From Octopus bimaculoides (Eukaryota), in contig NC_069004.1 in the NCBI RefSeq assembly GCF_001194135.2, positions 12,020,527-12,084,526 on the forward strand: 64,000 bases of DNA, written 5' to 3'. Shown one piece after another: positions 1 to 64,000 of this stretch; positions within the stretch are counted from its first letter, which is position 1, and every line of letters starts with the position of its first letter. Position numbers and translations under genes: made by a program. The notes beneath the pieces are model-generated. The model saw only the letters and a list, made by a program, of their open reading frames with translations, made no database searches and had not been told where the DNA came from.

Positions 1-209
1 TAATAATCCTTTCTACTGTAGATACAAGCCCTGAAATTTTGGGGAAGGGAGAAGTTGATTATATCAACCTCAGTGCTTAACTGGTCCTTTATTTTATTAA
101 CCCCTGAAAAGATGAAAGGAAAAGTCAGCCTTGGTAGCATTTGAACTCGGAATGTGAAGACAGCATTTTGTCTGCTATGCTAAAGAATCTATAAAGCTCA
201 CTGCCTTAA
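1..209 (-). mobile_element. tRNA-derived SINE, family A (head TAAGGCGGCGAGCTGGCAGAA..., central GCCTTTCATCCTTTCGGGGTCGATAAAATAAGTACCAG, (ATT)n tail)
   Basis: Reverse complement matches the same ~210-bp unit found >10 times in the window; B-box-like GAGTTCAAAT; the central motif resembles Nin/Deu-type SINE domains (from memory). Confidence 0.8.
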
Positions 210-438
210 CACTTTTGTTAGTATATTTATTTTGAGATGCTCTGTGTTTCTTTCAATTAATTTTAAATATAACAAAGAATTTAGTAAAATAACTTGGTTA
301 TCATTAAGCTGGTGTTAGGAACATACATAAATTGTGATTAAGGTTTGGTGGGAGATTTTAATTCAAAACTTATGGAAACAAGACATTTGTAGTACAGAGC
401 CAGAGGCAGTTTCAGCCGGGTTGTTGTGAAAGGGTTAA
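206..438. mobile_element. TTAA-flanked piggyBac-like MITE
   Basis: Begins TTAA-CACTTTT (degenerate TTAACCCTTT) and ends AAAGGG-TTAA; ~230 bp, non-coding; related fragments in reverse orientation near 55110-55200 and 55670-55775. Confidence 0.65.
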
Positions 439-562
439 TAGTAATAATAATGATTTCTTTATTGAGCATAAAGGGTTACATCAAGAAAAACATTATGGAG
501 AGCACAGGACAAAACATTAGGTGTGTGTGTGTGTGTTGTTGTTGTTATGATTTTGTGTGTAA

Positions 563-720
563 ACTCTCGGAGTGGTTGGCGTTTGGAAGGGCATCCAGCT
601 GTAGACACTCTGCCAGATCAGATTGGAGCTTGGTGCAGCCATCTGGTTCGGCAGTCCTCAGTCAAATCTTCCAACCCATGCTAGCATGGAAAGCGGACAT
701 TAAACAATGATGATGATGGT
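563..720 (+). mobile_element. SINE/LINE-tail family E (GGAAGGGCATCCAGCTGTA...CAACCCATGCTAGCATGGAAAGCGGACATTAAA(TGA)n)
   Basis: Conserved 3' module ending in (GAT)n; recurs at least 10 times in the window. Confidence 0.75.
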
Positions 721-1549
721 GATGTTGAAGAAGCATGTGAAGATCTTGTTGAACTCTTGCAAACATTCTTCCATACTCCTGTGAATATAAAGACAATTTC
801 TTGATTGTTTAGTTTATTTATTCACAAGGGCTACTCAGATATGGTGGGAGTGAGCAGTACCTTTAACCTTCATAGGCTGGAAAATCTGGTAACAGATTGA
901 AGTTATTACAAGATGACAAACTCATCCTGTCACTGGTGACCTCAGCCATATATTTAGCCCTATGATATCTAATATATTCAGTTTTTGCTAAAAAATAAAT
1001 TTCGATAATGGTGACCTTATTTATTTATTTAAGACGTATGGTGTCTTATATATTCAGTTTTTGCCAAAATATAAATTTTGATAATGGTTGATAAGATTTC
1101 AATTTTCTAAATTTCATGTTCGTATAAGTTTCTGTTTCTTTGTAAAACCTCCAAATATAGTTTCCCTTTTATCTCAAGAGCGTGGGAACCGAATAAGAAG
1201 TGACTTAGCTGTCTTTGTGACGCTTGGGGTTTTCTCAAGAAACCAAAGAAGGGAATTGTATGAATGAGAATATATTCAGATAGAAAATGGTAAACTAAGT
1301 CCTGATAAATGTTATAATAATTAATTTTAAGTTTTCGCTATTTGAGAGATTTTCAAACGTAATCTGTTAAAAAGTTTATCCGTTTAATATAACATGTGCT
1401 AAGTTATATAAAAGGAGTCGACACGAGAGAACACAAAATAGGCAGAAGTTGCAATGCTCTCTCTTTTCTTTTCGCTGTTCTTTTTTTTTTATGTTAATCT
1501 GTAAAAATTATCTCATACTGAGGTCCATAATAGTGTTTTTGTGCAAGAA

Positions 1550-2530
1550 ATTCCAACATTTCAAACTCCAGATCTGTCTAGTTTCTTGGAGTTTTAGAAT
1601 CTCTTTCGAATGTGTACATCGGTTGTTGTTCATTATTAGAGTTTTTGGCATATTCACTAATAGAGATAAGATATTGGTAAGGGGAATTCTTGGTTCATTA
1701 TCTAATTCTTGATCAAAATAAATTCATGGCTGGATTTCCTGTTGTAGTGTTTGATAACAATTTGATAGTCATTTTAGATGAGTCTGTACGACTGCTATGT
1801 ACCACCACTAGTATCATATTTGATATCTGATACTTGAAGCTTCTCTACTTTAAAATATTGATGAAAACACTTTGCCATTTGTTATTCTGAGTAAAAGACA
1901 TCATAGATAAAGAACTCATCAGGACTTCCTTATTTTATTTATTTTTTTTTTCTTCTTCCTGTTTTTCACTAGTTGAAACTTCCATTTTGGTTACTAAAAT
2001 ATTCTTGTTAAGAATAATTCAGTTTCATATTGTAGTCCAATATTCGATTGATTCACAATGGCAATTACTGTGAATCTGATTAAATTCTAGGCAAACAAAA
2101 AAACAAAACAAAAAAAACCCTATCAAATGTTCTCTTTTGTCCAGAGTAAAACAATAAAATAACCAACAATGTTGAATTGATTGAACCAATTCCATGAACT
2201 ACTTTCTAAATACAACTTTACCAAACTAGTGTTATGTCTAAAATTAGTGGCGTTCATTATATTCTGGTCAGTGAACTTGATGTAATTAAATCCCTAATTT
2301 CTACAATTAGTGATTCCTGGCATGAATTGATTTGGTTCAAAAGTGAATTTGGAACATTGGAATAAAAATATATTCCATTAAAATAAAACTAAAATGAAAG
2401 AAGAATGCTGAAGATAAATATAAAATCCAAGCTTCCTGTTGAAATGGTGAAATGAGATATTGGACAAAACAGTGTAATAATTCTTTCTTTATCGGCCACA
2501 AAGGCCAAGAAGAATATTTATAATAATACA
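1550..2530 (-). pseudogene. Heavily decayed Penelope-like reverse transcriptase fragment (tentative)
   Basis: Minus-strand frameshifted pieces PLWPI (~2500), NPAMN/FDQELDNEPRIPLTNIL and TTDVHIRK (~1620-1730) resemble PLE RT motifs PLRPI and HPxIxFTxExE..IPFLD..TxVYRKP, at plausible spacing. Confidence 0.35.
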
Positions 2531-2561
2531 AATAATACTGGGGACATTTAAATGATTGATA

Positions 2562-3068
2562 TCTTTTATCTTTTACTTGTTTCAGTCATTTGACTGCGAC
2601 CATGCTGGGGCACTGCCTTGAAGCATTTCTAGCACTTATTTTTGTATTTTTAAGCCCGGTACTTATTCTATCAGTCTCTTTTACTGAACTGCTAAGTTAC
2701 AGGGATGTAAACACACCAACACTGGTTGTCAAGTGGTGGTGGTGGTGGTGGGACAAACACAGGCATAAAGACATACATACATACCTTGTTGTTGATGTTG
2801 AAATTCCAGTGAAGGAGTCTTGGATCTAGGTTAGAAACTGACTCTTTCTCTATTGGCAAGAAATCTTAAAATAAAACTGAATAATGGCATATATATATAT
2901 ATATATTTATACAATGGGCTTCTTTCTGTTTCCATCTACCAAAACCACTCAAAGGTTTGGTCAAACTTAGGCTATAGTAGGAGATACTTGCCCAAGGTGC
3001 CATGCAGTGGGACTGAACCAGAACCATGTGGTTGGGAAGCAAGCTTCTTACCACACAACCACACCTAA
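2562..3068 (-). mobile_element. tRNA-derived SINE, family B (CORE-like CCTTGGGCAAGTGTCTT; probably OR1/OR2-type octopus SINE), interrupted by a ~100-bp insert at 2783-2885
   Basis: Reverse complement gives head GTGGTAAGAAGCTTGCTTCCCAACCACATGGTTCTGGTTCAGTCCCACTGCATGGCACCTTGGGCAAG and tail CCAGCATGGTCGCAGTCAAATGACTGAAACAAGTAAAAGA. Confidence 0.8.
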
Positions 3069-3189
3069 CAATTAACAAATTCCTCGTTAGGGAAGAAAAC
3101 CACCACCCAGGGGTAACCAAAGAACCCCCACAGATCCTGAGCCACCCTACTCATAAGAAGTACCATGGCAAGTGCTCCTCTCTCCTCCT

Positions 3190-3530
3190 TATTTCTCAGC
3201 CTTTAGGCACCAACTTAGAGTAGGCCCACTTACACAAACCATCCTCACATTCACCCACCTTTGAATAGATTTAATGGATGACAGCACCTTCCTGTCAACC
3301 CTCACCTTTCTTTTCAGATAGAATTTTAAAAAGTTGATGAGGACTTGGCTGAAGAGTAATGTGCCTGTCTTTTCAGTCTCACCCATTGCACACTCTCTTT
3401 CCCCACAGCTACCAGACACAGGAAAATTGCCTGCTTTTTCCAACCAAAGGACAATGATAGGGTGATCTTCATAATGGAGTTGGCCATTTGCTGGATCTGT
3501 TCTACATGTGAAAGCAGCTGTTTGACATAA
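3190..3530 (-). pseudogene. L1/Tx1-like LINE ORF2 C-terminal fragment
   Basis: Frameshifted minus-strand translation VKQLLSHVEQI...QAIFLCLVAVGKESVQWVRLK / QVLINFLKFYLKRKVRVDRKVLSS...RWVNV resembles, from memory, the C-terminus of Tx1-like ORF2. Confidence 0.55.
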
Positions 3531-3869
3531 CTTTACAGTGACTCCTGACCTTATCTTCAGAGATTAAACATATATATTTTTTCATTTAGTTTTGTACTTA
3601 AACCTTTTCTCAACTTCACCTTTCGTTTTCCTGGAGTTGATAAAATAAAATGCTAGTAATATACTGAGGATCAATAAATAATTGACTGCTTTTTCTCCGA
3701 AATACCCAAGTCTAAGAAAACATTTTTTTAAATAAAACAATATTGATGATGATGTAGATTTGTTTCTTTATTTCATTCATCTTATCTTCGTTAAAAAGTC
3801 AGCTGATTAATGTTATTTAAGTTTGAATGTTTTTTTTTCCAATTTTTATTTCATCTTTTTAAACATTCA

Positions 3870-3906
3870 CTGATGTAATTTGTTTTAATTCTTATTTCAG
3901 GTAAGT
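3870..3906 (+). promoter_or_regulatory. Candidate recursive splice site (3' splice site immediately followed by a 5' splice site)
   Basis: CTGAT branch-like motif at 3870-3874, U-rich tract, TTTCAG ending at 3900, then GTAAGT at 3901-3906; no AG between 3822 and 3898. Confidence 0.5.
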
Positions 3907-4609
3907 ATCCAGTTTTCCTGCAGTGGTAATTATATTTATTTCAACTGGTGGGATAAATTTTCTCTATTTTTTTTTTTTATATATATATTCAATTACTAAC
4001 TTTTGAGAAAATCCAAAAAAAATTTTTTTAAATAAAAATAAAGAAAGAAAAAAGTATACAAACCAAAAGATGTAAAGAAATTAAGACATTTTAACAAATC
4101 AGGGTTGAATCCAAGTCAGAATGGAATAATCTACACAAGATTTCATTACCATTTTGTTCCACCACTGAAATGTTTAGTTTCTATCAAAATATCAATTTTC
4201 TTGGCTTGATAGTATCTTTGTTAAATTTGTTTTCATGAAATTGAGTTAAAAGCGATATATATTCCATTAAGTATCTACTCATTGTTTCACCTGAATTAAC
4301 TTGTTAACCTGAAACGACTTGTTGTTTCCTTAGATACATCAACTCCACCCACCCCATTCGATCATGATTTTTTATTTCCTCCTCTGGTTTATTTGTTGTT
4401 TTCGTTAAGTTTTTTTTTTTTAATTTCTCTTGAAATACCTGGAATATTTTTGTGTGTTGTGTGTGCACGTGCATGAGAGAAAGTGAATGTGTGTGTGTAT
4501 GTACGTGCATGCATGAAAGAAGGTGAATGTGTGTGTGTGTGTGTGTGTCAGTGTACACATAAGCATGTGTGTATTTGTGTTTTTCAGTATATGCACTAAT
4601 CTTTAAGCA

Positions 4610-4920
4610 TGTCCCCCTCTCAAACATGCACACTCTCCCTCTGCCCCTCATCATTCCTCCTCCCCCAACAATTTTCTTCTCCCTCACCATTTCTCCTTCC
4701 TCTCCCTTCTCACCATTCCTCTTCCCTCTCCCTTCTCACTATTCCTCTTCCCTCTCCCTTCTCACCATTCCTCTTCCCTCTCCCTTCTCACCATTCCTCA
4801 TTCCTCTCCCTTCTCACCATTCCTCTTCCCTCTCCCTTTTCACCATTCCTCTTCCCCTCCTCTCCCTCCCTCCTCCCTCTACCCCATCACCATTTCTCCT
4901 ATCTCTCCCCCATTCTCCTT
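4610..4920. repeat. Polypyrimidine minisatellite, ~26-bp unit CCTTCTCACCATTCCTCTTCCCTCTC
   Basis: About 6 tandem copies within a CT-rich tract. Confidence 0.85.
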
Positions 4921-5269
4921 CAGAAATAAAAACCCAATGCTACTCTACTTCTCTACCCCTTTATTCTTATAGACCAATGCGTTTCCAGTTCTTCACTTGA
5001 CCAATTCTACTTCACCATCAATCTGTTACATATTCTTATGAAAATATGTTTATTTATGCCGTCTGTGATGTATCCTACTTAATGCAAAAGCAACACAAAA
5101 AAAACAAATAAACTCCGATACACATCCTGAGATAATATCTGGATGTTAGCAACAAACAGCATCAACTCTTATCTGAGTAATTAATCTATAATTAGTGATT
5201 GAGCCTTTTACATCCTGAAGGGTGCGAAGGGTGCTTGTGGCTGAGGTGGCTATTCAGGCCAGGGGCAGT

Positions 5270-5680
5270 ATAGAGCTGTGGGATTTATCGCAGGGACGGA
5301 TTGATGAGGGATGAGGAAGTGCAAGTCGCTCCTTTGTGTCTTTGATGTTTGATCTCTGCATCTTGCCGTCTATCATTTTCCATCTGGGTCCTTCCCTCAA
5401 TGATGACATGTTGCCACTTTGGGCGGTCCTTGGCGATTGTCTCCCAAGTATTTGGCCCAATGGAACATCGGAGGAGAGTGGCCTTCGGCTGGTCTCGGAA
5501 ACAGAATTTGGGGGCTTTGCATGGTGTGGTGCCTGAGGCCAACTCTGCAAAGAGGACTTGATAGGGAGGTGTGTTTGGGGCATGCATATGATGTGTCCCA
5601 GCCGGGAGAGGTGATGTTGTGACATGTTAGCCTCAATGCTGGGCAGTCTGACCCAGAGCAGAACCTTTCCATTGGTAATA
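5270..5680 (-). pseudogene. RTE-clade (BovB-like) LINE ORF C-terminal fragment
   Basis: QHHLSRLGHIICMPQTHLP / QVLFAELASG...APKFCFRDQPKATLLRCSIGPNTWETIAKDRPKWQHVI...ENDRRQDAEIKHQRHK matches RTE motifs QLRWxGHxxRM..R.PKQ..Y.EL..G.R..G.P..R.KD.LK...WE.LA.DR..WR; frameshifted. Confidence 0.85.
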
Positions 5681-5851
5681 TAGTCCTTACATCAAACCCT
5701 TATGATTGTGCATAGTTTGTGCTATTGGAAATATATATCAGCAGTTTTTTGGGGGTAGTTTTTAAACATGGTACATCCAGATACCTTAGGATGTATACTG
5801 CAGTTAATTTGTCTTTTCGCAATGTATTTGCATTAACATGTCAGTAGTGTG

Positions 5852-6056
5852 AAAGCGTGTGGCTTAGTGGTTGGGGAATTTGGCTCGCAATCATAAGATT
5901 TTAAGTTTGATTCCCAGCGACATGTTATGTTCTTGAGCAAGACACTTTTCTTTTACATTGCTCCAGTCCACTCAGCTGACAAAAATGAGTTGTACTTGTA
6001 TTTCAAAGGTTTGGCCTTGTCACATTCTGTGTTATATTGAATCTCCCTGTGAACTG
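5852..6056 (+). mobile_element. tRNA-derived SINE, family D
   Basis: Head GTGGCTTAGTGGTT...GTTTGATTCC; TTCTTGAGCAAGACACTT...CCAGTCCACTCAGCTG; 3' CCTTGTCACATTCTGTG..GAATCTCCCTG shared with 41757, 56715 and 60525. Confidence 0.7.
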
Positions 6057-6059
6057 AGG

Positions 6060-6200
6060 AGTGTTAGGAAGAACATCCAGCTGTAAAACCCATGACAAAA
6101 CAGACACAGAAGCATGGCGCAGGCCCCTACCTGGCCAGCTCCTGTCAAACCGTCCAACCCATACCAGCACGGAAGTGAGACGTTAAATGATGATGAAGAT
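6060..6200 (+). mobile_element. Family E 3' module
   Basis: GTTAGGAAGAACATCCAGCTGTAAAA...CAACCCATACCAGCACGGAAGTGAGACGTTAAATGATGATG. Confidence 0.7.
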
Positions 6201-6986
6201 GAAGTAGTTGTATGCTGTCAACTTAATGTGACAGTCCCATGAAGGGAATAATACTACTGTTGGTTAGACCTAGGAAGCTGCACCGCTTCCTGTCGGCCTT
6301 GACACATTTCCTGTATCCTTATGTTNNNNNNNNNNNNNNNNNNNNNNNNNNNNNNNNNNNNNNNNNNNNNNNNNNNNNNNNNNNNNNNNNNNNNNNNNNN
6401 NNNNNNNNNNNNNNNNNNNNNNNNNNNNNNNNNNNNNNNNNNNNNNNNNNNNNNNNNNNNNNNNNNNNNNNNNNNNNNNNNNNNNNNNNNNNNNNNNNNN
6501 NNNNNNNNNNNNNNNNNNNNNNNNNNNNNNNNNNNNNNNNNNNNNNNNNNNNNNNNNNNNNNNNNNNNNNNNNNNNNNNNNNNNNNNNNNNNNNNNNNNN
6601 NNNNNNNNNNNNNNNNNNNNNNNNNNNNNNNNNNNNNNNNNNNNNNNNNNNNNNNNNNNNNNNNNNNNNNNNNNNNNNNNNNNNNNNNNNNNNNNNNNNN
6701 NNNNNNNNNNNNNNNNNNNNNNNNNNNNNNNNNNNNNNNNNNNNNNNNNNNNNNNNNNNNNNNNNNNNNNNNNNNNNNNNNNNNNNNNNNNNNNNNNNNN
6801 NNNNNNNNNNNNNNNNNNNNNNNNNNNNNNNNNNNNNNNNNNNNNNNNNNNNNNNNNNNNNNNNNNNNNNNNNNNNNNNNNNNNNNNNNNNNNNNNNNNN
6901 NNNNATTAAGGGCATTACTATACATAAATGACTCACACTATGGGGGACTCTTAAAGTCAAAACTGCCATATATGTATATGTATATG

Positions 6987-7019
<33 letters not shown>

Positions 7020-7206
7020 TATTTAACACCCTTGAAGGATATTTTGTTCTATTCTTACTTTTATTATAATTCCAATAAATATACTACCTTCCTCCCCTTT
7101 GTAAGGTTCATACCATTTTTTTATATATAAATTTTATCATTTAACAATGTGAAGCTGTATACTCAACGTGCAGAAATATGAACACCTAATTGTATATTTT
7201 AGCCAA

Positions 7207-7285
7207 CTCTGATGAGATTCGACTTTTAAATGATTTTAATTATGGTAATTAATTTCTAAAAGTCTGGAATCGAAACAGCTGCCAG
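7207..7285 (+). ncRNA. Degenerate minimal type I hammerhead ribozyme motif with a long AT-rich stem II
   Basis: CT-CTGATGA(7209-7215)-GATTC...GAATC-GAAAC-AGCT-GCC-AG; stem II extended by GACTTTTA/TAAAAGTC and TTAATTA/TAATTAA; triplet reads GCC rather than GTC; stem I only 2 bp. Confidence 0.5.
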
Positions 7286-7411
7286 AGATGACATCTAATT
7301 TTTTAATTAATAAATAATTATTAATTATCTCTATATTTTCTTACCTTCTTAATATATATATAATATATATATACACTCATACACACACACTTACACATAC
7401 ATATAACGAAG

Positions 7412-7936
7412 CATTAATGTCTACTGCTCCTGTAACGAGACCTGAAGCGAGATATCTCGCTTATCTATGACTTCTGCAAATTCATGTGAATATATTCTCT
7501 TACGCCTACAATCACAGCCTGCCCACGAACTGACAAAACACATACCTTGAATATATGTGTTTGATATTGTTAATATCCTTCGGGCTGCTTCTCATTCATA
7601 TTTGCATCTTTTCTATGGTATAAAATGTTGGGACATACCAGCAAATGGTTCTCACACCATTTTGCATATAGTCATAGATTTAGCTTGCTTCTGGCCTCAT
7701 TTCAGGTATGTTGTATTGACAAGTTGGGAAGCTGACAAAACATTAATGTCTGTTGCTTCTGTACAAGACCTGATGTGAGTTATCTCGTTGATCTATAACT
7801 TCCAGGTGTTACTCCATGAGAATATATTCTCTTACGCCTACAATCACAGCCTGCCCACAAACTGACAAAACACAAACCTTGTGTATGTAGGTTTGATATT
7901 GTTTATATCCCTTAGGCTGCTTCTCATTCATATTTG
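7412..7936. repeat. Diverged direct duplication of ~195 bp (7412-7604 and 7741-7936)
   Basis: Shared blocks such as GAATATATTCTCTTACGCCTACAATCACAGCCTGCCCAC.AACTGACAAAACACA; period ~329 bp. Confidence 0.85.
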
Positions 7937-7967
7937 GAGATATATATATATATATATATATATATAG

Positions 7968-8125
7968 GGAGAATTCACAAAAAAAACAAAAGACGAAGAC
8001 AGGTGGTGTAGACAACAAACAGATGCATTAGTATAACCCTCAGGAATTGAAAAAGTCTTTAACGTTTCGAGCCTACGCTCTTCCACAGAAAGGAACTCAG
8101 AAAGAAACAAGGAGAGAAAAAAAAA
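7968..8125 (-). mobile_element. Short (TA)n-terminated repeat carrying a hammerhead-like motif (family H2)
   Basis: Minus strand 8093-8055: CTTT-CTGTGGA-A-GAGC GTAG GCTC-GAAAC-GT-T-AAAG; homologous to 25775-25925. Confidence 0.65.
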
Positions 8126-9153
8126 TGTGTGTAGTGTGTGTGTGTGTGTACTGCAGCTATGTGCTGCACTTTTCAGCGATAACATTAGCCTATTCATAGC
8201 TACAATTTTTCTTTTTTTTTTTTTTATCTTTCATCTGATGAGAAAAATGATTTTGTGTGGGAGTGTTGACATGTGGCCTTAGTCACGTGCTTTGCTGTAA
8301 TATCTCTGCTACATGTGGCTGTGTGTTCACTGTCACATCTCCCCTACATGTGGCAGCAGTCACGTTTCACTGCAACATGTCTACTACAATCCTGTCACTC
8401 TCTCTCTCTCCCTGCTCACTCTTCAGTTTCTGCCCACTCTCTCTGGTTGAACTGTTCTCATCCATTTTACTTTGGCTTCTATCAAATAAGCTACTAATTA
8501 TAGGGCTGTAATGAATTCTTCTTCTGTGAACAACTTCACCTTAAGTAACTATAATTAAACTACTACTACTACTACTACTTCTACTACTAACGATAATGAA
8601 AATGCTGATAATTCCAGTCAATATATCTGTTAAGCAGGACATAATGTATGCCAGTTACTTTGTGTTTTATTTCTGTATTAATTAATTATAATTAAGTTTC
8701 AAGTATATCCTTAAAATTTCATAACTTGTCCTTTTCCTTTTGTAGTATTTTTTGCTACTTCCATCTGGCAAATTCTTACCAAATTCTGCCTCTTTTAGCT
8801 ACTTCGGTGTGTTTATTGTGTTCATTAAGAAAAAATGGTGAGAAACATTATGCTTGCTAATTAAATCAATTTCCACACAATATTGTAATTAAATTGTTTT
8901 GAAATCTATAAATTGTCTTGTGTAAGTTCTGCATTCACCACCAATCAATTTTAGTGCCAACCACTCAACGATGGAGAACACTACTGTTGATGTGTGACCT
9001 GCTACTAGAAACAATAATCCAAGGAAAGATACATAGTCCAGTGGCATGTGGTGGTTTTTGTTTTGGGTACACTACCAGACCCAGTGCCACCAAATTCCAA
9101 GCAGGGGTATATCAAGTTTTCCATTAAGCTGTGTGATTAAATTAATACATACA

Positions 9154-9188
<35 letters not shown>

Positions 9189-9189
9189 G

Positions 9190-9514
9190 TGAAGGTGCAT
9201 GGCTCAGTGGTTAGAGCATCGAGCTTACAATCGTGATGTTGTGAGTTTGATTCCTAGACCGGGGTGCGTATTGTGTTCATGAGCAAGACACTTTATTTCA
9301 CGTTGCTACAATTAACTCAGCTGTAGAAATGAGTTGCGGCATCACAGGTGCCAAACTGTATCAGCCTTTCCCTTGGATAACACCGGTGGCATGGAGAGTG
9401 GAGGCTGGTATGCATGGGTGACTGCTGGTCTTCCATAAACAACCTTGCCTGGATTTGTGCCTGGGAGGGTAACTTTCTAGGTGCAATCCCATGGTCATTC
9501 ATGACCAAAGGGGG

Positions 9515-9515
<1 letters not shown>
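9190..9515 (+). mobile_element. tRNA-derived SINE, family C
   Basis: A-box TGGCTCAGTGG, B-box GTTTGATTC, GAGCAAGACACTTTATTTCACG, tail GGTGCAATCCCATGGTCATTCATGACCAAAGGGGG. Confidence 0.8.
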
Positions 9516-9556
<41 letters not shown>

Positions 9557-10105
9557 CTTTTTCTTTTTCAGGATTATATATATCCATCTGTATCTGTGTG
9601 TTTGTCCCCACCACCACTTGACAGCTGGTATTGGTGTGTTTGCATCTCTGTAACTTAGTGGTTTGGCAAAAGAAACCTATAGAATAAGTACCAAGCTTAA
9701 CAAAAGNNNNNNNNNNNNNNNNNNNNNNNNNNNNNNNNNNNNNNNNNNNNNNNNNNNNNNNNNNNNNNNNNNNNNNNNNNNNNNNNNNNNNNNNNNNNNN
9801 NNNNNNNNNNNNNNNNNNNNNNNNNNNNNNNNNNNNNNNNNNNNNNNNNNNNNNNNNNNNNNNNNNNNNNNNNNNNNNNNNNNNNNNNNNNNNNNNNNNN
9901 NNNNNNNNNNNNNNNNNNNNNNNNNNNNNNNNNNNNNNNNNNNNNNNNNNNNNNNNNNNNNNNNNNNNNNNNNNNNNNNNNNNNNNNNNNNNNNNNNNNN
10001 NNNNNNNNNNNNNNNNNNNNNNNNNNNNNNNNNNNNNNNNNNNNNNNNNNNNNNNNNNNNNNNNNNNNNNNNNNNNNNNNNNNNNNNNNNNNNNNNNNNN
10101 NNNNN

Positions 10106-10500
10106 TAGTAAGTAGCTTGCTTACCAACCACATGGTTCCGGGTTCAGTCCCACTGCGTGGCACCTTGGGCAAGTGTCTTCTACTATAGCCTTGGGCCGAC
10201 CAAAGCCTTGTGAGTGGATTTGGTAGACGGAAACTGAAAGAAGCCCGTCGTATATATATATATATATATATATCTGTGTGTGTGTGTGTTTGTGTGTCTG
10301 TGTTTGTCCTCTCCACCATCGCTTGACAACCGATGCTGGTGTGTTTACGTCCCCGTAACTTAGCAGTTCGGCAAAAAAAGACCGATAGAATAAGTACTGG
10401 GCTTACAAAGAAAAGTCCTGGGGTCGATTTTCTCGACTAACGGCGGTGCTCCAGCATGGCCGCAGTCAAAGGACTGAAACAAGTAAAAGAGAGTAAAGAG
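10106..10500 (+). mobile_element. SINE family B, near full length, CpG-rich (young)
   Basis: Head, CORE-like motif, internal (TA)n(TG)n and tail all present. Confidence 0.85.
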
Positions 10501-11654
10501 TATGAAAATATAATAGGATTGTTTTAAACATCGAATGATTCTGAGGGTCCATCTGAGTAAAATAAGAAACAAAAGGTTCTACAGGTAAAAAATGGTCAGG
10601 AACCATTGTGCTAGAGCAATACTGAGACTTACAGAAGCAGGTGTGTGTGTGTGTGTGTTGAACAGCTTGTGTGTTAGTCGTGTGGAGTTGTACAACAGCA
10701 ACGAGATGGTAAGGTGAGGAACCGTCTTGAGGTATAATAAAGTGTTGTTGATCCTTTGGATAAAAATATGGCAAGTGGGAACGACAACAAATCTGGTCGC
10801 TTATTTCTTGACTCTCTTCTGACACACTTGATAATGTATTTGATGGGGGACCGGTGGGGGGGGGGGGCAGAGAAAACTTAATAACAACAAATTGTAGATT
10901 GTAGAAATCGATAAAGTTGGTAGAAACTGTTTGTTGCTTTGGCAACAAAAAGACTTGATTTGTTTATTTTTTGGTGAAATTAGTATGATAGAATGGTTGC
11001 TCGATGTTCTGGTAGTAGGAAGAAGACAACTTCAGAGAGCCATCAGAAGATGATGGTTCTTTCTTAATAGGCATGTTTTCTGAGTCTAATGTTACTGGAA
11101 TCAGGAAACTGAGAAGATTAAATGAAAAGGAGTCGTAAAAAGACTGGACAGATTTATGTAAGGTTTAGGACTAAATGAGAGAAAGAAATGGAGAAGGGGG
11201 AAGAAACAGAAAAAAAAAGGGAGAAGAAACATAGAGAAAGGGGAGAGACAGGCAGAGAGAGGCAGAGAAAGAAAGGGAAGAGAGAGACAGAGAGATGAGT
11301 AAAAAGGAGAGAGAGAGAGGCAAATAGTGAGATGATGTCATTTTATAGTGATGTTATTAGTTGTAAGCTCTCAAATTGTTAAGTAAATGATATTTTCTTC
11401 CTTGCAAATGCAATTTGTTTAAGAGACTGAAAAGCTATATCATTGAAGATATGGTACAAATGGATATTGTGTGAATTCCATAATGTAGACTGTTAATTGT
11501 CCTTCTGTACTAATTAGTGACCTACTTGCTGTCACTTCTGTCACTGTCTCCCATGTTCTACAATAGCCACTGTTCACTCTTCCTTAACCTTCCACTCACC
11601 ACACACATGCTGTCCCCATTGCACTCTAGATGCTGTACATCAAAACCTACTCTG

Positions 11655-11875
11655 CCTCCATGACCAGAGCCCTTATAAACATCCTCTATGGATAGACATA
11701 CTAAATTTATTTATTTCCATGCAACAAAACCTGGACTAAATTTTGTTGCCCCACCATCCTTTCTTGTTCCTCCATCATCGGAGCCCTTATAAGCATCCTC
11801 TAAAGTGAGGCATCTTAATTTTATTTCTTTCAACGCAACAAAACCCAGACTAAATTTTGTTACCTCATCATCCCC
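11655..11875. repeat. Diverged tandem repeat, ~114-bp unit x2
   Basis: CCTCCA..GAGCCCTTATAA.CATCCTCTA...GCAACAAAACC..GACTAAATTTTGTT at 11655 and 11769. Confidence 0.8.
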
Positions 11876-12020
11876 CACTTTTTTTGTCTGCTGCTTTTGT
11901 GGATTCCCATGACTCTCTGGCAGCATCCAATTCCATTATTATGAATTTGAATTGGGAGCTTAAATCATAGTGAATCTTTCATTAGCTGATTACACAACCT
12001 TGGATGCGGCCCCTATGAAT

Positions 12021-12290
12021 GGTGGTCAGTGTTGGACAGCCCATTAATGATAGTCTAGGAACTGCCTCTTTCTCATAATTAAAACATTAAAAACAACTCT
12101 GACAGCAGTGGTGGTCAGTGTTGGACAGACCATTAAGATTAGTATAGGAGCAACCTCTTGATTAAAACATTAAAGACAACTCTAACAGTGGTGGTGGTCA
12201 GTGTTGGATAACCGACTAATATTAGTCTTGGAATCACCTTGATTAAAACATTAAAAACACCTCTGACTATGGTGGTGGTCAGTGTTGGAG
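12021..12290. repeat. Diverged minisatellite, 81-89-bp unit x3.2
   Basis: GGTGGTCAGTGTTGG at 12021, 12110, 12193 and 12274, with shared ATTAAAACATTAAA.ACA.CTCT.AC. Confidence 0.85.
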
Positions 12291-12863
12291 AGCATTCTAA
12301 GCTGGCTTCAACTAATAAGCTGAAGAATTGACATGGACTCTCACAACAGCTTCCCTTTAAATCTACACAATCCTTTCCCTTTAAATTTAGATGACCTTTA
12401 CCCTTTACAATTATGACCCCTTCTCTCTATCTGACCCTATACAGGTTTTATGTGGTTCTCATCACTCTCCGAAATTGATTCCTTTAATTAGTTCTTCTAA
12501 CTACTAAAACCCCGTTACTCTTTCTAGCTTACCTTATCGTATCATTTAACCATTTCTGTAGATAAATCTTCTGTTTATTCTTGAAAGCCACCAGCTGTTG
12601 TTACCAAGATTCTTTCCACCAACCATTCTACTAGAATTCTCTCACTTCGACCCCAGCCTTGCTTCAGTTTGTGTCTAAAATCTTAAATCTATTTCTTTTA
12701 CTTGTATCAGTCATTAGACTACAGCCAAGCTGGAGCACCACCTTATTTTAAGTTATCAAATCATCCCCATTTAAAATCTCCTACATATCCTATCAATTTC
12801 TATTTGCCAAACTGCTAAGTTATTTCACTTCACAACAGCTCGTGTCTTCTCTGTTGGTTATAT

Positions 12864-13090
12864 TTAATTCTTCAGCATTTAATCCGGCCATATCCAGCCC
12901 AAATATTCTACCTGTTTTATGTTTAAACTGACCAGATCCAACCTCTCATGCCAATCCTACAACATCATTCTAAAAATATACAAATACCCCATCGAAATCT
13001 TGATGTGACAAGATAATGCGTGATTAATTCAAAACAATGGAAATAAGATGCAATACATTTGACAAAGAAACCTGAATGCTACAGGGCTAA
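12864..13090. mobile_element. Second TTAA/piggyBac-like MITE family
   Basis: Degenerate TTAA(CCC)TT.AGCATT ... GAATGCTA.AGGG(T)TAA termini; a 3' fragment recurs at ~23717-23795. Confidence 0.55.
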
Positions 13091-14308
13091 AGTTTCTCTG
13101 TAGATTGTTAATTGCTCATCCAACAGACATACACCTTGTATTATATATACACATGCTATACTATATACACCTTGTTTTATATACACACACATATAACTCA
13201 GGTTTCTGTTGTTTCTCTATAGTATACATAGTGTACAATATACACATAGTATGCTATACTCTCATAATATTACACACACACACACAATACTACACAATTA
13301 TACACACACAATACTACACAACCATACACATACATTGAGCTATACATACATGTTACTGCACAGGCAATGCACTACACACAATATTAAACATACACAGTAT
13401 ACCATACACATGTAGAACTTCATGCTCAGTGTTCTATACACATGTAGAGTGTATTATACACTGTACAATATATGTGTCTTATATACATACAGTATTGCTC
13501 ACATGTTGTGCTATATGTATACACTGTACAGTATAGTATGCTGGGTACTGTACACTGTACTACATCTACTGTGTATTACTGACCCTGCATACATCGAATG
13601 GTACAAGCATCTGAGACTAGTTTTTGACTGAAGAATCAATTTAATACTTTCAAAACAGCCATAGGGCCTGATGCTTAGGGGTGGAGGGTAGGTGATTAAA
13701 TTGGCCCCTGTGTTTGATTGATATTTTATTTTATCAACCTTGGAACGATGAAATGCAAAGTTGATCTTGGTAGGATTTGAACTCAAAGCGCAAAAGGTTT
13801 GAGGAAATACTGCAAAGCATTTTATCTGCTACTTTGGAGACTTTATCCATCCACTACACTAATAAAACAAAACAATAAAAATAAAACAAGTTAAATTGGG
13901 ATAAAAGAAAACCAGTTGAAAAGTACACAAGTGTGTGTATGTACGCACACGCACACACACACATGTATGCACATGCGCATACATATTTGCAAGGTAACTT
14001 ACTTCCAAGGTGATTGTGGATAAATGGTTGATTATGAACTCTGAGACAATTCCCAACACAAATATCACCAGATAATTATAGGAATTTAGTAAAATTGTGT
14101 TAAGCAAATCTTAAAATCTGTACAAATGTCTTAAATATCGACAACGCTGTACAATTGAGTTACACGGAACATCAGATTTATTGAGGTAAAATAAATTGAT
14201 TTATATGGAGAATCATGTTTATTGAGGTGAAATAAAACCAGCACAGGATCTCAAATTAACTAAAAGTAGACTTAAATAGATTGCTGTTGTTTTGGGAAGG
14301 GAAAGTAC

Positions 14309-15466
14309 ATTAGTGATATGGTTGGTGTTTAATGCAGAAAAGAATGGATTTAAGATTTAAGCTTACACAAGATTCTGGCGATTTCTGTTCTATAAATAGA
14401 TCCAGGTTTAGAGTTTCTTAATTCTGTGGTTCTGATAATTTATGACAAGTGAATGCAAAGATTATTTACAAGTGGAGACTAAGTGATGGTTTTGGCTGGG
14501 AGTGAGATAATTTGCTGTTGTGACGAAAGCCGATAAAAGTTCGAAGACATCGGGAGCTGTTGTTTGTCTGGCATGGTTGTTTGCACACTTAAAGCAACCG
14601 TCAAATACACTGGAGTTTGTTTGTGTAATGCAAGGTTACGATATTTGTAAAATATGTTTGGTTGTCATCAAGAGAGAGATGAGTTCTGCTGTTTCAAGTT
14701 GGGCCTTGTCTTTGAAGAAACAGTCCCTCGCAGATAGGACTTGAGCCAAATATGAGGAGGTGGTGAAAAGTTCCTGGCTTTGTGTAAAAGAGAATACAGA
14801 AGGCTCAGTCAATTATGATTTTGCAATGTTATTACTAGTTCAAACATGCCAGTGGCACATTCAAACTTCGTAAACGAGCCATTTATTGTGTTTTGTCATG
14901 AAGTAAATTTCTCACTGTAAATACCCCAAAATCAGCTCACAGCACCACCTGTGAGATGCAAGTGTTTCAGCGTGATTATCTCCTCTTCAGTCACAGAAAC
15001 CGGATGGTGGCTCTGCAAGCTGATAAGAGAGACAGTCTCTCTCTTATGTTATTCTAGTCTTCAATTTTATTCAACATATTCCCCTCTCAGATCCACATAC
15101 TAATTGCAGTGGTCATTCAGTTCTTGTAAGTCCTGTAAAAGAACCTGGAAGGTTGGGCCTCCAATCAGGCCTTAAAGCCAGGAACTTTTCAGCACCCCCT
15201 TGTATCTGTTGTCTATCAAGCAGTTGCATCGCTGAGGATTCAAATTTTAGCGGTTCACCTGCTTTGGACAAAAAGGAATCAATTGTATGGCATTATATTT
15301 TATATTTCCAAATCTATTTTAAATGTTTAAGCACTTATAGTATTAGTGATATGGTTGGTGTTTAATGCAGAGAAGAATGGACTTAAGATTTAAGCTTACA
15401 CAAGATTCTGGCGATTTCTGTTCTATAAATAGATCCAGGTTTAGAGTTTCTTAATTCTGTGGTTCT
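14309..15466 (-). mobile_element. Direct-repeat-bounded element, possibly a truncated Penelope-like element with pseudo-LTRs
   Basis: 125-bp direct repeats at 14309-14433 and 15342-15466 (2 mismatches); weak GIY-YIG-like remnants on the minus strand (CFKC..RQT; LFIEQKSP); interrupted by a mariner MITE. Confidence 0.4.
14751..15204. mobile_element. Tc1/mariner-type MITE
   Basis: TA-TGAGGAGGTGGTGAAAAGTTCCTGGCTTT ... AAAGCCAGGAACTTTTCAGCACCCCCTTG-TA: ~29-bp TIRs, TA target duplication. Confidence 0.85.
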
Positions 15467-15940
15467 TGTGTATTGGTTAAAGTCTCTGATAATTTATGAC
15501 AATTTATGACATAGTTTAAGCACTTAATAGTAATGTGTCGTGAAGTACTGCCTCATTAAGCATTGCCCAGAACCTCATTTGAAATGGTCTTTCATTGGCT
15601 TCAGGATTCTCTGTTTAAAAAATATTTTGACAAGAAAATTAATTCTAGAAAACTCAATATCTTAACGCTTGATAAACCAGTAAGAAAANNNNNNNNNNNN
15701 NNNNNNNNNNNNNNNNNNNNNNNNNNNNNNNNNNNNNNNNNNNNNNNNNNNNNNNNNNNNNNNNNNNNNNNNNNNNNNNNNNNNNNNNNNNNNNNNNNNN
15801 NNNNNNNNNNNNNNNNNNNNNNNNNNNNNNNNNNNNNNNNNNNNNNNNNNNNNNNNNNNNNNNNNNNNNNNNNNNNNNNNNNNNNNNNNNNNNNNNNNNN
15901 NNNNNNNNNNNNNNNNNNNNNNNNNNNNNNNNNNNNNNGG

Positions 15941-16500
15941 GAGGAAAGACTGGTACTTATTTTATTGCCGCCAAAAAGATGAAAGGCAAAGATGACCTTG
16001 GCAGAATCTGAACTCTGAAAACAAAAGGACAAACATAGTGCCACTAAGCATTTTGCCTGGCATACTCTTTTACTTGTTTCAGTCCTTTGACTGTAGCCAT
16101 GCTGGAGCACTGCCTTTAGTCGAGCAAATCGACCCCAGGACTTATTCTTTGGAAGCCTAGTACTTATTCTATTGGTTTCTTTTGCTGAACCGCTAAGTTA
16201 CAGGGACGTAAACACACCAGCATCAGTTGTCAAGCGATGTTTGGGGGGGACAAACACAGACACACAAACATATACACACATACATATATATTTATACATA
16301 CATACGACGGGCTTTTTTCAGTTTCCGTGTACCAAATCCACTCACAAGGATTTGATCGGCCTGGGGCTATAGTAGAAGACACTTGCTCAAGGTGCCACGC
16401 AGTGGGACTGAACCCGGAACCATGTGGTTCGTAAGCAAGCTACTTACCACACAGCTACTCCTATGCCTAGCATGCTAATAATCCTGTCGGCTTGCCGCCT
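15941..16500 (-). mobile_element. SINE A interrupted by a full-length SINE B (16053-16465)
   Basis: The A sequence breaks at ...TTTTGCCTGGCAT and resumes AGCATGCTAAT...GCCGCCTTA after the B copy. Confidence 0.75.
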
Positions 16501-16539
16501 TAATAATAATAATAATAATAATAATAATAGTAATAATGA

Positions 16540-16757
16540 TGGTTTCAAATTTTGGTACAAGGCCAGCAATTTCAGGGAGGAGTAAGTCAATTGCATTGAC
16601 CCCAGTGCTCAACTGGTACTTATTTTATCAGCCCCTTTCATCTTTATGAAAGGCAAAGTCAACCTTGGCAGAATTTAACTCTGAGCATAAAGACTGATGA
16701 AATGCTGCTAATTATTTTGCCCAGCATGCTAATGATTTTGCTAGCTCACCGTTTTCT
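16540..16757 (-). mobile_element. SINE family A
   Basis: Full unit in reverse orientation, preceded by (AAT)n. Confidence 0.8.
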
Positions 16758-16784
16758 TAATAATGATGATAATAATAATCGGGT

Positions 16785-17045
16785 AAAAACTCCCTTCGGT
16801 CATGAATCACTATGGGATTGCACCTAGAAAGTTCCCCTCCATGGCGCAAGTTCAGGCAGATATGTTTATGGAAGACCAGCAGTAGCCCATGCATACCAGC
16901 CTCCCCTCTCCACACCACCAATGTTATCCAAGGGAGAGGCAAACAAGAACAACATGAAATAAAGTGTCTTGCTCAAGAACGCAAAATGCAACCCAATCCA
17001 GGAATTAAACTCACAACCTTATGATTGTGAACCTGACTCTCTAAT
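16785..17045 (-). mobile_element. SINE family C
   Basis: Reverse complement matches 9190-9515. Confidence 0.75.
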
Positions 17046-19025
17046 CGCCTTCGCAATTATAATAATAATAATATAAATCCATCCAGCCCATGCCAGCATG
17101 GAAAGCAGACATTGAACGATGATGATGAAATAATTTACTATTATTATTATTATGAAAGAAAGAAAGCCTAGTAAAATTTATTAAAAAAAAAAATTTTCAC
17201 TCCCCTCCTGTTTCTCCTGACCACGGTTCCAATTCACTACCATTATGTTTTATATCCCATCCTCTCAGACAGGACACTTCACTTCTCCTTCCCCTTCCTT
17301 GGTTTCATATCAATAGATTGTTTACAGTAAAAGCTAGTTATTTACATTGTTATTGCTTCTGTCTTTGCCCTCGGCCTGCCACTTATTTCTAATTTATTAT
17401 GGTCTTATTTTCAGAGAACCATTCCACTAATTGCTCTTCAGTCATTATTAGAGATCTCCTCTTCCATTCTTTCTCTAAAGGAATCTTGTTGTTAATGAAG
17501 AAACATATTTTATAGATTTTTGGATAATATTACATTATAGTTTGACTGGAGATAGCAAAATTCAAATATTCTGTTACTTTGTTCTGGAATCAATACATCT
17601 TGGTAGTTAGCCAAATCTTGGCTGGAATTGGTTTATTCAGATTGGGCTAATCATAGCAGTTCAACAAAGAAGACCAAACAAATAAGCAAATAAATAAAAA
17701 CCCTCTATCTTTTCAAGAATGATTAAAAATTCATTAAAAAGTAAGAAACTAATATTTCTAAATTCTTTAATATTGGCACCAAAATATGGGGCAAAGCATT
17801 TGTGAAGAATTGTGCAAGAGCTGATGGCTCTTGAAGAGGAAGACTGGCCGTTTGTATTGATTTAACCTATTTCTATTTGATGAGTCATTTATGCAGGGGT
17901 TTGATGGTTTTGCAAACTTATACATTTGAAAATGTTTGATGTGAAGACCATCATCTGGCTGCAAAGTTATGACCCAAATAATATGAAATATACAAGAATG
18001 AAGTAGGTTTTTTTTTTCTTTGCTTTTGTGTCTTCCAGGACCATTGTGAATAGCTTTGGAATGTGAAAGCTGTCCAACTCATGTTGGACTTGAAAACTAG
18101 TGTGTGTGGTGGGGGTGGATTGAATATGATGTTAGAATAGTTGAAATAGGATTTTGTTTCCAGTTAGCTTGTCCGTTCCATCATTAATCAATAAATGAGA
18201 TTAAAGAATGGACCTTGTCTTCTGTTGGCTTCATTGCATCAAATAATGTAGGAGTGCTACACAGACAGTAAATGGAGTGGAACATGGACAGCTATGGTAG
18301 CAAAAGATGGAGAGATGGGCAGATAGACAGACAGATTCTGATTGGAGTGTAGCTTTAGTTTTAATACAGTTTTACTACATGAATCCTGTATGTATATTTT
18401 ATTTTTCTGTGAAATGATTTTATGCTAATCTTGTTGGTTTCGGTCTGGCAGTAACTAATATCCTTCTTGGCTGGGAATGGTTCATTTAACAAGCATCTCT
18501 TTTTAGCTTAGTTTCTATCCTGGATCACTAACTTTTCTTCTCCTTCATAATTAAATTGTCTTCAGTTTAATTATAACTGTTAACAGAGACAGAATGGTAA
18601 GCTCTTTGTAGCAGAATTGTATTTTAGTTAAGAGCATGTTGGTGCAATTTAGAATACAACTCCAAGAACTTTTGACATATTGTTCCAGTATTCAGACTTG
18701 ATGTTGTGGTTAAGAAACATAACTAAGTTCTTAGACATTGTGAACACCAATTTTAGACAGCAGAAGAATGAAAGGACATAAATTTTCCTAAAATTTTTTT
18801 CCTTTATTTATGGTTCCGCAGATCCATTCAACAGACAAAATGTCTGGCTGCAAGTTGTGGATTCTTTTACTTGTTTCAGCCATTTAACTGTGGCCATGCT
18901 GGAACACCACCTTTTAAAGGAATTTTTAGTTGAAGAAATTGACCCCAGAACTTATTCTTTGTAAGCCTAGTTCTTATTCTATTGGTCTCTTTTGCCAATT
19001 TTGGTAGTGCTTATGTTAAAAAACC

Positions 19026-19268
19026 GGTAATCTTCAAGTTTAGGGGGATAAAAATATAAATAAAAATATTCAAGGGAAATAACTGAACGACTTACCATTT
19101 TCTTCTAGCTGTTTATTAATAAATCACACCCTAACCCTAATGTCAATCAAATCACGTGTGTGATTTATTTATAAACGGAGATGTACGGAGAATACTGGTA
19201 AGATGTTCAGTTACTTCCCTTGAATATTTTTATTTATTTTTTTTATCCAGCTAAACTTGAAGATTACC
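19026..19268. mobile_element. Foldback (Mutator-like) MITE with a telomere-like repeat in its loop
   Basis: GGTAATCTTCAAGTTTAG...CTAAACTTGAAGATTACC; ~72-bp outer arms plus inner GTTTAT.AATAAATCACAC arms; loop contains CCCTAACCCTAA; flanks (T)TAAAAAACC / TAAAAAAACC look like a 9-10-bp TSD. Confidence 0.8.
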
Positions 19269-19324
19269 TAAAAAAACCATTCTTGTCATAAAATTGGCAG
19301 ATTTTGCAGAATCCTTAGACTTTT

Positions 19325-19430
19325 ATGGTATTTGTTCTGGCTTTTCATATTCTGAGTTCAATTCCTGCGAAGGTAAGCTTTGCTTTTCATCCTTTTGTGG
19401 GGTCAATAACAGAGTACCAGTCATGTTTTC
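19325..19430 (+). mobile_element. SINE family A, decayed partial
   Basis: GCAGAATCCTTAG...TTCTGAGTTCAATTCC...TTTGCTTTTCATCCTTT..GGGGTCAATAA..GAGTACCAG. Confidence 0.6.
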
Positions 19431-21143
19431 CCTCTTCTTGTGACTAGAGTAGAAACCGTTACTATTATTGCTTTATAAATTCTTTATGAATAAAATATAA
19501 TGACTTTTTCAGAAATGCCTTTTCTGTTTTTATTGTTTTTTAAAGTATTTCACAAAGTCGATATTTCAAACCTAGTTCTGAGCGGAGTTTAATGAGATAC
19601 ATAATGAAGTAATTAACAGGATATTTAACAAAATATTGTTATTAATTTTAAGTCGCTGCACCTCGAGCAGTGAAAATGTTTTAAATATTTGAAGGAAAGT
19701 AAGGTTATAATGATTAACAAAACAATTGCTTGGCAAATAATATATACAGGGTTCAGTTCCTGCCAGTAGGGGATCTGTGTGTGTACCATAACACAGCTGC
19801 CTGGCAAGGAATACATAGAGGGTTCAATTCCTACCAGCAGGTAGTCGTGGTTGTCTACATCTGTTTTCTCTCTCAAATTGGTTTTTCTAATATCTGACGT
19901 CACCATCTCGTCAACACTTTAATAATTAATCACCAAGTTAAGTAAGGAGTCAGATTAACCATTTCACATCTCTTTCAATGACTCTCTAGAATGGTGGGTT
20001 TCAAACATTTATGTCTCCCCCCCCCCCATTAGTATGGGGGATCTATCTAAAATTAACAGCGTCACCAAAAGCAGTTCTTCATTCACAGTTCAGCAAGAAT
20101 CAGAATTCAATGTCTTTGTTGCTGGGTTTTTTTTTATTATTATTATTATTTCATTTTAAATGTGATTTATTTATTCATTTATTCATTGTTGTTGTTATTA
20201 CTGTAGTTTTTCTTCTTTTACTTTTTCATTGTTGTCATATATATTTTGGATTTGAAAGATTTTGTCATCAGAGAAACGAAATGAATGTTGTACAACTTAT
20301 TAAACGAACATCTTTTCTCATACAATGATCATAAGAACAAGAGAAGTTGCTGATGACGCTAACAGACAGACAAAAAAACGCTATCCTCATCACATGAACT
20401 CAACTTCTTCACTTCACCCCAATCTCGGGGCCGCCATCACTACTGGACCCTAACACATAACATGCCTCGTTATGTATTGTGTTACTATCTCTGCTCCCCA
20501 CCGTACCTCCAATCCCATAACCATTCATCATTATCATCAGCGTTTTTTGTTTTTTTTCTGTGGTAGTGGTGGTGGTAGGGCTTTGCAACATGTTGATCAA
20601 ATCAGTTGAAGATATATGGCAAACACTTAACAGATTGTTGCGGGCAGAATTCTTCTGTATTGTTACAAATGCTTCAATGGCAATCATGTAAAGAATAATC
20701 GCATCTGAGAACCCAGAACGAGAAATATAAGACTCCCCCTACTGCTCCCCACAACATGTGATAAAACCATATTTTACAGCTAATCTTATGATATTTCCAT
20801 TAAGACAAATTCCATTAAGAAGATTCATTTAAACATAGAAGAAACCACAAAAAGGAAAAAGTGTATAAAGTGGTTTTCTTATTGTTCAACTGAAAAGAGG
20901 GAAGTTTTTAAGAATGGCCAAGACAGGCTTTTATCAGACAATGCTGCTATCAAAGGAATTCTTTCTTGTTTCAGTAATTGGATTGCAGCCATCTGGGGCC
21001 ACTGCCTTAGAGGGTTTTAGTCAACCTCAGTACTTTTTTTTTCTGGTGCTATCAGTCTCTATTGCTAAACTGGTAATTTACAGAAATGTAAACAAACCAA
21101 CACTGGCTGACAAGCATGACAAACATAAAAATACACATACACC

Positions 21144-21184
<41 letters not shown>

Positions 21185-21187
21185 TTT

Positions 21188-21378
21188 TCTACTCTAGACA
21201 TGAAATTTTTGGGGGAGGGGGCCAGTTTATTAGATCCGACCCCAGTACGCAACTGGTACTTAATTTATCAACGCCGAAAGGATGAAAGGCAAAGTTGACC
21301 TCAGCAGAATTTGAACTCAGAATGCAAAGACAAATGAAATAATGCTAAGCATTTCGCCTGGCATGCTAACATTTCTGC
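21188..21378 (-). mobile_element. SINE family A
   Basis: Matches the family A unit in reverse. Confidence 0.8.
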
Positions 21379-21387
21379 CAGCTTGCC

Positions 21388-21442
<55 letters not shown>

Positions 21443-21654
21443 ATAAAATAAATAATATATAAATATATGCATATATACATATGTATATGTACATACCTAC
21501 ATATGTATGTATATATACATGCATGTATTGGTACAGGACATCAAAAAAACGTTAAACGCAATGAGAAACATAAAAACAAAAACATAGAAAACAAACTTTC
21601 TTTTCAAACAATGAAAAAAAACAAACGGAGAAACGAGACATGCAACATAATTTA

Positions 21655-21890
21655 CCTTATTTACAATTGACGGATATTTGTCCTCATCTTGTTTGTTGTT
21701 TACACAACGTTTCGGCTGATATACCCTCCAGCCTTCATCAGGTGTCTTGGGGAAATTTCGAATCTGGGTTCTCATTCCTAAGGTATTTTTCGATGTTATT
21801 ATTATAATTATTATTCAGGTCACTGCCTGAAATCGAACTTGGAATCTTGGGGTTAGTAGCCTGCGCTCTTAACCACTACACCATATGCCT
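21655..21890 (-). mobile_element. tRNA-headed SINE-like element (H1) with a 3' hammerhead ribozyme motif
   Basis: Minus strand: GGCATATGGTGTAGTGGTTAAGAGCGCAGGCTACTAACCCCAAGATTCCAAGTTCGATTTCAGGCAG (A and B boxes), (AAT)n linker, then the hammerhead motif. Confidence 0.7.
21702..21745 (-). ncRNA. Minimal type I hammerhead ribozyme motif
   Basis: ACAC-CTGATGA-A-GGCTGG AGGGTATA TCAGCC-GAAAC-GT-T-GTGT: stem I ACAC/GTGT, 6-bp stem II, palindromic ACGT stem III, GUU triplet. Confidence 0.7.
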
Positions 21891-22791
21891 GTGTTCTTGT
21901 TTCGCATCAATCATTGGTGTGTAACATAGTGGTTCGGCAAAAGAGACCGATAGAATAAGTACTAGGCTTACAAAGAATAAGCATCGCCACAGTCAAAATG
22001 ACTGAAACGAGTAAAAGAGTGTGTATATATATATATATATATATATGCATGTATATATATATATACTACAGCTGAAAGTCTTGTAGTCTTTTGTGCGTGG
22101 AATATCCAGAAGTAAATTTGACTCAACAAAAGGTCAAATCTTACTAGAGGTGGCTGACTTAGTCTTGCACTTTACCATTTCAAGCAGCTTGCTGCCCTTA
22201 ATTTTATTTTTGTATTCAAAAACTACCCCGAGACTGAAATGTGACAAAAACCTCCTATCACACGCACATGTTTATATCTTTTTCAATTTCCGTTTTGGCT
22301 TTTTCTTTTTGAATTTGAAATAGGTTTATTTATTTATTCATTTATAATTTTTTTTTTTAATTCCCTTCCCTTTTTCTTTGGTGTGAGATTCCTGATAAAA
22401 GTCACATCCTTGTTGCTTTAACTTTGATTTATCAACAGAATATTTTTTTTAGAAAAAAGTATGTTAAAATATCCAGAATTTCATATCAGGTATCTAATTC
22501 AGATTAACAGGCAATTTGATAATTAAATTTATGAATGAATTGGATGTGTAAAAGTTATAATTATCTTGTAATGATCTCTCACAACATTTTCTTATTAAGT
22601 ATCTGTTGGCTTGTAATATCTGCGAGATAGAACATGTCTTTAATGATGTCTCGAGGGAAGAAAAGTAGGCTCTCTCATGAAATGGTACAATTACTGTCAG
22701 ATTAAAGCAGTAAATTTGGAATTTATTGGACAAGAACCTTGATGTATTGTTGAAAATATTTTTGGCAACGAAATTTATACTTTGTAAATAT

Positions 22792-23010
22792 TGGTTTCAA
22801 ATTTTGATATGAGACCAGCAATTTTAGGGGAGGGGTTTATGTCAATGACATCAACCCCAGTGTTCAACTGGTACTTATTTTTATCAACCCTGAAAGGATG
22901 AAAGGAAAAGTTGACCTCGGCGGAATTTAAACTCAGAATATAAAAATGAATGAAATGCTGCTAAGCATTTTGTCTGATGCGCTAACGATTTTGCAAACTT
23001 ACCACCTTAA
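22792..23010 (-). mobile_element. SINE family A (plus a second partial copy at ~23025-23090)
   Basis: Matches the family A unit in reverse. Confidence 0.8.
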
Positions 23011-23118
23011 TGTTAGTTTGTAAATATTGATTTTAAATTTTGGCACAAGGCCAGCAATTTTAGGGGAGGGGTTAAGTCGATGATATTGATGCCAAAGTTA
23101 CCCCTTTATAAAGTAAAT

Positions 23119-23383
23119 CAATGGTCTTCAATAGTTTTTACCCATGGACCTCTTTGATTCCTATTTTACTGTACTGGATCCCCATAGATGTTCAATGTCT
23201 AAAATCTCCTATTGTATTGTTAGGATTAAATATTATCAGGAATTGCATTAAAAGCAATGTTTAAATATTTTGTGTAATGTAGAAATATAACCAGTTTATT
23301 GCACATAAATTTTAGCAACAAAATTTTACATGGACCACTCCACTCCCTCCAAGTGCCATATGGACCCTGGTTGAGAACCACTG
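23119..23383. mobile_element. hAT (Charlie-like) MITE, decayed
   Basis: Right end GGTTGAGAACCACTG (rc CAGTGGTTCTCAACC) and degenerate left end CAATGGTCTTCAAT; TSD not preserved. Confidence 0.5.
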
Positions 23384-23483
23384 GTGTAGAACAGTGCTCT
23401 ACAACCAGTATTCTGCGGCACACTAGTGTGTCATGAGATGATGCTAGGAGTGCCACAATGTAACTTGAATATAATTTTTTTCC

Positions 23484-23720
<237 letters not shown>

Positions 23721-24575
23721 ACACACGATTAATTCAAGGCACCATGAATTAAAAAATATCAAATTTGACAGACGAATCTGAATGCTAGAGGGTTAAAGAT
23801 TGAATTCTTCAAAATGAAATCTCTAGATGAAAAAAAAAAAAATACCCAATCTTATAGCAATCTCTCTGACTCAATTGAATAGAAATGGTCCCCCACCCGA
23901 CAAAAACTGAAACTAATTAGATGAAGATTATTATAGGGTATTTGATGTAAGTGATATGGTCTCAGACATGACCTGGTTTTGAACCATCAATAACACTTTC
24001 TCTAACCTATGTTGTTGTTTGTTGTTGTCTTCTAGTAATGAAAAAGACTTTTGAATACTCTAATGATTTTAACAGTTCTAATTAAGACTATAGTAGTGTT
24101 GGGTCTGTTTAATTAATTAGAAATATTTTAATATTAAATCTGAATTAATTTTCTTTGTTTCTTCATTATGTTGCTTTGTAAGGAAAATTGAAGTATTATT
24201 GTTTCTAAAGTTAATTTTATATATGTATATATATGTATGTTTATCTATATAGCCCTGAAACTCTAGTCGCCTTTATATATATATATTTATATTTATATAT
24301 TTATATATTTGATCCTTTATATTGAACACTCAATATTTCATCTACATTCAATACTTTCTTTCATGGTGCCATCCATTTTTATTTTATTTTATTTTATATT
24401 GTATATCATATTATATATTGTATATTCCATATTCTATACCCCACATTAGTTCTGCAGGAATATAAATAAAACATAAAAAACAGACAGTGTTGGAACTCTT
24501 TTAAGCAAAATAATATATTCCTCTATACACAATCATACAAAAACCCCCACCTTTTCTGTATTTATTTTTACTCGC

Positions 24576-24618
<43 letters not shown>

Positions 24619-25021
24619 TNNNNNNNNNNNNNNNNNNNNNNNNNNNNNNNNNNNNNNNNNNNNNNNNNNNNNNNNNNNNNNNNNNNNNNNNNNNNNNNNN
24701 NNNNNNNNNNNNNNNNNNNNNNNNNNNNNNNNNNNNNNNNNNNNNNNNNNNNNNNNNNNNNNNNNNNNNNNNNNNNNNNNNNNNNNNNNNNNNNNNNNNN
24801 NNNNNNNNNNNNNNNNNNNNNNNNNNNNNNNNNNNNNNNNNNNNNNNNNNNNNNNNNNNNNNNNNNNNNNNNNNNNNNNNNNNNNNNNNNNNNNNNNNNN
24901 NNNNNNNNNNNNNNNNNNNNNNNNNNNNNNNNNNNNNNNNNNNNNNNNNNNNNNNNNNNNNNNNNNNNNNNNNNNNNNNNNNNNNNNNNNNNNNNNNNNN
25001 NNNNNNNNNNNNNNNNNNNNN

Positions 25022-25066
<45 letters not shown>

Positions 25067-25099
25067 CATACACACATGCATATATGTATATATTTATAA

Positions 25100-25302
25100 G
25101 TTTGTATCTGTGTCTGTCTCCCACTACTGCTTGACAACTGGTGTTGGTGTGTTTACATCCCTGTAATTTAGCAGTTCAGCAAAAGCGATCAAAAGAATAA
25201 CTGCCAGGCTTAAACAAAATACTGGAGCTGATTCATTTGACTAAAAGGTCTTGAAAGTGGTGCTCCAGCATGGCTGCAGTCTAACTGACTGAAACAACTA
25301 AA

Positions 25303-25333
<31 letters not shown>

Positions 25334-25710
25334 AGAAATAATATTAGTCTCCTTTTATATACACACAGACACACACACATACACTATATATGATGAGTGG
25401 ACAAATGAAAGAGGCACTCAACACATTTAGTAGGAATTACATATATTATTAATTCAAAGAGTTTGATTTAGCCCTATGTGACTTAAAGGTTTGTGTGCTT
25501 AGCTCATCAAGCTCAGTTAATCAAATTTAGCTTTCTGAGTCCAGTGGCTGGTGTGTTTACGTCCCCCGTAACTTAGCAGTTCGGCAAAAGAGACCGATAG
25601 AATAAGTACTAGGCTTACAAAGAATAAGTCCTGGGGTCGATTTGCTCAACTACAAGGCAGTGCTCCAGCATGGCCACAGTCAAATGACTGAAACAAATAA
25701 AAGAGTAAAG
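25100..25710 (+). mobile_element. Two SINE B 3' halves (25100-25295, 25545-25710)
   Basis: GGTGTGTTTACGTCCCCGTAACTTAGCAGTTCGGCAAAAGAGACCGATAGAATAAGTAC...GACTGAAACAA. Confidence 0.8.
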
Positions 25711-25774
25711 AGAATATATATATATATGTGTGTGTGTGTGTATGTATATATATATTTATATATATGTATTATTC

Positions 25775-25925
25775 AATTTTTTTTCTCCGTGTTTTTCTCC
25801 TTGTCTCCGTATTCTTTCTGTTGAAGAGCGTAGCTCGAAACGTCAAAGACTTTCCGTATTCCAGAGCGTCATACTAATATATACTTTTGTTATTTACACC
25901 ACCTGTCCTCGTCTGTTGTTATTAT
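25775..25925 (+). mobile_element. Family H2 repeat with a hammerhead-like motif
   Basis: 25813-25849: TCTTT-CTGTTGA-A-GAGC GTA GCTC-GAAAC-GT-C-AAAGA; ends ...ATTCTCCCATATAT. Confidence 0.65.
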
Positions 25926-26113
25926 TTGTATATTCTCCCATATATGTATATTCATATATATATGTATGTGTATGTATATATGTTTGTATATTTATGTATG
26001 TATATATATATGCATGTATGTGTATGTATATATGTATGTATGTGTACGTATAGATATATATATNNNNNNNNNNATGTGTACGTATAGATATATATATGTA
26101 TGTGTATGTGTAC

Positions 26114-26144
<31 letters not shown>

Positions 26145-26451
26145 CGTATATATGTGTATGTATATATATGTGTATGTGTATGTATGTGTGTGTGTGTGTG
26201 TGTGTGTATCGTGTTTGCTCCATCAGTTCCACTCTCTCCCTTTATAAATCATGGCCTCCTTTTAAATCCTAAAACTGCTGAACTAATAAAAACCACTGAA
26301 ACAAATGAACTTGTCATCTATTTTAATACAGTCAATTAATTATTCTTACTGGTGGATTATTTAGCTAATTATTTACTTAATTGCAGCTTTATTAATTACA
26401 CTGAGGTAAATTGTAAGAAATAAGATAAAAGACAAATGGTTGTGCATATTG

Positions 26452-26570
26452 AGGTTAGCTGGCAGAACCGTTAGCATGCCTGACGAAATGCTTAGTGGCA
26501 TTTCATCTGTCTTTACATTCTGAGTTCAAATCCTGCTATGGTCAACTTTTCCTTTTATTCTTTTGGGGAT
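26452..26570 (+). mobile_element. SINE family A, 5' part
   Basis: GAGGTTAGCTGGCAGAACCGTTAGCATGCC...TTCTGAGTTCAAATCC. Confidence 0.7.
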
Positions 26571-26699
26571 GTCCTTCAAGAAGCCAACCACAAGCCAGGG
26601 TGGACCGGATGTATTCTGTCATAGCATCAACACTTGAGGGGTTGTGTTGTCCAGATCAAGACTAATCAGTTCTCTCTCCTCTTAATTAATTTAAGGGCG

Positions 26700-26950
26700 C
26701 ATCGTCACCATCATCCTGTAACATTTTCCATGCTGGCATGGGTTGGACTGTTTGACCAGAGCTGGGCAGCCGGAGAGCTGCGCCAGACTCCAATCTGATT
26801 TGGCTTGGTTTCTAAGGCTGGATGCCCTTCCTAATGCCAAACACTTTACAGTGTGTGCTGGGTGCTTTTAACGTGGCACTGGCATGAATGCTTTTATATG
26901 GGGTTGGCATGAGTTCTTTTATCTGGCACCAGCATGAATGCTTTTTATGT
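26700..26950 (-). mobile_element. Family E element with a decayed internal short-unit array
   Basis: CCATGCTGGCATGGGTTGG...GCTGGATGCCCTTCCTAATGCC...GGGTGCTTTTAACGTGGCACTGGCATG repeats. Confidence 0.7.
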
Positions 26951-27799
26951 GGAACCAGGGAATTAATGGAAAAGAGTGATGATAGAGAAAGAATCAAGTT
27001 GATAAGAGGGAAAGAAAATAGAGCAGAAGTATGATGAGAGCAAGAATGTGATAGAGGAGGTAGTAATGGAAGAGAGACAGTGATAGGTAACACCATGTTG
27101 GTTATGAATAAAACAGTTGAATAGAAAAAACTGTGAAAAGCATGATGCATAGGGAGAGTGACTGGTGGAGATGGTGATGGAAGTGATAGAGAAAGATGTA
27201 TCAATAATTAGTTATGTGAGAGAAGGAAAGTGGTGGATAACAATAAAGGTGTGTGTGAGAGAGAGAGATGGATTTCTATGAAGAAGGACGTGGATGTCTA
27301 TAAAGAAATGTGCTGGTTGAGGGGTATCATTAGGGGTTAGACATTGGGGAAGGGATTAGACAGATCCCTCTTTACACAGGCATTATGATAGTTGAAATGT
27401 AGAATGCTAAAAGGCAATTATCAGGGAAGGTTTGAATATGGAGTAATCTAACACCATTGTGATGGGAGATGCTGTCGAAATCTCTCACTATCACTCATTA
27501 CTACTTTATAGGGTCATGGAGTTGTTAGAGATGCTAGAATAACATTAGACAAAACTGCAAAATGCTTCCTTTTTCTCTGTCCACCCACATTTAACGTCTG
27601 GCAGTAATGCTGGTATGGGTTGGAGCCTCCTCATGTTTACAATTAACGAGACAAACCTTTAATAAAACAGCTAAACTAGGAGAAATGTTGTAATTGTATA
27701 AACACATGATGTGAGTAGATGGAGGTGGGATTATCAATATGTATGTTTATAAAATACCTTGTGATGTATACAGACGTACAGTGTATGTATATAAATATC

Positions 27800-27830
27800 A
27801 TGAACGATGTATATAGACATAGATACATTT

Positions 27831-27889
<59 letters not shown>

Positions 27890-28041
27890 GTATATGTAGC
27901 TAGTGATGTATAGACATAGAGACAATGATATATGTGTATAAATATCCAGGATGTATATTGACGTAGATACATTGTATGTATGTATGTAAATCTCATAAGT
28001 GATATATATAGACATAAATGCATTGTGTATGTATGACTATA

Positions 28042-28101
<60 letters not shown>

Positions 28102-28124
28102 GAAGTATACAGACATAGATAGAT

Positions 28125-28186
<62 letters not shown>

Positions 28187-28200
28187 GCTATGACCATGTG
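27800..28200. repeat. Compound (TA)n/(TG)n microsatellite region
   Basis: Several long TA runs interspersed with degenerate TGTA units. Confidence 0.9.
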
Positions 28201-28529
28201 ATGTCAGTTATGATGATGAATGTTATTAGTTTGTATGGTGTACATTGTTATTCGATATTGATTTCGATTTGGTAGAAAAGAAATTATATTTATAAATATT
28301 TCTTATTGGGCAATTTGTCTGTCTGTTTGTCTGACGAGAGTGTTAGCATGAAATTGCCCAATACTAGAGCTATGTAAATTGTGTAGGTGTGTATGTGTCT
28401 GTTTGTGTGTGTCTATATGTCTATTGTCTGTGCGTGTCTCTCGGTGTATGAGTACGTAAGTGTTATTTGTGTGTATGCATACTTATGTGCAAGTTTATAT
28501 ATATGCATGTGCGTGTGTATTCATATAGA

Positions 28530-28562
<33 letters not shown>

Positions 28563-29699
28563 NNNNNNNNNNNNNNNNNNNNNNNNNNNNNNNNNNNNNN
28601 NNNNNNNNNNNNNNNNNNNNNNNNNNNNNNNNNNNNNNNNNNNNNNNNNNNNNNNNNNNNNNNNNNNNNNNNNNNNNNNNNNNNNNNNNNNNNNNNNNNN
28701 NNNNNNNNNNNNNNNNNNNNNNNNNNNNNNNNNNNNNNNNNNNNNNNNNNNNNNNNNNNNNNNNNNNNNNNNNNNNNNNNNNNNNNNNNNNNNNNNNNNN
28801 NNNNNNNNNNNNNNNNNNNNNNNNNNNNNNNNNNNNNNNNNNNNNNNNNNNNNNNNNNNNNNNNNNNNNNNNNNNNNNNNNNNNNNNNNNNNNNNNNNNN
28901 NNNNNNNNNNNNNNNNNNNNNNNNNNNNNNNNNNNNNNNNNNNNNNNNNNNNNNNNNNNNNNNNNNNNNNNNNNNNNNNNNNNNNNNNNNNNNNNNNNNN
29001 NNNNNNNNNNNNNNNNNNNNNNNNNNNNNNNNNNNNNNNNNNNNNNNNNNNNNNNNNNNNNNNNNNNNNNNNNNNNNNNNNNNNNNNNNNNNNNNNNNNN
29101 NNNNNNNNNNNNNNNNNNNNNNNNNNNNNNNNNNNNNNNNNNNNNNNNNNNNNNNNNNNNNNNNNNNNNNNNNNNNNNNNNNNNNNNNNNNNNNNNNNNN
29201 NNNNNNNNNNNNNNNNNNNNNNNNNNNNNNNNNNNNNNNNNNNNNNNNNNNNNNNNNNNCATGTATGCATATGTCTGCACATATACATATGCACATATTC
29301 CTCTATACACTCATACATGTATATGCAAACATAACCATACAGACACATGCATGTATATATATGCATGCTTATAAATGTATGCACATGCATACAAATATGC
29401 ACATATGCAAGCATATATATACACCACCACACACATGACAGAAGTAATTAGACACTCTTATAATCATTAAAATTTATTTAAATCTGAAATTATTCATTCA
29501 AATTATTTATTAATTGTTATAATGTGAATATTTAATATTTAGTAGACATGCCCTTTGCATCTTTCAATGCAAGGACCCTATTAGGCATGTTACCGATCAG
29601 ATGACAAATATTCTCTTGAGGAATTTTTTGCCAGATCTCAAAAGATCTGGCTTTGAAGATGCTCTCTTGTTCATTTTATGAAGTCTCCTGTTCATTCGT

Positions 29700-29828
29700 T
29701 TCTGCTCTATGCACAAGGCCCGAAATTTTTGGGGAAAGGGCCAGTCAATTAGATCGACCCCAGTATGCAACTAGTACTTAATTTTTCGACCCCGAAAGGA
29801 TGAAAGGCAAAGTCGAATTTGAACTCAG
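29700..29828 (-). mobile_element. SINE family A, 5'-truncated
   Basis: ACAAGGCCCGAAATT...CGACCCCGAAAGGATGAAAGGCAAAGTCGA. Confidence 0.75.
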
Positions 29829-30571
29829 TGTCCTGTCCATTATGTCCCAGAGGTGTTCAATAAGGTTCATATCTGGTGACTAGTTTGGCCATGGAAGCTT
29901 TTTAATGCCATTCTCATCCAACAAATCTAGGATCATTTTAGCCATGTGACAAGGAGCCTCATTTTCCATAAATAAAGCGTTTTCTTTATTTCATCACTGG
30001 AGAAGATTGGAAGGAGTCCTTTCTNNNNNNNNNNNNNNNNNNNNNNNNNNNNNNNNNNNNNNNNNNNNNNNNNNNNNNNNNNNNNNNNNNNNNNNNNNNN
30101 NNNNNNNNNNNNNNNNNNNNNNNNNNNNNNNNNNNNNNNNNNNNNNNNNNNNNNNNNNNNNNNNNNNNNNNNNNNNNNNNNNNNNNNNNNNNNNNNNNNN
30201 NNNNNNNNNNNNNNNNNNNNNNNNNNNNNNNNNNNNNNNNNNNNNNNNNNNNNNNNNNNNNNNNNNNNNNNNNNNNNNNNNNNNNNNNNNNNNNNNNNNN
30301 NNNNNNNNNNNNNNNNNNNNNNNNNNNNNNNNNNNNNNNNNNNNNNNNNNNNNNNNNNNNNNNNNNNNNNNNNNNNNNNNNNNNNNNNNNNNNNNNNNNN
30401 NNNNNNNNNNNNNNNNNNNNNNNNNNNNNNNNNNNNNNNNNNNNNNNNNNNNNNNNNNNNNNNNNNNNNNNNNNNNNNNNNNNNNNNNNNNNNNNNNNNN
30501 NNNNNNNNNNNNNNNNNNNNNNNNNNNNNNNNNNNNNNNNNNNNNNNNNNNNNNNNNNNNNNNNNNNNNNN

Positions 30572-30604
<33 letters not shown>

Positions 30605-30615
30605 TGATGATGATG

Positions 30616-30650
<35 letters not shown>

Positions 30651-32289
30651 TTTACACATATACATTTGCATATATATGTGCATACACATGCTCATGTATG
30701 TGTATATACAAATACAAATGTATATACATACAGTGGTGGGAGATGAATGAAGGCTGCTGCAGCTCAATTCATTTCTTTGCATACTTGGTTTCGAAACTTT
30801 AACCAAGCCTAATTTAGTCAACAAACATTTACATCATTCCATTACAAGTCTCCATAAAATCTAATTAATTTGCACTTAAGATGTATGTCATTAACTATTT
30901 TCATAACACAGAGCCCTAGCAATTTAAAAGTCATAAAAGAAGTAAAAAAATTTTTTAAAACTTAATTTACATCAAGATCGTATTTTAAATCTCTTTCATA
31001 CTTCTCTCGTCTGTGTTTTTTTTTTTTTTTCCTTTTTCTGCTCAATTGGTTTAGAAATTATTGAAGTACTTCAGACAGCTGGTTTATAAATTAACTATAC
31101 TTGTGTCACACTATTTTATATTCCTGAACCAATATATAAATAATAGTTAATGTCACCCTTTTCTTTTGCTCTTGCTTTCATATCCTTTCTGTATGTAGGT
31201 GTCCAAGTGGTATTTTGTTGCTGTTTAACCCCGGGTCTTGCCTGTTTGAACAGACCCCAAAGCAAAGGTGTGCTTATCAAGACGTCCCATACATCTAAGC
31301 CAGCAGAATCGTTAGTACGCCAGGAAAGTACTTAGCAGCATTTCATCTACCCTTAAGCTCTAAGTTTAAATTGCACCAGGGTTGACTTTACCCGAGGTTA
31401 TAGCTGACACTTACCCAAGGGGCCACACGATGGGACTGAACCCAGAACCATGTGGTTGGGAAGCTAGCTTCTTACCACACAGCCACACCTGCGCCTTATC
31501 ATCTTTCCTAAAAGTTCCTTCCTGCTGTTACAACAATTCTCTAGAACTTTCTCCGGATATGTTTCCTTTCTACCATCGACCAATAGTCAAATTTCAAGTT
31601 CAAATCCTGCCGAGGTCAATTTTGCCTTTGAGGTTGATCAAATAAGAACTTGGTTTTGTGCCATCAAAACATGATACTCCAGCATGGCCAGACTCTCAAG
31701 AACTGAAATCAGTAAAAGAAAAGAGATTGTCTACTGACAGTTTCCATGGTGGTGATGCTGCTAGTGGTGGTGGTGGTGTTAGTGGTGATGGTAATAATGG
31801 GGCTGGTGATGGTGATGATGGTGATGATGGTGAGGATGGTGATGATGTCTTGATTTGTGAAAATTATGAAATTATTATTTTTCTTAGATAATTGTTTCGT
31901 TAAAATTAATTGTCAATGGAAGGATGCAAAATATAGAAAATATTAGAATATCAATTTGCCAATCATGGAATTCTTTACAAAACAATCTTTATTTAAAAGC
32001 ACAAAAAAAAAAAAAAAAAAAATTTCCTGTGATGTTAACATACATTGTTTGTTGGCAGCAGCTTTTGAGTTCCTATTTCGGTAAAACTACCCAAAGGAAT
32101 TTATTAACAACTCCTTAACATGCAGCGCTTGAAATACTCCATTCCGACTACAAATAAGAGGAACAACTTCCCTGAAGGAATCCTTGTTTTCTAAAGAACT
32201 TTCGAGATTTTATTGTCTTCCAATGTGTTAATACTGGATTTGGCACCAAGTCTAGAGAAAATCTTTATTGTTAAAATCATCCTTTCTTT

Positions 32290-32850
32290 CTTTCTTTCTT
32301 TCTCTCTCCCCATCTCTTTCTCCTCTCTTTCTCTCCCTCTCTCTGTCTGTCATCTCCCTCCCTACTCATTTCTCTATCTCTTATCTCTCTCTCCCTCCCT
32401 CTCTGTCTGTTTCTCCTCTCTCTCCCTGTCTCCCTATTTCCCCCCTACTCTCTCTTGCTCTTTCTTCTTCCTCGCTTTCCCTCTCTCACTCACCTCTCTC
32501 TCTCACTCACCTCTCTCTCTCACTCACCTCTCTCTCTCACTCACCTCTCTCTCTCTCACTCACCTCTCTCTCTCTCACTCACCTCTCTCTCTCTCACTCA
32601 CCTCTCTCTCTTTCACTTACCTCATATCTCTCTCTCATCTCTTTCATCTCTTTCTCATCTTTCTCTCATCTCTCTCTCATCTCTCTCCCCCATCTCTCTC
32701 TTCCCCATCTCTCTCCCTCCCATCCCTCTCTCTCTCCCGNNNNNNNNNNNATCTCTCTCCCCCATCTCTCTCTTCCCCATCTCTCTCCCTCCCATCCCTC
32801 TCTCTCTCCCGTCTCTCTCTCCTTCCCCCTCTCCCTCTGTCTCACACACA
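32290..32850. repeat. CT-rich low-complexity tract including (CTCACTCACCTCTCTCT)n
   Basis: Direct inspection. Confidence 0.9.
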
Positions 32851-32999
32851 CAGAATAGAGAACCTTTATGCAGTTAGTTGCTTGAGCTTACTATACAAAG
32901 CAGCCAAACCACCCTCACGTCCGACCTTCCTAGAAAATAACATCCCTAAATAACTTTAAGATTAGCCACCATCTTTAATTGCATTCTTTTGTCTTTTAT

Positions 33000-33600
33000 C
33001 TCTTATTCGCTTCAGTCATTAGACTGCGGCCAAGCTGGGGCATTGCCTTGAAGAACCTTATTTGAATGAATCAACCCCAGTACTGTTTTTCTCTTTTTTT
33101 AAAGCCTGGTACTTATTCTATCAAACTTTTTTGCCGAACCACTAAGTTATGGGGACATAAACACACCAACACCAGTTTTCTAGGCATGGTGGGGGACAAA
33201 TATTGACACACATTGATATATACAAATATATATATGATGGGCTTCTTTCAGTTTCAGTCTACCAAAGACACTTGCCCAAGGTTCCATGCAGTGGGACTGA
33301 ACCCAGAACCACGTTTGTTAGCAAACAAGCTTCTTATTTCTTTATTGCCCACAAGGGGCTAAACATAGAGGAGACAAACAAGTACAGACAAAGGGATTAA
33401 GTCGATTACATCAACCCCAGTGCGTAACTGGTACTTAATTCATCGACCCCGAAAGGATGAAAGGCAAAGTCGACCTCGGCGGAATTTGAACTCAGAACGT
33501 AAACGCAGACAAAATACCGCTAAGCATTTCGCGCGGCGTGCTAACGTTTCTGCCAGCACGCCGCACAGCAAGCTTCTTACCACACAGCCACACTTGCGCC
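33000..33600 (-). mobile_element. SINE B with a young SINE A inserted in its head (33337-33568)
   Basis: 11-bp TSD CAAGCTTCTTA at 33326-33336 and 33569-33579; the A copy is CpG-rich and has a variant tail. Confidence 0.85.
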
Positions 33601-35749
33601 TATGTGTTTGGTAAACTTTGTCATAGTCTATGATAGGGACGAAGAGAGAGAGGAAGATATGTAACAGGTCTCACATGTCAGGTTTAACATCATCCTCTAA
33701 TCCTTGGGTACTTTTTAGGGGACTTTTTGGTGGTAGGGTTAACATGACACCCTGTTTAATGTAATCTCATGTTTTCTTTTATGTCTTTTAACTGGGTGAA
33801 CTCTTTTGCAAATATTTAACCCCTTTTGTCTCCATATTTCCCCCCCCCCGTTGACATTCACTGCCATTGTTTCAGATACTTCAGTAGGGATGGTGGGAGG
33901 AAAAGAGGTGGGTGCTTTGGCTGGGTATATGTGGGTGGGTGGTAGTGGTGGTGGTGGTGGTGGTGGTGGTGAGGGAACTAGCTTGCTAATTCATGGAAGT
34001 TAGGGGTTGCCATTGTGGTAGCGGTGGTGGAAGAAGCTGGTAGAGGATGGACCAAAATTCCTTCACAAAATAAGTTCAATATGTTCTGGAATTGTCAGAG
34101 ACCCGCTTCAGTTTTTCTAAAAGTGAATATAATGAATAAAATAATGGTGAATACACAAAGTACTTGTACATAACGAACAAACTGAATAATGATGATAATA
34201 ATGGTTTAAAATTTTGTGGGGTTTTTTTTTCTTTTCCATGTTATTTCGCATGCTTTCAACGAACGTGACATCAAAATCATGTGTAAACAGCTCCTTTCCC
34301 CAGAAAAGGAAAGATTTGGCTGCTATTTTTTTGCATGCCCTGCTACCACTTACCAGGTATTTCAGGTCCTTTATTGCAAATAACTGTTACATGGTAGCAG
34401 GGCATGCTAGAAATAGCAGCCAAATCTTTGGCGGTGAGATACGTTGAATGCACTTGAAAGAAACCTATAGGAAAAAAACTATTTCACGCCAAGGTTACAA
34501 ATGGGACTTTTATGAAATATCGTATTTTTAAAGTCATTTTCACTTAGACACATTATGAAAGACAAAATATTTTTAACAGAAAGGTTAGAGTTTCTTCCCT
34601 TTCAGAGTGAGTTATTTTTGCACCATTTTGGGTATTTATACCCCAAAACCCCAAATATTTCAATAACCACTGGTCTGGTTTACGCGAAACTTGTTTTATT
34701 TCGTTTATATTCACTTTTCAGGGGCACTTTACTTTGAAAGTATTTTCCCATTATGCACAAGTTTAGCTGTGTAACATTGCAAGCAAGCAAGCAAGATTAA
34801 ACTTCATTTTTAATGTATTATAGATAATAATGAGGATGATAATAACATACGTCATAATAATTGATGATGATAATAATGATATAGTATAAAAACGTCAAAT
34901 GTTTTGGTGAGTGACTTTTGGCTCACTCTGTATTGATGTTGTATCTCTTGGCTGCATCAGACTTTACCAATCAACTGGTTGGTCCTTTCTGGATAGGCAG
35001 GCCAAGATGTTTGCATCATCATCATCACCAGCTGCAGGGCTACATCAAGTAAGGGAAGCAGTCCTTGTGTATAACTCTTCTACTCTCTCTCTCTGTCTCT
35101 CTCTCTCCCTTTCTGCCACCAACTATCAGACTCTTTCAGTATAGTTCTCCTCCACCACGTTTGTTACAGCTTAAGGAAAGAAAGGTCAGCATTCATAACC
35201 TTTTTAGAGAAGGAAGGTCAAACTCATGACCTTAGAAGGATGTCAGAAAGGGCCTGGAGGTAAACCTTAAAAAATAGGAGAAACTGAAAATATTGAGATA
35301 CATTTGGACCAGAATTCTTGCCACAGAATGGATTCTTCAAAAGGTACCCTAAATGCCAATTGGTGATGTTAAATTGGGAAACAGATTAATAATTCTACAT
35401 GTAAAACTCATTAGCAAGACAATTAAGCCTAATTAATAATTATATATGTAATAAAAGGTTATTGTAAGTATTTTAGTAATCCATACTTTAGCAGACATAG
35501 TGACGATGGTGTAGCAGTAATGCAGAAACATGAAACAAGTTTTCTAGTTTTAATTTTTGACTCAGCAAAAATAGAAAACAAAGATGAAATAAATTCATTA
35601 TTGAAAAAAATAAACAAAAAAAAAATCTTTTTTAATGAGGTTCAGGAATTATTTAGACTGAAGAGGGGGGGTTTAGTTATGAATTCTCATCAAAGGATTT
35701 CTTTTTAACTCTAAAACTAACCTTTTGTTTTAATTATATATACATATAT

Positions 35750-35988
35750 ATATATATATATGTTTGTGCATGTATGTATTTATATAAGTGCATATGTGTA
35801 TTTATGTATATTTGCGTGTGTATTTACATATATGCGTGTGTGTATTTATATAAATGTGTGTGTGTGTGTGTGTATTTATATATATATGTGTGTGTATATT
35901 TGTGTGTGTGTATTTATATGTATATATGTGTGTGTGTATTTATATATATATATGTGTGTGTATTTATATATATGTGTGTGTATGTATT

Positions 35989-36019
<31 letters not shown>

Positions 36020-36030
36020 ATTTATATATA
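35750..36030. repeat. Compound (TG)n/(TA)n microsatellite
   Basis: Direct inspection. Confidence 0.9.
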
Positions 36031-36031
36031 T

Positions 36032-36826
36032 ACTAGCTGGTGTACCCGGTAATTTCCTGGGGGTAAAGATGAGTATAAAAGTGATGTTGTCTGCAAAAAT
36101 TAGAAATTGGACACAGAAAATTAATATTCAAAGTAATTGAACATAAACAATGAAATCTGTAAAATATTTCTAAATTTGATGGCTCAATTATTTTCGTGAA
36201 AGTATTGTATGAACTGTAAATAAGCAATAAATATTATGATTTGTAAAAAAAGTATAAGTGATACAGGATGTCCCAACTGAATGTAGTATGGAAGATTGGT
36301 TTCGTTTTTTAAGAATTTTAAGTATTCAAAGTATGAGTTCATTGTATTGGGACACACTTATTAAATAGGTTCTGGAATCAAAAATTTATGTAGTGTCATC
36401 GAAAAATTTTAACTGGAAAAATGCAGAATTATCGGAGTTATGGGCTTTGAAAGTGTACATGCATCAAGAAAATGCAATAATCAGGTTTAGCAGTTGAAAA
36501 CTGAGTAGTAAAATGCAGAATTAGGTCCACTGATCGTGAGAATCAAATATTGATTGCTTCACTAAAAACTAACAACTGTAAGTGCAGATGCTATGGGTTA
36601 TTTCCCTTGGGTGTTTAAAAAAATTAGTTATATAATGTAGGTATAAAGATCCCTTCCAGGGGCCATATCATCGATATTTTTCAACAATCTAAGTATGTCA
36701 CTAGGTTTCCAGATATGAGTTCTACTCTCGTGTCAAGTTTCATGAAAATCAATAAAACGATGTAGGAGGAGTTAGCTAACAATGCCACAAACAAACACAC
36801 ACTGGTTTTCCACATATGTAGTAGAT
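36032..36826 (+). mobile_element. Non-autonomous Helitron/Helentron-like element
   Basis: Starts T|ACTAGCTG..TACCCGG..CCTGGGGGTA (5' hairpin) and ends GTGTCAAGTTTCATGAAAATC...(ACAA)n...ATGTAGTAGAT; embedded in microsatellite; architecture typical of Lep1/HINE-type elements (from memory). Confidence 0.6.
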
Positions 36827-37012
36827 GTGTGTGTGTGTGTATTTATATATATATATGTGTAATTATATATATGTGTATTTATATATATGTGCATGTGTGT
36901 ATTTATATATATGTGCATGTGTGTATTTATATATATATGCATGTGTGTATTTATATATGTGTGTGTGTCTGTATATATGTTTGTAGGTGTGTGTGCATTT
37001 ATATATGCTTGC

Positions 37013-37051
<39 letters not shown>

Positions 37052-37861
37052 GATAGCTAGATAGATGGACAAGGTGACTGTAAAATCTAGATACATAGGC
37101 TAAATTTTCAGCATAGTTTCCACTGTTAGTGATGCAAGGTTTAATAGACTTTGCAAGATTCAAACGAACCTGATGCAGTAAACTCTTCATTTCCATCAAT
37201 TGGAATAGATTCATTCCTTCGGATGATTCATAAAAATCTATGATTTTCTCTGAGTACACCTCCTCCAGCAACCCCCAGAAAATAAAGTCGAGGGGACTTC
37301 AATCTGGATGATGCATGAGGGAAGTCAGAAGTGTTGACATGCCCGAATCAGAGGAGATGATTTTTATCAATTTTTGGCAAAGTGTTGGTTATAGCATACT
37401 CAAGAGATTATATGGTGTTATGGCAGTGTTGTTTGACCTCTCTCTCAACTATACTTCAAACTCCATTGATGAATAGTATTTTCAACATGGTTTCTACTAT
37501 TAGAGTTGCAAAGTTTGATACGTGCAAGGTTCACATGCACCTGATTTCCATTCATTCATGATGCATTCCTTCAGATAATTCATATCTATGATTTTCATTG
37601 AGTATTACCCTTCTCCTTCAACATACCCCAGAAAAATAAATCAAAGGTATTAAAATCTGGATGATGCATGAGAAGGTCAGAAGTGTTGATATGCCTGAAT
37701 CCAATGAGATGATTTTTATCAGTTTTTGGCAAAGTGCTGGTTATGGTGAACTCAAGAGATTGTATGGTGGTATGGAGATGTTGTTTGACCTCTTTCTCGA
37801 CTATGCTCCAGCTCTATTACATAATAGTCCAACTACATTGATGAATAACTTTTTCAACATG

Positions 37862-38178
37862 GTGAAGTATATTTGCCACTTAAATGTGGCTGACCCCTAA
37901 GGGTGGAGTCGTACGCTGAAGACGGGAAAATACCCAGAAACTCGAGTCCGTACGTATCGCAGATCAAGATGGGAAAGCTAACTTCCCTTTGCAAATATAG
38001 ACAGGACACAGATGTGTGTCGATAGCCAGCTGGAGGAGATGTTCTCCTGGGGCTAAAAGCAACAGTAACATCCACCCTTAGGCGTCAGCCACATTTAAGT
38101 GGCAAATATACTTCACTTTATCGTGCAGTTACTGTTAATACCTCGTTCAGAGATTTAACATTGTTTTTTTCAACATGG
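37862..38178 (+). mobile_element. Foldback element with 46-bp inverted repeats, an internal hammerhead ribozyme, a ~50-bp asymmetric tail and 13-bp flanking direct repeats
   Basis: IRs 37862-37907 and 38071-38116 (1 mismatch); TTTTTCAACATGG at 37850-37862 and 38166-38178. Confidence 0.8.
37910..37954 (+). ncRNA. Minimal type I hammerhead ribozyme, canonical core
   Basis: CGTACG-CTGAAGA-C GGG AAAATA CCC A-GAAAC-TCGA-GTC-CGTACG: 6-bp stem I, GUC triplet (cleavage after 37948), palindromic ACTCGAGT stem III. Confidence 0.75.
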
Positions 38179-38739
38179 TTTCTACCATCAGAGATTAAAG
38201 TTTGATACACTTTGCAAGATCCAAGTGAGCTCAATTCAGCTACTACACATTTCCATCGCTTTGAGCACATTCATTCATGATGTATTCCTTCTGGTGATTC
38301 GTACCTGTAATTTTCATTGAGTACACCGTCTCCTTCAGTATACCCCAGAAAAAGAAATCAAGGAGACTAAAATTTGGTTGGTGAATGAGGAAATCAGATA
38401 TGCTGAGATGCCTGAATCAGATGATTTTTACCAATTTTTACCATAGTGCTGGTTATGGTGAACGCAGGAGATTGTATGGTGTTATGGGGGTGTTGATTGG
38501 TATATAATGTTCTTAAAAATCGTGGTAGAGACCTTGGTCTCTGGACCACTCACGTCTAGAAACTGAGGTTGGGCGTAAGCTATGAAAATGCCTCATGATA
38601 ATAGCAAAGGAGAATGGGCACCAGCCAGCCCAAAGGTTGGGGTGGATTGCACCTGCCTACCATTCATTCTGCTGAAGAAAAGACAAAAAGAAACAAAAGT
38701 ATTAGTGATGTTTCCCATGTATCCATACTTTATGGGCTC

Positions 38740-40300
38740 CCTGTGTGTGTGTGTGTGTGTGTGTGTGAATATAGTTGTGTGTGTGAATATAGTTGTGTGT
38801 GTGTGAATATAGTTGTGTGTGTGTGTGAATATAGTCGTGTGTGAATATAGTAGTGTGTGTGTGTGTGTGTGNNNNNNNNNNNNNNNNNNNNNNNNNNNNN
38901 NNNNNNNNNNNNNNNNNNNNNNNNNNNNNNNNNNNNNNNNNNNNNNNNNNNNNNNNNNNNNNNNNNNNNNNNNNNNNNNNNNNNNNNNNNNNNNNNNNNN
39001 NNNNNNNNNNNNNNNNNNNNNNNNNNNNNNNNNNNNNNNNNNNNNNNNNNNNNNNNNNNNNNNNNNNNNNNNNNNNNNNNNNNNNNNNNNNNNNNNNNNN
39101 NNNNNNNNNNNNNNNNNNNNNNNNNNNNNNNNNNNNNNNNNNNNNNNNNNNNNNNNNNNNNNNNNNNNNNNNNNNNNNNNNNNNNNNNNNNNNNNNNNNN
39201 NNNNNNNNNNNNNNNNNNNNNNNNNNNNNNNNNNNNNNNNNNNNNNNNNNNNNNNNNNNNNNNNNNNNNNNNNNNNNNNNNNNNNNNNNNNNNNNNNNNN
39301 NNNNNNNNNNNNNNNNNNNNNNNNNNNNNNNNNNNNNNNNNNNNNNNNNNNNNNNNNNNNNNNNNNNNNNNNNNNNNNNNNNNNNNNNNNNNNNNNNNNN
39401 NNNNNNNNNNNNNNNNNNNNNNNNNNNNNNNNNNNNNNNNNNNNNNNNNNNNNNNNNNNNNNNNNNNNNNNNNNNNNNNNNNNNNNNNNNNNNNNNNNNN
39501 NNNNNNNNNNNNNNNNNNNNNNNNNNNNNNNNNNNNNNNNNNNNNNNNNNNNNNNNNNNNNNNNNNNNCATGTATCCATACTTTATGGGCTCCCTGTGTG
39601 TGTGTGTGTGTGTGTGTGTGAATATAGTTGTGTGTGTGAATATAGTTGTGTGTGTGTGAATATAGTTGTGTGTGTGTGTGAATATAGTCGTGTGTGAATA
39701 TAGTAGTGTGTGTGTGTGTGTGTGAATATAGTAGTGTGTGTGTGTGTGTGAATATAGTTGTGTGTCTGTGTGAATATAGTTGTGTGTCTGTGTGACTATA
39801 GTTGTGTGTGTGTATATAGTTATGTTTGTGTGTGTGTATATATAAATATAGATGTTTATGTATGTGTGTGTATATATATATAGATATGTTTCTGTGTATA
39901 AATATAGATATGTATGTGTATATATATATATATAGATATGTTTGTGTATGTATGTATGTGTGTGTGTATAAATAAATATAGATATGTGTATGTATGTGTA
40001 TACATAAATATAGATATGTGTATACATAAATATATATGTGTGTGTATGTGTATACATAAATATAGGTATATGTATGTATGTGTATACATAAATATAGATA
40101 TGTGTGTGTATGTGCATGCATAAATATAGATATGTGTATGTATGTGTATATTTAGAGATGTGTATATATGTATGTGTATATGTATGCAAATGTATGGAAA
40201 TATATATCGTATATGTTATGTGCGTATATATGCGTATGTATGTGTATATATGCGCATGTTTGTGTGTGTGTGAGAGAGTATATGTGTGTGTGTGTGTGTG
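38740..40300. repeat. Minisatellite (GTGTGTGTGAATATAGTT)n grading into compound TA/TG repeats; spans a gap
   Basis: Direct inspection. Confidence 0.9.
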
Positions 40301-40831
40301 CAATTGCGAGCTACCAAAGTAGTTAAGCTGTGAAAATTCTAATATTTGGTAAGTGAAACAATCAGATAAAATTATTGAAACAAAAGGTCTTTATACAATC
40401 CCATAAACCAACAGTAAATAATAACATCTTGGCAACCCTGTACAGTGTGTGTGTGTTTATACAGTGTTGGGTGGAGAGAAAAAACTACAACCTGCATTGT
40501 TGCACTTGTAAAAAGAATTAAGATTGTCTGTTTGTCTGTCTCACTGTTTGTGTGTTTCAACACACTACGATATTTTGTCTCTTCAAAAATGACAAGCGAT
40601 TCTAAACCCAAAGATTTCAAGATGGAAATCTGCTGACTGAAATATTTCTAGAACCAAGAAAGACTATTCCATTTTTGTTGATGGCATTTACATATTCTCC
40701 AAGATACATGCACACACACAAACACATACACGCGTATGCATGAGCACACACACACACACACACACTATATGTCCCTACATTATTCTGAAATAATGGTTTG
40801 GTTTTACATGGCATTCACTAATTATCGTTAC

Positions 40832-41015
40832 TAAGGCGGTGAGCTGACAATCATTAACATGCTGGGCAAAATGCGTCTGTCTTCATGTTCTGAGTTCAAA
40901 TTCCACCAAGGTTGCCTTTCCTCCTTTCAGGGTTGATAAAACAAGTAGCAGTTGAGTACTGGGGTTGATGTAATTGACTTGCACTGCACCCCAAACTTGC
41001 TGGCCTTGTGCTAAG

Positions 41016-41063
<48 letters not shown>
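40832..41063 (+). mobile_element. SINE family A with a long (ATT)n tail
   Basis: TAAGGCGGTGAGCTG...GGCCTTGTGCTAAG(ATT)n. Confidence 0.8.
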
Positions 41064-41360
41064 GTTCAGTAGTTTTATTTTTATAACGTGCTTTCACTTC
41101 ACTACCGAGCGCAGCTCTGTGCGCCTTGGGTATGTGCTGTGGTTTGCTGTGGTGCTCTTATGTTTACTGTACTGAAAGTGTTTTGCGTAGAATGTGTGCA
41201 GTACCCAGTAGTGCAATTTTCTGTATGTTATATATATTTGTAGGTCCTGGTATTTTTGTTATGTATTTGTCTGAATATTTTTTTATTATACCTAAGGCAC
41301 CTACTCTTCTTCGTATTTGTTAGGTAGATTGATTTCTTGTTTGTATTTGTCAGCTTCCTT
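41064..41360 (-). pseudogene. RLE-type (R4/Dong-like) LINE 3' fragment, subfamily 1
   Basis: VGALGIIKKYSDKYITKIPGPTNIYNIQKIALLGTAHILRKTLSVQ* plus 3' UTR; flanked by (AAT)n on the element strand. Confidence 0.8.
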
Positions 41361-41362
41361 AA

Positions 41363-41397
<35 letters not shown>

Positions 41398-41399
41398 GT

Positions 41400-41720
41400 G
41401 ATGAAACTCACAGCTTATTTTGCTGGGTATGATGGAAAGTGTCAGCTGTCCACAGCCAGCAGACTAAGGTGACACTTGTTTATCGATCATGCTTCAAGAA
41501 CCCTGGGAAGAATTCTTGCAGTTCCAAGCAATGCTGATTTTTGTAGGTGTTCTACCTTCACATTTGTATCAATCTTTTTGAGGCATGTTGGTAGTTGAGT
41601 GCTGATATTTCCAAGTGCACCAATTACTGTTGGTATCACATCTACTCTCTTCATTGACCACAGCCTTCGTATTTCCCACTTCAAATAGTTGTAGTTGTTT
41701 ATTTTTTCTTTATTATTATT
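41400..41720 (-). pseudogene. RLE-type (R4/Dong-like) LINE 3' fragment, subfamily 2
   Basis: YNYLKWEIRRLWSMKRVDVIPTVIGALG...VEHLQKSALLGTARILPRVLEA*; (AAT)n on both sides. Confidence 0.85.
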
Positions 41721-41756
41721 ATTATGAGAAGTACCTGTATTTCTAAGAGCCAGCCG

Positions 41757-41905
41757 TGTCACACTGAATCTATCTCCCTGAGAACTACATTAAGGGTACA
41801 TGTGTCTGTGGAATGCTCAGCCTCTTGCACATTAATTTCACAAGCAAGCTGTTCTGTTGATTGGATCAACTGGAACCCTTGTCTTCGTAACTGACGGAGT
41901 GCCAT
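41757..41905 (+). mobile_element. SINE D 3' module
   Basis: CTCCCTGAGAACTACATTAAGGG...GGATCAACTGGAACCC..GTAACTGACGGAGTGCCA. Confidence 0.7.
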
Positions 41906-41907
41906 TG

Positions 41908-42240
41908 TACTATGTAAATCTGTGCAATCTTACAGGCTGTGTATTTTGTATTGTGTTAAACTCTTTAGCCGTGTTTTAATGTCTCTAGCTGTGTATATCA
42001 TACTATATAAATCTTGTGTAATCTTACAAGCTGTGTATTTTGTATTGTGTTAACCTCTCTATCTGTGTGTGTGTATTATACAGTGTAAACCCAGACTGTG
42101 TTACCTCTCTACCTGTGTGACCTCTAGCTATGTTTATTGTCCTATATAAACCTAACTGTTAATATGTCTGTGTGTATTGTACTGTATAAATTTCTGATTA
42201 ATTTCTGAAACCATTTACCAAATAAACCAGCTGGAAGCCA
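41908..42240. repeat. Diverged ~92-bp tandem repeat
   Basis: AATCTTACA.GCTGTGTATTTTGTATTGTGTTAA.CTCT repeated. Confidence 0.7.
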
Positions 42241-42446
42241 TTAGTTTTGTTATAATCAACATTGATCTCTACTAATTGTTCTACTCTTAACGAGTCTGTT
42301 AATTGACGAACAATGTAAAACATTGCTGGTATTTCTTGATGTTTTTATTTTTAGATTATTATTATTATTATTGTTATTTTAGTTGTTGTTTTTAACTATA
42401 ACATGTAGGTTTGTACTGCGCCACTGTTGCTCCCTCCTCTTCCATA

Positions 42447-42510
42447 TCCCTGCACCTATGTGCCCCTGCACCTCCGTGCCCCTGCACCTCTGTGCCCCTG
42501 CACCTCTAGT
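42447..42510. repeat. 16-bp minisatellite (TGTGCCCCTGCACCTC) x4
   Basis: Direct inspection. Confidence 0.85.
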
Positions 42511-42853
42511 GTTTATTCTCTTTCAGGAATATATAGCTGTGTTTCTTACATCAGTTTCTCTTTGTTGTGGCTTTTTTGATGTTGTTGTTGTTGTTGTTGT
42601 TTGTGGTGTTAATCTGTTGCATAGATCATATCTAGTGTCAAGTGTGTTGTTTTGTTGTTTGGTGGTTGTGTTTGATGGCTGATGTGTTTGATCGTGTTTG
42701 AGGTTGTGTTGGATGGTGATTGTCTATTCTGAAAAACAGTCACAAGAGAGGTAAGCCCTCTTTATTGCACACCAACACCTTTCAAATCAATTCCATCACA
42801 AATTATTACTACTATTTCTTCTATTAATATTGTACTGCCACTGCTTCTGCTGA

Positions 42854-42891
<38 letters not shown>

Positions 42892-42924
42892 GTAGTAGTA
42901 GTAGTGTTAGTAGTGGTAGTAGTA

Positions 42925-43660
42925 GTGCATGCTTTATTAGTTAGCTGGGATGTTATCTTGAAGTTTGGTTGCAAAATGTCTCCTCCAATCTTGAGAATCT
43001 TTCTTAGAATTCTTGCAGAATTTAAGATTGCACTTTTCTGCAGGTCGGCTATGTGTGTCTCAGTTCCAATATCCTTCAATCTCTTGGGTAGCATTTGGAG
43101 TGTTGTGCCAATTGCACTAATTACCACAGGAATAACTGTTGTCTTAATCTTCCACAAAGAAGGTGCATGGCTCAGTAGTTAGAGCGTCGGGCTCATGATC
43201 ATGAGGTAGTGAGTTCAATTCCCAGACTGGGCTGTGTGTTGTGTTCTTCAGCAAGACACTTTATTTCACGTTGTTCCAGTTCACTCAGCTATAGAAATGA
43301 ATTGCAACATCACTGGTGCCAAGCTGTATCGGCCTTTGCCTTTCCCTTGGATAACACCGGTGGCATGGAGAGTGGAGGCTGGCATGCATGGGTGACTGCT
43401 GGTCTTCCATAAACAACCTTGCCTGGACTTGTGCTCCAGAGGATAACTTTTTAGGTGCCATTCTATGGTCATTCATAACCGAAAGGGGTCTTTACCCTCT
43501 TACCCTAGTTTTCCACAATCTCTTCAACTCTGTGGCTAGATCCTGATATTTTTCAATTTCTTTTTTTTTTTTTCTTTGATTTTTCACTTTCTTATATGCT
43601 ATTGTAAAGTCTTCCACTGTTTATTTATTTTGTCCTCTATAATCACCAACCGAAGCTGCT
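42925..43660 (-). pseudogene. RLE-type LINE 3' fragment, subfamily 3, split by a SINE C insertion
   Basis: EIEKYQDLATELKRLW | KIKTTVIPVVISAIG...IADLQKSAILNSARILRKIL becomes contiguous when 43158-43518 is removed. Confidence 0.85.
43158..43510 (+). mobile_element. SINE family C, full length with TSD
   Basis: 8-bp TSD TTCCACAA at 43150-43157 and 43511-43518; tail (TTACCCT)2. Confidence 0.85.
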
Positions 43661-43926
43661 GTGTAGTGCAATTGACCTGGAAACCCAGGGATGTGAAACA
43701 GCCTCCTTTACTACAATGAGCCATGTCTACACGTCAACATTTTTGCTTGTGATTCCTTCAAAGAAGGACACAAAATTGTAAGTGCTGGAGGGAGGCTCAA
43801 CTGTTGAATCAACTTCAATAAATAAATTGAAGCTTATTTTACGGGTTTAATACACTCAGAATAAAATATATGCACTAGTGGACTTTTGACCATGTCATTG
43901 TCTCCTTGAGGGATGGAACTAAGTAT

Positions 43927-44133
43927 CGGTTTCAAATTGTGGCACAAGGCCAGCAATTTCAGGGTCAGTTACATCAACCTCAGTATTCAACTGGTACTTA
44001 TTTTATTGACCCTGAAAGAATGAATGGCAAAGTTGACTTCAGCAAGATTTGAACTCAGACCATAAAGATGGATGATATCTCCTCCTAAGCATTTTTCCCA
44101 GTGTGCTAATGATTCTGCTAATTTACCACCTTA
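43927..44133 (-). mobile_element. SINE family A
   Basis: Matches the family A unit in reverse. Confidence 0.8.
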
Positions 44134-44817
44134 ACGGAACTAAATATTATAAGATATTTCAACCACTCAGGGTGTGTCCACTTTTTAATCTTGGTTCAAA
44201 TCCGACTGTGATCAATAAAATAAAGAGCACTTAGCTACTAGACTCAATCTAACCAACTGTTCCCCCCTCCCCTTCATCTAATCAATATTTGACCATTGGT
44301 ATTTCACTGTAGTCTTTCCTGGCTTATTGATCACAAGATGTCATCAAAGTGGGATTCATTGTAATATCCCTAAACACCAACAGTAAAATAAGTTTCAGTT
44401 TAATCAGCCAGAAAAATTTAAACAGCTGTTTAAAAAATTTTTTTTTTTTTTCATCCATTAATCAATCGATATTGGTTCAAATCATTGAATCACTTTAAAC
44501 GACAGAGGTGGAGACTGACAGGATTTTAATTCTAATGCTAATTAATCTTTCATTGTCATTCTTCAAAGACCTTCTCAGTCAACTGGAAATGTTACAGACT
44601 GAAAATACTATGTTTTTACCGTTTTCTATAGAGGAATCAAGTGATCAAACCAGTTTGTATTCATTGAAAAAAAGATAGCTGATTTGTTGCAAAATGGTCC
44701 AGAAATTTCTGTTTTCTGATGGAATATTTCTCTGACCTAGCACTATAAAAATTTAATTTAACCATCTTACTAAAATACAAGAATTTTAGATAAATTTCAA
44801 TTTTTCCATGTCCAGCG

Positions 44818-45040
44818 GTTAGACCAGCTCTCTGTTAATTTAGGTAATGAGTTAGACCAGGTCTATGTTAATTAATTAGACTAGGTCTATATTAGTTTAG
44901 GTAATTAGTTAAACTGGATCTATACTGATGTATTTAATTAGACCACGTCTATATTAGTTTAGGTAATTAGTTAGACCAGGACTATATTGATTTATTTAAT
45001 AGTTAGGCCTCTATATTAGTTTTGGCAATTAGACCAGGTG
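44818..45040. repeat. Minisatellite, ~26-33-bp unit (TTAGACCAGGTCTATATTAGTTTAGGTAATTA) with alternating long and short units
   Basis: About 7-8 copies of the TTAGACCAGGTCTAT core. Confidence 0.8.
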
Positions 45041-45218
45041 GGGGTGGGAAAATCAATTATATTGACTCCAGGGCTCAACTGGTACTTAATTTATCAAGCC
45101 GAAAGGATAAAAGACAAAGTCAACCTCAGTAGAATTTGAACTCAAAACATAGCGGCAGATAAAATACTGCTAAGCATTTTGCCTGGCATGCTAACGATTC
45201 TGCCAGCTTGCCACCTTA
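45040..45218 (-). mobile_element. SINE family A
   Basis: Matches the family A unit in reverse. Confidence 0.8.
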
Positions 45219-45221
45219 ATT

Positions 45222-45284
<63 letters not shown>

Positions 45285-45289
45285 TTATC

Positions 45290-45450
45290 ATCTTGGAGTT
45301 CATTTTATAGATTTTGATACAACCTGTGAGACACAGACGTAACATTAGATTTGTAGGCCAATGAAGTACAGACCCAATACTTTGGTATTTAGTTACATCC
45401 CTTTGTATTCCATGTTCAGATCCCACCTACTCCCCAATGACCAGAGTCAA
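45290..45450 (-). pseudogene. Possible fifth RLE-type LINE 3' fragment
   Basis: LVIGE*VGS...RLCLTGCIKIYKM resembles the 53030 subfamily end (ITGTVKMCKTF); abuts a triplet microsatellite. Confidence 0.35.
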
Positions 45451-46359
45451 TTTCATTGGTCGGTTGTGTTCTTTCCCAAATTTATTGTCTTGTAGCAATA
45501 TTACACCCCAAGTATTTTAAAATGAAACATTTAAAATATTCTTTTGTTAATCTCTATATTTCGTTATCTAAAATTGTCGGTGGAGAAGGTGGGGTGGAAT
45601 CTTGGATTTTTCTTTTTTTCCTTTTTTTTATTTTTTATTTTTTTTTTTTTTGTCTGTTATCAGTAGCCATCGTCTCTTATTTCAGTGACTACAAAAAATA
45701 TTTTTGTTGTTCTTCCCAACAGAAGACGCTAAAATACAAGTTGAAAGATGGCTTTGTTAAAGGAACATTAAGAGAAAATTTAGAAGGATTATTCTGGGCC
45801 AAAGAAACCCTAGACTTTTCTGATAGAAATCTAATAGCCTCAGTTATGTGCCTTACAAACATTTCTTCATCGTTAGCTTTCTTTATTTCATTATTTTTTT
45901 AACGAACTCTTAACCTTGATTTTTGAGTGTTGTTGAAAACACACTTCTTTTGTAACTGAAGGCATTTTGCGGATAACAGTGGCGTTTGTCTGGAAACAAA
46001 TCCAAATTATATTTTAGAATATTCTAGTGTTTCGGTAAAATATTCTGCTCTGTTGACATCTTCAGCCTAGGTTTTCCCAAAGAATAACCTTTACTATCAC
46101 AGTAGCAACGCCACCCTCCATCAGCACCACATTCACCATCACAACAACTAACACTATCACTAACCATAAGAACAACCACCGCCAACAGCACCACCACAAC
46201 TGCCACCACCTCCACCACTAACCTTCATCTCCACCAATACCACCACCACCACCATAACAGACCCCCACACCAACCACCACCACCACATGGCAATTCCATA
46301 CCAGACTGAGAACCATCAGAATGTTTCCTTCTTTGCTTTGTGCATTCTAAGTGTTTAAC

Positions 46360-46815
46360 CCTGGGCTAACCATGATTCACTTGGTCTGTGATCAAAGACA
46401 TTCCAATTAAGGTTGACGGAAACTGTGTGGAAGCATGCTGTGTGTATGTGTTTGTTTGTTTGTGTGTGTGTGTGTGTGTGTATTATATATATATGTGTGT
46501 GTGTATTATATATATGTGTGTGTGTATGTGAGTGTATACATGTGTGTTTGTGTATGTGTATATATGTGTTTGTGTGTGTTTTGGGTGTCTCCACTACTAT
46601 CACTGCTGCTACTGCTTGACAATTTGTGTTGGTTTGTTTATGTTTCTTTAACTTAGCAGTTCAGCAAAAGAGACTAATGAAATATGTACCAGACTTAAAA
46701 AAAAACAAAAGCAAAACATAAGTATTAGGGTTGATTTGTTTGACTTAAAACCCTTCGAGTTTCGAGTAAGTGCTCCAGCATGATCACAATTTAATGACTG
46801 AAACAAGTAAAACAA
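46360..46815 (+). mobile_element. SINE B-like element with expanded internal (TG/TA)n and a variant head
   Basis: GACGGAAACTGTGTGGAAGC...AACTTAGCAGTTCAGCAAAAGAGACT...GACTGAAACAAGTAAAA. Confidence 0.7.
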
Positions 46816-47894
46816 AAATGATATCTTATATTAAGGAATAATATACCTAGGAATACTGGGTACATTGGAAGGTTGGTATTGTTGTGGTGGTAGTAGAGGG
46901 GCAGTGTGCCTGAGTGTGACCTCTGGAGGTCACTTCTAATTATGTATTCATGAAATTTATTATTGCTACCCTTTTTTTGCTACTCTTTTATTATTCCACC
47001 TCCCACTCTCCCTTATCCTTCTTTTCCTTTCTCATTTTCTTTCTCTCCCCCTTCTCTCTCTGTCTCTCCTCCCTCCATCTCTCCTTCCTCCGTATCCACT
47101 GTAAAATAATACAAGATATTCTGAACAGTCATTTATTGTATGTATATAGATGAGTGTATATAGCTTATCTGTGTGTCTTTCTATTTGTGTGCGTGTGTCT
47201 ACAGCTGTGTCTGTGTGTCCGCACGTCATTCAGTGAGTATCCATTTGTGACTGTTTGTATATGCATGCATTTGTGTGCATGTGTGTGTGTATGCGCGTGT
47301 GTGTGTGTGTACATATGTGTATGTATGTATAAATGCATGTGTGTGTGCATGTGCACACACACACATACATGTCCATGTGCCTTTCCACTTCAATTAATAG
47401 TCAAAAAATAATTCCAATTTGTCAAAGCCATCACAAGTTCTGCTCTTTTTTTTTTATTGATTTTTGAGAGAGAGAGAGAGAGAGAGAGAGAAAGTGGGAG
47501 AAGAGAGTGAGAAAGTGGAGAAAGGAAGAGAGAGAGAGAGAGAGAGCAATAAAAAAAAAAGACTGGTATTTGTCACATGTAATGGTGGCCTCCACCAATT
47601 AGTTTCCCTTCCTTTTTACGTCAGCAATCGCTAAAACATTATCACAGAACATTAGATTTGAGGTTTGAAGGGGAAATTCCAGAAGTGACCATCTCTAAGA
47701 AACATTGTTTCAACAGGCCTCCTCTGAACCCAAACTAACATGGAAAAGTAGATGTTAAAGTGATAACGACGATGATGCGTTTATCTAGGACTACACTGTC
47801 TAATGTGTCCTTGTTCTTTTAACATTGTAGATTGTGATTTGAAGGAGTTTTGGTCTTATTTGTAGCAAGTCAAGATGCATTCCTACGAGCTGTG

Positions 47895-48285
47895 TTGTAA
47901 GTAGCTTGCTTACGAACCACATGGTTCTGGGTTCAATCCTACTGCGTGGCACCTTGAGCAAGTGTCTTCTACTATAGCTTCGGGCCGACCAAAGCCTTAT
48001 GAGTGGATTTGGTGGACGGAAACTGAAAGAAGCCTGTCATATATATGTATACAGATGTGTGTGTGTGTGTGTGTATATGTTTGTGTGTCTGTGTATGTTC
48101 CCCCCAACATCGCTTGACAACCGATGCTGGTGTGTTTAGGTCCCCGTAACTTAGCGGTTCAGCAAAAAGAGACCTATAGAATAAGTACTAGGCTTACAAA
48201 GAATAAGTCCTGGGGTCAATTTGCGCGACTAAAGGCGGTGCTCCAGCATGGCCGCAGTCAAAATGACTGAAACAAGTAAAAGAGA
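47895..48285 (+). mobile_element. SINE family B, near full length
   Basis: Head to GACTGAAACAAGTAAAAGAG tail. Confidence 0.85.
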
Positions 48286-48479
48286 AAGGGAAAATGGTTT
48301 GACGAAAGAAATGCAATGAATCATAAAATTTCTTGAAGATTTCAAGATCTCTAATGGAATCTTGAGAAAACCATTTCTGTGGAGCAGAAATCCCTGTTGA
48401 TACAATTCTTGTTAGAAAATCTGACTGAGAAATCTGGGAGAACCTATTGGCCCCTTTTTGCTTTGTTGTTTACTGTTAG

Positions 48480-48780
48480 AAATATGTAATTCTAAAACTG
48501 AATGTTTCCAAGAATAATAACTTCTTGGTTCTGTGTGTCTTGTTTAACGTCTCCCAGGAACCGTTTTTAACTTTAACATCATGCTATCAGGAAATCTCAT
48601 GCTGTCTTTGACTTCAAAGAACAAACTGAAGTGTTTACAGAACATGAATGTATATTTTGCAAATCTTAGATGGAATCTCTTTACCATTTTGTACGACGTC
48701 ATTCTGGAACTATCCTTACATTGGTAAACACACCAATCATAGCTCTGGAATATATTTCATCGCCAGCAGAATTTGTACCA
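48480..48780 (+). pseudogene. Possible L1/Tx1-type zf-RVT C-terminal fragment
   Basis: FNFNIML ... HECIFCKS*MESLYHF / CTTSFWNY resembles CxFC....ES..HLF..C....FW; contains a stop and a frameshift. Confidence 0.35.
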
Positions 48781-48839
48781 GCATCATCACCACCATCATC
48801 ATCATCACCACCATCTTCTTCATTGTAATTACCACCACC

Positions 48840-48873
<34 letters not shown>

Positions 48874-48981
48874 TCATTGTAATAGAATTATACAAAAATA
48901 CTTTTTGCCACCCCACACCACCATTTGTCTTCTGAATTCTAGTTTACGGTAAACTTCTTGAGATGAATGACAGAGAGATAA

Positions 48982-49140
48982 GGTGCAGGTGTGGTGGTGT
49001 GGTAAGAATCTTGCTTCCCAACCACATGGTTCTGGGTTCAGTCCCACTGCATGGCACCTTGGGCAAGTGTCTTCTACTATAGCCTCAGGCTGACCAGAGC
49101 CTTATGAGTGGATTTGGTAGATGGAAACTGAAAGAAGCCT
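48982..49140 (+). mobile_element. SINE family B, 5' half
   Basis: AAGGTGCAGGTGTGG.TGTGTGGTAAG...GAAACTGAAAGAAGCC. Confidence 0.8.
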
Positions 49141-49254
49141 GTTTGTGTGTGTGTGTGTGTGTGAATGTGTGTGTGTGTGTGCATATACACATATAAATAA
49201 ATATACATTTACTCATTTAGGCTGAAATGATAACATGCTGATATATATATATAA

Positions 49255-49420
49255 AATCATCATTTAACATCCATTTTCCATGCTAGCATGGGGTAGATGA
49301 TATGACAGACTCTGGCAAGGCCGGGAGCCATTGTCCATTTTGGCATGGTTTCTACAGTTGGCCACCCTTCCTAATGCCAACCTTTTTATAGAGTGTACTG
49401 GGTGCTTTTCATGTGACACC
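49255..49420 (-). mobile_element. Family E element
   Basis: CATCATTTAACATCCATTTTCCATGCTAGCATGGG...CCCTTCCTAATGCC...GGGTGCTTTT. Confidence 0.7.
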
Positions 49421-50240
49421 ATTGTTATATGCCCATCTGATTCCCTAGCCACAGAGACTCCATAGGGTCCCTCAGTTTGCTAGAATATAGCAACCAAGAC
49501 ATCTTTAAAGTTACACCCCAACATCTTATATAAAAGTACAGTTACTTTGGATAGTGTAGTCCAAGATGAAGGTCATAACTAAAACACGTTTCTTCTTCAC
49601 AGATTAACTGGATCAGTGCTGTCCTGTGGTTAAACACAACCGCCACTACCACTAACCACATCAATAACATCACACAAAAGAGGGATCAATATCATTTATT
49701 GATGAAATTATCTAATTAATATTAAGTTTAAAAAGAAAGATATCTAAAATATTGCTGCATTTTCTAGCAGGGTCGAATGACCTCATAGAGAAGGGCTCCC
49801 TTGTTAGCTCAGCTATGACATAGAGAGGAACTAGGAAGGGTGGTTTTAATTGTCAACCTGACTGAAATAACCACAGGGGGCAGTGGTGGTTGATTGAGGG
49901 GTGTGGCGGATGGGTTGGGTGGGTGGAGGGAGTCCAGTTGTCAAGAACTTTCCTAGAGATGGTGGTGAGGAAGAGGTGGGGGGGTGAGGAACTGTGAGGA
50001 GGACTTAATTAAACTGCTTTGTTTTGTTTGTTAATGAATGGCAAAAATATTAAAAATGATAAATCACTTTCCTCAACGTCATATGCACACACACACACAC
50101 ACACACATGCAGACATTTAGATATGCCTGCACATACATACACATATACACACATACAGTTGTGCACATATATACACACACACACAGATATATATGCAAAT
50201 ACACTCACACACAGATATACATACACTTGCATACATATAC

Positions 50241-50281
<41 letters not shown>

Positions 50282-50479
50282 NNNNNNNNNNNNTATTAGT
50301 TTTTGTGAAATGAAACCAAAAAAAAAAAAAAGAAACAAAAATGGAAATGTTCCAGTTGTTATAGAATTTCTGATGTTTGTATTATTTCATGTGATTTGAC
50401 AATTGTCTTGGAGAAACCACCATTCCAGTTGACTGTTCCAGAAACATGGTTCCACACAACTCACACTATGCACTTTCGC

Positions 50480-50521
<42 letters not shown>

Positions 50522-51060
50522 CAGCACAGAGCCAGTAGGAACTTGAGCTTCACTAAGCAATATATTTTACAGAGACGTTGTTATCGTTATTGTCGTTGTT
50601 GCTGTTGTTGAAAATGACTTTTATTTCCAATTGTCTGTCATTGATTCCTGGAAGTAGCCACCACCACTGCCACTGCCACCACCACCGTTCTGACTAGGAA
50701 CCGTTTTTGCTACCAATTCTATTGTGAACAAACTTGGACGACCGTTGTTTGAAGACAGCCAGAAGCATCAGCTGTGATAAAACAAAGAGAAATTTTAGGA
50801 GGAATAAAACAAAAAAATCACTTGATGTGTGTAAAAGAAATATGAAATAATGGCAATTGTGTGCATAGTAATGTTGTTGTTGTTGTTGTTGTTGTTGTGA
50901 TCAGTCGGTGGAAGAAATAACTCCATGCTTTCCATTCCTCAAACGTAAAACAGCTTCAGAATTTTTAGGAAGTCATTGCTTTTCTGTCTATTCTCTTTAA
51001 GATAGATAAAATAGTACAGGTATCAGTGATACACTGGGGATAAATTGTCATATTGTGTAT

Positions 51061-51430
51061 CATCATCATCATCAACATCATCGTTGTTTAACGTCCGCTT
51101 TCCATGCTAGCATGGGTTGGACGATTTGACTGAGGACTGGTGAAAACCAGATGACTACACCAGGCTCCAATATGATTTGGCAGAGTTTCTACAGCTGGAT
51201 GCCCTTCCTAACGCCAACCACTCCGAGAGTGTAGTGGGTGCTTTTACATGCCACCGGCACGAGGGCCAGTCAGGAGGTACTGGCAACAGCCATGCTCAGA
51301 ACAGTGTATTTTAAGTGCCACCTGCACAGGAGCCAGTTCGGCGGCACTGGCAATGATCTCGCTCGAATGTCTTTACACGTGCTATCCGGCACAAGTGCCA
51401 GGAAGGCGATGCTGGGTGCAGGTGCCATGA
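51061..51430 (-). mobile_element. Family E element, CpG-rich (young)
   Basis: (CAT)n GTTTAACGTCCGCTTTCCATGCTAGCATGGGTTGG...GGATGCCCTTCCTAACGCCAACC. Confidence 0.8.
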
Positions 51431-51441
51431 CAATTTATTTA

Positions 51442-51520
<79 letters not shown>

Positions 51521-51990
51521 ACAAAGCAAATGTACATGAATTACGATCATTGCTAGAAATTGCAGCCAGTAAGTTATCTCTGCTTGTGGACATTCAGTGA
51601 AGCTCTACATACTGCTGATAACTTACCGGCTGCTATTTCTAGCAATGATTGTACTTCATGTACATTTGCTTTGTATCTATAATTCTACTTTTTATGGTGA
51701 TTTATTCTTGCTGGATAGTCGTATTATTATTTTTGATAATATTTATATCTCTTGTATGTATAAATATATATGGAGTGGCTGTGTGGTAAGTAGCTTGCTT
51801 ACCAACCACATGGTAACCTTGTCACCAACCTCATCACAATGGGGTAACATGAGCAGCAGAAGCTTCACTGATAGTAATGACAGGGATGTATGAACATCAT
51901 CCCTCCTTTCTCCACTCTCAGTTGAGGGCTGTTTCCTTTTTTTTTTTTTGTGTCTTGCAAGGTACCTGGTAACCTTGTCAGTGAGGGGGC

Positions 51991-52318
51991 CATGTAAAAA
52001 GCACTGGTGCTTGAGCCACGTGAAAGGCACTGGTGCTGGTGCCACATAAAAGGCACCAGTGCTGGTACCACATAAAAGGCGCTGGTGCTGGAGCCACGTA
52101 AAAGGCACTGGTGCTGGTGCCACATAGAAGGCGCTGGTGCTGGTGCCATGTAAAAAGCACCCAGTACACTCTGTAAAGTGCTTGATGTTATGAAGAGCAT
52201 CCAGCTGTAGAAATCATTGCAAAACAAGCAATGGAACCTGGTACAGCCCCTGACCTTGCCACTTCCTGTTAAACCATCTACCCCATGTCAGTCTAGAAAA
52301 CAGATATTAAATGATGTC
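51991..52318 (+). mobile_element. Family E element with an internal array of six 26-bp units (CACGTAAAAGGCACTGGTGCTGGTGC)
   Basis: Units start at 51991, 52017, 52043, 52069, 52095 and 52121, followed by the E tail. Confidence 0.8.
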
Positions 52319-52399
52319 TCTTCTGTAGCCATCAACTATCAAATAGGAACATCAAGTACAAGAGTGTCCCTAACAGCCATCAGCCTCTCTGATAGCCAT

Positions 52400-52580
52400 T
52401 CGTCTCCCATATTCGCCAGTCCTCCTCAGTTCCCCATGTCTAATCATAGGGAGATATTAACTTTTTTGGAAACAGGTGAGGATTGGTGACAGGTAGAGTA
52501 TCCAGCCATAGAAAATCTGCCTCAGCATAGTTTGTCCAACCAATGTGAGAGCATGGAAAACTGGATGTTGAAACAATGCT
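52400..52580 (+). mobile_element. Family E variant (GGAAACAGGTGAGG.TTGG.GACAGG...CATCCAGCC)
   Basis: Same variant as 56395-56605. Confidence 0.65.
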
Positions 52581-53029
52581 GAGGATTCTTCATGTTTACA
52601 TTTGTCTTGTAAAGCGATCCATCTCTGTAGAAATCCCAATTCCAAGGAAGCTGAGATAATGAACAATCTTGATTGATTAATTTTCCTAGAAGAGAGATGT
52701 CTACTTAGTCAGCAGTTCCCATTTGTTTTGCTAGATTTATGAAACCACACTGTCCAAAAGGTCAGTTTATCCACTAACACTGTCCCCTACCAATTGTACA
52801 GCTCGTTGACTTTTAGTAATTAGTGTCCTGTGATCTGACGTTGTTAATTATTTGTTAAGTAATTATAATGGCTGAAGTTAAATGTAACCTTGTGTTCTAC
52901 ATGTGTGTTTGTGTCGAAGATACATGTCCAACATGTTAATGTATGAAACAGAGAGAGAGAGAGACAGATATATATGTATATATGTATTCTCATGCATATA
53001 GTTACATATCTAGACATGTTCATATATAT

Positions 53030-53785
53030 TCAAACGATAAACTTCTGGAAAGTTTTACACATTTTTACAGTTCCAGTGATGGACTGGATCTGCAGTCTTC
53101 GAATTAGCTTTCTCCTTTCTGGTTTTGAGAAGCCTAATTATTCAAGATTGGTATTTAGGCAGTGTATTACATATCCCAGTGCCCCAATAATTACAGGTAT
53201 AAACCTGAACTTGTAATCTGGATAGAGTAACTGCAGATTTCTCAATAGTTCAACATGGTTGTTCTCTTTTTCACTGATCTTCAGCTTTATGTTAACATCC
53301 GCTGGGCAGCTAATTTCCACAACTGTGCACAGTTTCTCTTTTCTATCCCAAATCATTATATCTGGTCTGTTGTGCTTACATTTTACTGAAGTCTTCACTG
53401 ATACATTCCACCAGTATTCCTTTTTATTATGAGTGACTGTGGCTTCTACCATATTGTCGGTTTTTATTTCTTTGTCTCCGGAATTATCCTTCCAATGGAT
53501 TTCATTAGGGAGTGTCCTAGTTACAACGTCATGTCTCATCAGTAGATAATACCGTGATGCCATTTTCGGACAACTGCTTATGATATAGGTGATATCTTCA
53601 GTGTGAACTCCACAAAGTCTGCATCGGTTGTCACATTTTCTTGCTTTCTCTACGTCATTGTCCTTTTTGTGTATCAGGTATTTGGTTGATATTTCCTGTT
53701 CCTGGATTGCAAACGTATACCCTTCAAAGTGGGAGGTAGTAATTCAGCTATTCGTCCATAATAAACTGCTTTGATGATCAAGGTT
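53030..53785 (-). pseudogene. RLE-type non-LTR retrotransposon ORF 3' part (zinc knuckle + PD-(D/E)xK endonuclease), subfamily 4
   Basis: One frame: HFEGYTFAIQEQEISTKYL...CDNRCRLCGVHTEDITYIISSCP..RHDVV...HNRPDIMIWDRKEKLCTVVEISCP...IPVIIGALG..NLE*LGF...ITGTVKMCKTFQKFIV*; one in-frame stop at 53138-53140. Confidence 0.9.
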
Positions 53786-53799
53786 ACTATCATCATGGA

Positions 53800-54360
53800 A
53801 CTTTTTATGTGTGTGTGTATGTATGTATGTATGTATGTATGTACAAGTGTGTGTGTGTGTATGCATGTATGTCCATATGTATACATGTATATATGCATGT
53901 ATGTACATATGTATGCATGTACATGCATGTACATATGTATGTATGCATGTACATACATGTGTGTGTGTGTATGCATGTACATACATGTGTGTGTGTGTGT
54001 GTGTATGCATGTACATACATGTGTGTGTATGTATGCATGTACATACGTATGTGTATATATGTATGCATGTACATACATGTATACGTATGTATGCATGTAC
54101 ATATCTATGTATGCATGTACATACATATGTATGTGTGTGTATGAATGTGTGCATGTACATACGTATGTGTGTGTGTATGTGCATGTACATACGTATGTGT
54201 GTGTATGTGTGCATATACATACATGTGTGTGTATATGTGCATGTACATACATATGTGTGTGTATATGTGCATGTACATACATATGTGCTTGTATATGTGC
54301 ATGTACATACATGTGTTTGTATGTATGCACATGCATATGTGTCTGTGTATGTATGTACAT
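53800..54360. repeat. Minisatellite based on GTATGCATGTACATACAT/(GT)n
   Basis: Direct inspection. Confidence 0.9.
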
Positions 54361-54508
54361 AGAGAGATAGCTAGATATGAATATATTACTAGTTATATTT
54401 CTGTCTGACTGTCTGAGACTCAAAGAGAGACAGACAGACAGACAGTGTGTGTCAGAGTGAGAGAGAGAGGGAGACAGACAGACAGACAGACATGCATGCA
54501 AAGAGAAT

Positions 54509-54558
<50 letters not shown>

Positions 54559-55571
54559 TTTTCGCCAGATTAAGTCCAGTTGTGTTATGATAGTGAATGT
54601 AAATATAAGGATACCTGAAACAACAAATTTTTTTAGTTCTTACCCTGGGGAGTGGGGCAGGGTTAGAATGGGAGGTCCTTGTTAACAAATCGTCAAAACA
54701 TGTTTTTTTGTGTTTCTGTGCATGTGTACCAGTTTACCTTAATTGTCTGCCTCCCATGTTGTAAACCTTAGTGAGGTGGCATTTCATTGAATCACCTTAC
54801 ATCATTTGTGATTGTGTTTATAGAAATAAATCTCCAAGGTGCCCACCTCCATTGACTCCAAGTTCTAGCTTTGGATTTTCAGTTAAAATGATTCCGCTAC
54901 ATTTACAGTCATGCTGCTTATGATTTAGGGAAAGGCATGAATACCTCAACATCCTAGATTCTGCTCCCCTGAAGTGATTTTTACCTGTCCAATATCAACC
55001 TGTCTGAACCCACCCCCTCATCCTGTGATATAAGCTTTAAACGCTTTGGATTCAAACCCCAACCCCTAAGACCCACCACTACTGGCGCCACCACTGCTTC
55101 TATGATACAAATGACAAACTTTGTGTTTTAAAATGATCCAAATTAAAATCTCCCATCAAAATTTTGTAGTAATTTTTTATTCAAATATGGGATTAAGAAT
55201 AATAATAACGAGTTGCGTTTATGTTTTCGTTTTGCAAGATTTTTAATGTGAAATCATGTATTGAAACAGATATTGTTATATTTGGGGATGGTCATGTTTT
55301 GCCATTTAAACACACATGCTATATTTGATCTTCACTTTATCATTATTATTATTATTATTAGACAATAAGAAGAGCGCAATACAATTTGCAATAGCTTGTT
55401 TATTTAACGGTTTGAACAATATTTTAACAGATTGCCTGCCTGTCTTCTTCACATTTAAAAAGTAAAATGAAAGCAAAATTGCAGAAACACAGAAATTAAC
55501 AGTTGGCTTGTCAATCTTTATAAATTATTATCATTGTTAATAGTTTAATAATAATGATGGTGGTGGTGATG

Positions 55572-55603
<32 letters not shown>

Positions 55604-55925
55604 AAAGTGAAGATTAAAAAAATAGTGCATGCGTTTAATCAGCAAAAGTTGATGACCATCTCCACATGTAACAATAATAAAGTTATTTTACTAAATTCTT
55701 CATTTTTTTCTTTGTTCCAAAATTAATTAAAACAAAGACAGTGTATTCCTACAGAAATATGGTAACAAAAGGTTTTATGTTATCTCACATCATTATATTG
55801 GGTGCAAATGTGGCTGTGGTGAAGAAATTTGTTTCCCATGAACTCAGGTTCAGTCCCACTGTGTAGGACCTTGGACAGCATAAATGAGTGAATTTGCTAG
55901 ATGGAAACTAAAAGAAGCCCATCAA

Positions 55926-55965
<40 letters not shown>

Positions 55966-56394
55966 CTGCATTAGAAACTGATGAGTGAAAATTTTGTAAA
56001 TAATAATTATAAGCTTTAAGCTTTAATGCACTGTGAATGCTTATAAGCTTACAGCTTATAATTATTATTTACAGAATATATATATATATAAATGTCTCCA
56101 AAAATTAGAGAATGGAGTAGATAACTCTTCAGGCCAAGGATACCTCGATTACATGAAGTTTGTATGTGTGTATATATATATATGAGTTTTTATACTAGCT
56201 GGAGATGAACACTGTCTCATGTGGCAGACTTGAATAATTGTTGAGAGATATCTCTCTGAACATGAAACCAATAGTCTGGTTGCCTCATAAATAAAGAATA
56301 TTTATCCACCAATATGGTGTTGTGCATTTGTTTTTACTATTCAGTATTAACATGTGTGTGTGTGTGTAGATAGCGATATAGATAAAATATATGC

Positions 56395-56605
56395 AAGGTG
56401 TATGTGTCTGTGCCTCTTTGTCTTGACATTATTGTTGTAAACGAGTGCCACTGTCATACAAGCAGTGTCATTCATTTTCAATATTCTGTGGGAACAAGGC
56501 CATGGAGAAACAGATACCTCACTTGTAACTAGGTAAGGGTTGGCAACAGGAAGAGCATCCGACCCATACAAGTATGGAAAGGTAGATGTTAAAATGATGT
56601 GATGG
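56395..56605 (+). mobile_element. Family E variant
   Basis: GTTGTAAACGAGTGCCACTGTCATACAAGCAG...GGCAACAGGAAGAGCATCC...ATGGAAAGGTAGATGTTAAAATGATG. Confidence 0.65.
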
Positions 56606-56714
56606 CCATCATATACAAAGGAATAATTTCAGTTATTCCTCCTGGTCTTCTGTTTCCATCTACCAAATCCACTCACAAGGCTTTGGGTCAGTGAATGTAA
56701 TGTGTTGGGGAGTA

Positions 56715-57015
56715 CCTGGATCTCCATCTGCTACAATAATGAGGGTTCCATTTGATCCACTTAATGGAACAGTCTGCTCATGAAATTAACGTGCAACTGG
56801 TTGAGCACCCAATGGACATGTCTCCTTAACATAGCTCTCAGGGAGATTCAGCGTGACACAGAATCTGACAAGGCTGGCCCTTTGAATTACAGGTACAACT
56901 TATTTTTGCCAGTTGGGTGAACTGGAGCAACATGAAATAGAGTACCTTGCTCAAGGGCACAGGAATCCTTACACTCATGAGCTGAATACTCTAACCACTA
57001 AGCCATGTACTTCAC
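56715..57015 (-). mobile_element. SINE family D
   Basis: Reverse complement of head (GTGGTTAGAGTATTCAGC), TTGAGCAAGG motif and D tail. Confidence 0.75.
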
Positions 57016-57638
57016 GCACTGGGGAGTAAACCTTTGTTAAAAAACAACCTACCCTCTTATTTGTGGGCCTTGGTTGAAGTTATTTTCTTTAAGTACTCCA
57101 CATGTTAACGGTGGGAGTGAAACACACGTGATCTTGATTTGAAACCCCTAACTCCAGCATCTGCCCACCAGAGTTACACCTCTTTTTTCTTTTTCTCCCC
57201 CCTTTTCACATCTGTAACCCATACCTTGAAGATCCATTATAAAGTCTTCATCCAGTTGCATATTAATTAATAACAGAGCAAGAAGTCTTATGTTTATAAA
57301 TTTATTTATAATTTCGTGATTAAACGAATATGATATGCATATTTTCCTTAATCAAGGTATATTTTCTCGTTATTTCAGCCCGTAGACATTTTAGACTAGT
57401 AATTAATATTACTAATAGTGCTCTACAGGAAAATAAGAAACATTTGGTGCTTCCTTATCAGATGTTGGCGTTGCTGCTTCTGAAAGTTGTGAATCATTTA
57501 CAAGTCACCGCCAAGTCATGTTATCCAATACCTTAACGTTTTGTTTATTTATTTAATAACCATTTTTACATTAACCCAAACTGCCTTCAGAATTTGGTAT
57601 AAGTTTTCTTTTTTTATTCATTTATATATATATGTATG

Positions 57639-57699
<61 letters not shown>

Positions 57700-58489
57700 A
57701 AATGTCGAATGATGAAAATGAGTGAAAACATATATATATATATATATATATATANNNNNNNNNNNNNNNNNNNNNNNNNNNNNNNNNNNNNNNNNNNNNN
57801 NNNNNNNNNNNNNNNNNNNNNNNNNNNNNNNNNNNNNNNNNNNNNNNNNNNNNNNNNNNNNNNNNNNNNNNNNNNNNNNNNNNNNNNNNNNNNNNNNNNN
57901 NNNNNNNTTTTTTTAAAGCTGAATTAATTATTAAGCGAAGTTTGAGTTAATTACCAGTTTGGAAGAATTTTGAGCTTAAAATGTGGTCTTCTGCAAGTTA
58001 ATTTGATGAAGAACGGAATTAATGGTAGAGAACCATCTCAGAGACTAACAAACAGCAAATGAGCCAGAATGAAAGAGCTTCTATATGGTTGCAGAACATG
58101 CTAGAAATAACAACTAAATCTCCCTCATATCAAATTTTTAAAAAGGAAACGCATCAATCTATTGCCTCTGATCCCTTTTCACTCCAATATAACTACTTAC
58201 TTTGTGTGAGTGTGTGTGTGTGTGTGTGTGTGTAATAGCATGACAAGAGAAATAGTATAATGAAATTTATTTATAAGAAAATTCAAATATCATGATAAAC
58301 TTTTTCGTAACGTAAAGCATGTAAATATAATTTATTTTATTTAACTTTATACACACCTTATCGGTTTCTCTTGTATATTACTATATATTCTTGATGTTTT
58401 AAAGAATGATATATTAAGGAACTTTTTTTATGACTACTACCGGATTACTTGAATCCATACAGTGTGACTTAAATTCATATATACATATA

Positions 58490-58880
58490 TATCTTTTACT
58501 CATTTTAGTCATTAGACTGTGGCCATGCTGGGGCATCACCTTGAAGAATTTTTAGCTAAATGAAATCAACCCCAGTACTTATTTTTAAGCCTGGTACCTA
58601 TTCTAATGGTCTCTTTTGCTGAACTACTCAATTATGGGGATATAAACACACCAACACCGGTTGTCAAGCCATGGTGGAGGACAAACATACACAAAAGCAC
58701 ACACGCACACACATATATATATACAATGTACTTCTTTCAGTTTTCATTTACCAAATAAACTCACAAGACTTTATTTGGCCTAAGGTTACAGTAGAAGACA
58801 CTTTCCCCAGGTGCCATGCAGTGGGACTGAACCTGGAACCATGTGGTCGGAAAGCAAGCTTCTTATCACACAGGCACGCA
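58490..58880 (-). mobile_element. SINE family B
   Basis: Full unit in reverse. Confidence 0.8.
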
Positions 58881-59107
58881 TACAAACATGCACACATCAT
58901 TTACTTCCACTTTCAATGGTAGCATGGGTTTGATGAGTTATTACACTCTAAATCGGTTCTTATTTATAATTTGAACCTATGTTTGTCTCTTTGTTTGGCT
59001 AGCTGTCTGCTTGTCTATCTGTCTGCCTGTCTGTCTAGATATTTATCTACCTGTCGGTCTGTCTAACTGGCTATCTTTCTGTTTGTCTGTACATTTACAT
59101 ATGTGTG

Positions 59108-59443
59108 TGAAGGCACATGGCTCAGTGGTTAGAGCGCCGAGCTTACAACCGTGAGGTAGTGAGTTTAAATCCCGGACCGGACTGCATGTTGTATTCTTGA
59201 GCAAGACACTTTATTTCGCATTGCTCCAGTTCACTCAGTTGCAGAAAGGAGTTGCAATATCACAGGTGCCAAGCTGTATCGGCCCCTTTGCCTTTCCCTT
59301 GGATGACATCGGTGGTGTGGAGAGGGGAGGCTGGTGTGCATGGGCAACTGCTGGTCTTCCATAAACAATCTTGCCCGGACTTGAGCCTTGGAGGGTAGCT
59401 TTCTTGGTGCAATCCATAGTCATTTGTGACCGAAGGAGGTCTC
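59108..59443 (+). mobile_element. SINE family C
   Basis: AAGGCACATGGCTCAGTGGTTAGAGCG...GACCGAAGGAGGTC. Confidence 0.8.
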
Positions 59444-59504
59444 CACATATATGTGTGTATATACATTAAGCATGCATGTGTGCATATCTATGTATGTATG
59501 TATG

Positions 59505-59559
<55 letters not shown>

Positions 59560-60524
59560 TTATTTTTCAAAGATGTGTATTGATGAAAAATAGAAGCCCT
59601 TTTGAGAAAACTGATAAACAAATGCTTTCAGTAACATTCCATGTCATGTTTGTTCTGCCCAAATTACACAGACAATCCCTTACCATCCTCCTCATTGTAA
59701 ATACAGTGAACTATAGATCAATCAGTCCACCAGAAAACTGTATTCACTGCTACTTCCATTCACACCCATTGTGATATAAAATAAAATAATCTTTGACTTA
59801 ACCCCGGAAATAATTCAAGAGAAAATCAATTTAGAGGCATCATCAACACATCTTCTGGGGAGAAACTAGTCTTTAAAGGTAAACCTCAATATTAGAAGAT
59901 AATAATAGCTGATAACTGGAAAATTTCTTGGTGATTCTGATGGAATATTTAATGGAAAATCCCATTAGCCTGTACATCAGGAAATCCATATAATAATAAT
60001 GATGATGATGATCATAATAATAATAGTAATAATAATAATAATAATATAAACGTTATTTGGCACCTTACCTAACGAGGTTGTATGTATTTCTGAAAGGTAA
60101 GGGAAAAGATGTTATTTATAGTTCAGCCAAATTTTGCCAAAATATTGGTAACTCACAGAATTAATTTAGAAATTGATGAGAAAAAAACACCTGCTTCTCT
60201 GCAAGAAGTTCCAAAAATAGTCTCTGAAGTAATAAAAGAACATTTCCAGGAACTGATTGGATTCGGTGATGTTTCCAGAAACGAAGTCTTAATTTATAAT
60301 ATTGGTTAAGCTTCCGTATTACCATTCCATAAGAAATTACTCAATACCATTCCACCACATGTGTCTGCATGCATACGTTCTTGTCAAAAGAAATTATAAT
60401 TTGATGTAGGGTCTCTCTGATCTCTGCTCACCAAACATGGCATTCCCAATCAAAGCATCTCTTGCTTGTCCCTCCTATTATTATTATGATGATGATAATA
60501 ATAGGAGGATTATAGATGGATGGA

Positions 60525-60848
60525 GGTGCAATGGCCCAGTGGTTAGGGCAGCGGACTCGCGGTCTCGATTCCCAGACCGGGCGTTGTGAGTGTTTATTGA
60601 GCGAAAACACCTAAAGCTCCACGAGGCTCCGGCAGGGGATGGTGGCGAACCCTGCTGTATTCTTTCACCGCAACTTTCTCTCACTCTTACTTCCTGTTTC
60701 TGTTGTGCCTGTAATTCAAAGGGTCAGCCTTGTCACACTCTGTGTCACGCTGAATATCCCCGAGAACTACGTTAAGGGTATACGTGCCTGTGGAGTGCTC
60801 AGCTACTTGCACGTTAATTTCACGAGCAGGCTGTTCCGTTGATCGGAT
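60525..60848 (+). mobile_element. tRNA-headed SINE with the family D tail but a distinct middle; CpG-rich, truncated by a gap
   Basis: TGGCCCAGTGGTTAGGGCAGCGGAC head; unique GGCAGGGGATGGTGGCGAACCCTGC middle; D tail from CCTGTAATTCAAAGGG. Confidence 0.75.
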
Positions 60849-61404
60849 NNNNNNNNNNNNNNNNNNNNNNNNNNNNNNNNNNNNNNNNNNNNNNNNNNNN
60901 NNNNNNNNNNNNNNNNNNNNNNNNNNNNNNNNNNNNNNNNNNNNNNNNNNNNNNNNNNNNNNNNNNNNNNNNNNNNNNNNNNNNNNNNNNNNNNNNNNNN
61001 NNNNNNNNNNNNNNNNNNNNNNNNNNNNNNNNNNNNNNNNNNNNNNNNNNNNNNNNNNNNNNNNNNNNNNNNNNNNNNNNNNNNNNNNNNNNNNNNNNNN
61101 NNNNNNNNNNNNNNNNNNNNNNNNNNNNNNNNNNNNNNNNNNNNNNNNNNNNNNNNNNNNNNNNNNNNNNNNNNNNNNNNNNNNNNNNNNNNNNNNNNNN
61201 NNNNNNNNNNNNNNNNNNNNNNNNNNNNNNNNNNNNNNNNNNNTATATAACGTGGGTAGCTGATGAAGTAGAATGTTCTCTATGTGGCTCGTGTGTTCTC
61301 GTCTACGATTGTTTGCAATGTCCTGTACCCAGATATGCACCTATACATACAGGTGGATGTCGGTATGCACATACCTGTACGTATATATGCATATACTCAT
61401 TTAC

Positions 61405-61443
<39 letters not shown>

Positions 61444-62009
61444 AGCCTACTCTTAATTCTATAGATTTTTTTTCTATTTCACAGACTAAATAGTAACATT
61501 CAATAGAAGTCTAAGTGCTATATTGTAAACTAGTTTCAATCCGGTATTGTTGTTGTTGCTGTTCTATATATTCTGTAGCTGATAGTTCTGTGATAATTGT
61601 ATAAATTTGTCAGCAACAAACGAAAATAGTATCAGAACAAAATATTCGCCTTTAATAAGCAGTAGAAAGTTGAAGACTCTAATAGCTACCTACTTGTTGC
61701 AAAGCCATATTGGACTGTCAGCTGCTTGTTAGAAGAGTGAGTTCTTCATTGATTTCCTTTCCACACTTTCCTTACTTTTGTCTTGCAGCTTTTAATAACT
61801 CCATTATTTTCCTTTGTCAGTCTTCTTCATTTTCTTCCGTGAATCTTCTGTCTTTCTCCCTTCTCTAATCTTAACTCCATTAAAGTTCAACATCTTTCAT
61901 GGTTGCTGTCTTTAACCCTGTTCTACATTTCCACCATTAACTTACCATTCTTATCAAATCGGCGCCAACACTGTCACCTGTCAACATTGTCTTGGATTTC
62001 TTACCACAA

Positions 62010-62215
62010 ATCTTTTATTCTTTTATTCTTTTAATTGTCTCAGGCATTTTTGACTGCAGCCACGTTGAAGGGTTTTATTCGAACAAATCAACCCCAGGAC
62101 TTATTTTTTAAAGCCTGGTACTTATTCTATTGGTGTCTTTTGCTGAACTGCTAAGTTAGAGATTTATACATACCAACACCGGTTGTTGAACAGTGATGGG
62201 TGACAAACACAGACC
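62010..62215 (-). mobile_element. SINE family B, 3' half
   Basis: Reverse complement of the B tail. Confidence 0.75.
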
Positions 62216-62714
62216 CAAAGTCAGATGTACATATATTTAAATATAATAGTGTGGATTTTTTACATGCTAGAAAGGGCAGTCAAACCCAAAACCACGAGAA
62301 AACATTCTTACATTAAAGCACATTGTTTGTATGTGAGCAAGACATTTGAGTGAATAAAAATTTCAGTCAACCTTATACCCATGTGTTGCATGCGGCAGCA
62401 GCTCAACCCATTATATTACTGGTACTTCAATTCTATGATGGAGTCTCTCTATACAGTTTGCTGACCTTCCAGAAATAGCAGCTAAATTTCCTTCATATTA
62501 CATTCCTAATTTTTTTTTGTTGGAAGAGGACAGATGGTCATATTTGGAAGGTTTTTTGATCATAGATCTTGATAAGAATTAAATACATATTTAAAATAGA
62601 TCAGTGAAATTAGTGCTGTAGGAACCAACTTTACCATTATTTGATGTAGAGGTACATAACTATGGACCATAGGACAGTGGGTTCACTTTCTATCTGAGCG
62701 CACACACGCACACA

Positions 62715-63095
62715 CATTGACTGTGTGGTAAGAGGCTTGCTTCCCAATCACGTGGTTCTGGGTTCAGTTTCACTGCGTGGTACCCTGGGCAAGTGTCTTC
62801 TGTTATAGCTTCAAGCTGACTAAAACCTTGTGATTTGGTAGATGGAAACTGAAAGAAGCCTGTTGTATGTGTATATATGTGTGTGTGTGTCCTACCATTG
62901 CTTGACAACTGGTGTTGGTATGTTTATGTCCCCTGTAACTTAGTGGTTTGGTAAAAGTGACTGATAGAATAAGTACCAGGCCTTTGAAAAAAAGAAAGAT
63001 AATAATAAATAAGTACTGGGGTTGATTTGGTTGACTAAAATTCTTCAAAGCGGTGCTCCAGCATGGCCACAGTCTAATGACAGAAACAAGTAAAA
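62715..63095 (+). mobile_element. SINE family B
   Basis: Head to GACAGAAACAAGTAAAAGA tail. Confidence 0.8.
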
Positions 63096-63106
63096 GATTA
63101 AAGATA

Positions 63107-63155
<49 letters not shown>

Positions 63156-63251
63156 ACATACACACTGTCCAATCCATGCCAGCATGAAAAACAGANNNNN
63201 NNNNNCAATCCATGCCAGCATGAAAAACAGACATTAAAAAAATGATGATGA

Positions 63252-63297
<46 letters not shown>

Positions 63298-63499
63298 ACA
63301 CACATTTAGAGAAATAATATAATTCTTCTCTATTTCTAATTTATTAATATGATATATCATCTAAAGTTGAATGCATCATTTGAGATTTGAATAAGAAACC
63401 TCGCCGCTAACATATCTGGGACAAATTCTCTATAAACAGACAGATCTATGGTATTATAGCACCATCGTTGGAAATATTAACACCATTTTCAGTGTTAGC

Positions 63500-63502
63500 G
63501 TT

Positions 63503-63533
<31 letters not shown>

Positions 63534-63830
63534 TGTTAGTGTGTGTATGTGTGTACATGTTTGTGTGTATATGTGTGTATTGTTTGTGAGTGTTAGTGTG
63601 TGTGTTTGTGAGTGTGTGTATGTAAGTGTATATGTTTGTGTGTTAGCGTTTGTATGTTAATGTCTGTGTTTATGTGTTTGTGAGTGTGTGTATGTAAGTG
63701 TATATGTTTGTGTATGTTAGTGTTTCTGTGTTAATGTCTGTATTTATGTGTGTGTGTGTGTGTTTGTGAGTGTGTGCATGTTACTGTGTGTGAATGTGTG
63801 TATGAGTGCATGTCAGTGTGTTCATGTGTG
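63500..63830. repeat. Degenerate (TG)n tract
   Basis: Direct inspection. Confidence 0.9.
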
Positions 63831-64000
63831 TTTTCAAAGATGAATTACGTCGGAGTTCCTGCGGCTTTTAAGCAATAAATTTAAAATTACACTGTAAAGA
63901 TATTTGGGGGGTTATTTCAGGGGTTTATTTACCAGTGTCCTTATTCTCTGCCAAAAGAAGTCATCAGCACCACCATGCTCTAAATGTCAGCCGGTCGTTA

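What the first reader, a model, noticed from the sequence alone, without database searches (positions are those of the whole stretch)
37850..38178. Hammerhead-ribozyme-carrying foldback element: candidate new retrozyme-like family
Seen: 46-bp inverted repeats with 1 mismatch (37862-37907 / 38071-38116). Directly inside the left arm is a complete minimal type I hammerhead (CGTACG/CGTACG stem I, CUGAAGA, GGG/CCC stem II with a C.A at its base, GAAA, palindromic ACUCGAGU stem III, GUC). The interior has further hairpins (GGGAA..TTCCC, GACACA..TGTGTC, GGAGA..TCTCC). A ~50-nt tail follows; its GTTACTGTT (38128-38136) can pair with AACAGTAAC (38061-38069), giving an alternative fold that encloses the right arm. 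The whole is flanked by a 13-bp direct repeat and is CpG-rich. Known: minimal hammerheads with palindromic stem III occur in Penelope-like elements and animal non-LTR retrozymes and typically cleave as dimers; DNA-transposon MITEs have TSDs abutting the TIRs and do not need ribozymes. Inference: a small, highly structured, self-cleaving retroelement mobilised through RNA (possibly with circular intermediates). I do not recall such an element being described in cephalopods.
Basis: partly seen in the sequence, partly recalled or inferred. Interest (0 to 1): 0.85.

Follow-up and report, generated by a model that had tools for sequence, protein, structure and literature searches.

The report
Hammerhead-bearing Penelope-type retroelement insertion
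A 302-bp mobile element carrying a small self-cutting RNA motif (a hammerhead ribozyme) has inserted into an old transposon remnant in an octopus genome. Its inverted repeat plus "tail" is the known footprint of Penelope-like retroelements, so it is an ordinary member of a known class that has apparently not yet been written up for cephalopods.

Summary
A paralogous copy of the host repeat 370 bp upstream carries the target uninterrupted. So 37864-38165 is a true 302-bp insertion with a target-site duplication (TSD).

The hammerhead is far beyond chance: 2 descriptor hits in the window against 0.01 expected. It matches Rfam Hammerhead_1 end to end but below threshold (20.7 vs 34 bits). Two copies are predicted to fold into a double hammerhead through the palindromic ACUCGAGU.

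The "foldback" is best read as an insertion scar, not a new design. Published Penelope-like element (PLE) insertions have four marks: an inverted 5'-truncated copy beside the direct copy, an extra "tail" at one end, a variable-length TSD, and a hammerhead. All four are present. Animal non-LTR retrozymes are now argued to be non-autonomous PLE derivatives, and Penelope elements are recently active in octopus.

I could not recover a second copy or an autonomous partner, because the tools offer no DNA search of the octopus genome. Truncated PLE versus retrozyme-like monomer stays open, and cleavage is untested. Verdict: a real feature, a new member of a known kind, of modest interest.

The parts
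37850..37863 (.). Left copy of the 14-bp target-site duplication TTTTTCAACATGGT
   Evidence: family D5, 100% identical. The target is present once in the paralogous host unit at 37479-37491.
37864..37907 (-). Inverted, 5'-truncated partial copy. It is the reverse complement of 38071-38114/38116. The repeat arm can be read from 37862 if the terminal GT of the TSD is counted as microhomology.
   Evidence: I1, 46 nt, 98%. It abuts the left TSD directly. Its outer end corresponds to the position just before the tail of the direct copy.
37908..38165 (+). Direct copy of the element: 258 bp, the hammerhead near its 5' end, no long ORF
   Evidence: The longest sense ORF is 40 aa. One frame is open apart from a single stop.
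37910..37954 (+). Type I hammerhead ribozyme motif. Helix I is CGUACG/CGUACG. The core is CUGAAGA ... GAAA ... UC. Helix II is GGG/CCC, flanked by an unpaired C (37923) and A (37936). Helix III is the palindrome ACUCGAGU (37940-37947). The predicted cut is between 37948 and 37949.
   Evidence: descriptor, 0.003-0.01 expected per window; Rfam RF00163 full-length match, 20.7 bits, below the gathering score of 34; the dimer MFE is a double hammerhead.
38071..38116 (+). Right arm of the inverted repeat. It is the part of the direct copy that was copied in inverted orientation at the left end, and it contains a small hairpin GCCAC-ATTTAA-GTGGC.
38117..38165 (+). 49-nt 'tail': the 3' extension present only on the direct copy, lying between the right arm and the right TSD
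   Evidence: It corresponds to the PLE 'tail' described in PMC8557442, PMC3846280 and PMC11167929.
38166..38179 (.). Right copy of the 14-bp target-site duplication
37479..37497 (.). Empty-site paralogue. The neighbouring unit of the tandemly repeated host sequence carries TTTTCAACATGGTTTCTAC uninterrupted.
   Evidence. The units align colinearly across the junction once the insert and one TSD copy are removed.

Best explanation
The 302 bp at 37864-38165 are one young retrotransposition event made by the reverse transcriptase/endonuclease of a Penelope-like element (PLE). It sits in a decayed, tandemly repeated host sequence of an octopus genome.

Shown: the insert has precise borders, a 14-bp TSD and an empty-site paralogue. 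It consists of a 258-bp direct copy that carries a complete type I hammerhead, preceded by a 44-46-bp inverted copy of the stretch that lies just before the last 49 nt of the direct copy.

Inferred mechanism: the PLE endonuclease made staggered cuts 14 bp apart, and both 3'-OH ends primed reverse transcription of the element's RNA. The bottom-strand cDNA started at the downstream internal start site, giving the direct copy with its tail. The top-strand cDNA started at the upstream start site, which is RNA position 38116, with possible 2-nt GT/AC microhomology. It was aborted after about 45 nt, giving the inverted arm. The two cDNAs were joined at 37907/37908.

The template RNA was uncut at the hammerhead, or was a religated circle, because the copy spans the cleavage site. 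The hammerhead is of the kind that needs two copies: its helix III is an 8-nt palindrome with no loop. This solitary genomic copy is therefore probably inert on its own.

I cannot tell whether the direct copy is a 5'-truncated or solo-pLTR copy of an autonomous PLE, or a monomer of a non-autonomous PLE derivative (a non-LTR retrozyme). I rate the two about equally likely.
For: Borders, TSD and empty site. The left arm abuts the TSD, while the right arm lies 49 nt inside it.

Literature:
- A rotifer Penelope has a direct pLTR, a shorter inverted pLTR, a 31-bp tail and a 9-bp TSD. Other copies have TSDs of 8 and 10 bp, solo pLTRs occur, and pLTRs are sufficient in cis (PMC3846280).
- A purified PLE protein cleaves and extends both DNA strands. 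It starts reverse transcription at two adjacent internal RNA sites, and the spacing between them is the tail. Uncleaved RNA is the main substrate (PMC11167929).
- Hammerheads sit in the PLE terminal repeats, and most genomic motifs are single, in truncated PLEs (PMC4209133).
- Retrozymes are argued to be non-autonomous PLE derivatives.
- Penelope has 30 recently active families in Octopus vulgaris (PMC13282606).

Hammerhead. Youth of the insert: identical TSD copies, arms 45/46 identical, and CpG observed/expected 0.73 against 0.37.

A metagenomic hammerhead family with the same helix III shows variable 5' truncation, partial tandems and one inverted 3'-end piece abutting a direct copy.
Against: Only one copy could be examined, so variable truncation, variable arm length and optional tail were not observed for this family. 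No PLE ORF (RT or GIY-YIG motifs) lies in the window. Translations of either strand of the insert found no family relative among 5.8 and 1.8 billion proteins. The only three matches were weak ones to tandem-repeat pseudo-proteins.

The tail is 49 nt, against the published 30-40. The hammerhead resembles the canonical type I of retrozymes more than the long-helix-II min-HHR typical of PLE pLTRs. It carries an unusual extra A between C11.1 and G12 (equivalently a C.A mismatch at 10.1/11.1), and it scores below Rfam's threshold. Activity is therefore uncertain.
Confidence: 0.75

Rival explanations
1. A distinct new family of foldback retrozymes. In this reading the 46-bp inverted repeat and the tail are integral, conserved parts of the element's RNA (for example a long stem presenting the ribozyme or the RT entry site), not scars of insertion.
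For: The arms are nearly perfect, and the whole RNA would fold at -127.8 kcal/mol, z = -9.6. A 9-bp pairing brackets the right arm. No homologue of any kind was found.
Against: The asymmetric layout has the left arm terminal and the right arm 49 nt internal. This is exactly what the PLE literature describes as an insertion product. Apart from the arms, structure is near chance. A 46-bp perfect duplex around the ribozyme would compete with hammerhead folding and with dimerisation.
Confidence: 0.12
2. A SINE-like element mobilised by a LINE (RTE, CR1 or Dong-R4, all abundant in octopus). The inverted piece would come from twin priming, and the hammerhead would be a passenger.
For: A 14-bp TSD fits target-primed reverse transcription in general. 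LINE remnants are present in the window.
Against: There is no poly(A) or microsatellite 3' end. Twin priming inverts a more 5' part of the RNA and does not duplicate a segment already present in the direct copy (my knowledge of L1 twin priming). Hammerhead, tail and inverted terminal copy together are specific to PLEs.
Confidence: 0.06
3. An ordinary MITE or foldback DNA transposon in which the hammerhead-like sequence is a coincidence.
For: A long inverted repeat, small size and no ORF.
Against: The right arm does not reach the insert's end, since 49 nt separate it from the TSD. The borders are fixed independently by the empty-site paralogue. A 14-bp TSD is atypical for DNA transposons. The hammerhead motif is expected 0.003-0.01 times per window by chance.
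Confidence: 0.02
4. The motif is a decayed or never-active hammerhead look-alike. The element is a retroelement fragment, but no RNA self-cleavage occurs in its biology.
For: The Rfam score is below threshold (20.7 vs 34 bits). Helix II has only 3 bp, with unpaired C and A at its base. The monomer fold is no more stable than shuffles (z = -0.27). PLE hammerheads cleave poorly in vitro, and cleavage is not needed for insertion in vitro.
Against: All invariant core nucleotides, the A15.1-U16.1 pair, C17 and a perfect 6-bp helix I are present. The dimer MFE is the double hammerhead, at -28.9 against 2 x -9.7 kcal/mol. The same helix III occurs in hammerheads that pass Rfam's threshold (L006).
Confidence: 0.25

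Closest known systems
Penelope-like element (PLE) insertions of the Penelope/Poseidon/Neptune type, especially 5'-truncated or solo-pLTR copies
   Same: A hammerhead in the terminal repeat region. An inverted 5'-truncated copy abutting the direct copy. An extra tail at one end only. A TSD of non-fixed length (8-10 bp in rotifer copies, 14 bp here). A 3' end within about 100-200 nt downstream of the ribozyme, as in the Anolis element.
   Different: No RT/GIY-YIG ORF in or near this copy, and no second direct pLTR. The tail is 49 nt against 30-40. The hammerhead has a short helix II and a 6-bp helix I, unlike the long-helix-II, short-helix-I min-HHR typical of PLE pLTRs.
Animal non-LTR retrozymes (Cervera & de la Pena 2020), now proposed to be non-autonomous PLE derivatives (Li, Clavereau & Pollet 2026 preprint)
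   Same: Non-coding. Unit size in the 170-400 nt range. GC below 50% (45%). A type I hammerhead with a 6-bp helix I, a helix II of about 4 bp and a short palindromic helix III that implies dimeric cleavage. TSDs longer than 4 bp when present.
   Different: Retrozymes are defined by tandem arrays and circular RNAs. Here there is a single unit, no tandem copy in 64 kb, and no expression data.
Newt/salamander satellite 2 and Schistosoma Sm-alpha hammerheads (Rfam RF00163, type I)
   Same: The same architecture. Rfam's consensus has helix III as a loopless 4-bp palindrome (ACGCGCGU), matched here by ACUCGAGU. Activity is as a double hammerhead.
   Different: Different sequence family, and extra unpaired nucleotides on both sides of helix II. 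The score is 20.7 bits, below the gathering score of 34.
MITEs / foldback DNA transposons
   Same: Small, non-coding, with a long inverted repeat.
   Different: The arms are not both terminal, the TSD is 14 bp, and a ribozyme and a 3' tail are present.

Membership tests
Hammerhead ribozyme, type I (Rfam RF00163) | Conserved core C3 U4 G5 A6 N7 G8 A9 ... G12 A13 A14, the A15.1-U16.1 pair, and H17 at the cleavage site | tested here: met
   All are present at 37916-37922, 37937-37940 and 37947-37948.
Hammerhead ribozyme, type I (Rfam RF00163) | Three helices around the core, with helix I open | tested here: met
   Helix I has 6 perfect bp. Helix II has 3 bp plus a C.A at its base. Helix III is an 8-nt palindrome without a loop, which forms only between two copies.
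Hammerhead ribozyme, type I (Rfam RF00163) | Score at or above the curated gathering threshold of the covariance model | tested here: not met
   20.7 bits against 34, with a full-length alignment 1-45/45 and E = 0.0029 in a 66-nt search. No hit in the window-wide or 451-nt searches.
Hammerhead ribozyme, type I (Rfam RF00163) | Site-specific self-cleavage | not testable with these tools
   Needs in vitro transcription of monomer and dimer constructs.
Penelope-like element insertion | ORF with a PLE reverse transcriptase and a GIY-YIG endonuclease | tested here: not met
   No long ORF in the insert. No RT or GIY-YIG motifs in six frames of the window. No protein homologue of either strand's translation. 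This is expected for truncated or non-autonomous copies.
Penelope-like element insertion | Inverted 5'-truncated copy adjacent to the 5' end of the direct copy | tested here: met
   37864-37907 is the reverse complement of 38071-38116. Feature as described in PMC8557442 and PMC3846280.
Penelope-like element insertion | Short 'tail' extension present at one end only (30-40 bp) | tested here: met
   The 49-nt extension 38117-38165 is on the direct copy only. It is somewhat longer than the published range.
Penelope-like element insertion | Hammerhead motif in the terminal repeat (pLTR), with pLTRs formed by partial tandems | tested here: inconclusive
   The hammerhead is present. There is no second direct repeat, so a pLTR cannot be defined at this locus.
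Penelope-like element insertion | TSD of variable length among copies | not testable with these tools
   There is one copy only, with a 14-bp TSD.
Non-LTR retrozyme | Tandem repeats of 170-400 bp, each with a type I hammerhead | tested here: not met
   A single unit, with no second copy in the window.
Non-LTR retrozyme | Non-coding, low-GC unit with a type I hammerhead of dimeric type | tested here: met
   GC is 45%. No ORF. Hammerhead and dimer fold.
Non-LTR retrozyme | Expression as linear and circular RNAs | not testable with these tools
   No RNA data are available.
MITE / foldback DNA transposon | Terminal inverted repeats at both ends, each abutting a short TSD of fixed length | tested here: not met
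   The right arm ends 49 bp before the TSD. The borders are fixed by the empty site. The TSD is 14 bp.

The most novel reading that the evidence does not exclude
The insert is a monomer of a cephalopod family of non-autonomous, PLE-dependent hammerhead elements (retrozyme-like). It would multiply through uncut or circular RNA, and would be the first of this type documented in cephalopods. Together with the second hammerhead in the window, which lies next to a possible tRNA-like SINE head, this would mean that octopus SINE-like repeats include ribozyme-bearing families that ride on Penelope machinery.
Probability: 0.35. Interest if true: 0.45.

Novelty: new member of a known kind. Interest (0 to 1): 0.3.

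Why it matters
This locus is an unusually clean natural example of the PLE insertion signature. It has an empty-site control, a TSD, a short inverted copy starting at the tail-less site, and a direct copy ending at the tail site. That fits the two-start-site, both-strands model derived in vitro from a lizard element, and extends it to a mollusc.

It also shows that hammerhead motifs occur in an octopus genome. I found no paper describing them in cephalopods, although octopus repeat annotations list hundreds of unclassified SINE families and active Penelope families. It does not reveal a new mechanism or a new class of element.

Tried and rejected
1. More copies in the window: blastn at word size 7 found only the insert itself.

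2. Copies elsewhere through pseudo-proteins:
- The 76-aa antisense ORF and the 90-aa sense frame were searched against 5.8 billion proteins, with no hit.
- The antisense ORF against 1.84 billion representatives gave three weak hits to tandem-repeat pseudo-proteins.
- One of them, P0031, is my reading of the antisense translation of an unrelated 66-aa (about 198-nt) tandem hammerhead repeat. It matches only over the ribozyme core.
- None of seven window ORFs is in the protein collection.

3. DNA pattern specific for this hammerhead: 0 matches in JGI metagenomes, prokaryote genomes and viral contigs.

4. Generic pattern CTGANGA-N10-20-GAAACTCGAGTC in metagenomes:
- Only two real hammerhead families emerged: Ga0126336/Ga0126342, and the tandem in L006.
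- There was also a chance hit inside what looks like a bacterial coding region (L017, L025, L087), rejected after reading it.
- None is related to the insert outside the ribozyme.

5. Sampling octopus DNA around TE proteins gave only one O. bimaculoides locus (L001) and two non-octopus loci. They contained no copy and no hammerhead.

6. Pfam on the host repeat and LINE-like ORFs gave nothing significant. The Tc1/mariner-like reading of the host repeat therefore rests on my recognition of a ...PDFN.FDLFFWG.LKEK... motif only.

7. I tried to define tail and tail-less ends in the metagenomic comparator family and abandoned it, because subfamily differences blur the 3' ends.

Full report
OBSERVATION. 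The repeat finder reports arms 37862-37907 and 38071-38116, 46 nt, 98% complementary, 163 nt apart. It also reports a perfect direct repeat TTTTTCAACATGGT at 37850-37863 and 38166-38179, which is 14 bp, not 13. The hammerhead reads CGTACG / CTGAAGA / C-GGG-AAAATA-CCC-A / GAAA / CTCGAG / TC / CGTACG over 37910-37954. The predicted cut is after C at 37948.

A REAL INSERTION. The host sequence is a tandemly repeated, decayed fragment. I read it as the 3' part of a Tc1/mariner-type transposase from a ...PDFN.FDLFFWG.LKEK... motif on the minus strand, but Pfam gave no support. The unit just upstream carries TTTTCAACATGGTTTCTAC uninterrupted at 37479-37497. When the 302 bp and one repeat copy are removed, the two units align colinearly straight across the junction. 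So 37864-38165 is an insertion with a 14-bp target-site duplication (TSD). The identical TSD copies, the 45/46 match between the arms, and a CpG observed/expected of 0.73 against 0.37 for the window all indicate a young insertion.

THE HAMMERHEAD.
- Core and helices. All invariant core nucleotides, the A15.1-U16.1 pair, C17 and a perfect 6-bp helix I are present.
- Chance. My descriptor requires CTGANGA, an optional bulge, helix II of at least 3 bp, GAAA, a palindromic helix III segment, U-H, and helix I of at least 3 bp. It finds two motifs in the window against 0.01 expected in 300 Markov-1 simulations, and 0.003 at helix I of at least 6 bp.
- Rfam. Nothing was reported at gathering level or in a 451-nt search. 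In a 66-nt search, Hammerhead_1 aligns to exactly 37910-37954 over the whole model, at 20.7 bits against a gathering score of 34. Rfam's consensus helix III is itself a loopless 4-bp palindrome, so the architecture is the classical metazoan type I. The lost score lies in the helix II region.
- Calibration. A tandem metagenomic hammerhead with the same CUCGAG helix III passes the threshold at 34.9 bits. A clearly real multi-copy family reaches only 19.6 bits against another hammerhead model. A sub-threshold score is therefore weak evidence against.
- Fold. A single 45-nt motif folds no better than shuffles. Two copies have the double hammerhead as their minimum-free-energy (MFE) structure, with an 8-bp intermolecular ACUCGAGU helix, at -28.9 against 2 x -9.7 kcal/mol.
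- Deviations. There are unpaired nucleotides on both sides of helix II. [quoted passage not shown] The A before G12 is unusual. It could be a CpG transition from a C10.1-G11.1 pair, which is my inference. Activity is untested.

WHAT THE FOLDBACK IS. The two arms are not equivalent. The left arm abuts the TSD, and the right arm lies 49 nt inside it. The insert is therefore an inverted 44-46-bp copy followed by a 258-bp direct copy. The outer end of the inverted copy corresponds to the position in the direct copy just before the final 49 nt.

This is the layout published for Penelope-like elements:
- Insertions are highly 5'-truncated, often with an inverted 5'-truncated copy immediately adjacent that creates inverted repeats, and with a 30-40 bp tail at one end (PMC8557442).
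- In a rotifer, a direct pLTR sits with a shorter inverted pLTR, a 31-bp tail and a 9-bp TSD. Other copies have 8- and 10-bp TSDs, solo pLTRs occur, and pLTRs suffice in cis (PMC3846280).
- The purified Anolis PLE protein cleaves and extends both strands. It starts reverse transcription at two adjacent internal sites of the RNA, and the sequence between them is the tail. It mostly uses RNA that the hammerhead has not cut (PMC11167929).
- Hammerheads lie in the PLE terminal repeats, and most genomic motifs are single, in truncated PLEs (PMC4209133).

MECHANISM (inferred). Staggered nicks were made 14 bp apart. The bottom strand primed cDNA from the distal start site, giving the direct copy with its tail. 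The top strand primed from the proximal start site, RNA position 38116, with possible GT/AC microhomology, and stopped after about 45 nt. The two products were joined at 37907/37908. Because the direct copy spans the cleavage site, its template was uncut or circular.

Apart from the arms, the RNA is not notably structured.

ORGANISM AND CONTEXT. A LINE-like ORF in the window has its best named relatives in Octopus bimaculoides. A 20-kb O. bimaculoides locus shares dispersed repeats with the window at 80-92% identity. Penelope elements are abundant in coleoids and have about 30 recently active families in O. vulgaris. No PLE ORF lies in the window.

RELATIVES. I could not reach other copies, because no tool searches eukaryotic genomes by DNA. 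The protein-based work-arounds and the pattern scans found nothing related. A generic scan for hammerheads with the same helix III gave a multi-copy family in two metagenomes. Its copies start at different 5' points, form partial tandems, and in one locus have an inverted 3'-end piece abutting a direct copy. That is the same insertion style.

RIVALS.
- MITE: excluded for this copy by the internal right arm and the 14-bp TSD.
- LINE-driven SINE with twin priming: does not explain the duplicated inverted segment or the lack of a LINE-type 3' end.
- Truncated autonomous PLE (solo pLTR) versus monomer of a non-autonomous PLE derivative (non-LTR retrozyme): open. The canonical-type hammerhead and the 258-bp size lean towards the retrozyme. 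The single, non-tandem copy leans the other way.

VERDICT. The feature is real and correctly observed. It is a new member of a known kind. No paper in the searchable library describes hammerheads in cephalopods, so this may be a first record, but an expected one.

Noticed in passing
window 21702-21745 (minus strand); possible tRNA-like stretch about 21889-21817 (minus strand): A second hammerhead motif of the PLE 'min-HHR' type: ACAC CTGATGA A GGCTG...CAGCC GAAA CG TT GTGT, with a bulged A after A9, a G10.1-C11.1 pair and a palindromic CG helix III. It lies about 70 nt downstream of a stretch I read as having tRNA-like A and B boxes, which ARAGORN and Rfam do not call. It sits beside a copy of a dispersed repeat I recognise from memory as the abundant octopus SINE. 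This may be a ribozyme-bearing SINE-like element.
   Followed up: partly
window 37100-38500: The host of the insertion is a tandemly repeated (about 370-720 bp spacing), decayed fragment. Its minus-strand translation (...HHPDFNTFDLFFWGMLKEKG...) looks like the C-terminal part of a Tc1/mariner-type transposase. Pfam gave no significant hit.
   Followed up: partly
window 38711-38871 and 39570-39730, flanking the N gap 38872-39569: The same sequence (CATGTATCCATACTTTATGGGCTCCCTGTGTG..., followed by the GAATATAGTTGTGTG minisatellite) occurs on both sides of the assembly gap. This is probably a gap-flank duplication artefact of the draft assembly.
   Followed up: no
window 53141-53743, 42765-43178 and 41490-41789 (all minus strand): ORF fragments that I read as the C-terminal part of a LINE-type retrotransposon protein (...RPDIMIWDRKEKLCTVVEISCP..., ...VIPVVISAIGT...LQKSAILNSARILRKILK). 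The first has its best named relatives among Octopus bimaculoides 'uncharacterized proteins' at 67-74% identity. No Pfam domain was found.
   Followed up: partly
protein P0031 (534 aa, from the representative library): A 'protein' made of 66-aa tandem repeats. I read it as the antisense translation of a roughly 198-nt tandem repeat carrying a hammerhead core, that is, a retrozyme-like satellite mis-called as a gene. It matched the query only over the ribozyme.
   Followed up: partly
loci L019, L021, L029, L032, L054, L057, L058, L068, L074, L088, L101, L112, L122, L123 (metagenome Ga0126336) and L091 (Ga0126342): A dispersed, multi-copy, roughly 1-kb non-coding element. It carries the hammerhead GAGCAA CTGATGA GGTTC ACTGAAG GAACC GAAA CTCGAG TC TTGCTT. 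Copies have variable 5' ends, partial tandems (L021, L029) and an inverted 3'-end piece next to a direct copy (L058). It presumably comes from a eukaryotic host in those samples.
   Followed up: partly
locus L006 268-309 and 930-971: Two identical type I hammerheads 662 bp apart, with the same CTCGAG helix III. Both pass Rfam's Hammerhead_1 threshold (34.9 bits), so this is a tandem retrozyme-like repeat in a metagenome contig.
   Followed up: no
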